DNA of 64,000 nucleotides from Macrostomum hystrix (Eukaryota; Animalia; Platyhelminthes): the NCBI GenBank assembly GCA_950097015.1, contig CATNEN010000025.1, positions 5,766,001 to 5,830,000 on the forward strand, given 5' to 3'. The stretch's first letter is position 1. Each line of letters starts with the position of its first letter. The notes below the pieces were generated by a model, which saw only the letters and a list, made by a program, of their open reading frames with translations, was not told the DNA's origin and ran no database searches. The position numbers and the translations under genes were made by a program. Shown piece after piece: positions 1 to 64,000 of this stretch.

Positions 1-735
1 AACATTGGGGATTAAGCAAAGCAAACAGAATCGAAGGAGGTTAAACATTGGGGATTAAGCAAAGCAAACAGAATCGAAGGAGGTTAAACATTGGGGATTA
101 AGCAAAGCAAACAGAATCGAAGGAGGTTAAACATTGGGGATTTAGCAAAGCAAACAGAATCGAAGGAGGTTAAACATTGGGGATTAAGCAAAGCAAACAG
201 AATCGAAGGAGGTTAAACATTGGGGATTAAGCAAAGCAAACAGAATCGAAGGAGGTTAAACATTGGGGATTAAGCAAAGCAAACAGAATCGAAGGAGGTT
301 AAACATTGGGGATTTAGCAAAGCAAACAGAATCGAAGGAGGTTAAACATTGGGGATTAAGCAAAGCAAACAGAATCGAAGGAGGTTAAACATTGGGGATT
401 TAGCAAAGCAAACAGAATCGAAGGAGGTTAAACATTGGGGATTTAGCAAAGCAAACAGAATCGAAGGAGGTTAAACATTGGGGATTAAGCAAAGCAAACA
501 GAATCGAAGGAGGTTAAACATTGGGGATTTAGCAAAGCAAACAGAATCGAAGGAGGTTAAACATTGGGGATTAAGCAAACCAGACAGAATCGAAGGAGGT
601 TAAACATTGGGGATTAAGCAAAGCAAACAGAATCGAAGGAGGTTAAACATTGGGGATTAAGCAAAGCAAACAGAATCGAAGGAGGTTAAACATTGGGGAT
701 TTAGCAAAGCAAACAGAATCCAAGAGGTTAAACAT
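1..735. repeat. 43-bp tandem repeat (AACATTGGGGATT(A/T)AGCAAAGCAAACAGAATCGAAGGAGGTTA), about 17 copies, running off the window start
   Basis: Near-identical head-to-tail units with no spacers. Confidence 0.97.
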
Positions 736-1012
736 GGCTAGAGTGCAGTTCGTCTCTCTAGTTTGTCTATAATATTAAATTTAGAGGATTCTTTATCGAC
801 GAAAGCGGTTGGCACGATGCATTTTTCATTTGCGTATATGCATGCGCATTCGAACGTGGGAAGAATCTGCTAAATTGAGTCGCCTCAATCATCGGAGCCA
901 GGGCATTCAGCGTTAGCGTTCAGAAGCAACCTAAAAAGCAACAAATGAAAAGAACTTTGGCAACTAGATCTCACAAGTAAGATCGAGTGTCGCGAATAGC
1001 AGCTTGCAATAC

Positions 1013-2838
1013 TCACCCAGTGAAGTAAAATCGCTTGACAGTTTGTACAGTCCATGAAGACACCTGCTGTGATTGTGCGTGTGATTCTGCTTGTGATTCT
1101 ATTTTTTTCCTTGCCTGCGTCATTATGTAATTCACCCAGTTAATCATGGACACTACATCCAGCTCATGAGCCCTCTTGTAGTAGACTCGGCACAGACTGT
1201 TGATAAAACGCGAACCAGTGAAGCTGTTTTTATAACAAAAGTCTCCATCAGCAGTTGAGTAAGCCACAATCAGTCCTGAACTGTTCGGTGACGCGTCGAT
1301 TAAATATACCGAGTTGGTGTCGGCATTCCATCTCGCATTCTGCAGCGCCAAATCATTATGTTGTCCAGCTTCACTGCCCGTATTCGTACGGGACGATTTT
1401 AGCAAACCGCTTTCACTTTTCGTGGAATTGCGACAAGCTCTTATTATAAAAAGTCTTGGCTTTCTAGCTAGCTTTTCCGATCTAGCCATGATGTCGGTTA
1501 GCTCTGCAACTTGGCAGGATTGATTTTTGTCATCGAGAAGGCAACCATTATTTCCGTGAGACAAAACTGCGAGAATGCAAGAATCCAGGTGATCATCTCT
1601 TTTAGAGAACTTTTCTATTGCTTTCTTTATGGATTTTTTGTCGGTGACTTCCTTTTCAGAGACCGTATAGCCAAGCCACTCAAAGAGATCCGTCAGATTT
1701 TGCTTGTCTATGCAAATAGCCTTCCAGTCATTGGCATCTGATTCGTTGTATTTGACGAATAGAATAAGTGCAAGTCCTTTTCTGTGGTTCTCATAGCATG
1801 GACCAACGGAACTTTCGTCGATGTTTACTTCTTTTATCGACGTCTGCTGGGCCTCTTTCAGCTCTGGATCCGCCTTCAAAAGACAGTCCTCGAATTTTCG
1901 AGCCTCTAGAGTGAGCCTTTCCACCGAAGATAAGTGCTCGCATTTCTTTTTGTATATTTCTTTAGCTTGTTGTAACGTTTTTACAGCTTCGCTGATAGTC
2001 GGATAGCCATATAACTTGTCGCTCTCATCTCTTACGGTCGCTGTAAAATGGGTTTTACTCATTTCGCCGTAAAAGTCCCTGAGAAAGCATCGAATGTTAG
2101 CATTATCACCTTCGAAGTAAACTAGGCTAAAACGTTTGTGTTTGACGTCTTCCCAATTCTTCAAAGCATTTTTCTCGTTTTCGAGAAAGAGAGGATCAGC
2201 GTCTCCAGGTTCTCTGCAGAATACAACTAGCTTTGTTGTGTCTCCAATAACATCGAATTGATCGATTACATCTGACACTGTATAATCCTCTTTATCGCTC
2301 GTCCAGACCAGAATGACTGTCCTGTAGGGCCCTTTACAGTTATTTGTTCCGCGTTCTTTAAACAAAACTTTCATGCCGTCTTTCACAGTTTTACATTTTT
2401 GTGACTTCAAGCCATTGCTTTTAAAAAGTTTAAACCAATTTTCTGCTTCTTCACATAAGTCTTTGTTCTCTGCATTTTTGTAGCATTGATTGCCACAAAC
2501 CACAGCAAGGCTGCGAGTGTACGCTGAAAGATAAGCGGTTTGTGTTGCTTCGAAGGTTAATAAAGATAGACAATTTATACAAACTAATTATTGCATTTAT
2601 TATCCCAATAGACTTGTTAATTGCACAAAATTTGTGCGAAATTTTGGAGTGCGGCAGTTGAAGTTCCACAACTTACCAGCAAGGGCAAGGACTGTAGGAT
2701 CAGTGCTTACTTCTTGTGCTGCAATATGCGGAAATATTGTTGCTTAGATATTGCAACCAGTCTCAATGATTCTGTACCATTCAAAGATTGAGTAAAAGGA
2801 CAGTACATACCTACTGTCATTACTTCTTCACTGGCCAT
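1013..2838 (-). CDS. Caspase-family (peptidase C14A) protein with a long N-terminal extension
   Basis: The ORF has caspase p20 motifs GLALIL..., ILAVLSHG (catalytic His) and KPRLFIIRACRN (catalytic Cys), plus p10 IVAYSTADG...GSRFINSLC. The ORF-track start is GTG. A phase-compatible model is exon 2838-2811 (MASEEVMTV, GTATGT donor) plus exon 2523-1013 (TTTCAG acceptor). Confidence 0.85.
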
Positions 2839-3161
2839 GATCGCGGCTCAAATCTGACAGTCTAAAATGCGATTGTGTTAAAGTTATGTGGAAAAGTTGT
2901 CAAATCTGTCAGTTCTCAGTTAGGACTCTTTTGTTCATTTCCATTTAACTATCAAGTAATCACTTCGATTGACATAATTATCTTCTTGCTGGAAGAGTAA
3001 TAAAATACGAGTAAATAGAAGAAATCATATGTGGAATGAACGAACAAGACTGCTAATAAACAACATAGAAAAACTCCGGTTCTTTAAACTATCTGTTAGA
3101 TGCCTTTTCAGGACGGTAAATGTGTTTTAGGGCGATCCTTTTCACTCAATCCTTCAATCCT

Positions 3162-3385
3162 TTGGGACACTCCCAGGACCCCCGCAGTACCAATCCGGGG
3201 GACACTCCCAGGACCCCGCAGTACCAATCCGGGGGACACTCCCAGGACCCCCGCAGTACCAATCCGGGGGACACTCCCAGGACCCCCGCAGTACCAATCC
3301 GGGGGACACTCCCAGGACCCCGCACTACCAATCCGGGGGACACTCCCAGGACCCCGCACTACCAATCCGGGGGACACTCCCAGGA
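3162..3385. repeat. 34-35-bp minisatellite (GGGGGACACTCCCAGGACCCCCGCAGTACCAATCC)
   Basis: About 6 tandem units; explains ORFs 3100-3420, 3108-3398, 3120-3395 and 3146-3343. Confidence 0.95.
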
Positions 3386-3810
3386 AGCGGAGTAACACTC
3401 CGGAGTTACACTACCTGTAGGCGGAAGCTTAAAAGAAACTCGATGCATAAAAACTTTTACGAAGTTTAAGAAGAGACAAAAGCTTCTGCTTTCACTTGAC
3501 TCCCCCTTTCTGACAAGAAAGCTTGACAAGAAAACAAAAACAGGCCAGAAAAAAGTCAGTGTGTCGAATTCCAATTGGATGGAAAAGTGGCTTCTCAAAG
3601 TCCCACAAGTGTGACAACGTAATGAGATCAGATTTTCGACGATCAGAACTTTAAGCCATGTCAACTGAAAACAGATTACAAATATTAGTCTGATAATGTA
3701 GACGCACGTAAAGGTAAGATATACTTACGAAGTCAAAGAAATCGGGTCGGAATCCAAGTACTCATACCAAGCAAACTTGCATCTGAGCAGGCTCAGGAGT
3801 GAGAGAAGTG
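3385..3810. repeat. Dispersed repeat, copy 1; inverted relative to the copy at 8688-9150
   Basis: The reverse complement matches 8772-9150 (e.g. CATGGCTTAAAGTTCTGAT, GTTGTCACACTTGTGGGACTTTGAGAA). Spurious ORFs 3359-3664(-) and 8883-9155(+) are mutually similar. Confidence 0.85.
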
Positions 3811-3919
3811 CAGCTGCTCAATTCTGAGCTAAATAGAGCCGTGGCTTGGCCATTGGGGTTGAGCACTTGAAGCATTGGGGCTAGAGTGCGCCACAGCTGG
3901 AGTGACAGTTGGTGTAAGC

Positions 3920-4466
3920 CAGGGGTGGGCAAACTTATTTGCTGGCGGGCCAAAGAGAGAGCCTAAAAGACGACAGCGGGCCGCATTGACTGTATAAATA
4001 TGAGATAGGGGAGAGATGAGACACGGGAGAGATGAGACATAGGAAAGATGGGACACGAGAGAGATGAGACACGGGAGAGATAAGACAGGGAAGAGATTAG
4101 ACACGGGAGAGATTAGGCACGGGAGAGATTAGACAGGGAAGAGATTAGACACGGGAGAAATTAGACACGGGAGAGATTAGACAGGGAAGAGATTAGACAC
4201 GGGAGAAATTAGACACGGGAGAGATTAGACACGGGAGAGATTAGACACGGGAGAGATTAGACATGGGAGAAATTAGACACGGGAGAGACTAGACACGGGA
4301 GAGATAAGACAGGGAAGAGATTAGATACGAGAGCGATGAGACACGGGAGATATTAGACACGAGAGAGATGAAACAGGACACTGTAGATGTCAGAAGGGGC
4401 AACGGGCCGGATTTGGGAGCTTCGAGGGCCGCATCTGGCCCGCGGGCCGGAGTTTGCCCACCCCTG
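3920..4466. mobile_element. Non-autonomous hAT element (MITE), 547 bp, with an internal ~18-bp minisatellite (about 4000-4372)
   Basis: Perfect 15-bp TIRs CAGGGGTGGGCAAAC (3920-3934) and GTTTGCCCACCCCTG (4452-4466); perfect 8-bp TSD GTGTAAGC at 3912-3919 and 4467-4474. Confidence 0.95.
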
Positions 4467-5724
4467 GTGTAAGCCTTGCAAATACGCTTCAGAACATTGT
4501 ATTTGCATGGCTCACATGACTCGCGTACACGGCGAGGCGCCCGTGGATCGATACGGCCCGACAGCTGCCCTGTGTTAGCAATCCACCCAGCGTTTCTCCC
4601 TCTCTCCCCATTCTGCCTCTGTTGTGCGCGCTGCTTGAATTTAAAATACAATGGAAGCGACAGGCAGAGCTCACTGCAGCCCTTCATGTGACTCCGGATA
4701 TAATGGAAAGAACTGCCAGCCCCCTCTCCCGGTCCCTCTCCCGCTCGCCCTGCGAGCAAGGCCAGGCTTGAGCCTCAACTGGACTGCAAATGCTGTGTGA
4801 CTTCAAGGTTTTCTAAGCTGACAGGCAGAAGGAAACAACAAAAAGTCTATTGTTTCAGAATGCCACTATTCTTGTGTCCAACTGCAACTTCTGTTCTGTT
4901 CTCTTTATGTTCTCAGCACACCGAAGAGTTCTGTTGCATTGCTCCTGCTTGCATTCAAACTCAATGCAAAAAAGCTAAGTTTTGTATTTTTCGTTACTTT
5001 TTGACGGAGGGGTTTCTTGTGGTTAGCAACGGACTCGATTAAGTTCAAAATTTGCTGACTAGACTTGAGACTCACTCGAGGTAAATGAAGGCACTAAAAT
5101 TTCTTCAATCTAAATGAACAATCAACTCAAGTATTTTTTGGAGTCAGGGGGGTTATTGGTTAGCAACAGGGCTGGGATTCAAGCAAGGCTTTGCTGAGTA
5201 GCTGGAATGAGCTATCCCAGAAGTGCATATTCCCTTTGCGCCTCGCTTTTCATAGCCCTCTTTTCATGTCTCATTGTCAAGTTTTTTCCTACGTCGGATG
5301 GCAGCCTCATGCCGCCGCGGCTTCGGCCCTCTTGAGCAGTCTTCAGGCCGATTATCTGCGCGCTTTAACATAGGTTGAGTACAACATTAGGTGGACATCT
5401 TTTTTCGCACTGGACAAGCGATAAATAGTCGAGAACTGTACAAAATCTAGTTTTCTTTTTTGTTCACTCCCGGGTTTTCAGTGTCCAGCATCAATTTTCC
5501 AATGTATATTCTGCTCCAATGCTTATTTTACAATACCTTAATCGTGTCGTTACTGATCCCATCGGCATTCCACTGGTAATCTATGTAAATTAATTGTCAA
5601 ACTTAGTGACTTTTAGTTACTTAGCTCTGCACATAACGAGGTACGAGGCTGTGTTATTTTCAGACTAAGCTCTTAATTTTTCTTGTCACTTGTAGGAAAA
5701 TTATGTACGTTATGAAAATTGAAA

Positions 5725-5830
5725 TCAGTTCACACAGCTGTTAAATGGGTACCAGTATCAGCTGGGGTAATTGAGGGTGTGGCGTTCCCCCCCAGTCCAT
5801 GGACGGAACAGTCGTACGCAGCCTTCTGGC
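5725..5830 (+). mobile_element. Fragment of SINE family A (body/tail)
   Basis: CAGTTCACACAGCTGTTAAATGGGTACCAG...CCCCCCAGTCCATGGAC matches the reverse complement of the full copy at 30904-31210. Confidence 0.8.
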
Positions 5831-5910
5831 ACAATTGGGGCAGTTGTAATCAATTATTAATATTATTTGCTACGAAACTATCATTTTTTAGTTTTCCAAC
5901 ATTCTTGCGA

Positions 5911-5997
5911 ATACAAGCACCAGACGACATTCTTGAACAGCGGCATGATGACCTGGATGATGAGTGTAGACGCAGAGGCAGCCACCAGGAACAGCCA
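5911..5997 (-). pseudogene. Duplicated fragment of the nAChR 3' end (TM4 and stop region)
   Basis: Matches ~10092-10181 with few mismatches; translates [26 protein letters not shown] versus [25 protein letters not shown]. Confidence 0.85.
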
Positions 5998-6202
5998 AAG
6001 GTAAGCCCAAAGTAACGCTGATGGCCGGCTGGCTGGTATGGTATGGTATAAAGACCTCAGCTATAACGTCAGCCGGCTGGACGATCCGGCATTCAAAACC
6101 GGATGCCTAGCTGCCTAGCTTCAAAGATCCCTAGATGTTTTTTAAAACTGAGGGAATTCAATCAGCAGTTCATCACCATGGTCGAGTCACCCAGATCGAA
6201 GC

Positions 6203-8304
6203 TCAGCTGTGCCATTGACGAAAGCATTCGGGGACACAGAGGCCAGACTGACCCGAGCACTCCTGGCAGCTGAATACAATGCGCTTGCTTCTGCCGTTTT
6301 GATAGCAAACTCTGCAGCGACGAGCGGGACGCTTGTTTCCAGGCGTCGCAGCCAGCTTGAAGGGAAGATGCGAGCCAGCAGGCCCAGCAGCTGCATGCGC
6401 AGGGCGAAGGCACCGCTTCTTGCCTGGCCCAGTGCTGTCGATGAGGACAACAACCAGCTGCTCCACAAACTGCAAAAACTTGCGTGTGCCGCCTGACAGG
6501 TGGTAAGCGATCGACGAATTTTGCGCCAGCTGCAGCAGGAAATGAATGCCGAGCTTCTGGTGCCAGCGGTACATCTTCCTGGTCGGATGGTATGGCTGAA
6601 GTGCAGAGTCCAGTCTGTCGAAACCGCCCATTGACTTTGAGTACTCAATCACTGTCACTGGCTTGCGGATCACTTCTACCTGGCCTCCTTTTCGAACTCG
6701 TTGACGCTCAATGCTCTTTGCTGTTCCGAACGTATCGATGAGGTGCAGAGTTTTAACCCCGCTTGCCTTCCGGTCCGATACTTTGACAGTCAGGACATCG
6801 CCGCTACGCATGCAGCGATGTGATGGAGCCGGTGTTGGCAGTTGGAGGAGCTCCGGCGGGATGCCTCGGTTGCAGCGAATGGTTCCAGTCAGCAGTGTTG
6901 TGCTCAAGGAGGAACATTGCTAAGCGATAAGAACAGAAAAAGCTGTCAACGAATATTCCATGACCAAGATAGAACAGGTCTTTGGAAAGCTCAGTGACGA
7001 TGCGCTCGCTAATGGACAGATTGTGGCCACTGAACTCTGAGCCGAGTTCGTTGTTTTCTTCAGATGTTGAGTGGACTAGGACATTCCACAGGTAGAGTCA
7101 CACAGGCAGTAGGTCTTTATACCATACCTAGCACACTTGGTCGGGATATACTGCTTAAATGCCAGTCTGCCTTTGTGATGAACTAGTTCCTCATCAACTG
7201 CGATATCCCTGTCCGGCATAAAGTTGCTCTGACATGCTTGCCGAAAGCTGTTATGAAATGGCCGGATTTTGTGCAGTGGATCTGTAGCGTCGGCATCGCG
7301 GCAATCATAGAACCTCAGATATGAAAGAATCTGCTGAAATCGGTTCCGTGACAGGCAGCTTTCGCTTTGGAACAACTGGCTGCCGTGGAATCTGCTGGTA
7401 GCCCAGTAAGCTCTGGATTTCAGGCTTTCGCACAATTCCCTTATAGAAAATCATGGCAAGTGTCTTTTTTATTTCAGCAGTCTTTCCAATCAGCCTGACC
7501 AGGCAGCAATGGCTGGTTATCAGTTTCTCTGCGCTCTTCAAAGCTTCGCAGTTCCTCTGAAGCCCGACCATTGGTGTTCTCCTCTAGCTGATTAATCATT
7601 TCCTCCGTAATTAACTTCTCAAAATAGTTCAGCGCCTGGGATCTGGCACGCCATTCGTAACGCCAGATGTCCCGAGAAACTCAGGCAGTACTCCAGATCG
7701 TTCGCCAGCTTCATCGTTTACGATCCTCCAAGCAGGTCCATTCTCATCAGCCTCATCGTTTTCCTCCTCACTGTTACTCTCGATGGCTAACTCTTGGCTC
7801 GATGCTGAACTGCTGGAGTCGCTTAACGATTCGTCGCTGGTAATAAGTTGGTCCATGCCAACTCAAGTTTTTCACACAAGCACAGTGAGCTTGGAGGGGG
7901 CAGAGAAAGAGTGCAGTGAAGGACAACTGCTTACTGTATATATATAGGGCTGGAAGGTTTAGGACATAGACGCTTTGCGTTACAGCCACCCACCCGTTCG
8001 TCTAAGGAATAAAAAACCGATGCGCAAGAACTGCAAATTCGCTTTGGATTTTCATGGAGTGAAGCAAGACCACACGCCAAGGATAAAATAGTCTATGGTC
8101 AGCCATGCGGACCATACGGATTTTCATGGAGTGAAGCAAGACCACAAGCCAAGGATAAAATAGTCTATGGTCAGCCATGCGGACCATACGGATTTTCATG
8201 GAGTGAAGCAAGACCACACGCCAAGGATAAAATAGTCTATGGTCAGCCATGCGGACCATACGGATTTTCAAAGAGTGCAGTAAAAAGTCTCGGTACGGAA
8301 GAGG
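6203..8304 (-). mobile_element. Degenerate piggyBac transposon; transposase pseudogene 7856->6203 with several frameshifts
   Basis: DDD motifs DIAVDE (~7195), GHGIFVDSFF (~6945) and MGGFDRLD (~6625); KQYIPTK..YGIK; C-terminal CRVC...C..C...LC...CF..WH cysteine-rich domain. The 5' end reads TTAA|CCTCTTCCGTACC (TTAA at 8305-8308). No matching 3' TIR was found. Confidence 0.92.
8046..8270. repeat. 72-bp x3 tandem repeat in the piggyBac 5' subterminal region
   Basis: Three units GGATTTTCATGGAGTGAAGCAAGACCAC...GCGGACCATAC; explains ORF 8002-8271. Confidence 0.93.
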
Positions 8305-8444
8305 TTAAAGAAATTGAAGAAATAGCTTTTTCATATGTGGAATGCGCTGTGAGATGATACGCTGTGTAAGAGAAAAATTAATGCTTGGATTCGAACAATT
8401 ACGATGACGCACACACCTGTTACTTTCTTAATAAGCGTTTGCTG

Positions 8445-8470
8445 TAACTTTTGGGACGCCCCTCGTGTGT
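8445..8470 (-). mobile_element. Possible Tc1/mariner terminal inverted repeat relic
   Basis: The reverse complement reads CACGAGGGGCGTCCCAAAAGTTAC, resembling mariner-type ends; no partner identified. Confidence 0.35.
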
Positions 8471-8687
8471 AGTCAAGAAAAATCTAATTTCTTGGAAGAC
8501 CTCATATCTCATGAGACAGCAACGATAAGAAACTGATTCACAGACTATGCACTATTGAACATTCAGTTTGGAAAGGAATGTTGGGACTGATAAGCGAACT
8601 CATTACCTACCTAACTTCGGGACCCGAGCACAGTGAATTTTCATCTGAATTAAGTTTTTAATTTCGATTATGCCATAAATCAAGTCT

Positions 8688-9150
8688 ACGAAGTCAAGGG
8701 AATCGTGTCGGAGTTCAAGTACTCATAAACAAACTTACATCTGAGCAGACTCAGGAGTGAGAGAAGAATTTCGACGCGATTCCCTTGACTTCGTAGGTAT
8801 AATATCTTACCTTTAAGTGTTTCTACATTACCAGACTAATATTTGTAATCTATGTTTCAGTTAACATGGCTTAAAGTTCTGATTGTCGAAAGATCTGATC
8901 TCAATACGTTGTCACACTTGTGGGACTTTGAGAACCCACTTTTCCATCCAAAATAGAAAATACAGGCCGGACTTCTATTCCGGCCTGTTTTTCTGCTTTC
9001 TTGTCAAGCTTTCGAATGACAAGGCGGAGTCAAGTGAAAGCAGAAGCTTTTGCCTCTTCCTAAACTTTCTAAATGTTTTCAGGCGTCGAGTTTTTCAAAA
9101 AAACATCCGCTTATTGGTAGTGAGGGTCCCAGCTTGGGGTGGCTTTGAGC
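8688..9150. repeat. Dispersed repeat, copy 2, with a terminal 24-bp-arm fold-back
   Basis: 8772-9150 is the inverse of 3385-3750; 8688-8767 is a direct copy of 3726-3808; arms 8688-8711 and 8772-8795 are nearly perfectly complementary. Confidence 0.85.
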
Positions 9151-9614
9151 GCTGATGACAAAAAATGAGAATTCCTCTATGACCCATGTTTGGAGGCTTC
9201 TATGAAAAAGAATGAATGAGATTAAAAAATTAAAAAGAATTAAGGGGCAGGCGCGTTTAGCCGCAAAAAAGCTGTATCATAATCTTATCAGAAAATTTCT
9301 AAAAAAACTCACCTTTGCAGTGCGTACAAAGTTGCAGAATCTGTTTGCTCCGGCTGCAAGTAACTTTGATCACTAAAATGCACAGTATTTATACTCAATT
9401 CTGCGCTTGTGATTATTAATTTTAGAGCAATTTCTTTTTTGAAATTGTTAAAGATAAAAAGAAGCAAAAAGCAAGGCTGGCGAATTGAAAGTCCATCCGT
9501 GGGTCACATAGCTATGCACCATAATTTACTCAGTTCATATTTCATAGTTCATAAATCACGGCACGTACTCGTGGCAGTTTTATTTTCGAACTAGGCTCGT
9601 AACTCAGTGAGTGG

Positions 9615-9900
9615 CAGAGCGAGGCCACGGCGAGGCCACGGCGAGGCCACGGCGAGGCCACGGCGAGGCCACATTTATTTGGGGCCCAGCCGCGGAGAGA
9701 AGGCTTGGCGGCTTGTCATGCAATTGAAGCCCTCGAGGGCCAACCTCCAAGGCACAGTTAGAGTCTGCGTGACAATCAGAAAGTCAGGGCAGATCTGTGC
9801 GAGCGTATGCCTGCATATGGTATCTGTGGGGCGTGTGTGCTCAGGAGTCAGCGCAATGGGCAGGTTTGGTATGAAAACAGGCGGCAAATAGCTGGATTGT
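9615..9900 (+). mobile_element. SINE family B, 5'-truncated copy with an 11-bp tandem (GGCGAGGCCAC)
   Basis: Shares GCCGCGGAGAGAAGGCTT...GCCAACCTCCAAGGCAC...GAAAGTCAGGGCAGAT...TGCTCAGGAGTCAGCG with 10678-11005 and 52591-52930. Confidence 0.85.
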
Positions 9901-10101
9901 CCTACAGTTAAGTCTAGCAATTGACAGAGACAAATTGATGCCTAGTTTAATTGATTAATTTTTAAATAAACATACGATGTACAAAGCAAACTGCTGCGCG
10001 GGATAACTGATTGACAACTCTTTGCTAAATGTTTAGCAGGCAGTTTTCTGTCAGAGTGAAGTTCGCCTTTCAGTTTTCTAAAACTCAAATGAGTACAAGC
10101 A

Positions 10102-13100
10102 CTAGACGACCTTCTTGAACAGCGGCATGATGACCAGGATGATGAGTGTAGACGCAGATGCAGCCACCAGGAACAGCCAGAACAGCAGGCGGTCAACAAT
10201 GAAGGCCAGCATTCGCCAATCGTTGATGAGCAGCTGGGCGGCCTCATCCTCAGCCTGCCTGCGGATCAGGTATCGCAGGTGGCGCTGCATCTGATCGTAC
10301 TGCCGGTAGCGCCTGTCCGCTTCCAGCTTGGTCGACTTTCCGCCGTTCGCCTCTTCTGTATCCATGGCAACATCGCGACGCGACTCCTCGTAGCGCTGAC
10401 GCCGTCGATTGGCTTTGCGCTGGTAGCGAGCCACCGAGGACATGCACAGCAGGGGCGCCAGATGGTCGAACAGGAGGCCGCGAAGTCGGCCCGGCACCGG
10501 GCGGTCGTTCGGCCCGACGTGGTGCAGGTGGAGAACGAAAACCGTCAGGACGATGGACAGCGACGTGGTTGACATGGTTACCGTCAAGTAGATGCCTTAG
10601 GAGTTCATTGGATGGGATAATTACTAAAGCAACAGGATGCAGAGCAAAAAAATACATTGAGCATCTGGTTGTATTGAGGGCCGGTGGCACAGCGTTTAAC
10701 GCGTTTGCCTCTCGCACCAAGGTCCCTAAGTTCGATTCCGGGGCGAGGCCGCATTCATTTGGGGCGCAGCCGCGGAGAGAAGGCTTCGGGGCTTGTCGTA
10801 CAATTTACGCCCTTGATAGCCAACCTCCAAGGCACACTGGCTAACGATGAGAAAGTCAGGGCAGATGTACACACTTATGTGAGTGTGCCTGTGTACAGTA
10901 TCTGTGTGCCGTTTGTGCTCAGGAGTCAGCGAAATGGGCAGAATTGCCTCCTCGCTGGCTGCGGGTCTAGTGTCACCAAATGATGTGACATTGCCCGCAG
11001 CCCAGGATTACAGTCTATGGGCTGGGGACGCCACACCCACCCTCATTTATCTATTTAACAGCTGGGTGAACTGAAGCAATGCAGAGTTAAGTGTCTTACT
11101 AAAGCACACACAAGTGGGAGTCGGGAATCGAACCCCCGACATTCAAGTCGTGAGTCCGACTGACCCTCTGACCCTCTAGCAGCAGGCTATTTAGCCTTTT
11201 AACTATTTTCCCCAAATCGAGAGTTTTGAGTCCGTACTCAAGCAGTAGTTGAGACTAGCGGCCAACACAGACTCACCAATAAGTGGGACAAACTCGCTGG
11301 TAGCCGGCATGTTCTCAGCAATGAGCAGCATGAACACTGAGAAGGCCAGCAGCACGGTGATGCCCAGGGTGATCTTCTCGCCTGAGTCCGGTGGCAGCCA
11401 GAAGCCCAGTAGGCTGAGCACAGTCAGCCACAGGCAGGGGAAAATTATGTTGAACAGGTAGTACAGGGTGCGGCGCTGGATTACAATGTGGAACTTGATG
11501 TCCGGGTAGGGCACTGGACTGATGGGATACACGGTCTGAAAGGGTTCAGTTAGTGCAGCACGGATATTGACAACAGCTATAGCTACAGCTACAACTCCTA
11601 GAAACCCTCTCACTACCTGTCATCTCGCTTCCCTACCTGTCATCTCCCTTCCCTACCTGTCATCTCCCTTCCCTACCTGTCATCTCCCTTCCCTACCTAG
11701 CAATCATCTCCCTTCCCTACCTGTCATCTCCCTTCCCTACCTGTCATCTCCCTTCCCTACCTGTCATCTCTCTTCCCTACCTGTCATCTCCCTTCCCTAC
11801 CTGTCATCTCCCTTCCCTACCTGTCATCTCGCTTCCCTACCTGTCATCTCCCTTCCCTACCTGTCATCTCGCTTCCCTACCTGTCATCTCCCTTCCCTAC
11901 CTGTCATCTCCCTTCCCTACCTGTCATCTCCCTTCCCTACCTGTCATCTCCCTTCCCTACCTGTCATCTCCCTTCCCTACCTGTCATCTCGCTTCCCTAC
12001 CTGTCATCTCCCTTCCCTACCTGTCATCTCGCTTCCCTACCTGTCATCTCCCTTCCCTACCTGTCATCTCCCTTCCCTACCTGTCATCTCCCTTCCCTAC
12101 CTGTCATCTCCCTTCCCTACCTGTCATCTCCCTTCCCTACCTGTCATCTCCCTTCCCTACCTGTCATCTCCCTTCCCTACCTGTCATCTCCCTTCCCTAC
12201 CTGTCATCTCGCTTCCCTACCTGTCATCTCCCTTCCCTACCTGTCATCTCCCTTCCCTACCTGTCATCTCCCTTCCCTACCTGTCATCTCCCTTCCCTAC
12301 CTGCCATCTCCCTTCCCTACCTGTCATCTCCCTTCCCTACCTGTCATCTCCCTTCCCTACCTGTCATCTCCCTTCCCTACCTGTCATCTCCCTTCCCTAC
12401 CTGTCATCCCCCTACCTCTCTCATCTCGCTCACAATCATCTCCTACCTCTCCACCTGTCTCCAAACTCAAACCCGTCTCCCCATCCCTGGCCGAGTTAGC
12501 CTCAGTAATTGAGCAAAAAAGCCGCTCGCCTCCTGCCTGTCAACGTCCACCCGCAGCAGGTTCCATTCGCCGCTCTGCACATAGTTGGCAAAGTCCACCT
12601 CCTCCCGCCTGAAAAGATAAATAAATAAATAAAATCGCGCATTTCTACTGATAGTAGGCTTAAAAGTGCATTGCTTACTTTTTAGTGATATTGACTTGAT
12701 AGCCGTCGTAGGTCCACGAGCCAAATTTCATAGTGCAAACCTGATCGTCGAACGGGAAATAGGTGATGTCAATCTTGCAGGTGGATCTCAACTTGGCTGG
12801 CGGTGGCCAGAACACCGTCCCATTGCAGTCAACCATCGCCTTGCTCTGCATGTAGCCAGTGGTGAAGTCGTCAGCACTGCATGGCGGAGACGCGAGCCGG
12901 ATATTTCACAAGCTGGATAATTCACAAGCTGGATATTTCACAAGCTGGATAATTCACAAGTTGGATATTTCACAAGCTGGATATTTCACAAGCTGGATAT
13001 TTCACAAGCTGGATATTTCACAAGTTGGATATTTCACAAGCTGGATATTTCACAAGCTGGATATTTCACAAGCTGGATATTTCACAAGCTGGATATTTCA

Positions 13101-16100
13101 CAAGCTGGATATTTCACAAGCTGGATAATTCACAAGTTGGATATTTCACAAGCTGGATATTTCACAAGCTGGATATTTCACAAGCTGGATATTTCACAAG
13201 CTGGATATTTCACAAGCTGGATATTTCACAAGCTGGATAATTCACAAGCTGGATATTTCACAAGCTGGATATTTCACAAGCTGGATAATTCACAAGCTGG
13301 ATATTTCACAAGCTAGATAATTCACAAGCTAGATATTTCACAAGCTGGATAATTCACAAGCTGGATAATTCACAAGCTGGATAATTCACAAGCTGGATAA
13401 TTCACAAGCTGGATATTTCACAAGCTAGATAATTCTCAAGCTGGATAATTCACAAGCTGGATAATTCACAAGCTGGATATTTCACAAGCTGGATATTTCA
13501 CAAGCTGGATATTTCACAAGCTGGATAATTCACAAGCTGCATAATTCACAAGCTGGATATTTCACAAGCTGGATATTTCACACGCTGCATATTTCACAAG
13601 CTGGATATTTCTCAAGCTGGATAATTCACAAGCTGGATAATTCACAAGCTGGATATTTCACAAGCTGGATATTTCACAAGCTGGATATTTCACAAGCTGG
13701 ATATTTCACAAGCTGGACATTTCACAAGCTGGATATTTCACACGCAGCATATTTCACAAGCTGGATATTTCTCAAGCTGGATAATTCACAAGCTGGATAA
13801 TTCACAAGCTGGATAATTCACAAGCTGGATATTTCTCAAGCTGGATAATTCGCAAGCTGGATAATTCACAAGCTGGATATTTCACAAGCTGGATATTTCA
13901 CAAGCTGGATATTTCACAAGCTGGATAATTCACAAGCTGCATAATTCACAAGCTGGATATTTCACAAGCCGGATATTTCACACGCTGCATATTTCACAAG
14001 CTGGATATTTCTCAAGCTGGATAATTCACAAGCTGGATAATTCACAAGCTGGATATTTCACAAGCTGGATATTTCACAAGCTGGATATTTCACAAGCTGG
14101 ACATTTCACAAGCTGGATATTTCACAAGCTGGATATTTCACAAGCTGGACATTTCACAAGCTGGATATTTCACAAGCTGGATAATTCACAAGCTGGATAT
14201 TTCTCAAGCTGGATAATTCACAAGCTGGATAATTCGGAAGCTGGATATTTCACAAGCTGGATATTTCACAAGCTGGATATTTCACAAGCTGGATAATTCA
14301 CAAGCTGCATAATTCACAAGCTGGATAATTCACAAGCTGCATAATTCACAAGCTGGATATTTCACAAGCTGGATATTTCACAAGCTGGATAATTCACAAG
14401 CTGCATAATTCACAAGCTGGATATTTCACAAGCTGGATATTTTAAAAGCTTTTACCCCAACTAAAATATATTCTTCTTTCTAATCCTCTGGTACGGCAGG
14501 AAACACAAATATTTTTGTGCCCTTGAGCGGTTCGACTGAAACAGTTCGGCTCACAAACGCTTTGGATATTGATAGATCGCCCCATTGGAAAAAATTGGTT
14601 GGCAATCGATCAAACCTAATATCCTATGGGATCTAGAACGGATGGGAGAATTGATAGACAGAAGGGAAATCAGGACACTGGGATTATTCGTCTTAAAATT
14701 TTGCGTGTCGCATTCTAAGAAAGATCTTCAATAGACTATTATTTACTATTCCTATTGTGCTGCTGTGAAAATCTAACTACGCTTGTCTTCCCGTCAAAAT
14801 TTATTAGATGCTAGATAAACTGATTCAGCAATGTACTGAGAAATGTGCGAATATACGCTTCAATGTTACTTTCGTGTTGCAATATTTATTAACATCTGTA
14901 TAATATCACACCAGTCTCACCTGTTGTACAGCACAATGTCACACCAGTATCACCTGTTGTACAGCACAATATCACACCAGTCTCACCTGTTGTACAGCAC
15001 AATATCACACCAGTCTCACCTGTTGTACAGCACAATATCACACCAGTATCACCTGTTGTACAGCACAATGTCACACCAGTCTCACCTGTTGTACAGCACA
15101 ATATCACACCAGTGTCACCTGTTGTACAGCACAATATCACACCAGTCTCACCTGTTGTACAGCACAATGTCACACCAGACTCACCTGTTGTACAGCACAA
15201 TGTCTGGCAGCCAAATCTTCTGGCAGGGCACCCGCAGTACCTGCAGTCCGTTGTAATCATTGGGGTCCCAGTGCAGTCGTTCGTCGTGCCACTCCTGCCG
15301 GTTCGTGAATATCCAATTGTACTTTAACAGCAGAATGACCGCAGGATACCCACACTACTGTTAGTAATAGTGTACTGATGTGAGTTATCTAGCTGGCCAA
15401 ATAAAGATGGCAGCTCGCTTTAAAGCAAATCTCTCACCTGCTCAAGCCAGACATTGGTAGTGAGCACCTGGTTTACTTCGTCCTGAAATAAAGTAAAGTT
15501 TCGTCAATGAGCAGTTAGAAATGAGCAGTTAGATGGACAAACCAGTGGAGTTGACTGTATTGCTCAGGCAAAGCTTTGGCTTCAGCTCAGCTAGGCATCT
15601 AGCGGATTCGAAAGAAATTCTCACTCATCTACCTTTCTGTGGTTCCTCTCACTGCCATTTCATCCCACTCTCCTAATCTCCCACAGAGCAGTGGGTGCCC
15701 GCTGTGAGTAGCCGCCTACCAGCCTATTTGGCCAGCCTTTGTGTGCTCAATGAGTTATTTGGACTGTGTGAGCACACCTGTTCGGTTCAGAAGCATTCCG
15801 TGCCTGTGCTACTGAAGTATGAGAATGAATATTGGGATACTCACAGACAGAAAATATAATTTCAGGCTATTGAATTTACATCATGTGTTTCACCGTCTGT
15901 TGAACTCCCACGCTCTCCCACTCTCAGAATATCCCACTCTCCTAATCTCCCACTCTCCTAATCTCCCACACTCCTAATCTCCCACTCTCCTAATCTCCCA
16001 CTCTCCTAATCTCCCACTCTCCTAATCTCCCACTCTCCTAATCTCCCACACTCCTAATCTCCCACTTTCCTAATCTCCCACTCTCCTAATCTCCCACTCT

Positions 16101-17773
16101 CCTAATCTCCCACTCTCCTAATCTCCCACTCTCCTAATCTCCCACTCTCCTAATCTCCCACTCTCCTAATCTCCCACTCTCCTAATCTCCCACTCTCCTA
16201 ATCTCCCACTTTCCTAATCTCCCACTCTCCTAATCTCCCACTCTCCTAATCTCCCACTCTCCTAATCTCCCACTCTCCTAATCTCCCACTCTCCTAATCT
16301 CCCACTCTCCTAATCTCCCACACTCCTAATCTTCCACTCTCCGAGGCTTCCAACGGTCCTAATCTCCCACTCTCTTAATCTCCAAATCTCCCACACTTTG
16401 AATCTCCTAATCTCCCACCCTACTACTTCCCCCCTCTCATAGTCTCCCACTCTCCACCGTCTGTGAGATCACATCCGCAGCCAATCACAGTGCTGGCTTG
16501 GGCCAACCAACCATATCCGTGATGAGGATGAGCGCAAAGCCGAACTTCACCATAACCTGGCTGGAGGCGTTGAGCACTGGTCTCACGGCTGAGTCGTATC
16601 CGGCCAGAAGCTGTCTCAACAGTGCCTGCTCATCGGGCTCGGGTCCTCCAGTTTTTTTGGGAAATGGATAGAATAGGATAGCTATGTAATAATGATCCCA
16701 ATGGACATACTCACCAACTGGGAGATCTGAATTAGTGCTATCTGAAATCTGACTTCCACCGTGTTCCTAGCGTTAATGGTTGGCCTGGAGGCGGAGTCGT
16801 AGTTCTTCATTAGCGACGCCAACAGGCGCTGCTCGTCTGTGTTGCCATGCGGCTGCTGCTGGCTACTCGCCGGCATAACGCTTAGCAACAGCATAGCAAC
16901 CAGAATTGTGAAGTCACGGGGCATGCTTTTTATCAGGGCAATCTGTCTACTATCGAATCCAGAGAATTTAGGGACTTTATCCCACACCGCATAAACTGGC
17001 CTCTCACCCACCAGTCATTGGCGGAGAGAGCTGGCGGGTTTGGGGAATCGAATTTGCATGAATTTGGCACTGCTTGACGTACCGCCAAATCCGGATTGGG
17101 GAGTACCGCAGACAGGGAAGAGATTTGACCACTGTGAAACTGACTGTGCTGCCGCCACTGCTGTTGCTGCTTAACCGGCAAAATGAGAGGAGACAAAGGA
17201 AAGTGGAAGAGTGGCATGGGAGAGTGGGAGAGTGGGAGAGTGGACAGTGGGAGAGTGGAAAGTGGAGAGTGGGAGAGTGGGAGAGTGGAGAGTGGAGAGT
17301 GGGAGAGTGGAGAGTGGGACAGTGGGAGAGTGGGAGAGTGGGGGAGTATGAGATTGTATGTGTGATGTACTAGTGTTATTTAAGCCGCCAAAATGCCACA
17401 ATTTCATGTTTTTGTTTAGGTCGAAGGTTCATGGCAAGCCGAGTTATTTTTGGTCATGTTTATCGCTTAGATCCAATCATCGTTGATCCATGCATATCGT
17501 TTGATTTATAATTTTTTAAAATCTTGTTTGTTTTAACGGATAAATGGCTTGATAAAATCAGATTTCGTGGGGATATTTTTTGTCGGGTTGTGCCTGGGTA
17601 CCGATTGTTGAATTATGAATAGAGCTGTATTGCTTGAACTTACCTGTTGGTCCTTGCCAATCGCTGGTGGAATTGACCAAGAATTTGTGCTCAACACCGG
17701 TCAGCTTGCAACCGCATGGTCTCAAAGTTGCTCCTAGAAGCAGCAGGAGCTGCAGCAGCAATCTCTGCCGCAT
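10102..17773 (-). CDS. Nicotinic acetylcholine receptor-like Cys-loop channel subunit (cation-type, no vicinal Cys)
   Basis: Phase-consistent exons: [16924-16715] or [17773-17644 + 16645/16681-16512], then 15482-15438 ([15 protein letters not shown]), 15294-15185 (WLPDIVLYN), 12876-12679 (Cys-loop [18 protein letters not shown]), 12608-12530, 11535-11277 (TM1-TM2, [12 protein letters not shown]) and 10595-10102 (TM3, loop, TM4). Confidence 0.95.
10678..11005 (+). mobile_element. SINE family B (tRNA-derived head)
   Basis: Head GGTGGCACAGCGTTTAACGCG...GTTCGATTCC carries A-box and B-box-like motifs; the body is shared with other copies. Confidence 0.85.
11005..11185 (-). mobile_element. SINE family A copy, tail-to-tail with the family B copy
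   Basis: CAGCTGGGTGAACTGAAGCAATGCAGAGTTAAGTGTCTT...GGGAATCGAACCCCCGAC matches 31080-31190. Confidence 0.85.
11615..12410. repeat. 20-bp intronic minisatellite (CTACCTGTCATCTCCCTTCC)
   Basis: About 40 tandem units; explains ORF 11567-12499. Confidence 0.97.
12897..14440. repeat. 16-bp intronic minisatellite (GGATATTTCACAAGCT / GGATAATTCACAAGCT)
   Basis: About 95 tandem units with variant blocks. Confidence 0.97.
14899..15200. repeat. 33-bp minisatellite containing the exon end and splice donor of the nAChR loop-A exon
   Basis: The unit on the minus strand is ATTGTGCTGTACAACAG|GTGA(G/T)ACTGGTGTGA(T/C), about 9 copies. Confidence 0.95.
15930..16400. repeat. 16-bp intronic minisatellite (CTCCTAATCTCCCACT)
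   Basis: Tandem units. Confidence 0.95.
17218..17345. repeat. Short-period (about 7-8 bp) GGGAGAGT repeat
   Basis: Tandem units. Confidence 0.9.
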
Positions 17774-18217
17774 TCCTTGATCCTAATGTCTTGAGTATTC
17801 GCTAAAATCTTCCCAGTCTCACAACTCAAATTATCCCCCTTAGCTGAGTTATGTGCTCAGCATTTATAGAAGAGCTCTGTAATATCATTAGTGTTCAGCA
17901 TCTGTTTGATTGAGCTCTCTATGCTCAACTTGTCAGACTATATGCATTTGCTAAATTTGATAAAAGTATTTCCGCTTTAAGCAGTCCCTCTTGCGATATT
18001 GATTGCTTTTTTGTCAGTCGGATTGCTGACATGATGCATATTGTCCCAACTGAGATTGCAGCTTTTTAACGATTATTAAAGATTCTTAATATCGGATATC
18101 TTTCTAGCTAGGACTACTATAAGTAGTGTAGTGGCCCCCAAAGACATATTCAAATTACAGCTTAAATTGTTTTAAATAATCTTACAATGATTAAAAAGAA
18201 TAATTTATTACTAATCT

Positions 18218-18335
18218 GATCGGGTCAGATGTGCATCTTATCGTAGCTGGTTCCAGTAAAGTCCGTGAATCGAACCCCCGACCTTCTAGTCGGGACTCCG
18301 ACGCTCCAACCAATGTGCTAAAACCTCCTAGCCTA
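18218..18335 (-). mobile_element. Internally deleted SINE family A copy
   Basis: GGGTCAGATGTGCA (tail) joined to GAATCGAACCCCCGACCTTC...TCCGACGCTCCAACC (head). Confidence 0.6.
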
Positions 18336-18344
18336 AAGCTAGTA

Positions 18345-18830
18345 TGCAAGGGCTATCCCAAAAATAAGCTCCAAAATTATTCATTCCTGAATCGATATGT
18401 CTATGGCATTAAGTCAAACGGCTTCGTTTGCAAAGGATTTACACTAGAATCCCCACAACATCAGAGATTTATGAAGAGCTTGGACAAGTTCTGAAAGAAT
18501 ATTCTCCATCAAGAAGCATATCTCCTTGAAGGTGATACACATCGCCTTCTTTGACATCCATGGGGTCCTGGTGGACTAGCCAGTGCCAATCGTCACCAAG
18601 GTGAATGCAGAATATTACCGATGGGTACTGCAAGAAAAATTGGGGCCCGCCAGCAGGAAAATGCGACCTGGTTTGCTGGAGAAAGACGTGATTTTAGACT
18701 TCCCAGAATGAAGGACAGTCTTCGTGGTCAACATTTTGCCTCTGTGGAGCAGATTAACAGCAATGCTTCATCAGCTTTGCGGCATCTGGCAACCGTAAAC
18801 TAGTGTACATAGCAATGAAGACACGGAAGA
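18345..18830 (+). mobile_element. Mariner transposase relic (stop codon and internal deletion)
   Basis: Translation KVIHIAFFDIHGVLVD*PVP..TKVNAEYYRWVLQEKL...RPGLLEKDVIL, followed by FPRMKDSLRGQHFASVEQI; the HDNA-YSPDL segment is absent. Confidence 0.8.
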
Positions 18831-19010
18831 AAGATTGCTTACCATGATTGAATGGTCATTGCCAAAATGGATGCATCTGCGATTTACTAAAGCAACTGTA
18901 CTTGTGTACTACAGAAGGATTAACTAATTAGCATGATTAAGAATAAGGAATATAATTTAGTGTGCATTGTTCTGTGAGTTGAACATGTTGACGTGACTTT
19001 CCATCGCGAG

Positions 19011-20097
19011 TCATAACTCGGCAGTTCCCAGCTGCCTTTCAACATGGTCGGCGTCTCCCTGGCCAGACGGTGCCGCCCGATATCGCCGACACGGCGGACA
19101 GACGCCGGCGCGAAATTGGCGCGCGAACAGCGCGAACAGGGCTACGCTGAGGATTAGCAGGCCGACGCAAGCCGCTGGCAACAGCGGCTGGGAGCCGCTC
19201 ATCGACTTGACGAGCTCCGGGCGAAGGCAGGCCGACAGTGTCATCAACAGCAGCGACAGCAGCGAAGCCAGCGTCAGGTAGCGGCTGCCGTGCAGCAGGG
19301 CTAGCAGGAGGTCCGGGCCAGAGTCGGGGAACAGGGGCCGCTTGCACAGGTCGCAGAGACGGCCTTGGCGGCTTTCGAAAGTCTGCGGACAGTGGCGCCA
19401 AAATGCTTTGGAACAGAATGTCTTAGCGCGGATGATTTGAGGACAATTATCCCACTAACGGTTGTGAAACTAAAATGCTCATCAGAGAAATTCACTTTGT
19501 TTCAATCTTCATCAACTAAAATATATTCATTTTCAAACACTGTCGCAGATATAAAAAATACTCAAGCACGACATAAGGAATATCCTCACATTCCACAACA
19601 CTCCCATCAACAATATCCCCATTGTCCAACACTCCCTCAACAATATCCCATTCTCCAACACTCCCATCAACAATATCCCCATTGTCCAACACTCCCTCAA
19701 CAATATCCCATTCTTCAACACTCCCATCAACAATATCCCCATTCTTCAACACTCCCATCAACAATATCCCATTCTCTAACACTCCCCTCAACAATATCCC
19801 ATTCTTCAACACTCCCATCAACAATATCCCCATTGTCCAACACCCCCTCAACAATATCCCATTCTTCAACACTCCCATCAACAATATCCCCATTCCCACC
19901 TGCAGGCAGTGGAAGCACATGAATCCCACGGTTCCCACACTGCAGCTGCATTCCAGCTGGAAGAGGGCATTCGGCGTGCCGCCGCAGGTCACGGCACGCA
20001 GGAAGCCGCAGAGGCCGCCGTCGACCTCCGCCTTGGACTGCAGGCAGATTCGACAGGTCTCCGCCCCTGACGCTGAAAAATTTGACGGCGACTTCAT
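19011..20097 (-). CDS. RING-CH/MARCH-like membrane E3 ubiquitin ligase (variant RING plus two TM helices)
   Basis: Exons 20097-19900 (CRICLQ...LECSCSVGTVGFMCFHCLQ) and 19421-19011 (…RLCDLCKRPLF, then two hydrophobic helices), phase 0. The 5' end may extend upstream. Confidence 0.8.
19575..19895. repeat. ~30-bp intronic minisatellite (CAACACTCCCATCAACAATATCCC(C)ATT..)
   Basis: Tandem units starting about 6 nt after the donor. Confidence 0.95.
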
Positions 20098-20244
20098 GGC
20101 GTCGAAGAAGTTGCCCCGTCCCGCAGCTCGTTTGCCGTCTTCTATTGAATGAATGCGCGTTGGATACTACTCAGAAAGCTGGACAGTAGCCTACTGCTTG
20201 TTTGCGTTGATAGACAATACTATAGAGTAGGTTCTTTATGCTTC

Positions 20245-22300
20245 TCCACCCTGCATCTCTACTAGTTCCTTCCCTCCCTACATCTTTACTAGTTCCTACT
20301 GTCTCTCCCTGCATCTTTACTAGTTCCTTCCCTCCCTACATCTTTACTAGTTCCTACTGTCTCTCCCTGCATCTATACTAGTTCCTACTGTCTCTCCCTG
20401 CATCTCTACCAGTTCCTGTCTCTCCCTGCATCTCTACTAGTTCCTTCCCTCCCTGCATCTATACTAGTTCCTACTGTCTCTCCCTGCATCTATACTAGTT
20501 CCTACTGTCTCTCCCTGCATCTATACTAGTTCCTACTGACTCTACCTGCATTTCTACCAGTTCCTGTCTCTCCCTGCATCTCTAATAGTTCCTACTGTCT
20601 CTCCCTGCATCTATACTAGTTCCTGTCTCTCCCTGCATCTCTACTAGTTCCTGTCTCTCCCTGCATCTCTACTAGTTCCTGTCTCTCCCTGCATCTCTAC
20701 TAGTTCCTACTGTCTCTCCCTGCATCTATACTAGTTCCTACTGACTCTACCTGCATCTCTACCAGTTCCTGTCTCTCCTTGCATCTCTACTAGTTCCTGT
20801 CTCTCCCTGCATCTCTACTAGTTCCTGTCTCTCCCTGCATCTCTACTAGTTCCTGTCTCTCCCTGCATCTCTACTAGTTCCTACTGTCTCTCCCTGCATC
20901 TCTACCAGTTCCTGTCTCTCCCTGCATCTCTACTAGTTCCTGTCTCTCCCTGCATCTCTACTAGTTCCTGTCTCTCCCTGCATCTCTACTAGTTCCTGTC
21001 TCTCCCTACATCTCTACTAGTTCCTACTGTCTCTCCCTGCATCTATACTAGTTCCTACTGACTCTACCTGCATCTATACTAGTTCCTACTGTCTCTCCCT
21101 GCATCTATACTAGTTCCTACTGACTCTACCTGCATCTCTACCAGTTCCTGTCTCTCCCTGCATCTCTACTAGTTCCTACTGTCTCTCCCTGCATCTCTAC
21201 TAGTTCCTGTCTCTCCCTACATCTCTACTAGTTCCTACTGTCTCTCCCTGCATCTATACTAGTTCCTACTGACTCTACCTGCATCTCTACCAGTTCCTGT
21301 CTCTCCTTGCATCTCTACTAGTTCCTGTCTCTCCCTGCATCTCTACTAGTTCCTGTCTCTCCCTGCATCTCTACTAGTTCCTTCTCTCCCTGCATCTCTA
21401 CTAGTTCCTGTCTCTCCCTGCATCTCTACTAGTTCCTGTCTCTCCCTGCATCTCTACTAGTTCCTGTCTCTCCCTACATCTCTACTAGTTCCTACTGTCT
21501 CTCCCTGCATCTATACTAGTTCCTACTGACTCTACCTGCATCTATACTAGTTCCTACTGTCTCTCCCTGCATCTATACTAGTTCCTACTGACTCTACCTG
21601 CATCTCTACCAGTTCCTGTCTCTCCCTGCATCTCTACTAGTTCCTACTGACTCTACCTGCATCTATACTAGTTCCTACTGTCTCTCCCTGCATCTCTACT
21701 AGTTCCTACTGTCTCTCCCTGCATCTCTACTAGTTCCTGTCTCTCCCTGCATCTCTACTAGTTCCTGTCTCTCCCTACATCTCTACTAGTTCCTACTGTC
21801 TCTCCCTGCATCTATACTAGTTCCTACTGACTCTACCTGCATCTCTACTAGTTCCTGTCTCTCCCTGCATCTCTACTAGTTCCTGTCTCTCCCTGCATCT
21901 CTACTAGTTCCTTCTCTCCCTGCATCTCTACTAGTTCCTGTCTCTCCCTGCATCTCTACTAGTTGCTGTCTCTCCCTACATCTCTACTAGTTCCTACTGT
22001 CTCTCCCTGCATCTCTACTAGTTCCTACTGTCTCTCCCTGCATCTATACTAGTTCCTACTGTCTCTCCCTGCATCTCTACCAGTTCCTGTCTCTCCCTGA
22101 ATCTCTACTAGTTCCTGTCTCTCCCTGCATCTCTACTAGTTCCTGTCTCTCCCTACATCTCTACTAGTTCCTACTGTCTCTCCCTGCATCTATACTAGCT
22201 CCTACTGACTCTACCTGCATCTCTACCAGTTCCTGTCTCTCCTTGCATCTCTACTAGTTCCTGTCTCTCCCTGCATCTCTACTAGTTCCTGTCTCTCCCT
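20245..22300. repeat. 28/31-bp minisatellite (CTACTAGTTCCT[ACT]GTCTCTCCCTGCATCT)
   Basis: About 2 kb of tandem units with higher-order variant patterns. Confidence 0.97.
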
Positions 22301-23169
22301 ACAACTTTCCTCCTGTCTCCCACTGTGGTCTCAGCCTCGTCTCTCGGCCTTGAATCGCAGCTCCATGCACTGGCTTACTTTAGCTTCCAGTTTTATCACC
22401 CTAATTTGCATGTTGCAGTATCTAGGCCCGGTGAATATTAATAAGTGGACGCATAATTAAATAAATAATTTATTGCTGCAACTTCTTGAGTCAAGCATTG
22501 ATACAACTAAACAGGACTTTGATCTAAGCACGTTTCCTTTAGATTTGGGCACCCCCTCTTAGGTCTCATTGCACTATTTCTACATTGATTTTATAAGTTC
22601 TGTGGTTACAGTTCATGATAGCCGAACGTTGGATTAAATTCAACAAGAATAAGTCGCGTAAGTATTTTCTTTATCACTGTACGCTGCAGGGCTTGCAATG
22701 TGATTTGAAATCAGCCAATAGCCTGAATGAACTAAAGTTATTTTGCTGTCTTCTAGCGGGTGTCTGTAATTTCCTCCATTTTTTAAGCCATTTCTGCTGC
22801 GATGGAAATTTCCCATACGATCTTCTGATCTTGACTAAACGGGAAAGCAACAGGAATTTTCCTATTATCCTGAAGTACATTTCAGGCTTTGGGGTCAGTC
22901 ATTGAAGAGGGGGGTGTGGCTGTCGTGTTGCAGGACGGGGTCTTCGGTGCGCAAAGCGCAAGCATACTAGCAGTGTGAGTGACACACGAGCGGAGGTGGG
23001 GTGGTTGTGCAGGGCCGATTGCACTATCAAGGAATACCAGTCAGGTCTCTAAGCATAAACCTACACGCAATTGAGTTGTAACATTGTAAGCTCACTTTAC
23101 GCTCGTAGTTAATGTGCGTGGCTTTCAGTATGTACCGTTTAGTTTACCAAATCAGTTAGATCATGCGAG

Positions 23170-23390
23170 GGCTGCACACAGCTGTACAGTCCATGGACTG
23201 GGGGGACGCGGACGCACTCACATTCAATTACCCCAGCTAATGGTGGTATCTATTGAATATCTGGGTGAACTGAAGCAATGCAGAGAAAAATGTCGTGCTA
23301 AAGGACACAAATTTTTACAGTGGAGTCGGGGTTCGAACCCCCGACCTTCAAGTCACGAGTCTGACGCTCTAACCAACAGGCTACAACCCC
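23170..23390 (-). mobile_element. SINE family A copy
   Basis: Matches 30990-31210, including GGTTCGAACCCCCGACCTTCAAGTCACGAGTC. Confidence 0.85.
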
Positions 23391-24651
23391 TATATCTAGC
23401 TGGTGAAGTCTATTGCTTTTTATGACTCATTTTAAAATCGTGTTGCAATGTCTCGAGCGAAATTGACTATACTTCTAGACCAAGGACTTCTATATCTGGC
23501 ACCTATGCTATACAGAATCTAGAAGTCCTTGGACTGAAAATCTGTGGAACGAACTTTGGCCATAGAACGCGCGAGACTCTAAGACTTAAGTCCCTAATGC
23601 TCGCATAAGACATGGCTATATATGAATAGCTCTTACGAATAGATAAAGTCAATTATAAGTGTAAGCTTTACTAGAATATAAATTATATTTTACCATTCAG
23701 CTGAACACTGACAGTCAGATCTGCCTCCACTGTACACTGAGAAGCGACTGCCGAGTATAAGTTTTCTGTAGACATTAGGCCTAAATTCAATCAACCAATT
23801 TCAGGCTAATTGAACTAAACTGAGTTGTTAGTAAAAGCTAGATATAAAAATAGCAATGATCTAATATACACGATGCAGAGTTGCAATTCTGGCTAGGCAG
23901 TATCAAACAGGTCCAACCACGGCTATAAATATTTGCGCGAACCAGTGTACAGCACCAGTGCACAGCCCGGTGTACACCCCCACACTAGCCACAGTGTCTT
24001 CTGCTTCTCTTTATCTGCAAATGTTATTTCTTCTGCAATCAAAATTTAATTCTAGCCCGATAAGATTAATATCAATGCTCATTAAATTAAGTTTAAGAAA
24101 TTACAATAGTCAACAGCCTGCAATCAATATTTGTATATATTTTGCACAGCCTTCAAAGTGTTTCCACAGACAACAGTGACGAGAAAAAAACACAAAAAAT
24201 AATCTAGATCATAAAAGTACACACGATTATTTCGTTAAGATCAACAAGTTATGTACATGGGAAAATTATTTCATTTCAACTGGAAACTTACAACCCAAAG
24301 TAGTTGAGTTTTGTTGGGATAATAAAATAATTCCAAGAAACGCAGAAAAACTGTCTGTTAATCTAAAAATATATTTTCTAGTTTACAGTATCAAAAACTT
24401 GTCTATTTTTCACAGCCGAAATCTACAATAGTTTAAGAACAAATAGCAGAAAAAATAATTTGCTACTCAAAAGGCAACGCCAATATTTTGGAAAATTCAG
24501 AAAGAACTTATAACAAACTGGCACAGACAGCTTCGGTAAAAAAAATTATTTTACACTTTTGACACGCTAATAATCCTACTTATAGTAGAGTGCTCGAAGC
24601 ATTGAAAATAAAAATAACCACATTTTTTACAGTACGCGCTAAAATGGTGCA

Positions 24652-27600
24652 CTACAAGTTACAGGAGTTAAGTCTTAGAGGACCCTGCACAGTTCTGATT
24701 GACTTCTGTTGCTGCTGCTGTTGCTGCTGCTGATTTTCAACGCAGAGATTGCGCAACTTGTCCACCTGCTCGTCCAGATCCGAATTCACCGATTCCAGAT
24801 TCGAGTCCGACTGCTGGAAAACCAAGAAATGGTTAGCGGAGTTAGGCAGATAAAATGCTGACAGCTCTACTGATAAGTAGCTAAATAAGCAAATTAGTGC
24901 CTTAATATTTTGAGGTTTTAACAACATTTTTATTACAAAATTTTAAAGCTGTTTTAAGGAAAGATTTTCTCAAGATGCATAGTGTGAGAAAGATTTGGGT
25001 AGAGAATGAGTTCTGTGCTCACCGTATTTGGCACTAGAGTGAGCCCACCCATTGTTTGTGAAGCTGAATGAGTCCACTCTATGGCTAATCGGAGAATAAA
25101 CTCCTTGCTCAAACAACCAAAGGAATGAGACCACTTATGCACACGAATGGTGTTGGTATTATGCTTAGAACTATTATATTCGCTAGGGCGAATAGCTAAG
25201 GACCAGTCTTAAAAAATTTACAGATAAGTTATACAAACCGACCCGAGTCCAAGTCCTGAAAAATCTCTACTCAGCTTAACTAACACACGTATCTTGAGCA
25301 ACTCTTATCTGAGCAGTCGCGCGAGAACACGTGACAGCTGGGGCAAGCTAGAAAAATGCGCCCACAGAAAGTGCACCTGCTTTTTTAACAATATATTTTT
25401 CAATAGCTGGCATTGAGTCGGGTTTAGAAAAACTGTCTAAAAATAGGCATAGGCTCATTTATGCATTACTCAAAGCTAGAGCTATTTAGATTCAATTTCA
25501 TGGTCACATGTGCGCGAGTAAGCCCCCCACACTCTGACGCACTAGAAATAGAAATTTGCCGATATGTATAGAAAAATTAGAATGAAGAAACAAACGATGC
25601 GATGTGAATAACTAGATACCTAAAATATTTGGCCGATATTTATCAAAAAAGACAATACGAACCTCCCCAGCGGCCAGTCCGCCAAGGCGCGCCTCGCACT
25701 CGCTGAGCTGGTCGCTGCCCAGGCGCTCCTGCAGCTCCTGGCTCAGCAGGTCCGTGCTCAGGCGAAGCCTCGAATCCGCCGGCGTTGCCATGGAATTTGA
25801 CGCCGATGCCGACGAGGAAGATGCCGAAGAGGAAGCGTTGGAGCCGCCGCTGCGGCGTCCGGGATGCGGCCGGAGCTGCGGCTCACCCTCGCTACTGACT
25901 GGAAGGCGTGGCGGAGACGCTCGCGGCGCCTTCAGGGTCTGCGGAGCGAGGGGCGCCGTCCGACGTCGACACGCCCGACGGAACGGCTCGCCACGATCGC
26001 CGATGCCGCCATCCGGCGTTGGCGACAACGCGTCGACCGATGGCGCCACGGCCAGCGCTGGAGTCGCCAATTTCTTAGCCGCCGCGGACGTCGCCGCTGC
26101 CACCGAAACCGCCAGACAGTCGAGACTGACGGCGGCTCGAATCGGACGATCGAGCACAACACCGCTACCGCGACATTCGGCCGCTTTGAGCTTAGTCGGC
26201 TGGGCGGCTGCGGTCGCGTCGTCGACAACCTCGCCAATAGCGGAGGCATTATCGTCGACAACGCCGCGCAGTGCCCGCCGGCACCGTCGGCAGCACTTGT
26301 CGCGTACGGCGCTGCGAAGCTTCTCGGCGCGTCGGGCGTCGGCCCGATCGCGCAGCTGCAGCCGGAGGCGCATATTGGTGAGGCCCATCTGCAGTTCGTC
26401 GACTCTGCGCAGCCGCTTCTCGTAGTGCAGCCGAATGTCTGCGGCGTGGTGCAGCTCCTCTCGGCGTCGACGCAGCAGGTCCGCTTCCAGTTTTGCCTGG
26501 AGTTTTCGATGGCCGGCGGTCGGTTTTTTGAGACTTGAAGAATGACAGGATAATTGATTTTAAATAAAATAATGACTCGAAATCAGTCCTCACCTTAAAG
26601 TCCTCCCGGCGGACCCGCGAAGACATCGCCCGGCTGATCTCGTCTGACCAGACCTTGCGCAGCACCCGCAGGTCGCCGTCTGTCAGCACCAGAAGGTCTG
26701 GCAGGCCGGAGGTGGCCAAAGCGGCCACAATGCCGCGAAAGGTTGGCCTCTTGCCGGTTTCCACAGACCAGCAGGCCTGCATGAGGGTGCCCAGAAGGCC
26801 CGGTGTGTGGCTGGGCACGGGCAGTGACAAGCAGCCCTGCCCGACGCCAAGCATCACAGCCCAAGGATCCACTGACTTGTAGGGCACCTCCATGAATAGC
26901 AGCTCCCACAGGATCACACCGTAGCTGTACACATCGGCTGGGTAGCTCCAGGGCTCCTGACGGCACTGCTCCGGTGACATCCAGCGCATTGTGCCGTACA
27001 GCTGCTGCTGCTGCTGTCTATGGCTAGAACCGGAAGTCTCCTCTCCGTCTGGCCTAGTGGGCGGCACCAAACCAAAATCTGAGATTTTCAATTGATCCAA
27101 TTCGCACAGCAGAATGTTGGGACTCTTCAAATCGCCATGCGGGATCCGGCACTCGTGCAGGTAAGCCATGCCGCTAGCCAACTGGCGAGACCAGTCTGCA
27201 ACCCGAGCCGCTGGGAGACAGTCGGTGCCAGCCTGCGGTGTTCAGGAACAGTGCGGGCGATAGTGACATTGTGCTAAAGGACCAGTGTGGATAATGGTGA
27301 CATTGAGCTGAAGGACCAGTGTGGGTAATGGTGACATTGTGCTGAAGGACCAGTGTGGGTGACATCATGTGAGCCCATCATACCCATACCGTATAATAGT
27401 CGAACAAGTTGCCATGCGGGCAGAACTCCATGAGCAAGCCGGGACTGCCCACGCCACTGTCAAGGCAGGCCAGGAATTTGACCACATGCGGATGGCTCAG
27501 TCGGCCTAAGTCGCTGAGCTCACGCAGCGGAACCTGCAGCGCCTGTTGCGGATCGTTGAATCGTTTCAGCGCCACCTGACGGCCGCGATGGAGGACCAGA

Positions 27601-28322
27601 GTAACGGCGCCCTGACTGCCGGAGGCCAGGAATCCCAGCTCCGTCACCTCAGATTCGTCGGCGCACCAGTCCAGCTGCTGCTGCTGCTGTTGCTTAGCAA
27701 CAGGGGCTGCTCCTAATTTTTCCAAACCGGTTCAATCAGGCTAATTATTTGTATTTGTCAGAGCCATGTGAAATAAAAGAAAAATGCAGAACAATGACTC
27801 ACCAGTGCGACCAACCGCATTCCATACTGGCCGGAAGCAGCCAACAATGCCCTGCCAGAAGTTTCCGCCGCCGCCGCCTCTTTGCGGCTGACAGAGCTGC
27901 TCCATCGGAGCCGAACCTTTGCCGGAATTTCCGGATACAGAATAGACCGACGAAACAGCATTAGTTGGCGCCGAAGCTGAATGTAGCTGGTGCATCTGCT
28001 GCAGCTGCTGCAGCATCGGCAGTGACTGTGAGTGCAAATGACCTGCTGATGCCGCGGGAGATGCCGGCCAATAGTGCTGCTGCTGCTGCAGCTGCTGCGG
28101 TGAATAAGCTGCAAGGCCTGCGGCCTGCGAGACGGACGAGTCCCAGCTGTCACGTGACGAAGAGGACGACGAGAGGGCCCAGATGCCGCCTCCGCTGCTG
28201 CTGCTGATGCTGGCGCTGCCACCAGCCGCAAGTAGTTGCAGCTGGGAGTCTGGAAATGCAGCAGCTATACCAGGCTCCTGCTCTGTTGATGGCTCTGCAT
28301 CAAATTGTGCCAATTGAAACAT

Positions 28323-28362
<40 letters not shown>

Positions 28363-28439
28363 AGCTTTAGGTCTAGTTGGAGACTGGGCGAGCTGCACAG
28401 CATCTGCTGCTGGCTGGTTGCCAAGCTGTTGCCAGGCAT
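24652..28439 (-). CDS. MAP3K13: Dual leucine zipper kinase (DLK/LZK, MAP3K12/13; dlk-1/wallenda type)
   Basis: Exons 28439-27803, 27712-27390, 27232-26594, 26496-25663 and 24813-24652 are phase consistent. Motifs: GCFRPVW, SGSQGAV, VALKR, HGDLKSPN, ISDFG, MEVPYKSVD...GVG...LPVPS, and zipper RRRREELHHAADIRLHYEKRL. Confidence 0.92.
27262..27362. repeat. 34-bp x3 intronic tandem repeat
   Basis: GTGACATTGTGCTGAAGGACCAGTGTGGGTAATG units. Confidence 0.9.
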
Positions 28440-30903
28440 GCTGTGTTAACTGAAAGTTGTGCGAATAATTCACGAGAACAATTAGCCTTAAATTGCTCTC
28501 ATTTCTTAACACAGCAAAGCTTTGCTAATTCTATCCATTTATCAGTGAACAGAAAGCCATTGAAACAATATTGCATAAAGGTTTTAATTTATTTACTGGC
28601 TGCAATTTTGAGTAGGCCTAAGAATCTAAACTTAATGCAAGGCCATTAAATATTTGAGGCTTAAATAAATTCTATTTTGATTTGATTGTTTTCATTTCAG
28701 CAATACAAAAAATATTAACAACTGCTAGCAACTAGTAGCAAATTAATGTACTAAAAACTTATTGTCCAATATTTAAGAAGCCTTGTCCATGTCATATCTA
28801 TTTTGATAGTGTTGGCCTATCCCAATAGCACAAGTTATTAAAAGTCAGAAGAATCAGAATGTCATATCTTGTCATTTCTATTTAAAATAAAACTGTTTTT
28901 AGCTTTGATTTTAAAATTCCTGAAATGTGCGTGTAAATAATCTGGCCTTTGAAATTCCTGAATAGTTGTATCAGATAGAGATAAGAAATCGAATTACTAG
29001 ACGATGGTGATTGTTAATTTACTAACTTAAGTTGGGGTGGCTAAATTAGATTATATATGTGGTTTGGCTAGAGCTAGGTTATAATCGGCCAAGCAAAATT
29101 CTGAAAGAAATTAAACAATTTGGTTTCCTTAATATTTATTATTTTAGCTTGTTCCTCAATTTTGCATATAAATAATACTAGGGAATGAGAGAAAATTCGT
29201 AAAAGCTAGACATAAAATAAATATGTAGCTAATCATGTTATGTAATATTAAAAATTAAAACAGGACAAACGTTTAGATTATCAACAGTTTCAAATAGCAA
29301 AAAACATATTTAGAGTATATGGTTATGATACTGACTGATAAGTTAAAAAACTAACGAGAAGGAGAAGTCATATAATAAATAGCAATTGTATTATTATTAG
29401 CCTAACAATTTGCTATAACCAATCTGCTCCAAGTAAAAAGCTTCATTTAAATTGAACATAAGCCATAGAATCAAAGTATTTAGACAGAAATTCGGTGGAG
29501 AATCAAACGGGTACACGCCAGGTACAGAAGCTTATAATTGTAAATACAACAATAAGTACATATAGATACGTATACGAAAACTATAAATCTGATACTGTGA
29601 GTCTGTGACAGGAATGCAGTTGTTTCCAAAAATAGTAACCCGAAACAATGAACGCTTGCATATTTCCCCCCTTCTCCTCAAATTAATTTATTTAAATTTT
29701 TTATTGTAAAATATGGCTACACATTCTTATTTTTACTTTCTAAAAAAGGACCTATTCAGATTTTTTTGTTAGCAATTCTGTGCGCATACTCTTCTGTTAA
29801 ATCCGCCGAATTGCTGTCTTCTAACCAATAACCACTAGAAGACGATGGGACACTTCGTTTCTTGGAAGTGTCTGTGACTGTATTAGTTGAAGGGACATGT
29901 TTTGCAGGATATATTAAAAGCACATCATTGGATCTGCTTACAAAAAAATTTATAAACATTATTAATGTGAAATATTTGCAGAGCTCCTATCTCGCTAGTA
30001 TAGTGCATTTTTCCATTGAAAATCTGCCTTTAATAAATTCAATATGGAATTAGACATGTGCGGGCTAAATCTTTTTCGGCGCCTGACATTGATTATTTTC
30101 GCAAGTTTTATCGAAATTTTCACTGAACAGAAAGTAGAATAACTAATGTGCCTAAAAGGCTGAGTGGCCCATCTAGTGAATATAGTATCTGTGGTATAAT
30201 ATCAATGATCTAATTATAGTATCTATAATATTGTATAGTTAAAGGAAGTCAGACATAAAAATGCGTCAGCTAAATTTAAGGACTTCTTAGGTAGAAAGTT
30301 TCAGTGATATATTTCTAGGAAGAATCTAAAGCGATTTAGCAATTTAGCATGCCGATTAAAATAAATATAAAGGCAAAATTCTTCCCAGAATTGTCAAACA
30401 CTAGCTTGCAGACCAAAATGTTCTAAAGGCACTCACGAAGCATAACCTGTATTGGTACCTTTAAAGTCAAGTCCACCACTAGTAAAAAAGTAAATGTCAT
30501 CGCTTATAAGTATTACATAATTTAGGCACTTAGTATTAACTAGCTGCTATACGTGTTTTGCTAAATAAATCTAAATAAATAAAGCACAATAAATCGCTTT
30601 TATTGCGACAATCATAAATTAGTGAGAAATTACGACTAAATAAACACATCTCTCCTGCTTTTGCATCCCGAATGTTTTCAGTTTTCAGTGTTTATTACTA
30701 TTTTTAATTCATGCTTGAGAATTAAAAAATTCTTGGAAATTAATTATGAATATCGATAGCTTTAAGATTTGTGAGATATCTTTAATTATTTATCGAATTG
30801 CAATCAAAAGTATAAAACTCTAACCGAATCACCAAATCTAATTAGAACTTCTAGTTGAAAAGTCTAACAACGTTCCGAAGCTACGCGAAATGTATAATGC
30901 AAA

Positions 30904-31210
30904 TAATAATTAATAATAATTGATTACACCTGCCCCAATTGGGTCAGATGTGCAGCCGACAGCACAGCCGCAGCTAATGCGCGGCGCATCTGAAGGCTGC
31001 ATACAGCTGTTCAGTCCATGGACTGGGGGGGACGCCACACCCACCTTCAATTATCCCAGCTGATGCTGGTACCCATTTAACAGCTGGGTGAACTGAAGCA
31101 ATGCAGAGTTAAGTGTCTTGCTAAAGGACACAAATTGTTCAGGGGAGTCGGGAATCGAACCCCCGACCTTCAAGTCGTGAGTCCGACGCCCTAACCACTA
31201 GGCTACAACC
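30904..31210 (-). mobile_element. Full-length SINE family A (tRNA head, MIR/CORE-like central domain, ATT tail)
   Basis: The minus strand reads GGTTGTAGCCTAGTGGTTAGGGCGTCGGACTC...GGTTCGATTCCCGAC (A/B boxes), then GTGTCCTTTAGCAAGACACTTAACTCTGCATTGCTTCAGTTCACCCAGCTGTTAAATGGG. Candidate 10-bp TSD ATAATGCAAA at 30894-30903 and 31215-31224. Confidence 0.88.
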
Positions 31211-31344
31211 TCTCATAATGCAAAGTAAATTATAATGAAACACATAATTCTAAATAAATTCGCCTATAATCGGTACAGTATAAGCGTAGATAGGATTGGA
31301 ATGTTCCCAATTCAGTCAAGTTCCAAACGGGCGGCTGAAGAGGA

Positions 31345-31794
31345 TCATGACTGCACTGAGGATGTCAGGGTGATAGGAGACACAGTATAGGCAGTGCTAT
31401 TAGGCAGGGCGGTGTGCACAGTGACGGGTGGCACAGTGCCGGGTATTAGCTGGCCCTGGCTCAGCTTGTAGTTGAACACCCAGATGATGGTTGTCAGGCA
31501 CTGGAATGCCAGCACGCTAAGAGCAGCGAAAACAACGTAGATTCTGTCCTCGGACAAGTCGCCAGTCTTATACCACCACCAGAGCTGGCAGACTAAGGCG
31601 CCGCTGAGCAAGAGATTTATGGTGAGCAGGAAGAAGCTTGGAGACACCACGCCGCCCTGGATGAGGGTGATGAGAACGCTGGCCAGGCCGAACAGCAGGG
31701 CCAAGCCCGAGCTGACTCGGTAAACCAGGGTGACGGTGGGTGACACGTGGTGATAGACGGCTCCGCTGCCGTCTTGGCTGCCGGCTGAGGACAT
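31345..31794 (-). CDS. TMEM243: Small three-TM membrane protein, TMEM243-like
   Basis: 149-aa single-exon ORF with an ATG preceded by a TTTCTAG acceptor; three hydrophobic segments and WWYKTGDL, resembling the TMEM243 WYRQGDL motif. Confidence 0.65.
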   Translation of the reverse strand: MSSAGSQDGSGAVYHHVSPTVTLVYRVSSGLALLFGLASVLITLIQGGVVSPSFFLLTINLLLSGALVCQLWWWYKTGDLSEDRIYVVFAALSVLAFQCLTTIIWVFNYKLSQGQLIPGTVPPVTVHTALPNSTAYTVSPITLTSSVQS

Positions 31795-31842
31795 TGCCGC
31801 AGATTGTACTGTCTAGAAACACGTGAATTTGTACCTTCATCA

Positions 31843-32480
31843 GATCACAGCAGATGGGGAACTGAGGGATTGGAGATAAGGCAGATCACAGCAGCTATAG
31901 ATGGGGAACTGAGGGATTGGAGATAAGGCAGATCACAGCAGATGGGGAACTGAGGGATTGGAGATGAGGCAGATCACAGCAGATGGGGAACTGAGGGATT
32001 GGAGATGAGGCAGATCACAGCAGATGGGGAACTGAGGGATTGGAGATAAGGCAGATCACAGCAGATGGGGAACTGAGGGATTGGAGATAAGGCAGATCAC
32101 AGCAGATCGGGAACTGAGGGATTGGAGATAAGGCAGATCACAGCAGATGGGGAACTGAGGGATTGGAGATAAGGCAGATCACAGCAGATGGGGAACTGAG
32201 GGATTGGAGATAAGGCAGATCACAGCAGATGGGGAACTGAGGGATTGGAGATAAGGCAGATCACAGCAGATGGGGAACTGAAGGATTGGAGATAAGGCAG
32301 ATCACAGCAGATGGGGAACTGAGGGATTGGAGATAAGGCAGATCACAGCAGATGGGGAACTGAAGGATTGGAGATAAGGCAGATCACAGCAGATGGGGAA
32401 CTGAGGGATTGGAGATAAGGCAGATCACAGCAGATGGGGAACTGAGGGATTGGAGATGAGGCAGACCACAGCAGATGGTG
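31843..32480. repeat. 41-bp minisatellite (GCAGATCACAGCAGATGGGGAACTGAGGGATTGGAGATAAG)
   Basis: About 15 tandem units. Confidence 0.97.
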
Positions 32481-33029
32481 AACTCAGGAACGCAGGGACT
32501 GAAATACCCCAAGTAATCTTTCTACAGGTAATGTTTGGGGATATGTTTGTACTGGGGAGTTCTCAATCTGTTAATTTGGGATAAGCAGGTAAGTGGATTT
32601 GAAGATCGCAGCTTATCTGAAGGCAATTTAATGTAGCGAAAATTCAATATAGCAATGCCACACACTTACCGTAAAATGTATTCAAGGTAAATATTCTTAG
32701 GCTTAAACACAGCCGCAGGTGCTAATATAGGTAATATATTGCTTCAGTCGATGGCACTCTCCAGGCTGGCCAGATTATTTACACGCACAGTACAGGGCCT
32801 CCGCACTGAGTGGAGCTCATACTGATTGATCATAAGCAGGGCTATTAGGCGAAATCTGATACAGCACAGCACGCTTATCACTCTCAGGTGTATGGCTAAA
32901 ATGTTCGGGGTACGTGAAGCACTGCGCCTTTCTTTATCTAACTTGTTGCAGCCTACAGCTCTGTGGATTGCGCATTGGTGGCCTGTCAAGCTGCCAGAGA
33001 TTCATAGCTACGGGTGTGCGATAAAATAT

Positions 33030-33862
33030 AGGTAAGAAAGACAGGTGTGGTAGGAAGAGAGGGGTGAGAAAGACAAGTGTGGTAGGAAGAAAGAGGTAAG
33101 AAAGACAGGTGAGGTAGGAAGAGAGGGGTAAGAAAGACAAGTGTGGGGGTAAGAAAGACAAGTGAGGTAGGCAGAGAGGGGTAAGAAAGACAAGTGTGGT
33201 AGGAAGAGAGGGGTAAGAAAGACAGGTGTGGTAGGAAGAGAGAGGTGAGAAAGACAGGTGTGGTAGGAAGAGAGGGGTAAGAAAGACAGGTGTGGTAGGA
33301 AGAGAGGGGTGAGAAAGACAGGTGTGGTAGGAAGAGAGGGGTAAGAAAGGCAGGTGTGGTAGGAAGAGAGGGGTGAGAAAGACAAGTTTGGTAGGAAGAG
33401 AGGGGTAAGAAAGACAGGTGTGGTAGGAAGAGAGGGGTAAGAAAGGCAGGTGTGGTAGGAAGAGGGGTAAGAAAGACAGGTGTGGTAGGAAGAGAGGGGT
33501 GAGAAAGACAGGTGTGGTAGGAAGAGAGGGGTAAGAAAGACAGGTGTGGTAGGAAGAGAGGGGTAAGAAAGACAAGTGTGGTAGGAAGAGAGGGGTGAGA
33601 AAGACAGGTGTGGTAGGAAGAGAGGGGTAAGAAAGGCAGGTGTGGTAGGAAGAGAGGGGTAAGAAAGACAGGTGTGGTAGGAAGAGAGGGGTAAGAAAGA
33701 CAAGTGTGGTAGGAAGAGAGGGGTGAGAAAGACAGGTGTGGTAGGAAGAGAGGGGTAAGAAAGACAAGTGTGGTAGGAAGAGAGGGGTGAGAAAGACAGG
33801 TGTGGTAGGAAGAGAGGGGTAAGAAAGACAAGTGAGGTAGGAAGAGAGGGGTAAGAAAGACA
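33030..33862. repeat. 32-bp purine-rich minisatellite
   Basis: TAAGAAAGACAGGTGTGGTAGGAAGAGAGGGG units; explains three overlapping minus-strand ORFs. Confidence 0.97.
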
Positions 33863-34484
33863 TGCGCCAAGGTGGGAACTATCTTGACGGTATTTAAAAC
33901 TCAAAATGGATTATACCAGAACCAATGGCAGTTTCTGGCCAAAGTGTGTGGTAAATAACGAGCAAGCAAGAAATCAAATAATGCTCAGCAAAATTGACAG
34001 TTTTTATGTCGAAGAAAATGAGTAAAGGCTGGTGCCAAACAACTTTATAAATAAAGAATTGAATATGATTTCCATTAGGCAAGCACATTTATGCAATAAG
34101 GCTTTATGTAAGCTAGGCGTGTAAGGAAACAGATGATACACTCATACACAGTTTTATCTGGCAGGTCTACAGCAGTTGCTACTATTAATAGTAAGTCCAG
34201 AGCTGCAAATTTGGTTGCATATTGACAAAACATGTTTATTTACAATATACGGATTTACAAGCATGTCGTTAAACAGTGCAAGTGTTGCATCTATATTACT
34301 AGCTTATTAAATTGGAATAAAAAGCAGCAGTTTACCTTGGTATAATATAAAAAACCCAGACACCTGAACATAATGCTCAAATTATTTAGTGAAGATCTGA
34401 GAAACATACTGAGGTACTGCACACTTACTGACTTTGGCATGGGATAAAAAGGGATAATTATAGAAGGGATACTAACCTACAATG

Positions 34485-35997
34485 AAGGAGTGGAAAGGGG
34501 ATAATAACAGTCAGTGTGGGAGTGGAAGGGGATAATAACAGTCAGTGTGGGAGTGGAAGGGGATAATAACAGTCAGTGTGGGAGTGGAAGGGGATAATAA
34601 CAGTCAGTGTGGGAGTGGAAGGGGATAATAACAGTCAGTGACGGAGTGGAAGGGGATAATAACAGTCAGTGAGGGAGTGGAAGGGGATAATAACAGTCAG
34701 TGTGGGAGTGGAAGGGGATAATAACAGTCAGTGTGGGAGTGGAAGGGGATAATAACAGTCAGTGAGGGAGTGGAAGGGGATAATAACAGTCAGTGAGGGA
34801 GTGGAAAGGGGATAATAACAGTCAGTGTGGGAGTGGAAGGGGATAATAACAGTCAGTGTGGGAGTGGAAGGGGATAATAACAGTCAGTGTGGGAGTGGAA
34901 GGGGATAATAACAGTCAGTGACGGAGTGGAAGGGGATAATAACAGTCAGTGAGGGAGTGGAAGGGGATAATAACAGTCAGTGTGGGAGTGGAAGGGGATA
35001 ATAACAGTCAGTGTGGGAGTGGAAGGGGATAATAACAGTCAGTGAGGGAGTGGAAGGGGATAATAACAGTCAGTGAGGGAGTGGAAGGGGATAATAACAG
35101 TCAGTGTGGGAGTGGAAGGGGATAATAACAGTCAGTGAGGGAGTGGAAGGGGATAATAACAGTCAGTGTGGGAGTGGAAGGGGATAATAACAGTCAGTGA
35201 GGGAGTGGAAGGGGATAATAACAGTCAGTGAGGGAGTGGAAGGGGATAATAACAGTCAGTGAGGGAGTGGAAGGGGATAATAACAGTCAGTGAGGGAGTG
35301 GAAGGGGATAATAACAGTCAGTGAGGGAGTGGAAGGGGATAATAACAGTCAGTGGGGGAGTGGAAGGGGATAATAACAGTCAGTGAGGGAGTGGAAGGGG
35401 ATAATAACAGTCAGTGACGGAGTGGAAGGGGATAATAACAGTCAGTGTGGGAGTGGAAGGGGATAATAACAGTCAGTGAGGGAGTGGAAGGGGATAATAA
35501 CAGTCAGTGACGGAGTGGAAGGGGATAATAACAGTCAGTGTGGGAGTGGAAGGGGATAATAACAGTCAGTGAGGGAGTGGAAGGGGATAATAACAGTCAG
35601 TGAGGGAGTGGAAGGGGATAATAACAGTCAGTGACGGAGTGGAAGGGGATAATAACAGTCAGTGACGGAGTGGAAGGGGATAATAACAGTCAGTGAGGGA
35701 GTGGAAGGGGATAATAACAGTCAGTGTGGGAGTGGAAGGGGATAATAACAGTCAGTGGGGGAGTGGAAGGGGATAATAACAGTCAGTGGGGGAGTGGAAG
35801 GGGATAATAACAGTCAGTGAGGGAGTGGAAGGGGATAATAACAGTCAGTGTGGGAGTGGAAGGGGATAATAACAGTCAGTGGGGGAGTGGAAGGGGATAA
35901 TAACAGTCAGTGACGGAGTGGAAGGGGATAATAACAGTCAGTGAGGGAGTGGAAGGGGATAATAACAGTCAGTGAGGGAGTGGAAGGGGATAATAAC
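34485..35997. repeat. 31-bp minisatellite (GGGAGTGGAAGGGGATAATAACAGTCAGTG(T/A/G))
   Basis: About 48 tandem units varying at one or two positions. Confidence 0.97.
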
Positions 35998-36518
35998 TGC
36001 CTATACATAATCAGCTAAAGCGCGTTTGATAAATGATATAATATAATATATATACTAATTTAGAAACAAGTAACAGTAACATATTTCACATCTACAGAAT
36101 CCGAATGTAGCACTGTTATGATCTATATTACAGGCTATTATTTCAGTAATTATTAACAGATGCCCCTCTATTAGAAGATTAACTGCATAGTTTGGGAAGT
36201 GGATTAAAAAGCTGCCAGACCCTAAACAATTAGGATTGTAGGTTGGGCGATCCATGAGAGGCAAAGTGAGTAGACAATTCAGATTTGATTGATTTCACTA
36301 ACAAGCATTGAGCAAACGATAAATAGACAGCACAGAAACTGGCATTCAGCATTAGACATTCAGCAAAATCAGATAGGTATGCAGGCAGCTCTGCGCCTTC
36401 CAGTTAATATAAAAAAAGAAGAAAATATGGATTTCCAAAATCTAACAGTTTCAATTACAATTAAGGGACAGTAGCTGCCGATTTTATAAGTTGCATTTGA
36501 TAGTGATACACTGTTAGC

Positions 36519-39500
36519 CTAGTTAAGGGTACCGCGACAGTTGGCTGTGCCGCATAGGCAGATAATCTTCTCCTCCTCGTACGGGAACTTGTAATCGTAG
36601 GTGATCTCTTCGTTGCGCCTAATCTCACGCTTGGAGTAGATCACAATCTTCTTCTCGCCTTCAACTGTGATCACCTTGGCGTAGCAGTTGGGCTGAAAAT
36701 AAATGCAAATACTAACTAATCGGAAGGTGACCTTGAAATGAACATTTCATAAACGACCTTGAAAAATCACACAGGTGTGTACATCTGCCCCGACTTTCTC
36801 ATCGTCAGGCAGTGTACACTTTCACTGTGCCTAGGAGGTTGGCCCTCAAGGACGTAAATTGTACGACAAGCCTCCAAGCATTCTCTCCGCGGCTGCGCCC
36901 CAAATAAATGTGGCCTCGCCGCGGAATCGAGCTCAGGGACCTTGGTGCGAGAGGCGAACGCGTTAACCGCTCTGCCACCGACCTTTCTAAATGGTCTTGG
37001 AAAGTCATTCGGGAAATACTTGTAGTTTTCCTAATTTTTTCCTAACGACTTTGAAATTAGTTATGCCAGATTTTCCAGACCTAAAAAATGCTCTCTTCAT
37101 AATGTTGATGTCATATATTTTCTTTCCTTTACCAGCAACAAGTAAATTCAGCCCCCAAGGCCAGTGCACACACTCACCGAGCAGCTGTGATTGATAAACC
37201 TGGCATTATTGCCGCATTTGGTGGCATCAATCACAAAGGCGTCGTCAATGCGGAACAGATAGCTGCTGCCGATGCCGGCACGCTCGTAGGCCTGCTCACG
37301 AGTCTCGGCTATGGAGCGCCGGATAATCTGGCCAGTGTACTCAACCACCATCTCGTCCTGGGCGATGGTCTCCAGGGCGAATAAGCCCCACGAGTGGATG
37401 CCGGATCGATCGAATTTCAGCTTCTTCTTGCGGAATTTCAGTTGGTTGAATTTCAACAGGTCGCCTGCGAAGTTCGGGGGGTAGTCAATGGGTTGCTAAG
37501 TCAAGTGATTTGAGTCATCTGGTCAGGCAAATCAAAAGGAGGGGATGACCAACCCTTTCCCAGTCTTTAACTAGGGAGTGAGACACTGAAACTCAGGCAG
37601 TACTCCTCAGGTACTCGTAGATAAGTGTCATCAGATAAGTGTCATCTGAGTGTCATCAGACACTCCTCAGGTAGATAAGGATTGACACACTTCTCAGGTA
37701 GATAAGGATTGACACACTCTTTAGGTAGATAAGGACTGACACACTTCTCAGGTAGATAAGGATTGACACACTTCTCAGGTAGATAAGGATTGACACACTT
37801 CTCAGGTAGATAAGGACTGACACACTCCTCAGGTAGATAAGGACTGACACACTTCTGAGATAGATAAGGTCCTAAGGTGGGGACTTACACTTGAGATAAG
37901 GCGGATCTCACTTCAATAACAAGCTAGGCAAAAACTGTTTATGCTACTTTGATTAGCAAGTACAGCATCCCGTGTAAAAAGTCACCTGTAGTAATATCGG
38001 CAAATTCCGCCAGAATTCTTCTTTGCATCGACCTGGCCTCGCGAGTCAACGATAATTTAGCCTTCCTCTCCTCCAGCTCGGCGTCGTCGGCTTCGTCGGC
38101 CGCGGCAGCGCTGGTGGCGGCGGCTAATGCCAGAGCGGAGCGCTCCTTCTGCTTGCCAGTCAGCCGGTAGAAGCCCTGCGATCTGGCGCACCCAGTCGAA
38201 TGCGCCTCGCGCGGTCCGCCTTCCCGAGGCGGCTGACCAACCGGAGGATGATCCACCCAGGGCATGTCGGCAATCCAGGACAGGCTGCCTTCATCCACCA
38301 GAGCTTCGAAAGCCTGACGCGTCAGCGATAGATTTTTTATAAATAAGGGTTGAATTATTCCAGAACAAACCCAATTAATATTGGAACTATTTCCCAGTTG
38401 CGGGAATAGCAGATTCCTTCCCCTGCTATCAGGTGCGGGAATGGCAGATCCCTTCCCCAGTTCCCAGGTGCGGGAATGGCAGATCCCATCCCCAGTTTCC
38501 AGGTGCGGGAATGGCAGATCCCTTCCCCAGTTCCCAGGTGCGGGAATGGCAGATCCCTTCCACAGTTACCAGGTGCGGGAATGGCAGATCCCTTCCCCAG
38601 TTCCCAGGAGCGGGAATGGCAGATCCCTTCCCCAGTTCCCAGGTGCGGGAACGGCAGATCCCTTCCCCAGTTCCCAGGTGCGGGAATGGCAGATCCCTTC
38701 CCCAGTTCCCAGGAGCGGGAATGGCAGATCCCTTCCCCAGTTCCCAGGTGCGGGAATGGCAGATCCCTTCCCCAGTTCCCAGGAGCGGGAATGGCAGATC
38801 CCTTCCCCAGTTCCCAGGTGCGGGAATGGCACCTGGGAAGAGCGCCACAACTAACCAAATTTCTCCCCTCCCCCTAGCTGATGCTGAGGCATCCAATGAA
38901 GTCCGTTTTACAGCTGGAATTCAGTTTCTTCAGCGTTGGAAAAATAAATTTCTCCCTTAAGAACCCAATTAGCTTTTTATTTTGAGTTGAGATTCGAACT
39001 CCCGGTAGACAAGGATGTCAAGCAGTAAAGACGCAATCTTAATGCGTAGACTCCATCACGGGCAATACCACGTATAGAAAAAAACAAATTACCATTTTAA
39101 GCATAGCGTGCTCCTCAGCTGACATAATTCCAGACAAGATGCGCTCATCAAGCTTAGTTTCCTCTTCAGCTGAGCGCTGCTCAAATAGGAGTGGCTGTTG
39201 CGGCGGCGGCGGCGGCGGCAGCATATCGTCATCGCGCCAATCGTCAAACTGTCGCTGCCGTTTAGCCGGCGGAGGCCCAACCGGGAACAGGCCGACAAGT
39301 TCGCGCACCCCAGCCGATGCCGCCGTGGAAGTCAGTGAAGACTTTCGCTTGCCGGCGCCAACTAGAGCCGCTGGCGGCTGCGGAGGCGGCGGCGGAGGCC
39401 GGTAGAAGTGGCAATAGTTGTGCTCGGTGGCTAACAACGAGGGCCACCGACTAGGATCAGGAGCTTCGGCTGAGTCCGGCGGCACAGCAACTAGACGGCC

Positions 39501-42500
39501 CAGCGGGCCAGGTTCCCGCTTGCTCAGGTCCACATCGCCAGACGGCAGATGCGGCTGCGTGTCCGGCGGCGGCGGTGGCGGCGGAGTTTTTGGTCGCTCC
39601 GACACTGGTGGCGGTGTCGCAGGTGGCGGAGAAAAAGTCGGAGGTCGTTTACGCGACGATGCCTGCTGCGAAGGCGGCACCAGTGGGACAAGAGCCGACT
39701 TTCGTCGATTGGCGCCGACGGCTCGCGAAGGCGACGCCGGACCGACATCTTCGTCGGCGGATTCCTGATCGGTCAAAGCCTCGGACGCGTTTTCGGTGTC
39801 TTCGGCCTGTTCGTCAGCGTCATCGCTGTCCTCGTCTTCTTCCTCCTCGCTGTCGCTTCTGAACTCGCTGGACTCACTGTCTTCGCTCTCTTCTTCATCA
39901 TCGGAGGCGTCGGCAGTAACCATCTTATCCTCAACTTCCTCCGAGGAGTCCGAGTCCGATGACGTAGATTTCTCGCTGTCAGAAGATTCCGAGGCGTTCA
40001 GCTGTTCTGTTTTGATTTTGAACGAGCTTGAGTCTTCATTATCATTGTCCTCTTCGTCACTTAACGGCTGGCCAATCACCTTAGCTGGGCCACGCTTCTG
40101 TTTGTTAGCCCGTTGGTTCCCACTGAGCCTAGATGCTCTATGACGTAGGCCGCCGCGGCGTCCGGCTGACACAGCTGCGGAGCCGCCGCCACGGCGCCTG
40201 TTTAACACGCCGACAGCCGTTGCGGGAGTTGAAGGCAGAGCTTCGCGAGTTTTGGCGCGAATTTTTGTTGCCACCCTGCTGCCGCTAGTTGAATTCTGCT
40301 TCTCCTGCCCTGGGGCACCGTCTGCACCTGGCTTGATCTTGGATCTCGACTCCGTCTTGATAGACGGCTTAATGTCCGCTTCAGCATCCGAATGTAATGG
40401 CGAAGACGACAAGGAAGAAGACGATGCGGATGACGAGGAAGAGGACAGCGACGCCGCCGGAGCTGCCGGCGTCGGCTGCGGGGAGGCCTCGCGCGACGGC
40501 GCGGCGGAGGACTCGGAGCTGGAGGAAGCGGCGGCGATCGGGGAGCGGGGTTGCTTCCGATCGTTGTCGCGCTCTTTCTTGCGATGCCTATCCTGTGCTT
40601 TGAGGCGCCCAGCCTCGCCAGACTTTAGTGAGGCATTCTCCCGCTTGACAGAAGCACTCGACTGATGCTTGTGTTGAACAGGCTGCTGCTGCGGCTCCTG
40701 CTGGACGGCGGGCTTTTGACGGCGCTGAATTTTCGGCAGAGAGGCGCGCAGGCCGCCGCGGCCAAATGAGAATCCAGTCAGGGAGAACAGATTCAAGATG
40801 GAGCCGTACGGCGCCGAAGAATCTTCCCCAGCGAGGGGCATCGAGGCTGGCGGCGGACAGTCGAGCGAATCGGCGTCCTTGGCGAGCGAGTCGACATCGG
40901 TGGCTACGGTGGACTGGTCGGCGGCGGCGGAGGACGACTGGCCAACAGAAGGCTCGCATTGGTCCAGCTTGCTGGCAATCTGTTGCGGATTAAACAACGG
41001 CTTGGCTCCGTCAGACTCAGACTGCTGGCACCACCACTGCTCAAACTGATGATAGACGTGATTCTCTATAGCCCGCTTGGTGACATCTTTGAGTAGGACT
41101 TCGCGCAGGTCTTGCAGCACGCCTTCAAGTACGCGCCGAGTAACCTGTTCGGCGTTGCTAGGCGACAGGCTGGGAATTGCTGAGTCGGCCGTCTCTATTT
41201 CCTCCATTGGGGCTGGAGGCGGCGGAGGCGGTGGCGGCGGGGGTGGCGGAGGAGGTGGCGGCGGTTGATGCTGCTGAAACTGATGGATGGCGTCAGTCGA
41301 AGGCATCGGCGGCGCAGGCAGAAGCGGCACCTTGACGGGCGGCGCTGCTGAAGCTGAAAATGCCGCCGCAGCGGCAGCCATTTGAGCGCCCTGCATCGCA
41401 GTCTCGACCGGTGCGATTGAAGTACCTGGCATAGGTTTTAATGATTTTAGGCGTCGTGGATGTATTGATGTGGGCAACAGGTGGGCTAGGGTTGGTGATC
41501 CTATCTGCAACAGGTGGGCTATGGTTGGTGATCATATCTGCAACAGGTGGGCTAGGGTTGGTGATCCCATCTGCAACAGGTGGGCTAGGGTATGGTGATC
41601 CTATCTGTAACAGGTGGGCTAGGGTATGGTGATCCCATCTGCAACAGGTGGGCTAGGGTTGGTGATCCCATCTGCAACAGGTGGGCTAGGGTATGGTGAT
41701 CCCATCTGCAACAGGTGGGCTAGGGTTGGTGATCCCATCTGCAACAGGTGGGCTAGGGTATGATGATCCCATCTGCAACAGGTGGGCTAGGGTTGGTGAT
41801 CCCATCTGCAACAGGTGGGCTAGGGTATGGTGATCCTATCTGTAACAGGTGGGCTAGGGTATGGTGATCCCATCTGCAACAGGTGGGCTAGGGTATGGTG
41901 ATCCCATCTGCAACAGGTGGGCTAGGGTTGGTGATCCCATCTGCAACAGGTGGGCTAGGGTATGGTGATCCCATCTGCAACAGGTGGGCTAGGGTTGGTG
42001 ATCCCATCTGCAACAGGTGGGCTAGGGTATGATGATCCCATCTGCAACAGGTGGGCTAGGGTATGGTGATCCCATCTGCAACAGGTGGGCTAGGGTATGG
42101 TGATCCCATCTGCAACAGGTGGGCTAGGGTATGGTGATCCCATCTGCAACAGGTGGGCTAGGGTTGGTGATCCCATCTGCAACAGGTGGGCTAGGGTATG
42201 GTGATCCCATCTGCAACAGGTGGGCTAGGGTATGGTGATCCCATCTGCAACAGGTGGGCTAGGGTATGGTGATCCCATCTGCAACAGGTGGGCTAGGGTA
42301 TGGTGATCCCATCTGCAACAGGTGGGCTAGGGTATGGTGATCCCATCTGCAACAGGTGGGCTAGGGTATGGTGATCCCATCTGCAACAGGTGGGCTAGGG
42401 TTGGTGATCCCATCTGCAACAGGTGGGCTAGGGTATGGTGATCCCATCTGCAACAGGTGGGCTAGGGTATGGTGATCCCATCTGCAACAGGTGGGCTAGG

Positions 42501-44057
42501 GTATGGTGATCCCATCTGCAACAGATGGGCTAGGGTATGGTGATCCCATCTGCAACAGGTGGGCTAGGGTATGGTGATCCCATCTGCAACAGGTGGGCTA
42601 GGGTATGGTGATCCCATCTGCAACAGGTGGGCTAGGGTATGGTGATCCCATCTGCAACAGGTGGGCTAGGGTATGGTGATCCCATCTGCAACAGGTGGGC
42701 TAGGGTATGGTGATCCCATCTGCAACAGGTGGGCTAGGGTTGGTGATCCCATCAACAAACGGGTGGGCTAGGGTATGGTGATCCCATCTGCAACAGATGG
42801 GCTAGGGTATGGTGATCCCATCTGCAACAGGTGGGCTAGGGTATGGTGATCCCATCTGCAACAGGTGGGCTAGGGTATGGTGATCCCATCTGCAACAGGT
42901 GGGCTAGGGTATGGTGATCCCATCTGCAACAGGTGGGCTAGGGTATGGTGATCCCATCTGCAACAGGTGGGCTAGGGTATGGTGATCCCATCTGCAACAG
43001 GTGGGCTAGGGTTGGTGATCCCATCAACAAACGGGTGGGCTAGGGTTGGTGATCCCATCTGCAACAGGTGGGCTAGGGTTGGTGATCCCATCTGCAACAG
43101 GTGGGCTAGGGTTGGTGATCCCATCTGCAACAGGTGGGCTAGGGTTGGTGATCCCATCCAGAATACAACAGTTTTCGAAGCCAACCAACCTTCTAGCAGT
43201 CTCTGCAGTCGGTCCTTCAAGTTAATAGCGGACGCATCTCCGCTGTAGACATGACCGCCAACAGCTGGCCTGGTCTGGTGCAGCTTTCCTACCACGCCTC
43301 GACCGCCACTTCTATCGTCGCCAGCGCCGGCTTCACCAGCAGACGACGTCATTGCTGTCGACGATCCGGCATTGTCGCAGATGCCAGCGACAGACGACGC
43401 ACCAGCGCTAAGAGCCATCTTTTTATCGTCGTCAACATTGTGATGCATCAGATCGTGAATGAGTTTTCGTCTCAGTCGACCTGTGGTATCCAGGAACACA
43501 CTCATTCGATTGCCCAATTTGCTGACACCGTTGAGCCGTTCGGTGCACTCCCTTGCAGATTGGGTGCTGTGAAATAAGACCCGACCAATGCCCAGATGCT
43601 TCTTAGATTGAGGATGAAAATAGACTTTGGCCTCTTCTAGATCGCCGAACTGTCGGCACATCTCTTCTAAATCGCGCGACTTTAAATTATCATTAATATT
43701 AGTAAAAGTGACTTCCTTGTCTAACGGCCTGCCCAGATAGAAATGATCGTATTTAAACTTTGGCATAGGCAAATTGGCCGGCTCCCTATGCCTAAAGCCA
43801 ACCATAGAGGCTGCTCCGTGTGTCGGCCTCTGTCTAGGATCCCGCAGTGGACCGTCAGCAGAGGATGGCAACGGGCCCTGATGACCTGGCGGCGCTTGGA
43901 CTCGACCATCGTATCGATAGATTTTGACACTGTGCGCCGGATTCAATGCTGGATCTACCATTAGCTTGAATGCCTGGTAGGTTTTACCAGCTGCCTGCTG
44001 AGGCAAATGCTGCTGCTGCTGCTGATGGTGAGCGGCGGCCGCCGTGGCGGAAGCCAT
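36519..44057 (-). CDS. SETD1: Histone H3K4 methyltransferase SET1 (SETD1A/B)
   Basis: Exons 44057-43190 (KL..DP, RRM), 41425-39093, 38313-37986 (N-SET, Wxx[11 protein letters not shown]), 37464-37178 ([13 protein letters not shown]...IHSWGL...RFINHSC) and 36692-36519 (PNCYAKVI...YDYKFP...[13 protein letters not shown]); all phases consistent. Confidence 0.97.
36775..36982 (-). mobile_element. SINE family B copy in the last SETD1 intron
   Basis: The reverse complement matches 52591-52805. Confidence 0.88.
37620..37865. repeat. 27-bp intronic minisatellite
   Basis: GACACACT(C/T)CTCAGGTAGATAAGGA(C/T)T units. Confidence 0.93.
38395..38835. repeat. 35-bp intronic minisatellite
   Basis: TTCCCAGGTGCGGGAATGGCAGATCCCTTCCCCAG units. 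Confidence 0.96.
41475..43157. repeat. 33/34-bp intronic minisatellite
   Basis: GGGT(A)TGGTGATCCCATCTGCAACAGGTGGGCTA units, about 50 copies. Confidence 0.97.
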
Positions 44058-44384
44058 CTGGCAGCGGCTGCTGCTTCGTCTGCGGCCTGACCGCTACCAA
44101 TGGTCGGCAATTGTTCAACTTGCCCAAGACGCAAACTGCCACAGTTGAATAGAGCCACCTCTGAAGGAGTGAGTTTTTTAGGGAATGCGTTTTGAAATCA
44201 AATAGCCAAATAATTTTTCATCTGATTCAAAGCGCAAACTACACTACTAACAATAGAGTAGAAAGAACTGCAGGGCGCACCCAACGGAACCCTGCTGCAG
44301 CTGTGCCAGCGAGAGTAGTGGCTGGAGCAGCGGCTGGAAATTTGCAATAGGAGGGGATAACTTTGAATATGGATTAACTAGGGC

Positions 44385-44925
44385 ATGGCGACCTGAATCT
44401 GAGGGCATGACGACCTGAATCTGAGGATCTGAGGTCATGGCGACCTGAATCTGAGGTCATGGCGACCTGAATCTGAGGTCATGGCGACCTGAATCTGAGG
44501 ATCTGAGGGCATGGCGACCTGAATCTGAGGATCTGAGGGTATGGCGACCAGAAACTGAGGATCTGAGGGCATGACGACCTGAATCTGAGGGCATGACGAC
44601 CTGAATCTGAGGATCTGAGGGCATGGCGACCTGAATCTGAGGATCTGAGGGCATGACGACCTGAATCTGAGGATCTGAGGGCATGACGACCTGAATCTGA
44701 GGATCTGAGGTCATGGCGACCTGAATCTGAGGATCTGAGGGCATGGCGACCTGAATCTGAGGATCTGAGGGCATGGCGACCTGAATCTGAGGATCTGAGG
44801 GTATGGCGACCAGAAACTGAGGATCTGAGGGCATGACGACCTGAATCTGAGGGCATGACGACCTGAATCTGAGGATCTGAGGGCATGGCGACCTGAATCT
44901 GAGGATCTGAGGGCATGGCGACCTA
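44385..44925. repeat. 18/27-bp minisatellite between FBXO42 and SETD1
   Basis: GAGGATCTGAGGGCATG(G/A)CGACCTGAATCT units. Confidence 0.95.
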
Positions 44926-45439
44926 AATATGTGAATCTGGGAGGATGTTAAACTGAATATGAGGATCTGGGTGGCCTGAAAATGAGGATCTGGGAGGATG
45001 TTGAGCTCCTAGGTCTAAACTAGGAACTAATAAGCTTAGTTAAAAAAAAGCTTGAAAAACTGACATTAGAAAACTTTTTTCTTATAAAAACGGTTATTTA
45101 ACATAGGAAAAGAAAAATACGAGAGCATATATTTTGGTATTGTTTTCTTCATTGAATGAGAACTAATACGAATATATATATATATATATACTTCTGTATG
45201 AGAAACACGTGTAAATGTGCATATACATTGACGCCCCATGTTGCTCTACTAATAACAAGTGTTGCCTGTTTTTCTAAAAAAATAAGCAGTTTTAAATCTA
45301 GATAAATGCATTTTCTGCGTTCTATATGACAGAAAATGAACTACGACAAACGTGGTCGGTTTCATGCATAACAAAAAACCGTATTTCCAAATCTCATGAG
45401 ATTGACCAATCTCAATCCAGATGATTAGTTGAGCGAAAA

Positions 45440-48400
45440 TCAAGCTCTGCTAGCCGGGTACAGAAGGAACATCTCGCAGGCGGCGTTGCGATACTGCTGA
45501 TCGTCTGACAGCAGGCCCACTGGCTGCACAAACGGATGACTAACTGGAAAGTGGCGCTGCAGGGTGCAGAAACAGTTGAGCAGTAGCAGCTGGTGCTGGC
45601 AGGCTAGTGCTGTGTACCGGTGCAGATCCAATGGCGCGGATTCAAATGACACTCCGGCAGCTGTGGGCACCTCCAGCCAGCGACTTTCCACCTCCGGCTT
45701 CTCTAAGGATATCTGAAGCACGTAAGGGCACAGGTAGGAATGACGCAACCGACTGCTGCTGCTGCCGCCACCGAGGCCCAGCTCGCCTGCGGCTCCGCCA
45801 ACTTCGCCTGGGCCATCGTGCCGATGATGATGCGGCTGTAACAAGGCTAGGCGATCCTGGTACTCCTGAGAATAGTCATTCGGATTGCATTTTCTAGATG
45901 AGCCTAGTCACTGCGAGTGCCATCCCATACTTCAGGGACCAATCACTGTAGCTTCCATCCCATACCTCAGGGAGCAGTCACTGTAGCTTCCATCCCATAC
46001 CTCAGGGAGCAGTCACTGTAGCTTCCATCCCATACCTCAGGGAGCAGTCACTGTAGCTTCCATCCCATACCTGAGGGAGCAGTCACTGTAGCTTCCATCC
46101 CATACCTGAGGGAGCAGTCACTGTAGCTTCCATCCCATACCTCAGGGAGCAGTCACTGTAGCTTCCATCCCATACCTCAGGGAGCAGTCACTGTAGCTTC
46201 CATCCCATACCTCAGGGAGCAGTCACTGTAGCTTCCATCCCATACCTCAGGGAGCAGTCACTGTAGCTTCCATCCCATACCTCAGGGAGCAGTCACTGTA
46301 GCTTCCATCCCATACCTCAGGGAGCAGTCACTGTAGCTTCCATCCCATACCTCAGGGAGCAGTCACTGTAGCTTCCAACCCATACTTCAGGGAGCAGTCA
46401 CTGTAGCTTCCATCCCATACCTCAGGGGAGAAGACACAGCAGCTCTATCACAATTTTTATTAACCTGCAATCTCTGCAGCCGCATTAATTTTCGCTGATT
46501 GGTTCCGCCCCGCATAGACAATGGTCGCTGATTTGCTTGCTGCAGCAGCTGCTGCTGCTGCATCAGAAGCCTCTGTCGCTGCTGTTGTGCCAGCATTTTA
46601 GCCAGAGTACGCTCCCGTAATTTGCTAATCCAAACAGCGTAGGCGGAACCGGCGCCGCTCAGACAGACCAGCCTACGGCACGGCTGCGAATCGTCGCCCT
46701 CGTCGTCATGCACCGGCAGCAGACAGGCTGTCAGATAGCGACTAGGAGGTGGCGAATGTGGAGACCAAGTCTGAGCCAGTTGGCACCAGGTGAGACTGGA
46801 CAGCACAGCCGATTGGCTAGCCTCTGGTCCAACAGAACAGGTGAGAAGCCACACCTGGGCGCAGAACTGATTTGGCCTGACCTCACCGCCGCACAGAACA
46901 ACCCGACGATCGTCCAATGCCTCCATGGCGTGATTGTGACGCGGCATTGGATACCGTCGAGAATCGCCATCAGCAATGTCATTGTCATCAACCTGTTCGT
47001 CAACAGTTTCATTGTAAAGTAGGCTATGTGGAGCGGAGCTGCATACACCATTGGCCAGGTTAATTAGCCAGATACGATTGGACAGAACAGACTGAGAGGT
47101 GAGTCCGCCCGTGATTAACAAGTATTTACGCATAAAAATGCAGGCTGCGTGGCTAGTCAGGGGTTCTATAACCGGCTGAGACGGCTGACGTTCAAAATTT
47201 AATTCAAGCGAGGATGCGGAACTAGATAAGACGCTGTCGCTTAGCAACAATAATTGCCAACGATGCGTCCGAGTGTCCAATACATGAACATCGCCAACTA
47301 CAGAGGCTCGAGGACTAGTGTGAAACAGGTAGCCGCCGAAAAGAACCAGCTGAGTTCCGGCGTAACAGGTGAGGCTGGCGTGCGATCGAGGCTCCGGGAA
47401 CTGGCCGGATGACATCACCCGCTCCCAGCGACATTCCGCCGAGGACGAGCCAATGGATAAGCGCCAAAGATCATTTAGTGGCACCTGATTGGGTTCGGAC
47501 ACTCCTCCGAATAGATACACATAATCGCCGCATTTGGCAACAGCGGCTGAGAGGCGAAGGCTAGAGAATGGGCTGGGCTGGCCCATCACGTGACGTATGC
47601 GACTCCAGCATAGGCCGTGACGGCCATCTAGGGCGGCCTGCGGGTTCGGGGATTTGTTTGCCTTGTTCGATTTCTGTATGTAATCTCTTTTATCGTAATC
47701 TTCCAGATGCTCCTGTAACTCGTAAGCCTTGTAAATAGCCTAATTAGCCTGGTAGTATCTTCAATAATATTTTTCTCAGTTTCTCTAACTCTCGAAACCT
47801 GTCGTTTCTTCTAGCTGCCTCTCCAACCCAGTTGTTACTTATGGCAGCCTCTCCAACCCAGTTGTTTCTTATGGCAGCCTCTCCAACCCAGTTGTTTCTT
47901 ATGGCAGCCTCTCCAACCCAGTTGTTTCTTATGGCAGCCTCTCCAACCCAGTTGTTTCTTCTGGCAGCCACTCTAACCCAGTTGTTTCTTCTGGCAGCCT
48001 CTCCAACCCAGTTGTTTCTTCTGGCAGCCTCTCCAACCCAGTTGTTTCTTCTAGCTGCCTCTCCAACCCTGTTGTTTCTTCTGGCAGCCTCTCCAACCCA
48101 GTTGTTTCTTCTGGCAGCCTCTCCAACCCAGTTGTTTCTTCTAGCAGCCTCTCCAACCCAGTTGTTTCTTCTGGCAGCCTCTCCAACCCAGTTGTTTCTT
48201 CTGGCTGCCTCTCCAACCCTGTTGTTTCTTCTAGCTGCCTCTCCAACCCTGTTGTTTCTTCTAGCTGCCTCTCCAACCCTGTTGTTTCTTCTAGCTGCCT
48301 CTCCAACCCTGTTGTTTCTTCTAGCTGCCTCTCCAACCCTGTTGTCTCTTCTAGCTGCCTCTCCAACCCTGTTGTCTCTTCTAGCTGCCTCTCCAACCCT

Positions 48401-49121
48401 GTTGTTTCTTATAGCTGCCTCTCCAACCCAGTTGTTTCTTCTAGCTGCCTCTCCAACCCAGTTGTTTCTTCTGGCTGCCTCTCCAACCCAGTTGTTTCTT
48501 CTGGCTGCCTCTCCAACCCAGTTGTTTCTTCTAGCTGCCTCTGCAACCCTGTTGTTTTCTTCTGGTAGTCTCTGCAACCCTGTGGTTTTCTTCCGTCAGT
48601 CTCTGCAACCCTGAGGTTTTCTTCTGGTAGTCTCTGCAACCCTGTGGTTTTCTTCTGGTAGTCTCTGCAACCCTGTGGTTTTCTTCCGTCAGTCTCTGCA
48701 ACCCTGAGGTTTTCTTCTGGCAGTCTCTGCAACCCTGAGGTTTTCTTCTGGCAGTCTCTGCAACCCTGAGGTTTTCTTCTGGTAGTCTCTGCAACCCTGT
48801 GGTTTTCTTCTGACAGCCTTTGCAACCATGTGGTTTCGTCTTGCAGTCAATCTAACCCCACTGTTTCTTTTCTTGTAGTCTTAGCTACTTCTAGTCACAA
48901 GTTCTCTTTTCCTGTACTTTTGACGGTAGAACAGTTCAGAAAGAAATATATAGAAAGAAATATATTATTAGCTGCCTCACCCTAAAGTGAGACTTTCGCC
49001 TCTCAATAAGACAGTCAGCTAGCTGGCACAGTCGCCTATTGACCAATCGCAATCGGCGCAGATCGCTCAAATGGAGCAGATTGTCCAGCACCCGCTCCAG
49101 CACCTCAGCTGGTAGCTGGTC
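45440..49121 (-). CDS. FBXO42: F-box/Kelch-repeat protein, FBXO42-like
   Basis: Exons 49121-48981 (F-box DQLPAEVLERVL), 47712-46465 (Kelch: YVYLFGG...NDLWRL, PEPRSHASL..LVLFGGY, LLITGG, PRHNHAM) and 45865-45440; all junctions phase 0. No ATG inside the first exon. Confidence 0.88.
45925..46425. repeat. 35-bp intronic minisatellite
   Basis: CAGGGAGCAGTCACTGTAGCTTCCATCCCATACCT units, about 14 copies. Confidence 0.96.
47810..48830. repeat. Two adjoining related ~30-bp intronic minisatellites
   Basis: GCAGCCTCTCCAACCCAGTTGTTTCTTCT(A/G) grading into GTAGTCTCTGCAACCCTG(T/A)GGTTTTCTTCT. Confidence 0.95.
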
Positions 49122-49703
49122 CTGCAATGGGGAAGAATGTATATAAAAGTACATATAACTCGTAGCAATAACTGTTTACGAATAATCAATTATGCTACAT
49201 GATTATTTTAATTAATTAAACAACCTAACTTATACGAGTTCTAAACAGACTAGTAAGAGGCAAATAAACTCTTTATATTGGTCATTTTATAACAATAATG
49301 GAAAACAATGCACTAATGCTGCCAGTTCACAAGAAGCGAGTCAGTGGAGAAACAATAGTAAAACAAAAAGTGGGACATGATGTACCGATGCTAAAGGATG
49401 ATAATGTGCTTGCTGAAATTTTTGTATACTAGTATGATGCAATAGGCAAAGATTTATAATACAAGTCATGGATCGAGGCTCAAGTTTAACCGTAATTAAC
49501 AGTATAACATCACAGAGAAAACAAAGAAGTGTCCATGCGAAAATTTCCTCTTGCAGGTATAATAATTCATCAACTAGGCCAGTAGCCTGGAAGTAAACGA
49601 AAGAAATAAGTTAGTACATGACGTGTCTCGTTAGTTTATTTGTCTAGACTCGCACATAGAATTGAATCCAGTTATAGTCCAATGTAATTTTTTCTACTTT
49701 AGA

Positions 49704-50513
49704 TCATCGATGTCGCCGCATTCCATTCAGCAGTCGAACCATTTCGGCTTCAGTCTCGGCTAATTGTCTTTTCAATTGTTCTCGACAGCCGTCGTTGCCA
49801 CCGTTGACACCGTTGTCAAGGCGACCAAGCAGCTGCTGCAGGTCACGCTCGATAGTGGCCAGCGCTGGATTGCCGCCGTTGCTGCTATCCACCTCAGCGC
49901 CAGTCCCGTTGCCATCGTGAGCCTGCTGCCTAGTAACCAGACTAGCTAGTAGACGCTGCTGATGCTGCAAGTCAAACCGCTGCTGACTACAAGAGCCGCC
50001 GCCACCGCCACCAGCAAGCCGCACAAGAGTGAACAATAGAAAGCCTAGTATGGCCATGCTGTACAATGGTAGAACAATGGTTACTATGCTGTTGCCAGGC
50101 ACACCAGCTGATGCCTGCTGCTGCTGTTGATAATGATGCAAAGGCGGTTGAAACACGGGCTGTTGGGATCGCGAAAACTGCCCAGATGCCGCCGCCGCGG
50201 CTGTGACAGCTTCCGCGGCGCTAGCCAATAGTTGGGCCTCATCGGCGGCGGCGGCTGCAGCGGCTTCGCCGACGGGCGCGGATCTGAGCCGGTCGCGCGG
50301 ATGCGCCATAGCGGCCTCGGCGGCCAGTTTAGCCTGGTCTGGCTGGCCCATAGCGGCTAATATTAGCGGATGAAGCAGGCGCGGATAGAGGGCGGCAAAG
50401 CAAAGAGCCGCCAGGCCCAGAGCGGCATAGCCTCTGGCCTGCTGAGAGTGCAGCTGCGCCTGCGGAATTCGGCAAGTCCATTCAGTTTGAGAACAGTCGA
50501 TAAAATTCGAATA
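49704..50513 (-). CDS. RIC3: RIC-3 nicotinic receptor chaperone
   Basis: The frame is open upstream of the ORF-track ATG to the TTAG acceptor at ~50514 and includes ALCFAALYPRLLHPL (RIC-3 N-terminal hydrophobic segment), TM IVTIVLPLYSMAILGFLLFTLVRL, and coiled coil EQLKRQLAETEAEMVRLL. Confidence 0.85.
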   Translation of the reverse strand, partial: YSNFIDCSQTEWTCRIPQAQLHSQQARGYAALGLAALCFAALYPRLLHPLILAAMGQPDQAKLAAEAAMAHPRDRLRSAPVGEAAAAAAADEAQLLASAAEAVTAAAAASGQFSRSQQPVFQPPLHHYQQQQQASAGVPGNSIVTIVLPLYSMAILGFLLFTLVRLAGGGGGGSCSQQRFDLQHQQRLLASLVTRQQAHDGNGTGAEVDSSNGGNPALATIERDLQQLLGRLDNGVNGGNDGCREQLKRQLAETEAEMVRLLNGMRRHR

Positions 50514-51153
50514 CTAACAGGCTAGGTTTTAAAAAACAGCTGAAAGAACTGATCTATTCAAAAAACACCTGGATTTTTAAAGAAGGGGAAATAGAAATGA
50601 AAGTTAAGATTCGAGTAGTTTTCCAGCGTCAATAACAATCGCGCCAGTGGAGGGCGCGGGCACTACGCAGCGAGGGCTCCAGTGTATTTGAGAGCGAGGC
50701 TAATTTCTTTCTTATCTGATTATTTCAACAGCTTTTACACGAATGAATCGCACTAACATCGTACAGCATTGTCAATCATAATCTCACGAAAAAAAGTGGA
50801 ACAGAAAAATATAACTAAGCCCGAGCCCAGAAGAGCAGAACAAAGAATAGATTGTAGATTATGTTTTCTTTTTAGTTCTCTAATTCTAAACTGCAAATTA
50901 CTTTCATTGCTACTCGCGAGTAGACGAAATAGACTATCTATATTTTATTTACTTCATAAAGTGCATTTCGCGCAAAACTATCGTTTAATTAACCCCAATC
51001 GAATTTGTAATAAAACTGCGAGGACAAAGAAACACAAGCACAGTGAGACACAAGCGCGGCGGGAAACACTAGAACAGCAGATTTTTTCACAACAATCAGA
51101 GACCGAGTGCTAATAGTTTAGAATTTCTATCAATTCCATATTCTCAATCATTC

Positions 51154-53677
51154 TTAATTATGAATCGGTCGGTCCAATGCGTCGCCACGCAAGCCGAACT
51201 TCTTCTCGAAGCAATACAGAAGATTGTTGGTGCGCTGGTACAACACCCTGGTCTTCTCTATCACCTGTTGATAAGGCGAGATGTGCTGCGAGCCCATGGT
51301 TACTAGGCCGTGCTTGGAGTCAATCTTGGCGTCTAGGCGAGCATTTCTGATTAGATCGACCAGCCACTTCTCAGCATCCTCCGGGTTCATGTTGAGCTTC
51401 TGAGCCAGCATGTCAATACTGATGACTTGGTGAATGCGGCAGAATGTTTCGAAGATTAAATGACGCGCCGACTCCAGGAATTGGTCCAGCCGGTGGCACA
51501 AGAAGAAGTCGTTGACGATGACGTCTGTGCAGGCCCGCAGCTTGTCCTGGGCGCCGTCGAAATCGAACTGGATGTACAGACACTCCAGGAACTCGGTGAT
51601 TGGGTCGCGGTAAGTGTACGACTCCTGAGTGGCGATGGCGGAGTTTGATAAAATCAATTAGTTGTCAGGCATAAAAATATACACATAACATGACAGTTTT
51701 TGTACGTTCTTAAGGATTATTGGACACAAGCTGAAGGATCACTGGGGTCATTGTGGCATATACTGAAGGATTGAAGAGGGTAGATTCTGAAGGATCATTG
51801 GGGTACATTCTAAAGGATCATTGGGCAGATTCTGAAGAATCATTGGGACAGATTCTGAAGGATCATTGGGCAGATTCTGAAAGATCATTGGGACAGATTC
51901 TGAAGAATCATTGGGACAGATTCTGAAGAATCATTGGGGTGGATTCTGAAGAATCATTGGGGTGGATTCTGACGAATCATTGGGGCAGATTCTGAAGGAT
52001 CATTGAGGCACATTCTGAAGAATCATTGGGGTGGATTCTGAAGAATCATTGGGATAGATACCAAAGGATGATAGGGATATATTCTGAATGATCATGGGGA
52101 TATATTTTAAAGAATCATGGGAATATATTCTGAAGATTCATTGTGGTAGATGCTGGAGGATCATGGTGATACTTATTGATGGATCATTTGCTAGATGCTG
52201 AAGCAAAGAGGCAAGGGCTTCCAAAGCAGTCACATTCTGACCTGCTGAATGACGCGAATGAGGTCGGAGAAGTTGCGCTTCTTGCGGCTGCGGTTCATGA
52301 TGACGCAAACTGCCAGATAGCGCAGCAGATGCGGCGCGAGAGTCTGGATGGCGTTCAGATAGTCTTTGTCCAGGAACATGTCAATCAGCAGCTCGGTGCC
52401 ATCCTTGTCGCCCTCCTTGTAGTTGAAGAAGACGAATAAGGACCAGTGCAGTAGCCAGGTCCGCTGTTGCAGCAGCTGCAGCGGTATCACCCGGTCGCTC
52501 TTCATCATCTCTTTTAGTTCGTCCAGGCAGGCGAGCGCATCCTGAGAAAAAATAATATTCATAAAATCTGTCCCATGCGCAAGATAAGGAGGCTCGGTGG
52601 CAGAGCGGTTAACGTGTTCGCATCTCTCACCAAGGTTCATGAGCTCGATTCCGCGGCGAGGCCGCATTCATTTGGGGCGCAGCCGCGGAGAGAAGGCTTG
52701 CGGGCGTGTCGTGCAATTTACGCCCTTGAGGGCCAACCTCCAAGGCACTGTGAGAGTGTACACTGCCTGACAATGAGAAAGTCAGGGCAGATGTACACAC
52801 CTGTATGAGTGTATGCCTGCGTATGGTATGTGTGCGTGTGTGCTCAGGAGTCAGCGAAATGGGCAGAATTGCCTTCTCGCTGGCAGCGGGTCTAGTGTCA
52901 CTAAATGATGTGCCATCGTCCACAGCCCTGCTGCAATTATTGTGTCTTTATTTGGTTACAAGCACATTATTTGGTGACAGTAGACCCGCAGCCAGCGAGA
53001 AGCCATTCTGTTCATCTGACTCCTGAGAACAAAGGCACACACACACAAGGATAGCGTACGCAAGCACCGAATGATGGCCCTGATGGCCTTCTATACGCGA
53101 CAGCGCACCGAATGAATCCAGCTTAGGCATCTTGGTGCTTGGAGACACCTGCTCTGCCACCCGCACTAATCAATTTCTACTGTTAGTAGAATAAAAATGA
53201 AAATGAAACCTTGAAATTGTCGTTGAGAATCTCGCAGGCCAGCAGGCCCCACATGGCGGACGAGACGCGCGGATCGCTAGCCGGAGCCAACATTCGAAAC
53301 ACTGATAGGAATCCCTTGGCCATGTTGTAATTGCCGATGCTGTACTTGAGACGGGACAGTTCGTACATGTCGTCTAGCATCTCGGGATTGTAGCCGAACT
53401 GGGCGGTCAGGGTGTCGATGAGCTTGGTGTGATCCTTCTCGGAGCGCAGCTTGTTCATATTCTCGGCGTTGAATATGCGCAGTAGGACTTCTTCCTTGTC
53501 GCGAAAGTCGGCGAGCTCTTCAAGGACAGCGGCGCGCTTCTTGTGGTATTCTTCGGGAACTTCTGCTTCCTCGTCCAGTCCGTGCAAGACCAGGTAGGTC
53601 TCAATGATGTAATCGACCATATTGGTTTTTTCCAACAGGTCCAATTTAGCTCGCAGAATGTCATCGCGTGGATAGAT
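51154..53677 (-). CDS. EIF3E: Translation initiation factor eIF3 subunit E (Int6), lacking its first ~30 codons in this window
   Basis: Exons 53677-53210 ([13 protein letters not shown]), 52541-52242 ([31 protein letters not shown]) and 51624-51154 ([36 protein letters not shown]); all phase 0. Confidence 0.97.
51735..52160. repeat. Degenerate 22-23-bp intronic minisatellite
   Basis: GGACAGATTCTGAAG(G/A)ATCATTG-like units. Confidence 0.85.
52591..52930 (+). mobile_element. SINE family B, full-length copy
   Basis: tRNA-like head GGCTCGGTGGCAGAGCGGTTAACG...GAGCTCGATTCCGCGG; body shared with 10678-11005. Confidence 0.88.
52960..53163 (-). mobile_element. SINE family B, older degenerate copy in inverted orientation
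   Basis: The reverse complement contains GGGTGGCAGAGCAGG (head) and CTCAGGAGTCAGATGAACAGAATGGCTTCTCGCTGGCTGCGGGTCTACTGTCACCAAAT (tail). Confidence 0.75.
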
Positions 53678-55111
53678 CTGATTTGGTTGTTTCGAGTATT
53701 AGGGAAGTTAAGTATTTCTTTTTTGGATAAAACTTTTCATTTGACCAATCGCTTTCTATAAAAAAGCATTGAAACAACCATAACTAGACAGACGATTCAC
53801 TGTAATACAAGACTGATATTTTATTTACTAAAAATATGCATTTTGGTATGATTAATTACATGAATAATATTATATAAACTGGCAACCTCTTGACAAACTG
53901 ACACTGAAACTGACAAACTAAGAACAAACAGTCTTTTTATTCTTAACTTTCCACCATTTATGTACAAAAAATACATAATGTTTACATTTTATTGAGGAAT
54001 CACTTCCAGACCCCTTCTACAGTAAACAACCAACCACTCTGATCATCCTACAACTTCTACAAAAACATTTTCAATGAAACCTAGTTAAAGGACAAAATTA
54101 AAACATAGAAAATAGTATGGCTTAAGTAAAATTTAGGCAAATATATTTACATTTGAATGTTTTTAGTTCTATCTTTTCAACCTAAAGGTACAAAAAATCT
54201 TACTGTTGTAGGCTTTCTTCTTTATACTAAAAAATAAATTCTGATGGTCAGAGTGCATTAAAAATTTCACTTTTACATTGAATTCCTCTATCTTTTTTGC
54301 TTAGTCAAGTATAATAAACCAGAAAATAAAACTAATTATAGGTTTTAACAATTTATTATAAACATTCATTAATCTCATTAATATTTAGAAGCAAATTATT
54401 AAACAATAGCATTTTATATTCCTTCATTTAGCAATATGAGAGCCCTATTACTTTTTGTTGCATAATTGTTTAATATCAACAAATTGTCATTACACATCAG
54501 CGTTTAAGACCTCATTTAAGAGCAATAAATATACCTTATAATATTTGGACATAAGCTATTTTTTGTCTTTGGCCAGCTCTGTCATAGAAAAGTGAGTTTG
54601 ATTTAGTCAGCACTTGGCATTTACCTTAGACTGTAGTAAAGAAATGAAATTGATTTAGTCAATCACAAATTAAAACCTTTCCATGACTTGAATAAAGACA
54701 CTGAATTTTATTTAGTCATCATGAGTATATGAATCATATATTAGTATACTGATGCTAAATATATAGTTATACAGTCTTTTCACTAAGACTAATATATATG
54801 AAGGCTTGTCAGAGCTATTGAGCTTTGGTAGTTTTGAATAGCTACAAAACAAAATTTAATGGAAGGTAGTTTTTTATACTTATAAATACCATCAAGCACA
54901 ATTATAAATTGTTATAATAAGGCTACTAGAAAGTTTTCCTTTTAAATTTAAATATAAGTATACATAACAAAAATATGTTTAGCAAAAAATATGTTTGTGC
55001 TATTGACCAGTTTATAATTTTAAATGTTTAAAAAGGCAGTGGCTAGAGATTTAGTACCAGACCCCAATATTAAACAGCTAGAGATCTGGTATTTTTTAAC
55101 CTTAGTAGATA

Positions 55112-55183
55112 AGTCTTTAGCTCAGTCTATAGAAAATGGGACTCCTAATCCCAAGGTTGTGGGTTTGAGCCCTATTTCATGGC
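55112..55183 (+). pseudogene. Degenerate tRNA-Lys(CUU)-like sequence (pseudogene or SINE head)
   Basis: TAGCTCAGTC..TAGA..ATGGGACTCCTAATCCCAAGGTTGTGGGTTTGAGCCC resembles eukaryotic tRNA-Lys-CTT, but has an altered anticodon (CCT), TTTGA in the T-loop and a poor acceptor stem. Confidence 0.6.
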
Positions 55184-56555
55184 AAACTTAGCAAAAAATC
55201 TGACACGATAATATAAACTTCATTAAATTGGGATTACTTTAATTTAAAACCAAGTCAAAGCAATGAAACACTAACTAAAGTTAGTTCCAAAAGTTGCAAA
55301 GTAGTTTTATTTTGCTGATATGTATATCCCGCCTGGATAGCCGATCCAGTTGTTGTCTGGCCGTCGTCCGCATTGGTCCGCGTTTGGTGGTCGATTCCAG
55401 ACAAATGCAGCTTTTTGTCCAGTATTCATCCAGTTTAAGCTGCCGGACAAAGTAGCAGGCCAGTTTCCGGATCAGAGCCGGACAAAGTGGTGATTTTTTT
55501 ACTTAATTGGTCCAGTTTAGTCCAGAATTATATCCGCTTGTTTACCCGGACAAAAACCTGGTGAAGCGTCGGATGACTTTACGGATGACTAGCCGGATGA
55601 ATTGTCACTGTCGTCCGGAAAGTCATCCGCATTTTAATCCGGGCTGTTGCCCGCCTAACAACCGGACGAAGAGCGCATATGTTTCCGGGTGATAGTGGAG
55701 CACGTGGAATTGAATAGTGGAAAATAGCACCTTTCTCCTACTTGTACTCGTATGCCCTCAGTTTGTAACACATGTTCCAGAAACAGCAGCACAACGTGTT
55801 CTATTTCTTATGCTCCAAGTTCTACAGAAAAATATACTTCTCCGTATGACATTTCCCACGTTCTGATTTTGATGGGAGACTTCGATGTTGTTTACTGCCT
55901 TCGCATCTTTTGCATGTGTGCAACACATTAGATAGTACACTATGTTAGATAGGGATCATAGAGGTCTTGGAAACAGCGGGTATTGTTGGACAAAATTGGT
56001 CTCGTCCGAGTTGTTACTGAAATGCAGAAATGCAGAAACATGTCGTCCATTCTATACGTGGATAGATGAATAGGTCACACAGCAGATAGTGCTACAGTGA
56101 ATATGCGCATCTAGACATCATAAACCAACCCAATCTCTTTTAGTACTGCACGACTCGCAAACTGCATGGACAATTCAGATTTACCGCCGCGGTTACAGCG
56201 GAGGCAGTACACGCGAGAGTACATGCAGCAGCGTGCGTTGGCCAATTCAAATAGTCGACAAGACGGTTCGCGATCACCTCTGCGTCCAACCGCAGGAACT
56301 TCTGCAGATGTCGACTCCGGCGAAGTCCAGTCCGGCGGCGCAGGCACCAGTGGGACTGCTGCAGTCGTCGCAGCTGCAAGCGGATCCGCCTCTACATCTA
56401 CAGTATCTCGATCTCGAGATGAGCAGTCTGTATACCTGCCTATAGACAATCCAGAGTCCGACGACGGTGGCGCACAGGCCGATGGCCGCAATGGGGAGCT
56501 CTGACAGCACTTCGGACGGGGATTCTTCCTCTAGTGGTGAGTCCCAGTCAGAGAG

Positions 56556-58620
56556 TTGGCTTATCGTGGATTGTGGATCCGTCCCAATGGCTCATGTTTA
56601 AAACTTTTGCGTTACCTGCACGTTGCACTCACACTGTCCACCGAACACATGCGCACTACGCTCACCACACACAATATATTCCTCCCAGGTTCGCAGTCTG
56701 ATGACGGCCAGAGCACAGACTCTGACAACGACGAGGACGTCCCGGGGTTTCCAGGAGTCAATTGGCACGACGCTCTGCCCGTTTCGCTCGGAGAGGCGAT
56801 TTGTGAGGTCAGCTCCTGCGCGAGGGACCTGAACCTGACAGTTAGCGGGACGACAAGGCTGCTTTCACTACTGCACAGGCTAGTACCCGACAACCGCCTT
56901 CCTCAGCACGGACGAACATTGCGTAAATCTTTGAAGAAGAGGGGAACAATCTCGGGGTCGTCAACATGTTACACTGTCTGCAACGACTGTAATCTACATT
57001 CAGAGCAGCGCTGCGATCCAGGAAACTCTAATTGTGCGCACTGTACGTTGGAAAATGTGGCCAACTTCTGGTTATTCGACATACCTGCGCAGATCCGAAC
57101 ATTCGTTGAATCTCGCGGTCTTCTACAGAGCGTAACATTTCCGATTGAACGGCTTGCACTGGACGAAGAGAAGCTGCACTTTGCTAACAGCGAACTGTAC
57201 AAGTCGTTTCTCGAGAACATCGAACCCGAGACTCGGAGCGACCTTACATACACCATCTGTGCAGACGGATTTCCTCTTTTCAACACTAGCAATGTCGAGG
57301 TGTGCCCCGTCTATCTGAGTATTAACGAAGTGCACGAGCGGCTGAAGCTCCGATTCGTGATGAAGTGTGGCGTGTGGGCCGGCAAGAAAAAGGTCCATGC
57401 CGCCGCCTTTCTGCCAATCGTCGTAAATGCACTGAATACTCTGCGCTTCGATGGTGTACAGTATATCGACAGCCTCGGGGTTCAGCGTCGATTGCATCTG
57501 CATCCGCTAATGGCGCTGTTCGACGCTCCAGCGAGAGCGGACGCTCTGTGCATGAAGCGTTTCTTGGCTATCTACGGATGCGAGAAGTGCTACATCCGGA
57601 CATCATTGCATCCATCAGGCCATGGACGAGTCTACGGCGTTCCTCGCACTGTTCAGCGTCACACTGTCAGGCTTCTCAAGGACATCAGACACATGCGCGG
57701 CCACGAATACGCAATGTGGTTGTTGGCGTTCGCGCCTTTCGTCCTTGATGACTTCCTGCCAGAGGAACACTACTGGCACATTTTAATCCTCTCCACTTGC
57801 ATCTTCTGGATGTCCTTAGAAGGTGCGCCGCGTGCCGAATTGCGCCACGTTGAAATCGGGCTGAGACACTTTCACGCGAACTTGTCGCGCCTTTATTCGC
57901 TGCGATTTGTCATACAACGCCCATCAAGTCTGCTGCCACATGCTGCCGTATGCCATACTGGCAGGTCCTCTGAACCGTCAATCCGCCGGGCTGTTTGAAT
58001 CGATGCATACCAGACTGCGTCGCCAGATTCACGGGTCCCGCCGCACGGATGTGGAAATTGTCGGAGCCGTTGAGCGCGAGCTGGCGGTCATGCAGGCTGA
58101 GGAGCTTCTCCGCGACAACGACCAGCAGCCACGCGCGCGGCACAGAACGACATGCATGCGCGCGGCGTCTGACATTCTACTACGGCGTCCTAACAACATG
58201 GCCCACGGCTGGCGTTCGGCGTCTCTCCCATCAGGGTTGTATTTCGAGGAGTATCTACCGGAGATTGAGACGCGGGCGTCATCTGCCTTTGTAGCCATTG
58301 CCGGATGCCAGCCGACGAGCTTTCAGTTCGGCCGCGTTCTAGCAATCGAGTGCGACAACGATGAGGTGTATGTCAACCTTCACATCCTACCCGTACAGGA
58401 CGCTGTCGTGGACCCACTGGAGGCCTTGTGTGCCGTACATGCCAACTCGGAGAACCGAGGTGCCAGATTTGCGCACATCCGAGGCCTCTTAGTCAATCCA
58501 TTCGGTCCGTTAACACATGAGCGCACCGTTCGAGTTCACGCCACTGCCATCGTTGGGTCGTGCGTCGTTTCGGACACAAAAATATGCGTTATGCCACACC
58601 CGCAGATCGGCTTCCAGTAG
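56556..58620 (+). pseudogene. EnSpm/CMC transposase with an internal in-frame deletion and a frameshift at ~57907
   Basis: C..C..C..C zinc region, ICADGFPLF...PVYLSINE...GVWAGKKK...FL, FDAPAR...YGCEKC, RGHEYAMWLL, then the second frame SYNAHQV.CHM...GPLN..SA..FE. A likely acidic 5' exon at ~56480-56537 splices (GTGAGT...CCCAG) to 56689; ORF 56166-56504 may be its N-terminus. Confidence 0.88.
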
Positions 58621-59253
58621 CTTATTATTAAGTCGTATTAATTAGCTGTCGCTTCTGTTTAATCATCACCGCATCAATAGTATAAGTATAATATCAATGG
58701 AAATGAAAAAAGCGGTCCATGAAAGTAGTGTAAAATTTTCATTTCAAGCACATAATTCCCTTTATAATATTGTGGCGACTGTCGCTTTTTTTGCATGTCG
58801 GACGATTTTGTTTCATCGATGATTCTTGTGTCGCGCTCTCAACTCTTTAGCTAATTTAGAGGCAAATTTGGAATTTGTTTCCTCTCAGCTTGTGATCCCC
58901 CAATACTCGAGTATATAATTGAAGACGTCAGCTGCACTGAAATTGTTCTACTAATCTCATTATCATAATAAATATTTCGTTTCGCAAACATTACACATGA
59001 GGCAGTATAATTTCATGATCACTTAAATTATTATTGATACTGCACGAATGTTGCAGTACTATTTCATACCTTACCGGTTTCCATATTACTGAATGTTTGG
59101 TTTACTTACGTATGTGTATAACTGATTAATTAGAAATACAGTTGTATTTGCCGCTGCACTGTAACTATGTATACGTTTTTCCTCTTTTCTGCAGCCCTCT
59201 TGTACATGCACTAACGGGTTGCAAACGGTTGTTCAAGTAATTGCTTAGCACGT

Positions 59254-59994
59254 ATGAGTACAAAGGGTTCCACCGCCTTACACTGCAGCTACATGTCCCG
59301 GCGCACGGGTCAATTATCCGGGACTCCAGACTGGTCCTTGATTCTGGACGGACTTATCGGCGATGGGGTTGATGACCTACTAGGAGATTCCGTAGATTCG
59401 GAGGTCGAGTCGGACGACACCCACACTACGCTAGGCTCACCCGCCGCCCAGGTAGATTCGGATGTCGACTCGGACGACACCCACACTACGCTAGGCTCAC
59501 CCGCCGCCCAGGTAGATTCGGATGTCGATTCGGACGACACCCTCACTACGCTAGGCTCACCGGTCGCCCATGTCCAGCAGTTGGACAGTCAGGCCTGGGA
59601 CTCGTCTCCACAAGCCGTGGAGTCCGAAGATGCAGTTGCGCAGGAGATCCAGGAATTAGTCCTGTCGCCCTCAGAGCTCCGCCGTCCGACGCCAGTCGCT
59701 AGCAGTACGCAAGTTGACGCAAGTACGCAAGTACGCAAGCAGTACGCTGCTGACTACAATAGGCTTCCGGACGAGCCACCGCCGACGTTCGACTCACGCC
59801 GGCGGTATGACAGGCAGCGCCTTCCTGCGCAAACTTGCCCAGACTGTGAAGCCTGGTACGCCAACCTGCCCGCCGAAGTTCGCGACCAGCGCCTGCAGCG
59901 CCATGGGCGCCATCGGCATCGTCCGATTATCCAGGCGCCAAACTTTTTTCCATCGACATGCCCCCCAGTCCGCCACCACTTCCGGTGGAGCTGA
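59254..59994 (+). CDS. Transposon-borne protein with acidic repeats and a C-terminal Sae2/CtIP-like domain
   Basis: RRRYDRQRLPAQTCPDCEAWYANLPAEVRDQRLQRHGRHRHRPIIQAPNFFPST aligns by eye to CtIP [60 protein letters not shown] (CxxC and RHR motifs). The true 5' end may be spliced (CTGCAG acceptor near 59193). Confidence 0.82.
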   Translation: MSTKGSTALHCSYMSRRTGQLSGTPDWSLILDGLIGDGVDDLLGDSVDSEVESDDTHTTLGSPAAQVDSDVDSDDTHTTLGSPAAQVDSDVDSDDTLTTLGSPVAHVQQLDSQAWDSSPQAVESEDAVAQEIQELVLSPSELRRPTPVASSTQVDASTQVRKQYAADYNRLPDEPPPTFDSRRRYDRQRLPAQTCPDCEAWYANLPAEVRDQRLQRHGRHRHRPIIQAPNFFPSTCPPVRHHFRWS

Positions 59995-60498
59995 TGAGAG
60001 TAGGCAGGCGCCGTATGCGGCCCCTTCGCGGCCTTCCTCCCTATGATGCGCCGAAACCTAAGTCTGCAAAGAAGGATTGAATTGCTTTGGTTTCCCTACC
60101 ATGGTCGCGCCATGGGGACTAGTTGAAATAGGGATGGGGATAGGGATAGGATAGGGATAGGGATAGAAATATTTCCCCACATATGGGGACAGGTGAAATC
60201 GTTTTTTATATTAGAAGAACTGCTGCGCAACTCTTGTTCATATGCTGTTTCATCCTTCCACACTTTTTCTACTTGTGTTGACGATTTCTGTTTAAACTTT
60301 TTAGTTGAATTTGTTTGTGAACAAATACAACAAATCAGTTACAGTGTAGCTATGCGGGTTGCTTGCTGAAGTGCAATGGTGTCGAGGTTGCTGAAGTGCA
60401 AACACATATAAAAGGACCGGCGCTTTTTTGGCTTTGTGATATCCGTCAGTCTTGTTTGTTATTTCATTCCGTCCCGCTGCTAACTCCTTACGAACCCG

Positions 60499-62544
60499 TT
60501 GTACATAACCAAGTACTCAGTCACCTATAGTGCTCGAGGATCAGAGACGATGACTCCTGTACAGATCTCGCGGAAATGCCAACCTCATGTCATATCTTTT
60601 CCAGCGTGCACGAGAACTGCCATCATGGGCCGCACGTGTCGCGACGCTTCGGAGAAAGAAAGTAAAGAGGCAAAAGAAACGCATGCAACAATAAAGAAGC
60701 CGTCTGGTGTTTCTAAGAAAATAGGAGTACCATCCAGTGTCGCCAAGGTGTCGGCTCGGGCTACGGCAACCGATTCGGGTGCCAACGTCCCGACTGGAGC
60801 CGCCGCCGCCGCCGCCGCAGCTGTGGCAGATGCGGATTTAAATCCGCCAGGTGGATTAAGCGTCGCTAATCCGACTGCCATCGATAGCACTGCTCATTCG
60901 GAAGAAGTTCCGATTCCGCGGAATCGACTCGCCGCTGAAGAAGATAACGAACCTGAAATGGTGCCGTTTAAAGCCGAAGCCAAGGCCCGGTTTTTTGTAT
61001 TTCAGTATACCGACTTCCACCAGCGAACAGAGGTAGTGTCAACAGACTCCAGCCTGATGTCCACCAGTGCCATCATTTCGCGTCGGTCGGATGTGCAGCT
61101 GCCTCTAAACACCGGCGCCGTAGTCGCTGTCGTGACAGCTCGGAGCAAGCGTAGCACGGCCCGGCGCTATCTGGGCACACTAATAAAGGGCCCATTCGAC
61201 AAGAAAAGCGAGGCTGCTGGTGCTGCCAGCTTGACTAACGTCCACACGGCACCCGCCGAGCTGCCGCGGTCCTGCAGCTCCTGTCGCGGTCTCGTGCTTG
61301 AGCTCCAAAGGGAGAAGGCCTTGACCGAATCCCTGCGTAAGTTTCTGATTAAGTTACTCATGGGGCCATCAGATCGATCTGCATTGTCGTATTCTGCATG
61401 CATCTAGATTCATCAACTGACGCATTCCGTCCACATATATAAGCAGAAGCAAACCATAAGTTAGCTGATTGACCTGTCAATCCTTCCAATTCAAATACAT
61501 ACGCAGGTGGCGAACTTAAGCTCCTCCGTACTTCTGAGACCAACCTGCTGGCACAGAACCGCACGCTCCTGCACAAGACGAGTGTGCAGGCCAAAATGGA
61601 GCGGAAGCTGGTCATGCAGGTCGAGCAGGCCGAAGCGCGCAACAATGGCCTACTGCGTAATGTCGACACCGCCAACGCGCTGCTCGCCAGGGCGTCAAAT
61701 TGCCTTTTGCCGGCCGCAAGTGCAACCACTTCAGGTGCTGCTGCAGCTGCATCACATGTGCGCCCCGATGATACCTTTGGTGACGCTGTTTCTAGCGCGC
61801 ACTCCTCCGCGGACGAGTCTGCTGACGATGACGCATTTGGCGACCAGGCAACCTTCTCCGCTGATCGCAACCTGTCTGTTGCCGAAACGCGCGCGTTAAT
61901 CCGCGCATGTGACGCGGAGCAAGGGACCGCCACTAGCTCTGCTACCGGCGGACTGGTCGCCCTTTCCGACGGCCAGAAGTTTTTTTCTGTTCCTTTGGCG
62001 ACTCCGGTCTGAACTTGAAGACCGACACAAAGAATATAAGAAGGCGATGGAAGATCAGCAGGCGGTCGACCTAGACGCAGTTGCCATGCGGCGCTTTACG
62101 CGCTTGGCGCTACTGCGTGCTGTCTTTAGGGCTGTCTTTACGTCGCAAGAATTGGCGAACTCATCCCTGTCAGGCCGAAGAATTGCTGGGTACGTTTCGG
62201 CGCCGGCGAACCCGGCCAAAGTTGCTGTCGCGAGGCAGTGGCTGCAGAACGCCGAGGTGCCAATTTACCGCAATGAACTGCATCGCGCATTCACTCGGTG
62301 CGGCGAGACGGCGAGATTGCAGCTGGGACTGCCGAAGCGCAGCCGACCCAAGCGTTCGACTGCGGCCCGCACACCTGGCCAGTCATCTCGCTCGAAGGCT
62401 ACCACCTCTGCAGAACATGTTCTGCGCATAATTATCGAACAGACTGAGGAGTCTCATAACACTGGGACGCAGTTTCTCAACGCAGGCGACTTGGACGGCA
62501 ACAGTCGTCCAAGTGACTTGTTGCTGGAGATGCTGAACGATTGA
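60499..62544 (+). CDS. Second EnSpm gene: coiled-coil plus C-terminal BEN-domain protein (TnpA-like)
   Basis: ORF 60499-61336 splices (C|GTAAGT ... CGCAG|GT, phase 1) to 61507, giving the continuous coiled coil LTESLR-GELKLLRT. A 1-nt shift in the T-run at ~61980 leads into LLRAVFRAVFTSQELANSSLSG...NPAKVAVARQWL...HRAFTRCGE, a BEN-like pattern. Confidence 0.72.
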
Positions 62545-62654
62545 TGATCAGGGACGAACAGGGTCGTGAATTGCTGGTGATAGAGCTGACTGACAGGGAC
62601 AGATCACAGACATGGACAGATCTCGAGATAGACGGAGAGAGGACTGGGGGAAAG

Positions 62655-62750
62655 GGATTGTGGCCATTTGAGGATATTGGAGCAGGGTGGTTCTGGCCAT
62701 TTGAGGATATTGGAGCAGGGTGGTTCTGGCCATTTGAGGATTGGGGTAAG
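62655..62750. repeat. 33-bp tandem repeat (about 2.5 copies) inside the EnSpm element
   Basis: TTGGAGCAGGGTGGTTCTGGCCATTTGAGGATA units. Confidence 0.85.
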
Positions 62751-64000
62751 GGGATTGTGGCCAGTGTGACTTTATGCACCAACTTTTTGTATTTCGTGAT
62801 TTGAGAGGTGATTGTGGTCAGTGTGACTTTTTGCACCTACTATATTAGCATTTTGTGAGATGTGTCGAGTCGATGATGTGATGATGATGAATGTTCGTAA
62901 AATACAAAGTGTTCTTGCCAGTTTAAGCCCCTGCTTTGGGTGTTCGTGCAGCATAACTACAAGCAGCTTCAGCTGTGCCACTTGGAAACAAAAAATGTTA
63001 CTGGAAACTAGTTGTGAATATGTCTTTGTAAAGCTTCTTTTTTATTTAAAACATTTCAACACAAATCTCGTTGGATTTTGCGTCTGCATTTAAAGGCCTC
63101 GCCATGAATTAAAGTCAGCGTGACTTTCATCAGTGTACTAAGTATGTACTTCCGCTTTCCATCCGGATGTTCTCCCGGATTTTCGTCCGGATCACGTGAA
63201 TCTCTCTTTGCCCAGTTTTCGTCAGCTTTTTGATCCGGGTAGTCATCCGGTTTATGCGTCTGATGCAGTCGTTTTGTCTGGAAAATAACCCGCCATGTGG
63301 TCTGGTTAATTCTGGATGAAATTCCGGACAAGTTTTCGGATGACAGTCTGGATTTCAACCGGACCAATCGGTTTTTTTCCAGACATTTTGGTCCGATTTT
63401 AAACTTTTCCTCTAGTTTTTTCTGGACGAATCAAATGGGAAAAATACATTACAACCCCGGATGACACCCAGACGTGTATACAGACAAACTGCCGGACCAC
63501 TTATCCAGGCGGGATAAAATTTTGTATGCAAACCACAGAACTTGCCTTCTGCTTATTCTCTGAAAAGTCTCTGAAACTGAAAAACCTGCTTTTATTTCAA
63601 TCCATGTATAGGTATAGTAAATAAATTCTGTCAGATCTTTAACCATTCCATGTTGGAGTCTAGCACTGTTTGATTTTTTAGCCATTTAACATTGGAGTCT
63701 GATGCTGGATCTCTAGCCATTGTCACTGCTATATTATCAATAACCTTAAATTTTAGGCAGTTGTTAGACAAATAGCCATTTGATTATTTACCCAGTTAGT
63801 GATTTTATTGTTAATTTTAGATTTCATACCAAATGTATACATTAGAAAGAAGGCACTAAACTATGCATGTCAGATGAGATCTTCCCTTTAAGCCAAATTT
63901 TAAGCCAAGTTTATATCTAACTAATGTCTGTTTGATTTGTAGTTTTATCCAACTAAAAAGTAACCTAAGTTCCTTTGAAGCGTGAAGTTGTAGCAACTCA

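Follow-up and report, generated by a model that had tools for sequence, protein, structure and literature searches.

The locus and its surroundings

The DNA analysed here, a stretch of 64,000 nucleotides from Macrostomum hystrix referred to below as the window, contains a unit of about 8.7 kb (55037-63722) in which three genes of the + strand lie between inverted repeats. The middle gene is an open reading frame (ORF) of 246 codons, whose last part resembles the C-terminal tail of CtIP/Sae2 proteins. The main features of the unit are the following:

55037-55080, + strand: left arm (starts CAGTGGCTAGAG) of the terminal inverted repeat, 80% complementary over its 44 nt to 63679-63722
55325-55776, no strand assigned: left subterminal region, with a second inverted-repeat arm at 55325-55354 (TATCCCGCCTGGATA) and motif copies
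56482-58620, + strand: transposase-like gene, from its ORFs, with an intron and a frame break read from the sequence
59254-59994, + strand: 246-aa ORF with an acidic repeat N-terminus and a CtIP-type tail, from the ORF list and homology searches
60499-62544, + strand: third gene (earlier labelled BEN), from its ORFs and sequence
63161-63516, no strand assigned: right subterminal region, with the partner arm at 63487-63516 and motif copies
63679-63722, - strand: right arm of the terminal inverted repeat, with an extra CAGTG 5 nt outside, to about 63728

The flanks of the unit are AT-rich, reading ..AAAAAGG and CTATATT.. immediately next to it, and its body is GC-richer. The unit is located about 1.4 kb upstream of the 5' end of the host eIF3e gene (51154-53644, - strand), which is divided into several exons and encodes the Pfam domains eIF3_N, PCI, and EIF3E_C. 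Elsewhere in the window, an FBXO42-like ORF is 68% identical to a protein of the relative Macrostomum lignano. Since the two FBXO42 proteins are just 68% identical, the intergenic DNA of the window would not be expected to align with that of M. lignano.

Two tandem arrays are also found in the window. The first, at 3170-3400, holds about six copies of a unit of roughly 35 nt (GGGGGACACTCCCAGGACCCC(C)GCAGTACCAATCC). The second, at 47744-48614, is a long and highly regular repeat with several open frames on each strand (..ARRNNWVGEA.. among others), and is located between the FBXO42-like ORF and a RIC3-like ORF.

The ends of the unit

The arms of the terminal inverted repeat, 55037-55080 and 63679-63722, match each other over 44 nt at 80% identity (blastn E 0.001), and their ends read CAGTG...CACTG. 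The second inverted-repeat pair, 55325-55354 and 63487-63516, is collinear with the first. In addition, one family of short motifs, CCGGA[CT] / TCCAGA, is concentrated near both ends, with 11 copies in 55396-55776 and 16 in 63161-63492, while the rest of the window has about 0.5 copies in every 500 nt. Another pair (CACTAACT, at about 55270 and 63801) spans just 8 nt and is not placed symmetrically with the 44-nt repeat.

The sequence-only reading of this locus had described an element bounded both by terminal inverted repeats and by a target-site duplication (TSD). The inverted repeats are upheld by the 44-nt pair and the second pair collinear with it, but the duplication is not, as no consistent case emerged when pairs of ends were scanned systematically for a TSD of 3-9 nt. 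The copy may be too old for its TSD to be still visible. Searches of the 64-kb window by tblastn and blastn returned no second copy of the element. The mobility that can be proposed for the unit rests on this end structure.

Several smaller features lie within the unit. Just inside the left inverted repeat there is a tRNA-like fragment (55118-55175, + strand) that scores 20.9 bits against the Rfam tRNA model, whose gathering score is 29, and that gave no match with ARAGORN; its origin may be a tRNA-derived SINE that has decayed, or it may belong to the element end. An (ATAGGG)n microsatellite occupies 60128-60166, downstream of the middle gene, and about four copies of a 33-nt tandem repeat are found at 62645-62774, downstream of the third gene.

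The middle gene and its acidic N-terminal part

The ORF of the middle gene runs on the + strand from an ATG at 59254 to a stop at 59992-59994, through 246 codons and with no interruption, between the transposase-like gene and the third gene. Both its integrity as an ORF and its position had been reported in the sequence-only reading, and both are borne out by the ORF list and the sequence. Upstream of the ATG there is a pyrimidine tract followed by a splice-acceptor-like AG (59193-59194) and, shortly 3' of it, an in-frame TAA (59209-59211). Because of this upstream in-frame stop, the ORF can be regarded as a stand-alone cistron that has no 5' extension within its exon.

The protein is divided into two very different parts, of which the internal features are these:

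59392-59570, + strand: three 60-nt tandem repeats encoding a 20-aa acidic repeat (..VDSDVDSDDTHTTLGSPAAQ..), with 94% matches
59836-59916, + strand: CxxC (C195, C198) to RHR (219-221), the 'C-rich-H' core of the CtIP tail, placed by alignments
59944-59951, + strand: frame break, at a T6 run and CC directly after ..APNFF, from translations and alignments
59952-60080, + strand: out-of-frame continuation IDMPPS...GRRRMRPLRGL...KKD and stop, from translation and alignments

Residues 1-160 are acidic, with 30 D/E against 5 K/R, and hold seven S/T-P and three S/T-Q sites. No CtIP_N or coiled-coil match was obtained for the ORF with Pfam. The earlier picture of an acidic N-terminus with three 20-aa repeats and with both kinds of site, lacking the coiled coil of CtIP, is thus correct.

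Homology of the tail to CtIP/Sae2

The CtIP-type tail was recognized by several comparisons. Residues 160-246 were searched with phmmer against a library of 1.84 billion representative proteins, where just seven matches were obtained at E up to 0.001. Among them are the following:

P0001: E 4.6e-14, 57% identity, Macrostomum lignano Mlig004387
P0002: E 2.4e-5, a metagenome protein of 315 aa whose N-terminus is a coiled coil and which matches Pfam SAE2 at 5e-9
P0006 and P0007: E about 1e-3, vertebrate CtIP, both with Pfam SAE2 and P0007 also with CtIP_N

Aligned by hhalign to a profile of four CtIP tails from which the query had been left out, the tail reaches a probability of 99.2% (E 6e-20), and by BLASTP it matches fish CtIP at E 2e-11, with 42% identity over 60 residues. 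Its identity to the M. lignano protein is 53-57%. The signature motifs, CPDC at residues 195-198 and RHR at 219-221 (within 'HGRHRHR'), both fall in invariant columns of the alignment. On these alignments, the tail of the 246-aa ORF is a genuine CtIP/Sae2-type C-terminal domain of the CxxC...RHR kind, as the sequence-only reading had claimed.

The Pfam SAE2 model (PF08573), which that reading had put forward as a check, does not reach its threshold on the C-terminal piece (11.6 bits, E 0.6, against a cut-off of 19.8). The M. lignano proteins P0001 and P0008 likewise score under the cut-off, at 14.3 and 13.4 bits. Since flatworm host proteins fall below it too, the low score can be attributed to divergence of the lineage and not to missing homology.

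Two other matches to the ORF were rejected. Pfam zf-ChsH2, which is found at the CxxC (E 0.0016-0.011, below cut-off), reflects a generic zinc-ribbon resemblance, and calcineurin, obtained from the solved structures at E 0.0075 with two domains of 8-9 bits, is a chance match. No CtIP-tail structure was matched in a sequence search of the solved structures, and neither a word-based homologue search with the tail nor a metagenome scan with the CtIP-tail alignment gave a match. Neither the 246-aa ORF nor an ORF next to it was on record in an exact look-up in public assemblies. A collection of 15 billion proteins contains none closer to the element gene than the host gene is, and so offers no evidence of expression.

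A host CtIP gene separate from the element is known from M. lignano. This protein, P0008, has 481 aa, is encoded in three exons, and carries an N-terminal coiled coil together with the same tail, which is contained in the single last exon. Its gene occurs at two loci, with neighbours that encode an acetyl-CoA synthetase and EMP24. A separate host gene, which the sequence-only reading had proposed to locate, thus exists in this relative, at an ordinary syntenic locus.

Two positions of the tail had been given particular weight in the sequence-only reading. The residue before RHR is His in the element, where it was thought to replace Cys as a metal ligand. This argument is weak, since the column holds Cys in vertebrates and the M. 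lignano host protein, Gly in P0002, and His in the element and in P0004, and so contains no fixed ligand. The second position is the equivalent of human T847, a target of cyclin-dependent kinase (CDK). The element reads Ala-Pro there, and P0002 and the vertebrates read Thr-Pro, so the CDK site is absent as described. However, M. lignano host CtIP also has Ala-Pro, which is accordingly not peculiar to the element. Judging by this comparison, the missing Thr-Pro is a flatworm trait and no uncoupling specific to the element, as had been suggested.

P0004 is itself a 92-aa CtIP-tail ORF, at 518-802 of a 910-nt Logan contig (L003, from SRR31628425), and shares with the element the His-Gly that precedes K/RHR. 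In another frame, the contig holds an ORF at 6-842 with a weak FHA match (Pfam 18.6 bits, just below cut-off). It may represent an FHA-CtIP fusion gene of another organism.

A frame break within the tail

The in-frame homology to CtIP ends at a T6 run (59944-59949) followed by CC, where the in-frame reading and a continuing one meet. After ..QAPNFF, the ORF reads PSTCPPVRHHFRWS ('FPSTCPP...'). The frame that starts at 59952 reads instead IDMPPSPPPLPVELMRVGRRRMRPLRGL...KKD, in full IDMPPSPPPLPVELMRVGRRRMRPLRGLPPYDAPKPKSAKKD*, and aligns without gaps over 37 residues to M. lignano P0008 445-481 (IEMPPTPEPAPTQCMKFGKRRHRPLRML...), with E 1e-9; against the CtIP-tail profile it gives E 6e-6. This alignment begins exactly where the in-frame one ends. 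Read from the translations, a one-base frame break at the T6 run shortens the 246-aa ORF, and its last 14 residues are out-of-frame sequence. Because homology continues in the 59952 frame, the ancestral gene would have encoded about 275 aa (roughly 828 nt), of which this copy is a shortened form.

An intron behind the change of frame is ruled out, as the homology is contiguous across the break, and a programmed -1 frameshift at the T6 run was set aside, as the heptamer is not canonical.

The frame break also changes the interpretation of the FPST at the end of the ORF, which had been taken as a conserved T859 context. By BLASTP, this FPST aligns to the vertebrate FPST only when a gap of four residues is opened. 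In the alignments, its true equivalent is the MPPS of the other frame, and the in-frame FPST is an artefact of the break.

The extent of conservation can be read from the alignments at the 18 invariant columns of the four-tail profile. Twelve are retained in frame: four Arg (two of which flank the His of RHR), two Leu, both Cys of CxxC, two Glu, the His of RHR, and the Phe of NFF. In the shifted frame, three more are retained (a Pro, and the Arg and Pro of RRxRP) and one holds Ser for Thr. The remaining two (VV) are deleted, belonging to a gap of four residues ahead of the first Arg.

Compared with the CtIP/Ctp1/Com1/Sae2 family (PF08573; nearest member Mlig004387, PAA54340 / PAA88737), the element gene thus shares the CxxC...RHR core and the ..APNFF.. 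peptide and, in its shifted frame only, the MPPS and RRRxRPL stretches. It differs from the family in the absence of the N-terminal tetramerisation coiled coil and of the long internal region, in the His for Cys before RHR, and in the four missing residues before the first Arg. Unlike the other members, it is a small, stand-alone gene inside a transposon-like unit, and this copy of it is frame-broken.

The transposase-like gene and the third gene

The transposase-like gene has a probable ATG at 56482, a GT..AG intron at 56537-56688, and a long exon that extends to about 57909. Amid a continuous motif, a frame break occurs at 57906-57913, after which the next frame leads to a stop at 58618-58620. 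The label 'transposase' rests on a motif resemblance, in that a DG.PLF-type motif comes after a Cys-rich stretch, as in TNP2-like transposases. None of the pieces of its ORFs has a Pfam match at E up to 5-10, and a word search of 5.8 billion proteins with the 480-aa ORF gave no match of 0.55-1.75 times its length. A piece of the gene was likewise without a match in the metagenome scan and in a sequence search of the PDB. A single-sequence AF2 model of the core has a pLDDT of 36, which makes it unusable and too poor for a fold search. The transposase identity assigned in the sequence-only reading therefore gains no Pfam, homologue, or PDB match.

A 112-aa ORF with its own ATG (56166-56504, + strand) lies upstream of the probable transposase start and overlaps it in another frame. 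It may represent an upstream ORF, or else belong to the transposase as one more frame-broken N-terminal part.

The third gene has a TATA-like box near 60407, a probable ATG at 60550, and an exon to 61336, followed by a GT..AG intron (61337-61506) whose splicing joins a continuous coiled coil. Its frame is broken between a T7 run (61980-61986) and a stop at 62010-62012, beyond which the C-terminal part follows. The BEN assignment made earlier for this gene found no backing, as no Pfam family, BEN (PF10523) included, matches at E up to 5-10, and the sequence search of solved structures in the PDB produced chance matches only, with no BEN among them. The single-sequence AF2 model of the BEN-like ORF has a pLDDT of 44, and is also unusable and too poor for a fold search.

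All three genes of the unit are therefore interrupted, and the breaks (57906-57913, 59944-59951, and 61980-62012) fall at T runs, namely T3, T6, and T7. Real decay may account for them, or one-base errors of homopolymer length in the assembly. Because every gene is frame-broken, the copy at 55037-63722 would be either a decayed one or one with such errors.

Relationship to EnSpm/CACTA elements

The unit has several traits in common with EnSpm/CACTA (CMC) elements. It is several kb long, contains several intron-bearing genes on the same strand, has short terminal inverted repeats, and its subterminal regions are packed with short motifs in both orientations (11 + 16 copies). On the other hand, its ends are CAGTG...CACTG instead of CACTA/CACTG...TAGTG, no 2-3-bp TSD was found at the unit, and none of its genes matches Pfam Transposase_21, DUF4218, or KDZ at E up to 10. 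The assignment to this superfamily in the sequence-only reading thus lacks a CACTA terminus, a TSD, and a TNP2/Transposase_21 match. As far as these comparisons go, EnSpm/CACTA and BEN are resemblances of the unit and not established memberships.

A full-text literature search that paired CtIP or Sae2 with CACTA, EnSpm, transposons, or gene capture returned no report of such a cargo, in agreement with the earlier remark that no described CtIP-carrying transposon is known. A DNA transposon with an accessory gene of host origin is of a known kind, and it is the CtIP-tail cargo that is unreported in this search. Plant Helitrons carry RPA-like genes and phage Mu carries Gam, so that mobile elements with a repair or end-handling factor of their own are known. 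The protein of the flatworm unit would be similar to these in being derived from, or mimicking, a host factor for break processing, and would differ from them in representing the MRN-activating tail of CtIP.

A proposed capture and role of the CtIP tail

Taken together, the unit at 55037-63722 is probably a copy of a three-gene, DNA-transposon-like element bounded by terminal inverted repeats, whose middle gene stems from the tail of CtIP/Sae2. What this gene would do can be approached from the known function of the tail. The CxxC and RHR motifs form the 'C-rich-H' domain, which is common to most eukaryotic CtIPs and has been modelled beside the Mre11-Rad50 interface (bioRxiv 10.1101/2023.08.05.552090). 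Both this domain and the loop that follows it contact Mre11/Rad50 (bioRxiv 10.1101/2023.08.05.552090; bioRxiv 10.1101/2023.03.25.534200). Activation of MRN requires the CtIP tail, where the loop after RHR binds Rad50 (PMC7261161; bioRxiv 10.1101/2023.08.05.552090; bioRxiv 10.1101/2023.03.25.534200). In Schizosaccharomyces pombe, a 15-aa peptide from the C-terminus of Ctp1 stimulates Mre11 in vitro without CDK phosphorylation (bioRxiv 10.1101/2023.08.05.552090; bioRxiv 10.1101/2023.03.25.534200); the equivalent of T847 is Ile in this yeast, and activation is CDK-independent there (bioRxiv 10.1101/2023.08.05.552090).

In the proposed mechanism, the middle gene would be a stand-alone descendant of the Mre11-Rad50-activating tail, made up of the core and the peptide downstream of it. 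The tail would have been captured from host CtIP and joined to a new N-terminus of acidic, Ser/Thr-rich repeats in place of the tetramerisation coiled coil. Intact copies of the element would then produce a protein that docks on Rad50/Mre11 at excision breaks and either promotes endonucleolytic clipping or hairpin processing or, by competition with host CtIP, blocks it. Repair of the donor site would thereby be biased, and promoted resection would favour copying of the element back from the sister chromatid.

Human CtIP 790-897 by itself fails to support single-strand annealing in cells, where the N-terminal tetramerisation domain is required (PMC7261161). Because the human tail alone fails in this way, a tail-only protein may be inactive or inhibitory. 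The frame break of this copy is located inside the stretch that matches the Rad50-contacting peptide (in human CtIP the loop T847-T859, in Ctp1 the final 15-17 residues). The 59254-59994 copy accordingly lacks an intact Rad50-binding peptide 3' of RHR, and the part after ..APNFF can be read in another frame only.

That intact members of the family encode a working, CDK-independent mini-CtIP which controls the clipping and repair of their own excision breaks can be put forward only tentatively. Under such a role, and by analogy with the SDT/SXT motifs of MDC1 and Ctp1, the acidic Ser-rich repeats may act as docking sites that depend on phosphorylation, with Nbs1 as a possible partner.

The tail may alternatively be a passenger without function, the last exon of host CtIP taken up by the element in the way that Pack-MULE and CACTA elements acquire pieces of genes, with an ORF that is open by recency or luck. 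This explanation is rather unlikely. In its favour, the homology is limited to the tail, which sits in a single last exon of the M. lignano gene, the copy is frame-broken inside the key peptide, and the 15-billion protein collection offers no evidence of expression. Against it, the gene has an ATG, an N-terminal region, and a stop of its own, with an upstream in-frame stop after a splice-acceptor-like site, and it retains the motif residues at just 53-57% identity to the nearest known host tail.

A further alternative makes the product a decoy, a dominant-negative protein that occupies the CtIP site of Rad50, blocks resection, and thereby diverts repair at the excision site into end joining. 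The replacement of the N-terminal coiled coil by acidic repeats is consistent with it, as is the failure of the human CtIP tail alone to support single-strand annealing in cells (PMC7261161), and inhibitors are known that compete with CtIP for its site on Rad50 (bioRxiv 10.1101/2023.03.25.534200). Against these points, the 15-aa tail peptide of S. pombe activates Mre11 and does not inhibit it (bioRxiv 10.1101/2023.08.05.552090; bioRxiv 10.1101/2023.03.25.534200), and purely inhibitory action appears improbable.

Finally, it is very unlikely that the unit is non-mobile, its middle gene being a tail-only paralogue of host CtIP beside unrelated genes and its inverted repeat a coincidence: a missing TSD, the lack of a recognisable transposase domain, and the lack of a second copy within the 64-kb window would fit this explanation, but not the 44-nt inverted repeat (E 0.001) with its second collinear pair and one motif family enriched at both subterminal regions, nor the frame breaks in all three genes, which are unusual for host genes, nor a long transposase-like ORF with no matching protein of 0.55-1.75 times the query length.

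Significance

The reading preferred here, of a mobile element with a captured CtIP tail, concerns a step on which such elements depend. Cut-and-paste transposons rely on the host for the repair of the breaks that they leave, and whether they gain copies is decided by which route, end joining or homologous repair, is taken at the emptied site. The copy at 55037-63722 shows where the genes of this element break. If the reading is true, a transposon family that carries a CtIP tail would be a natural mobile element bringing its own factor for the choice of repair pathway. It would also offer a naturally minimised CtIP, a tail without the tetramerisation domain, in which the capacity of the tail itself could be tested.
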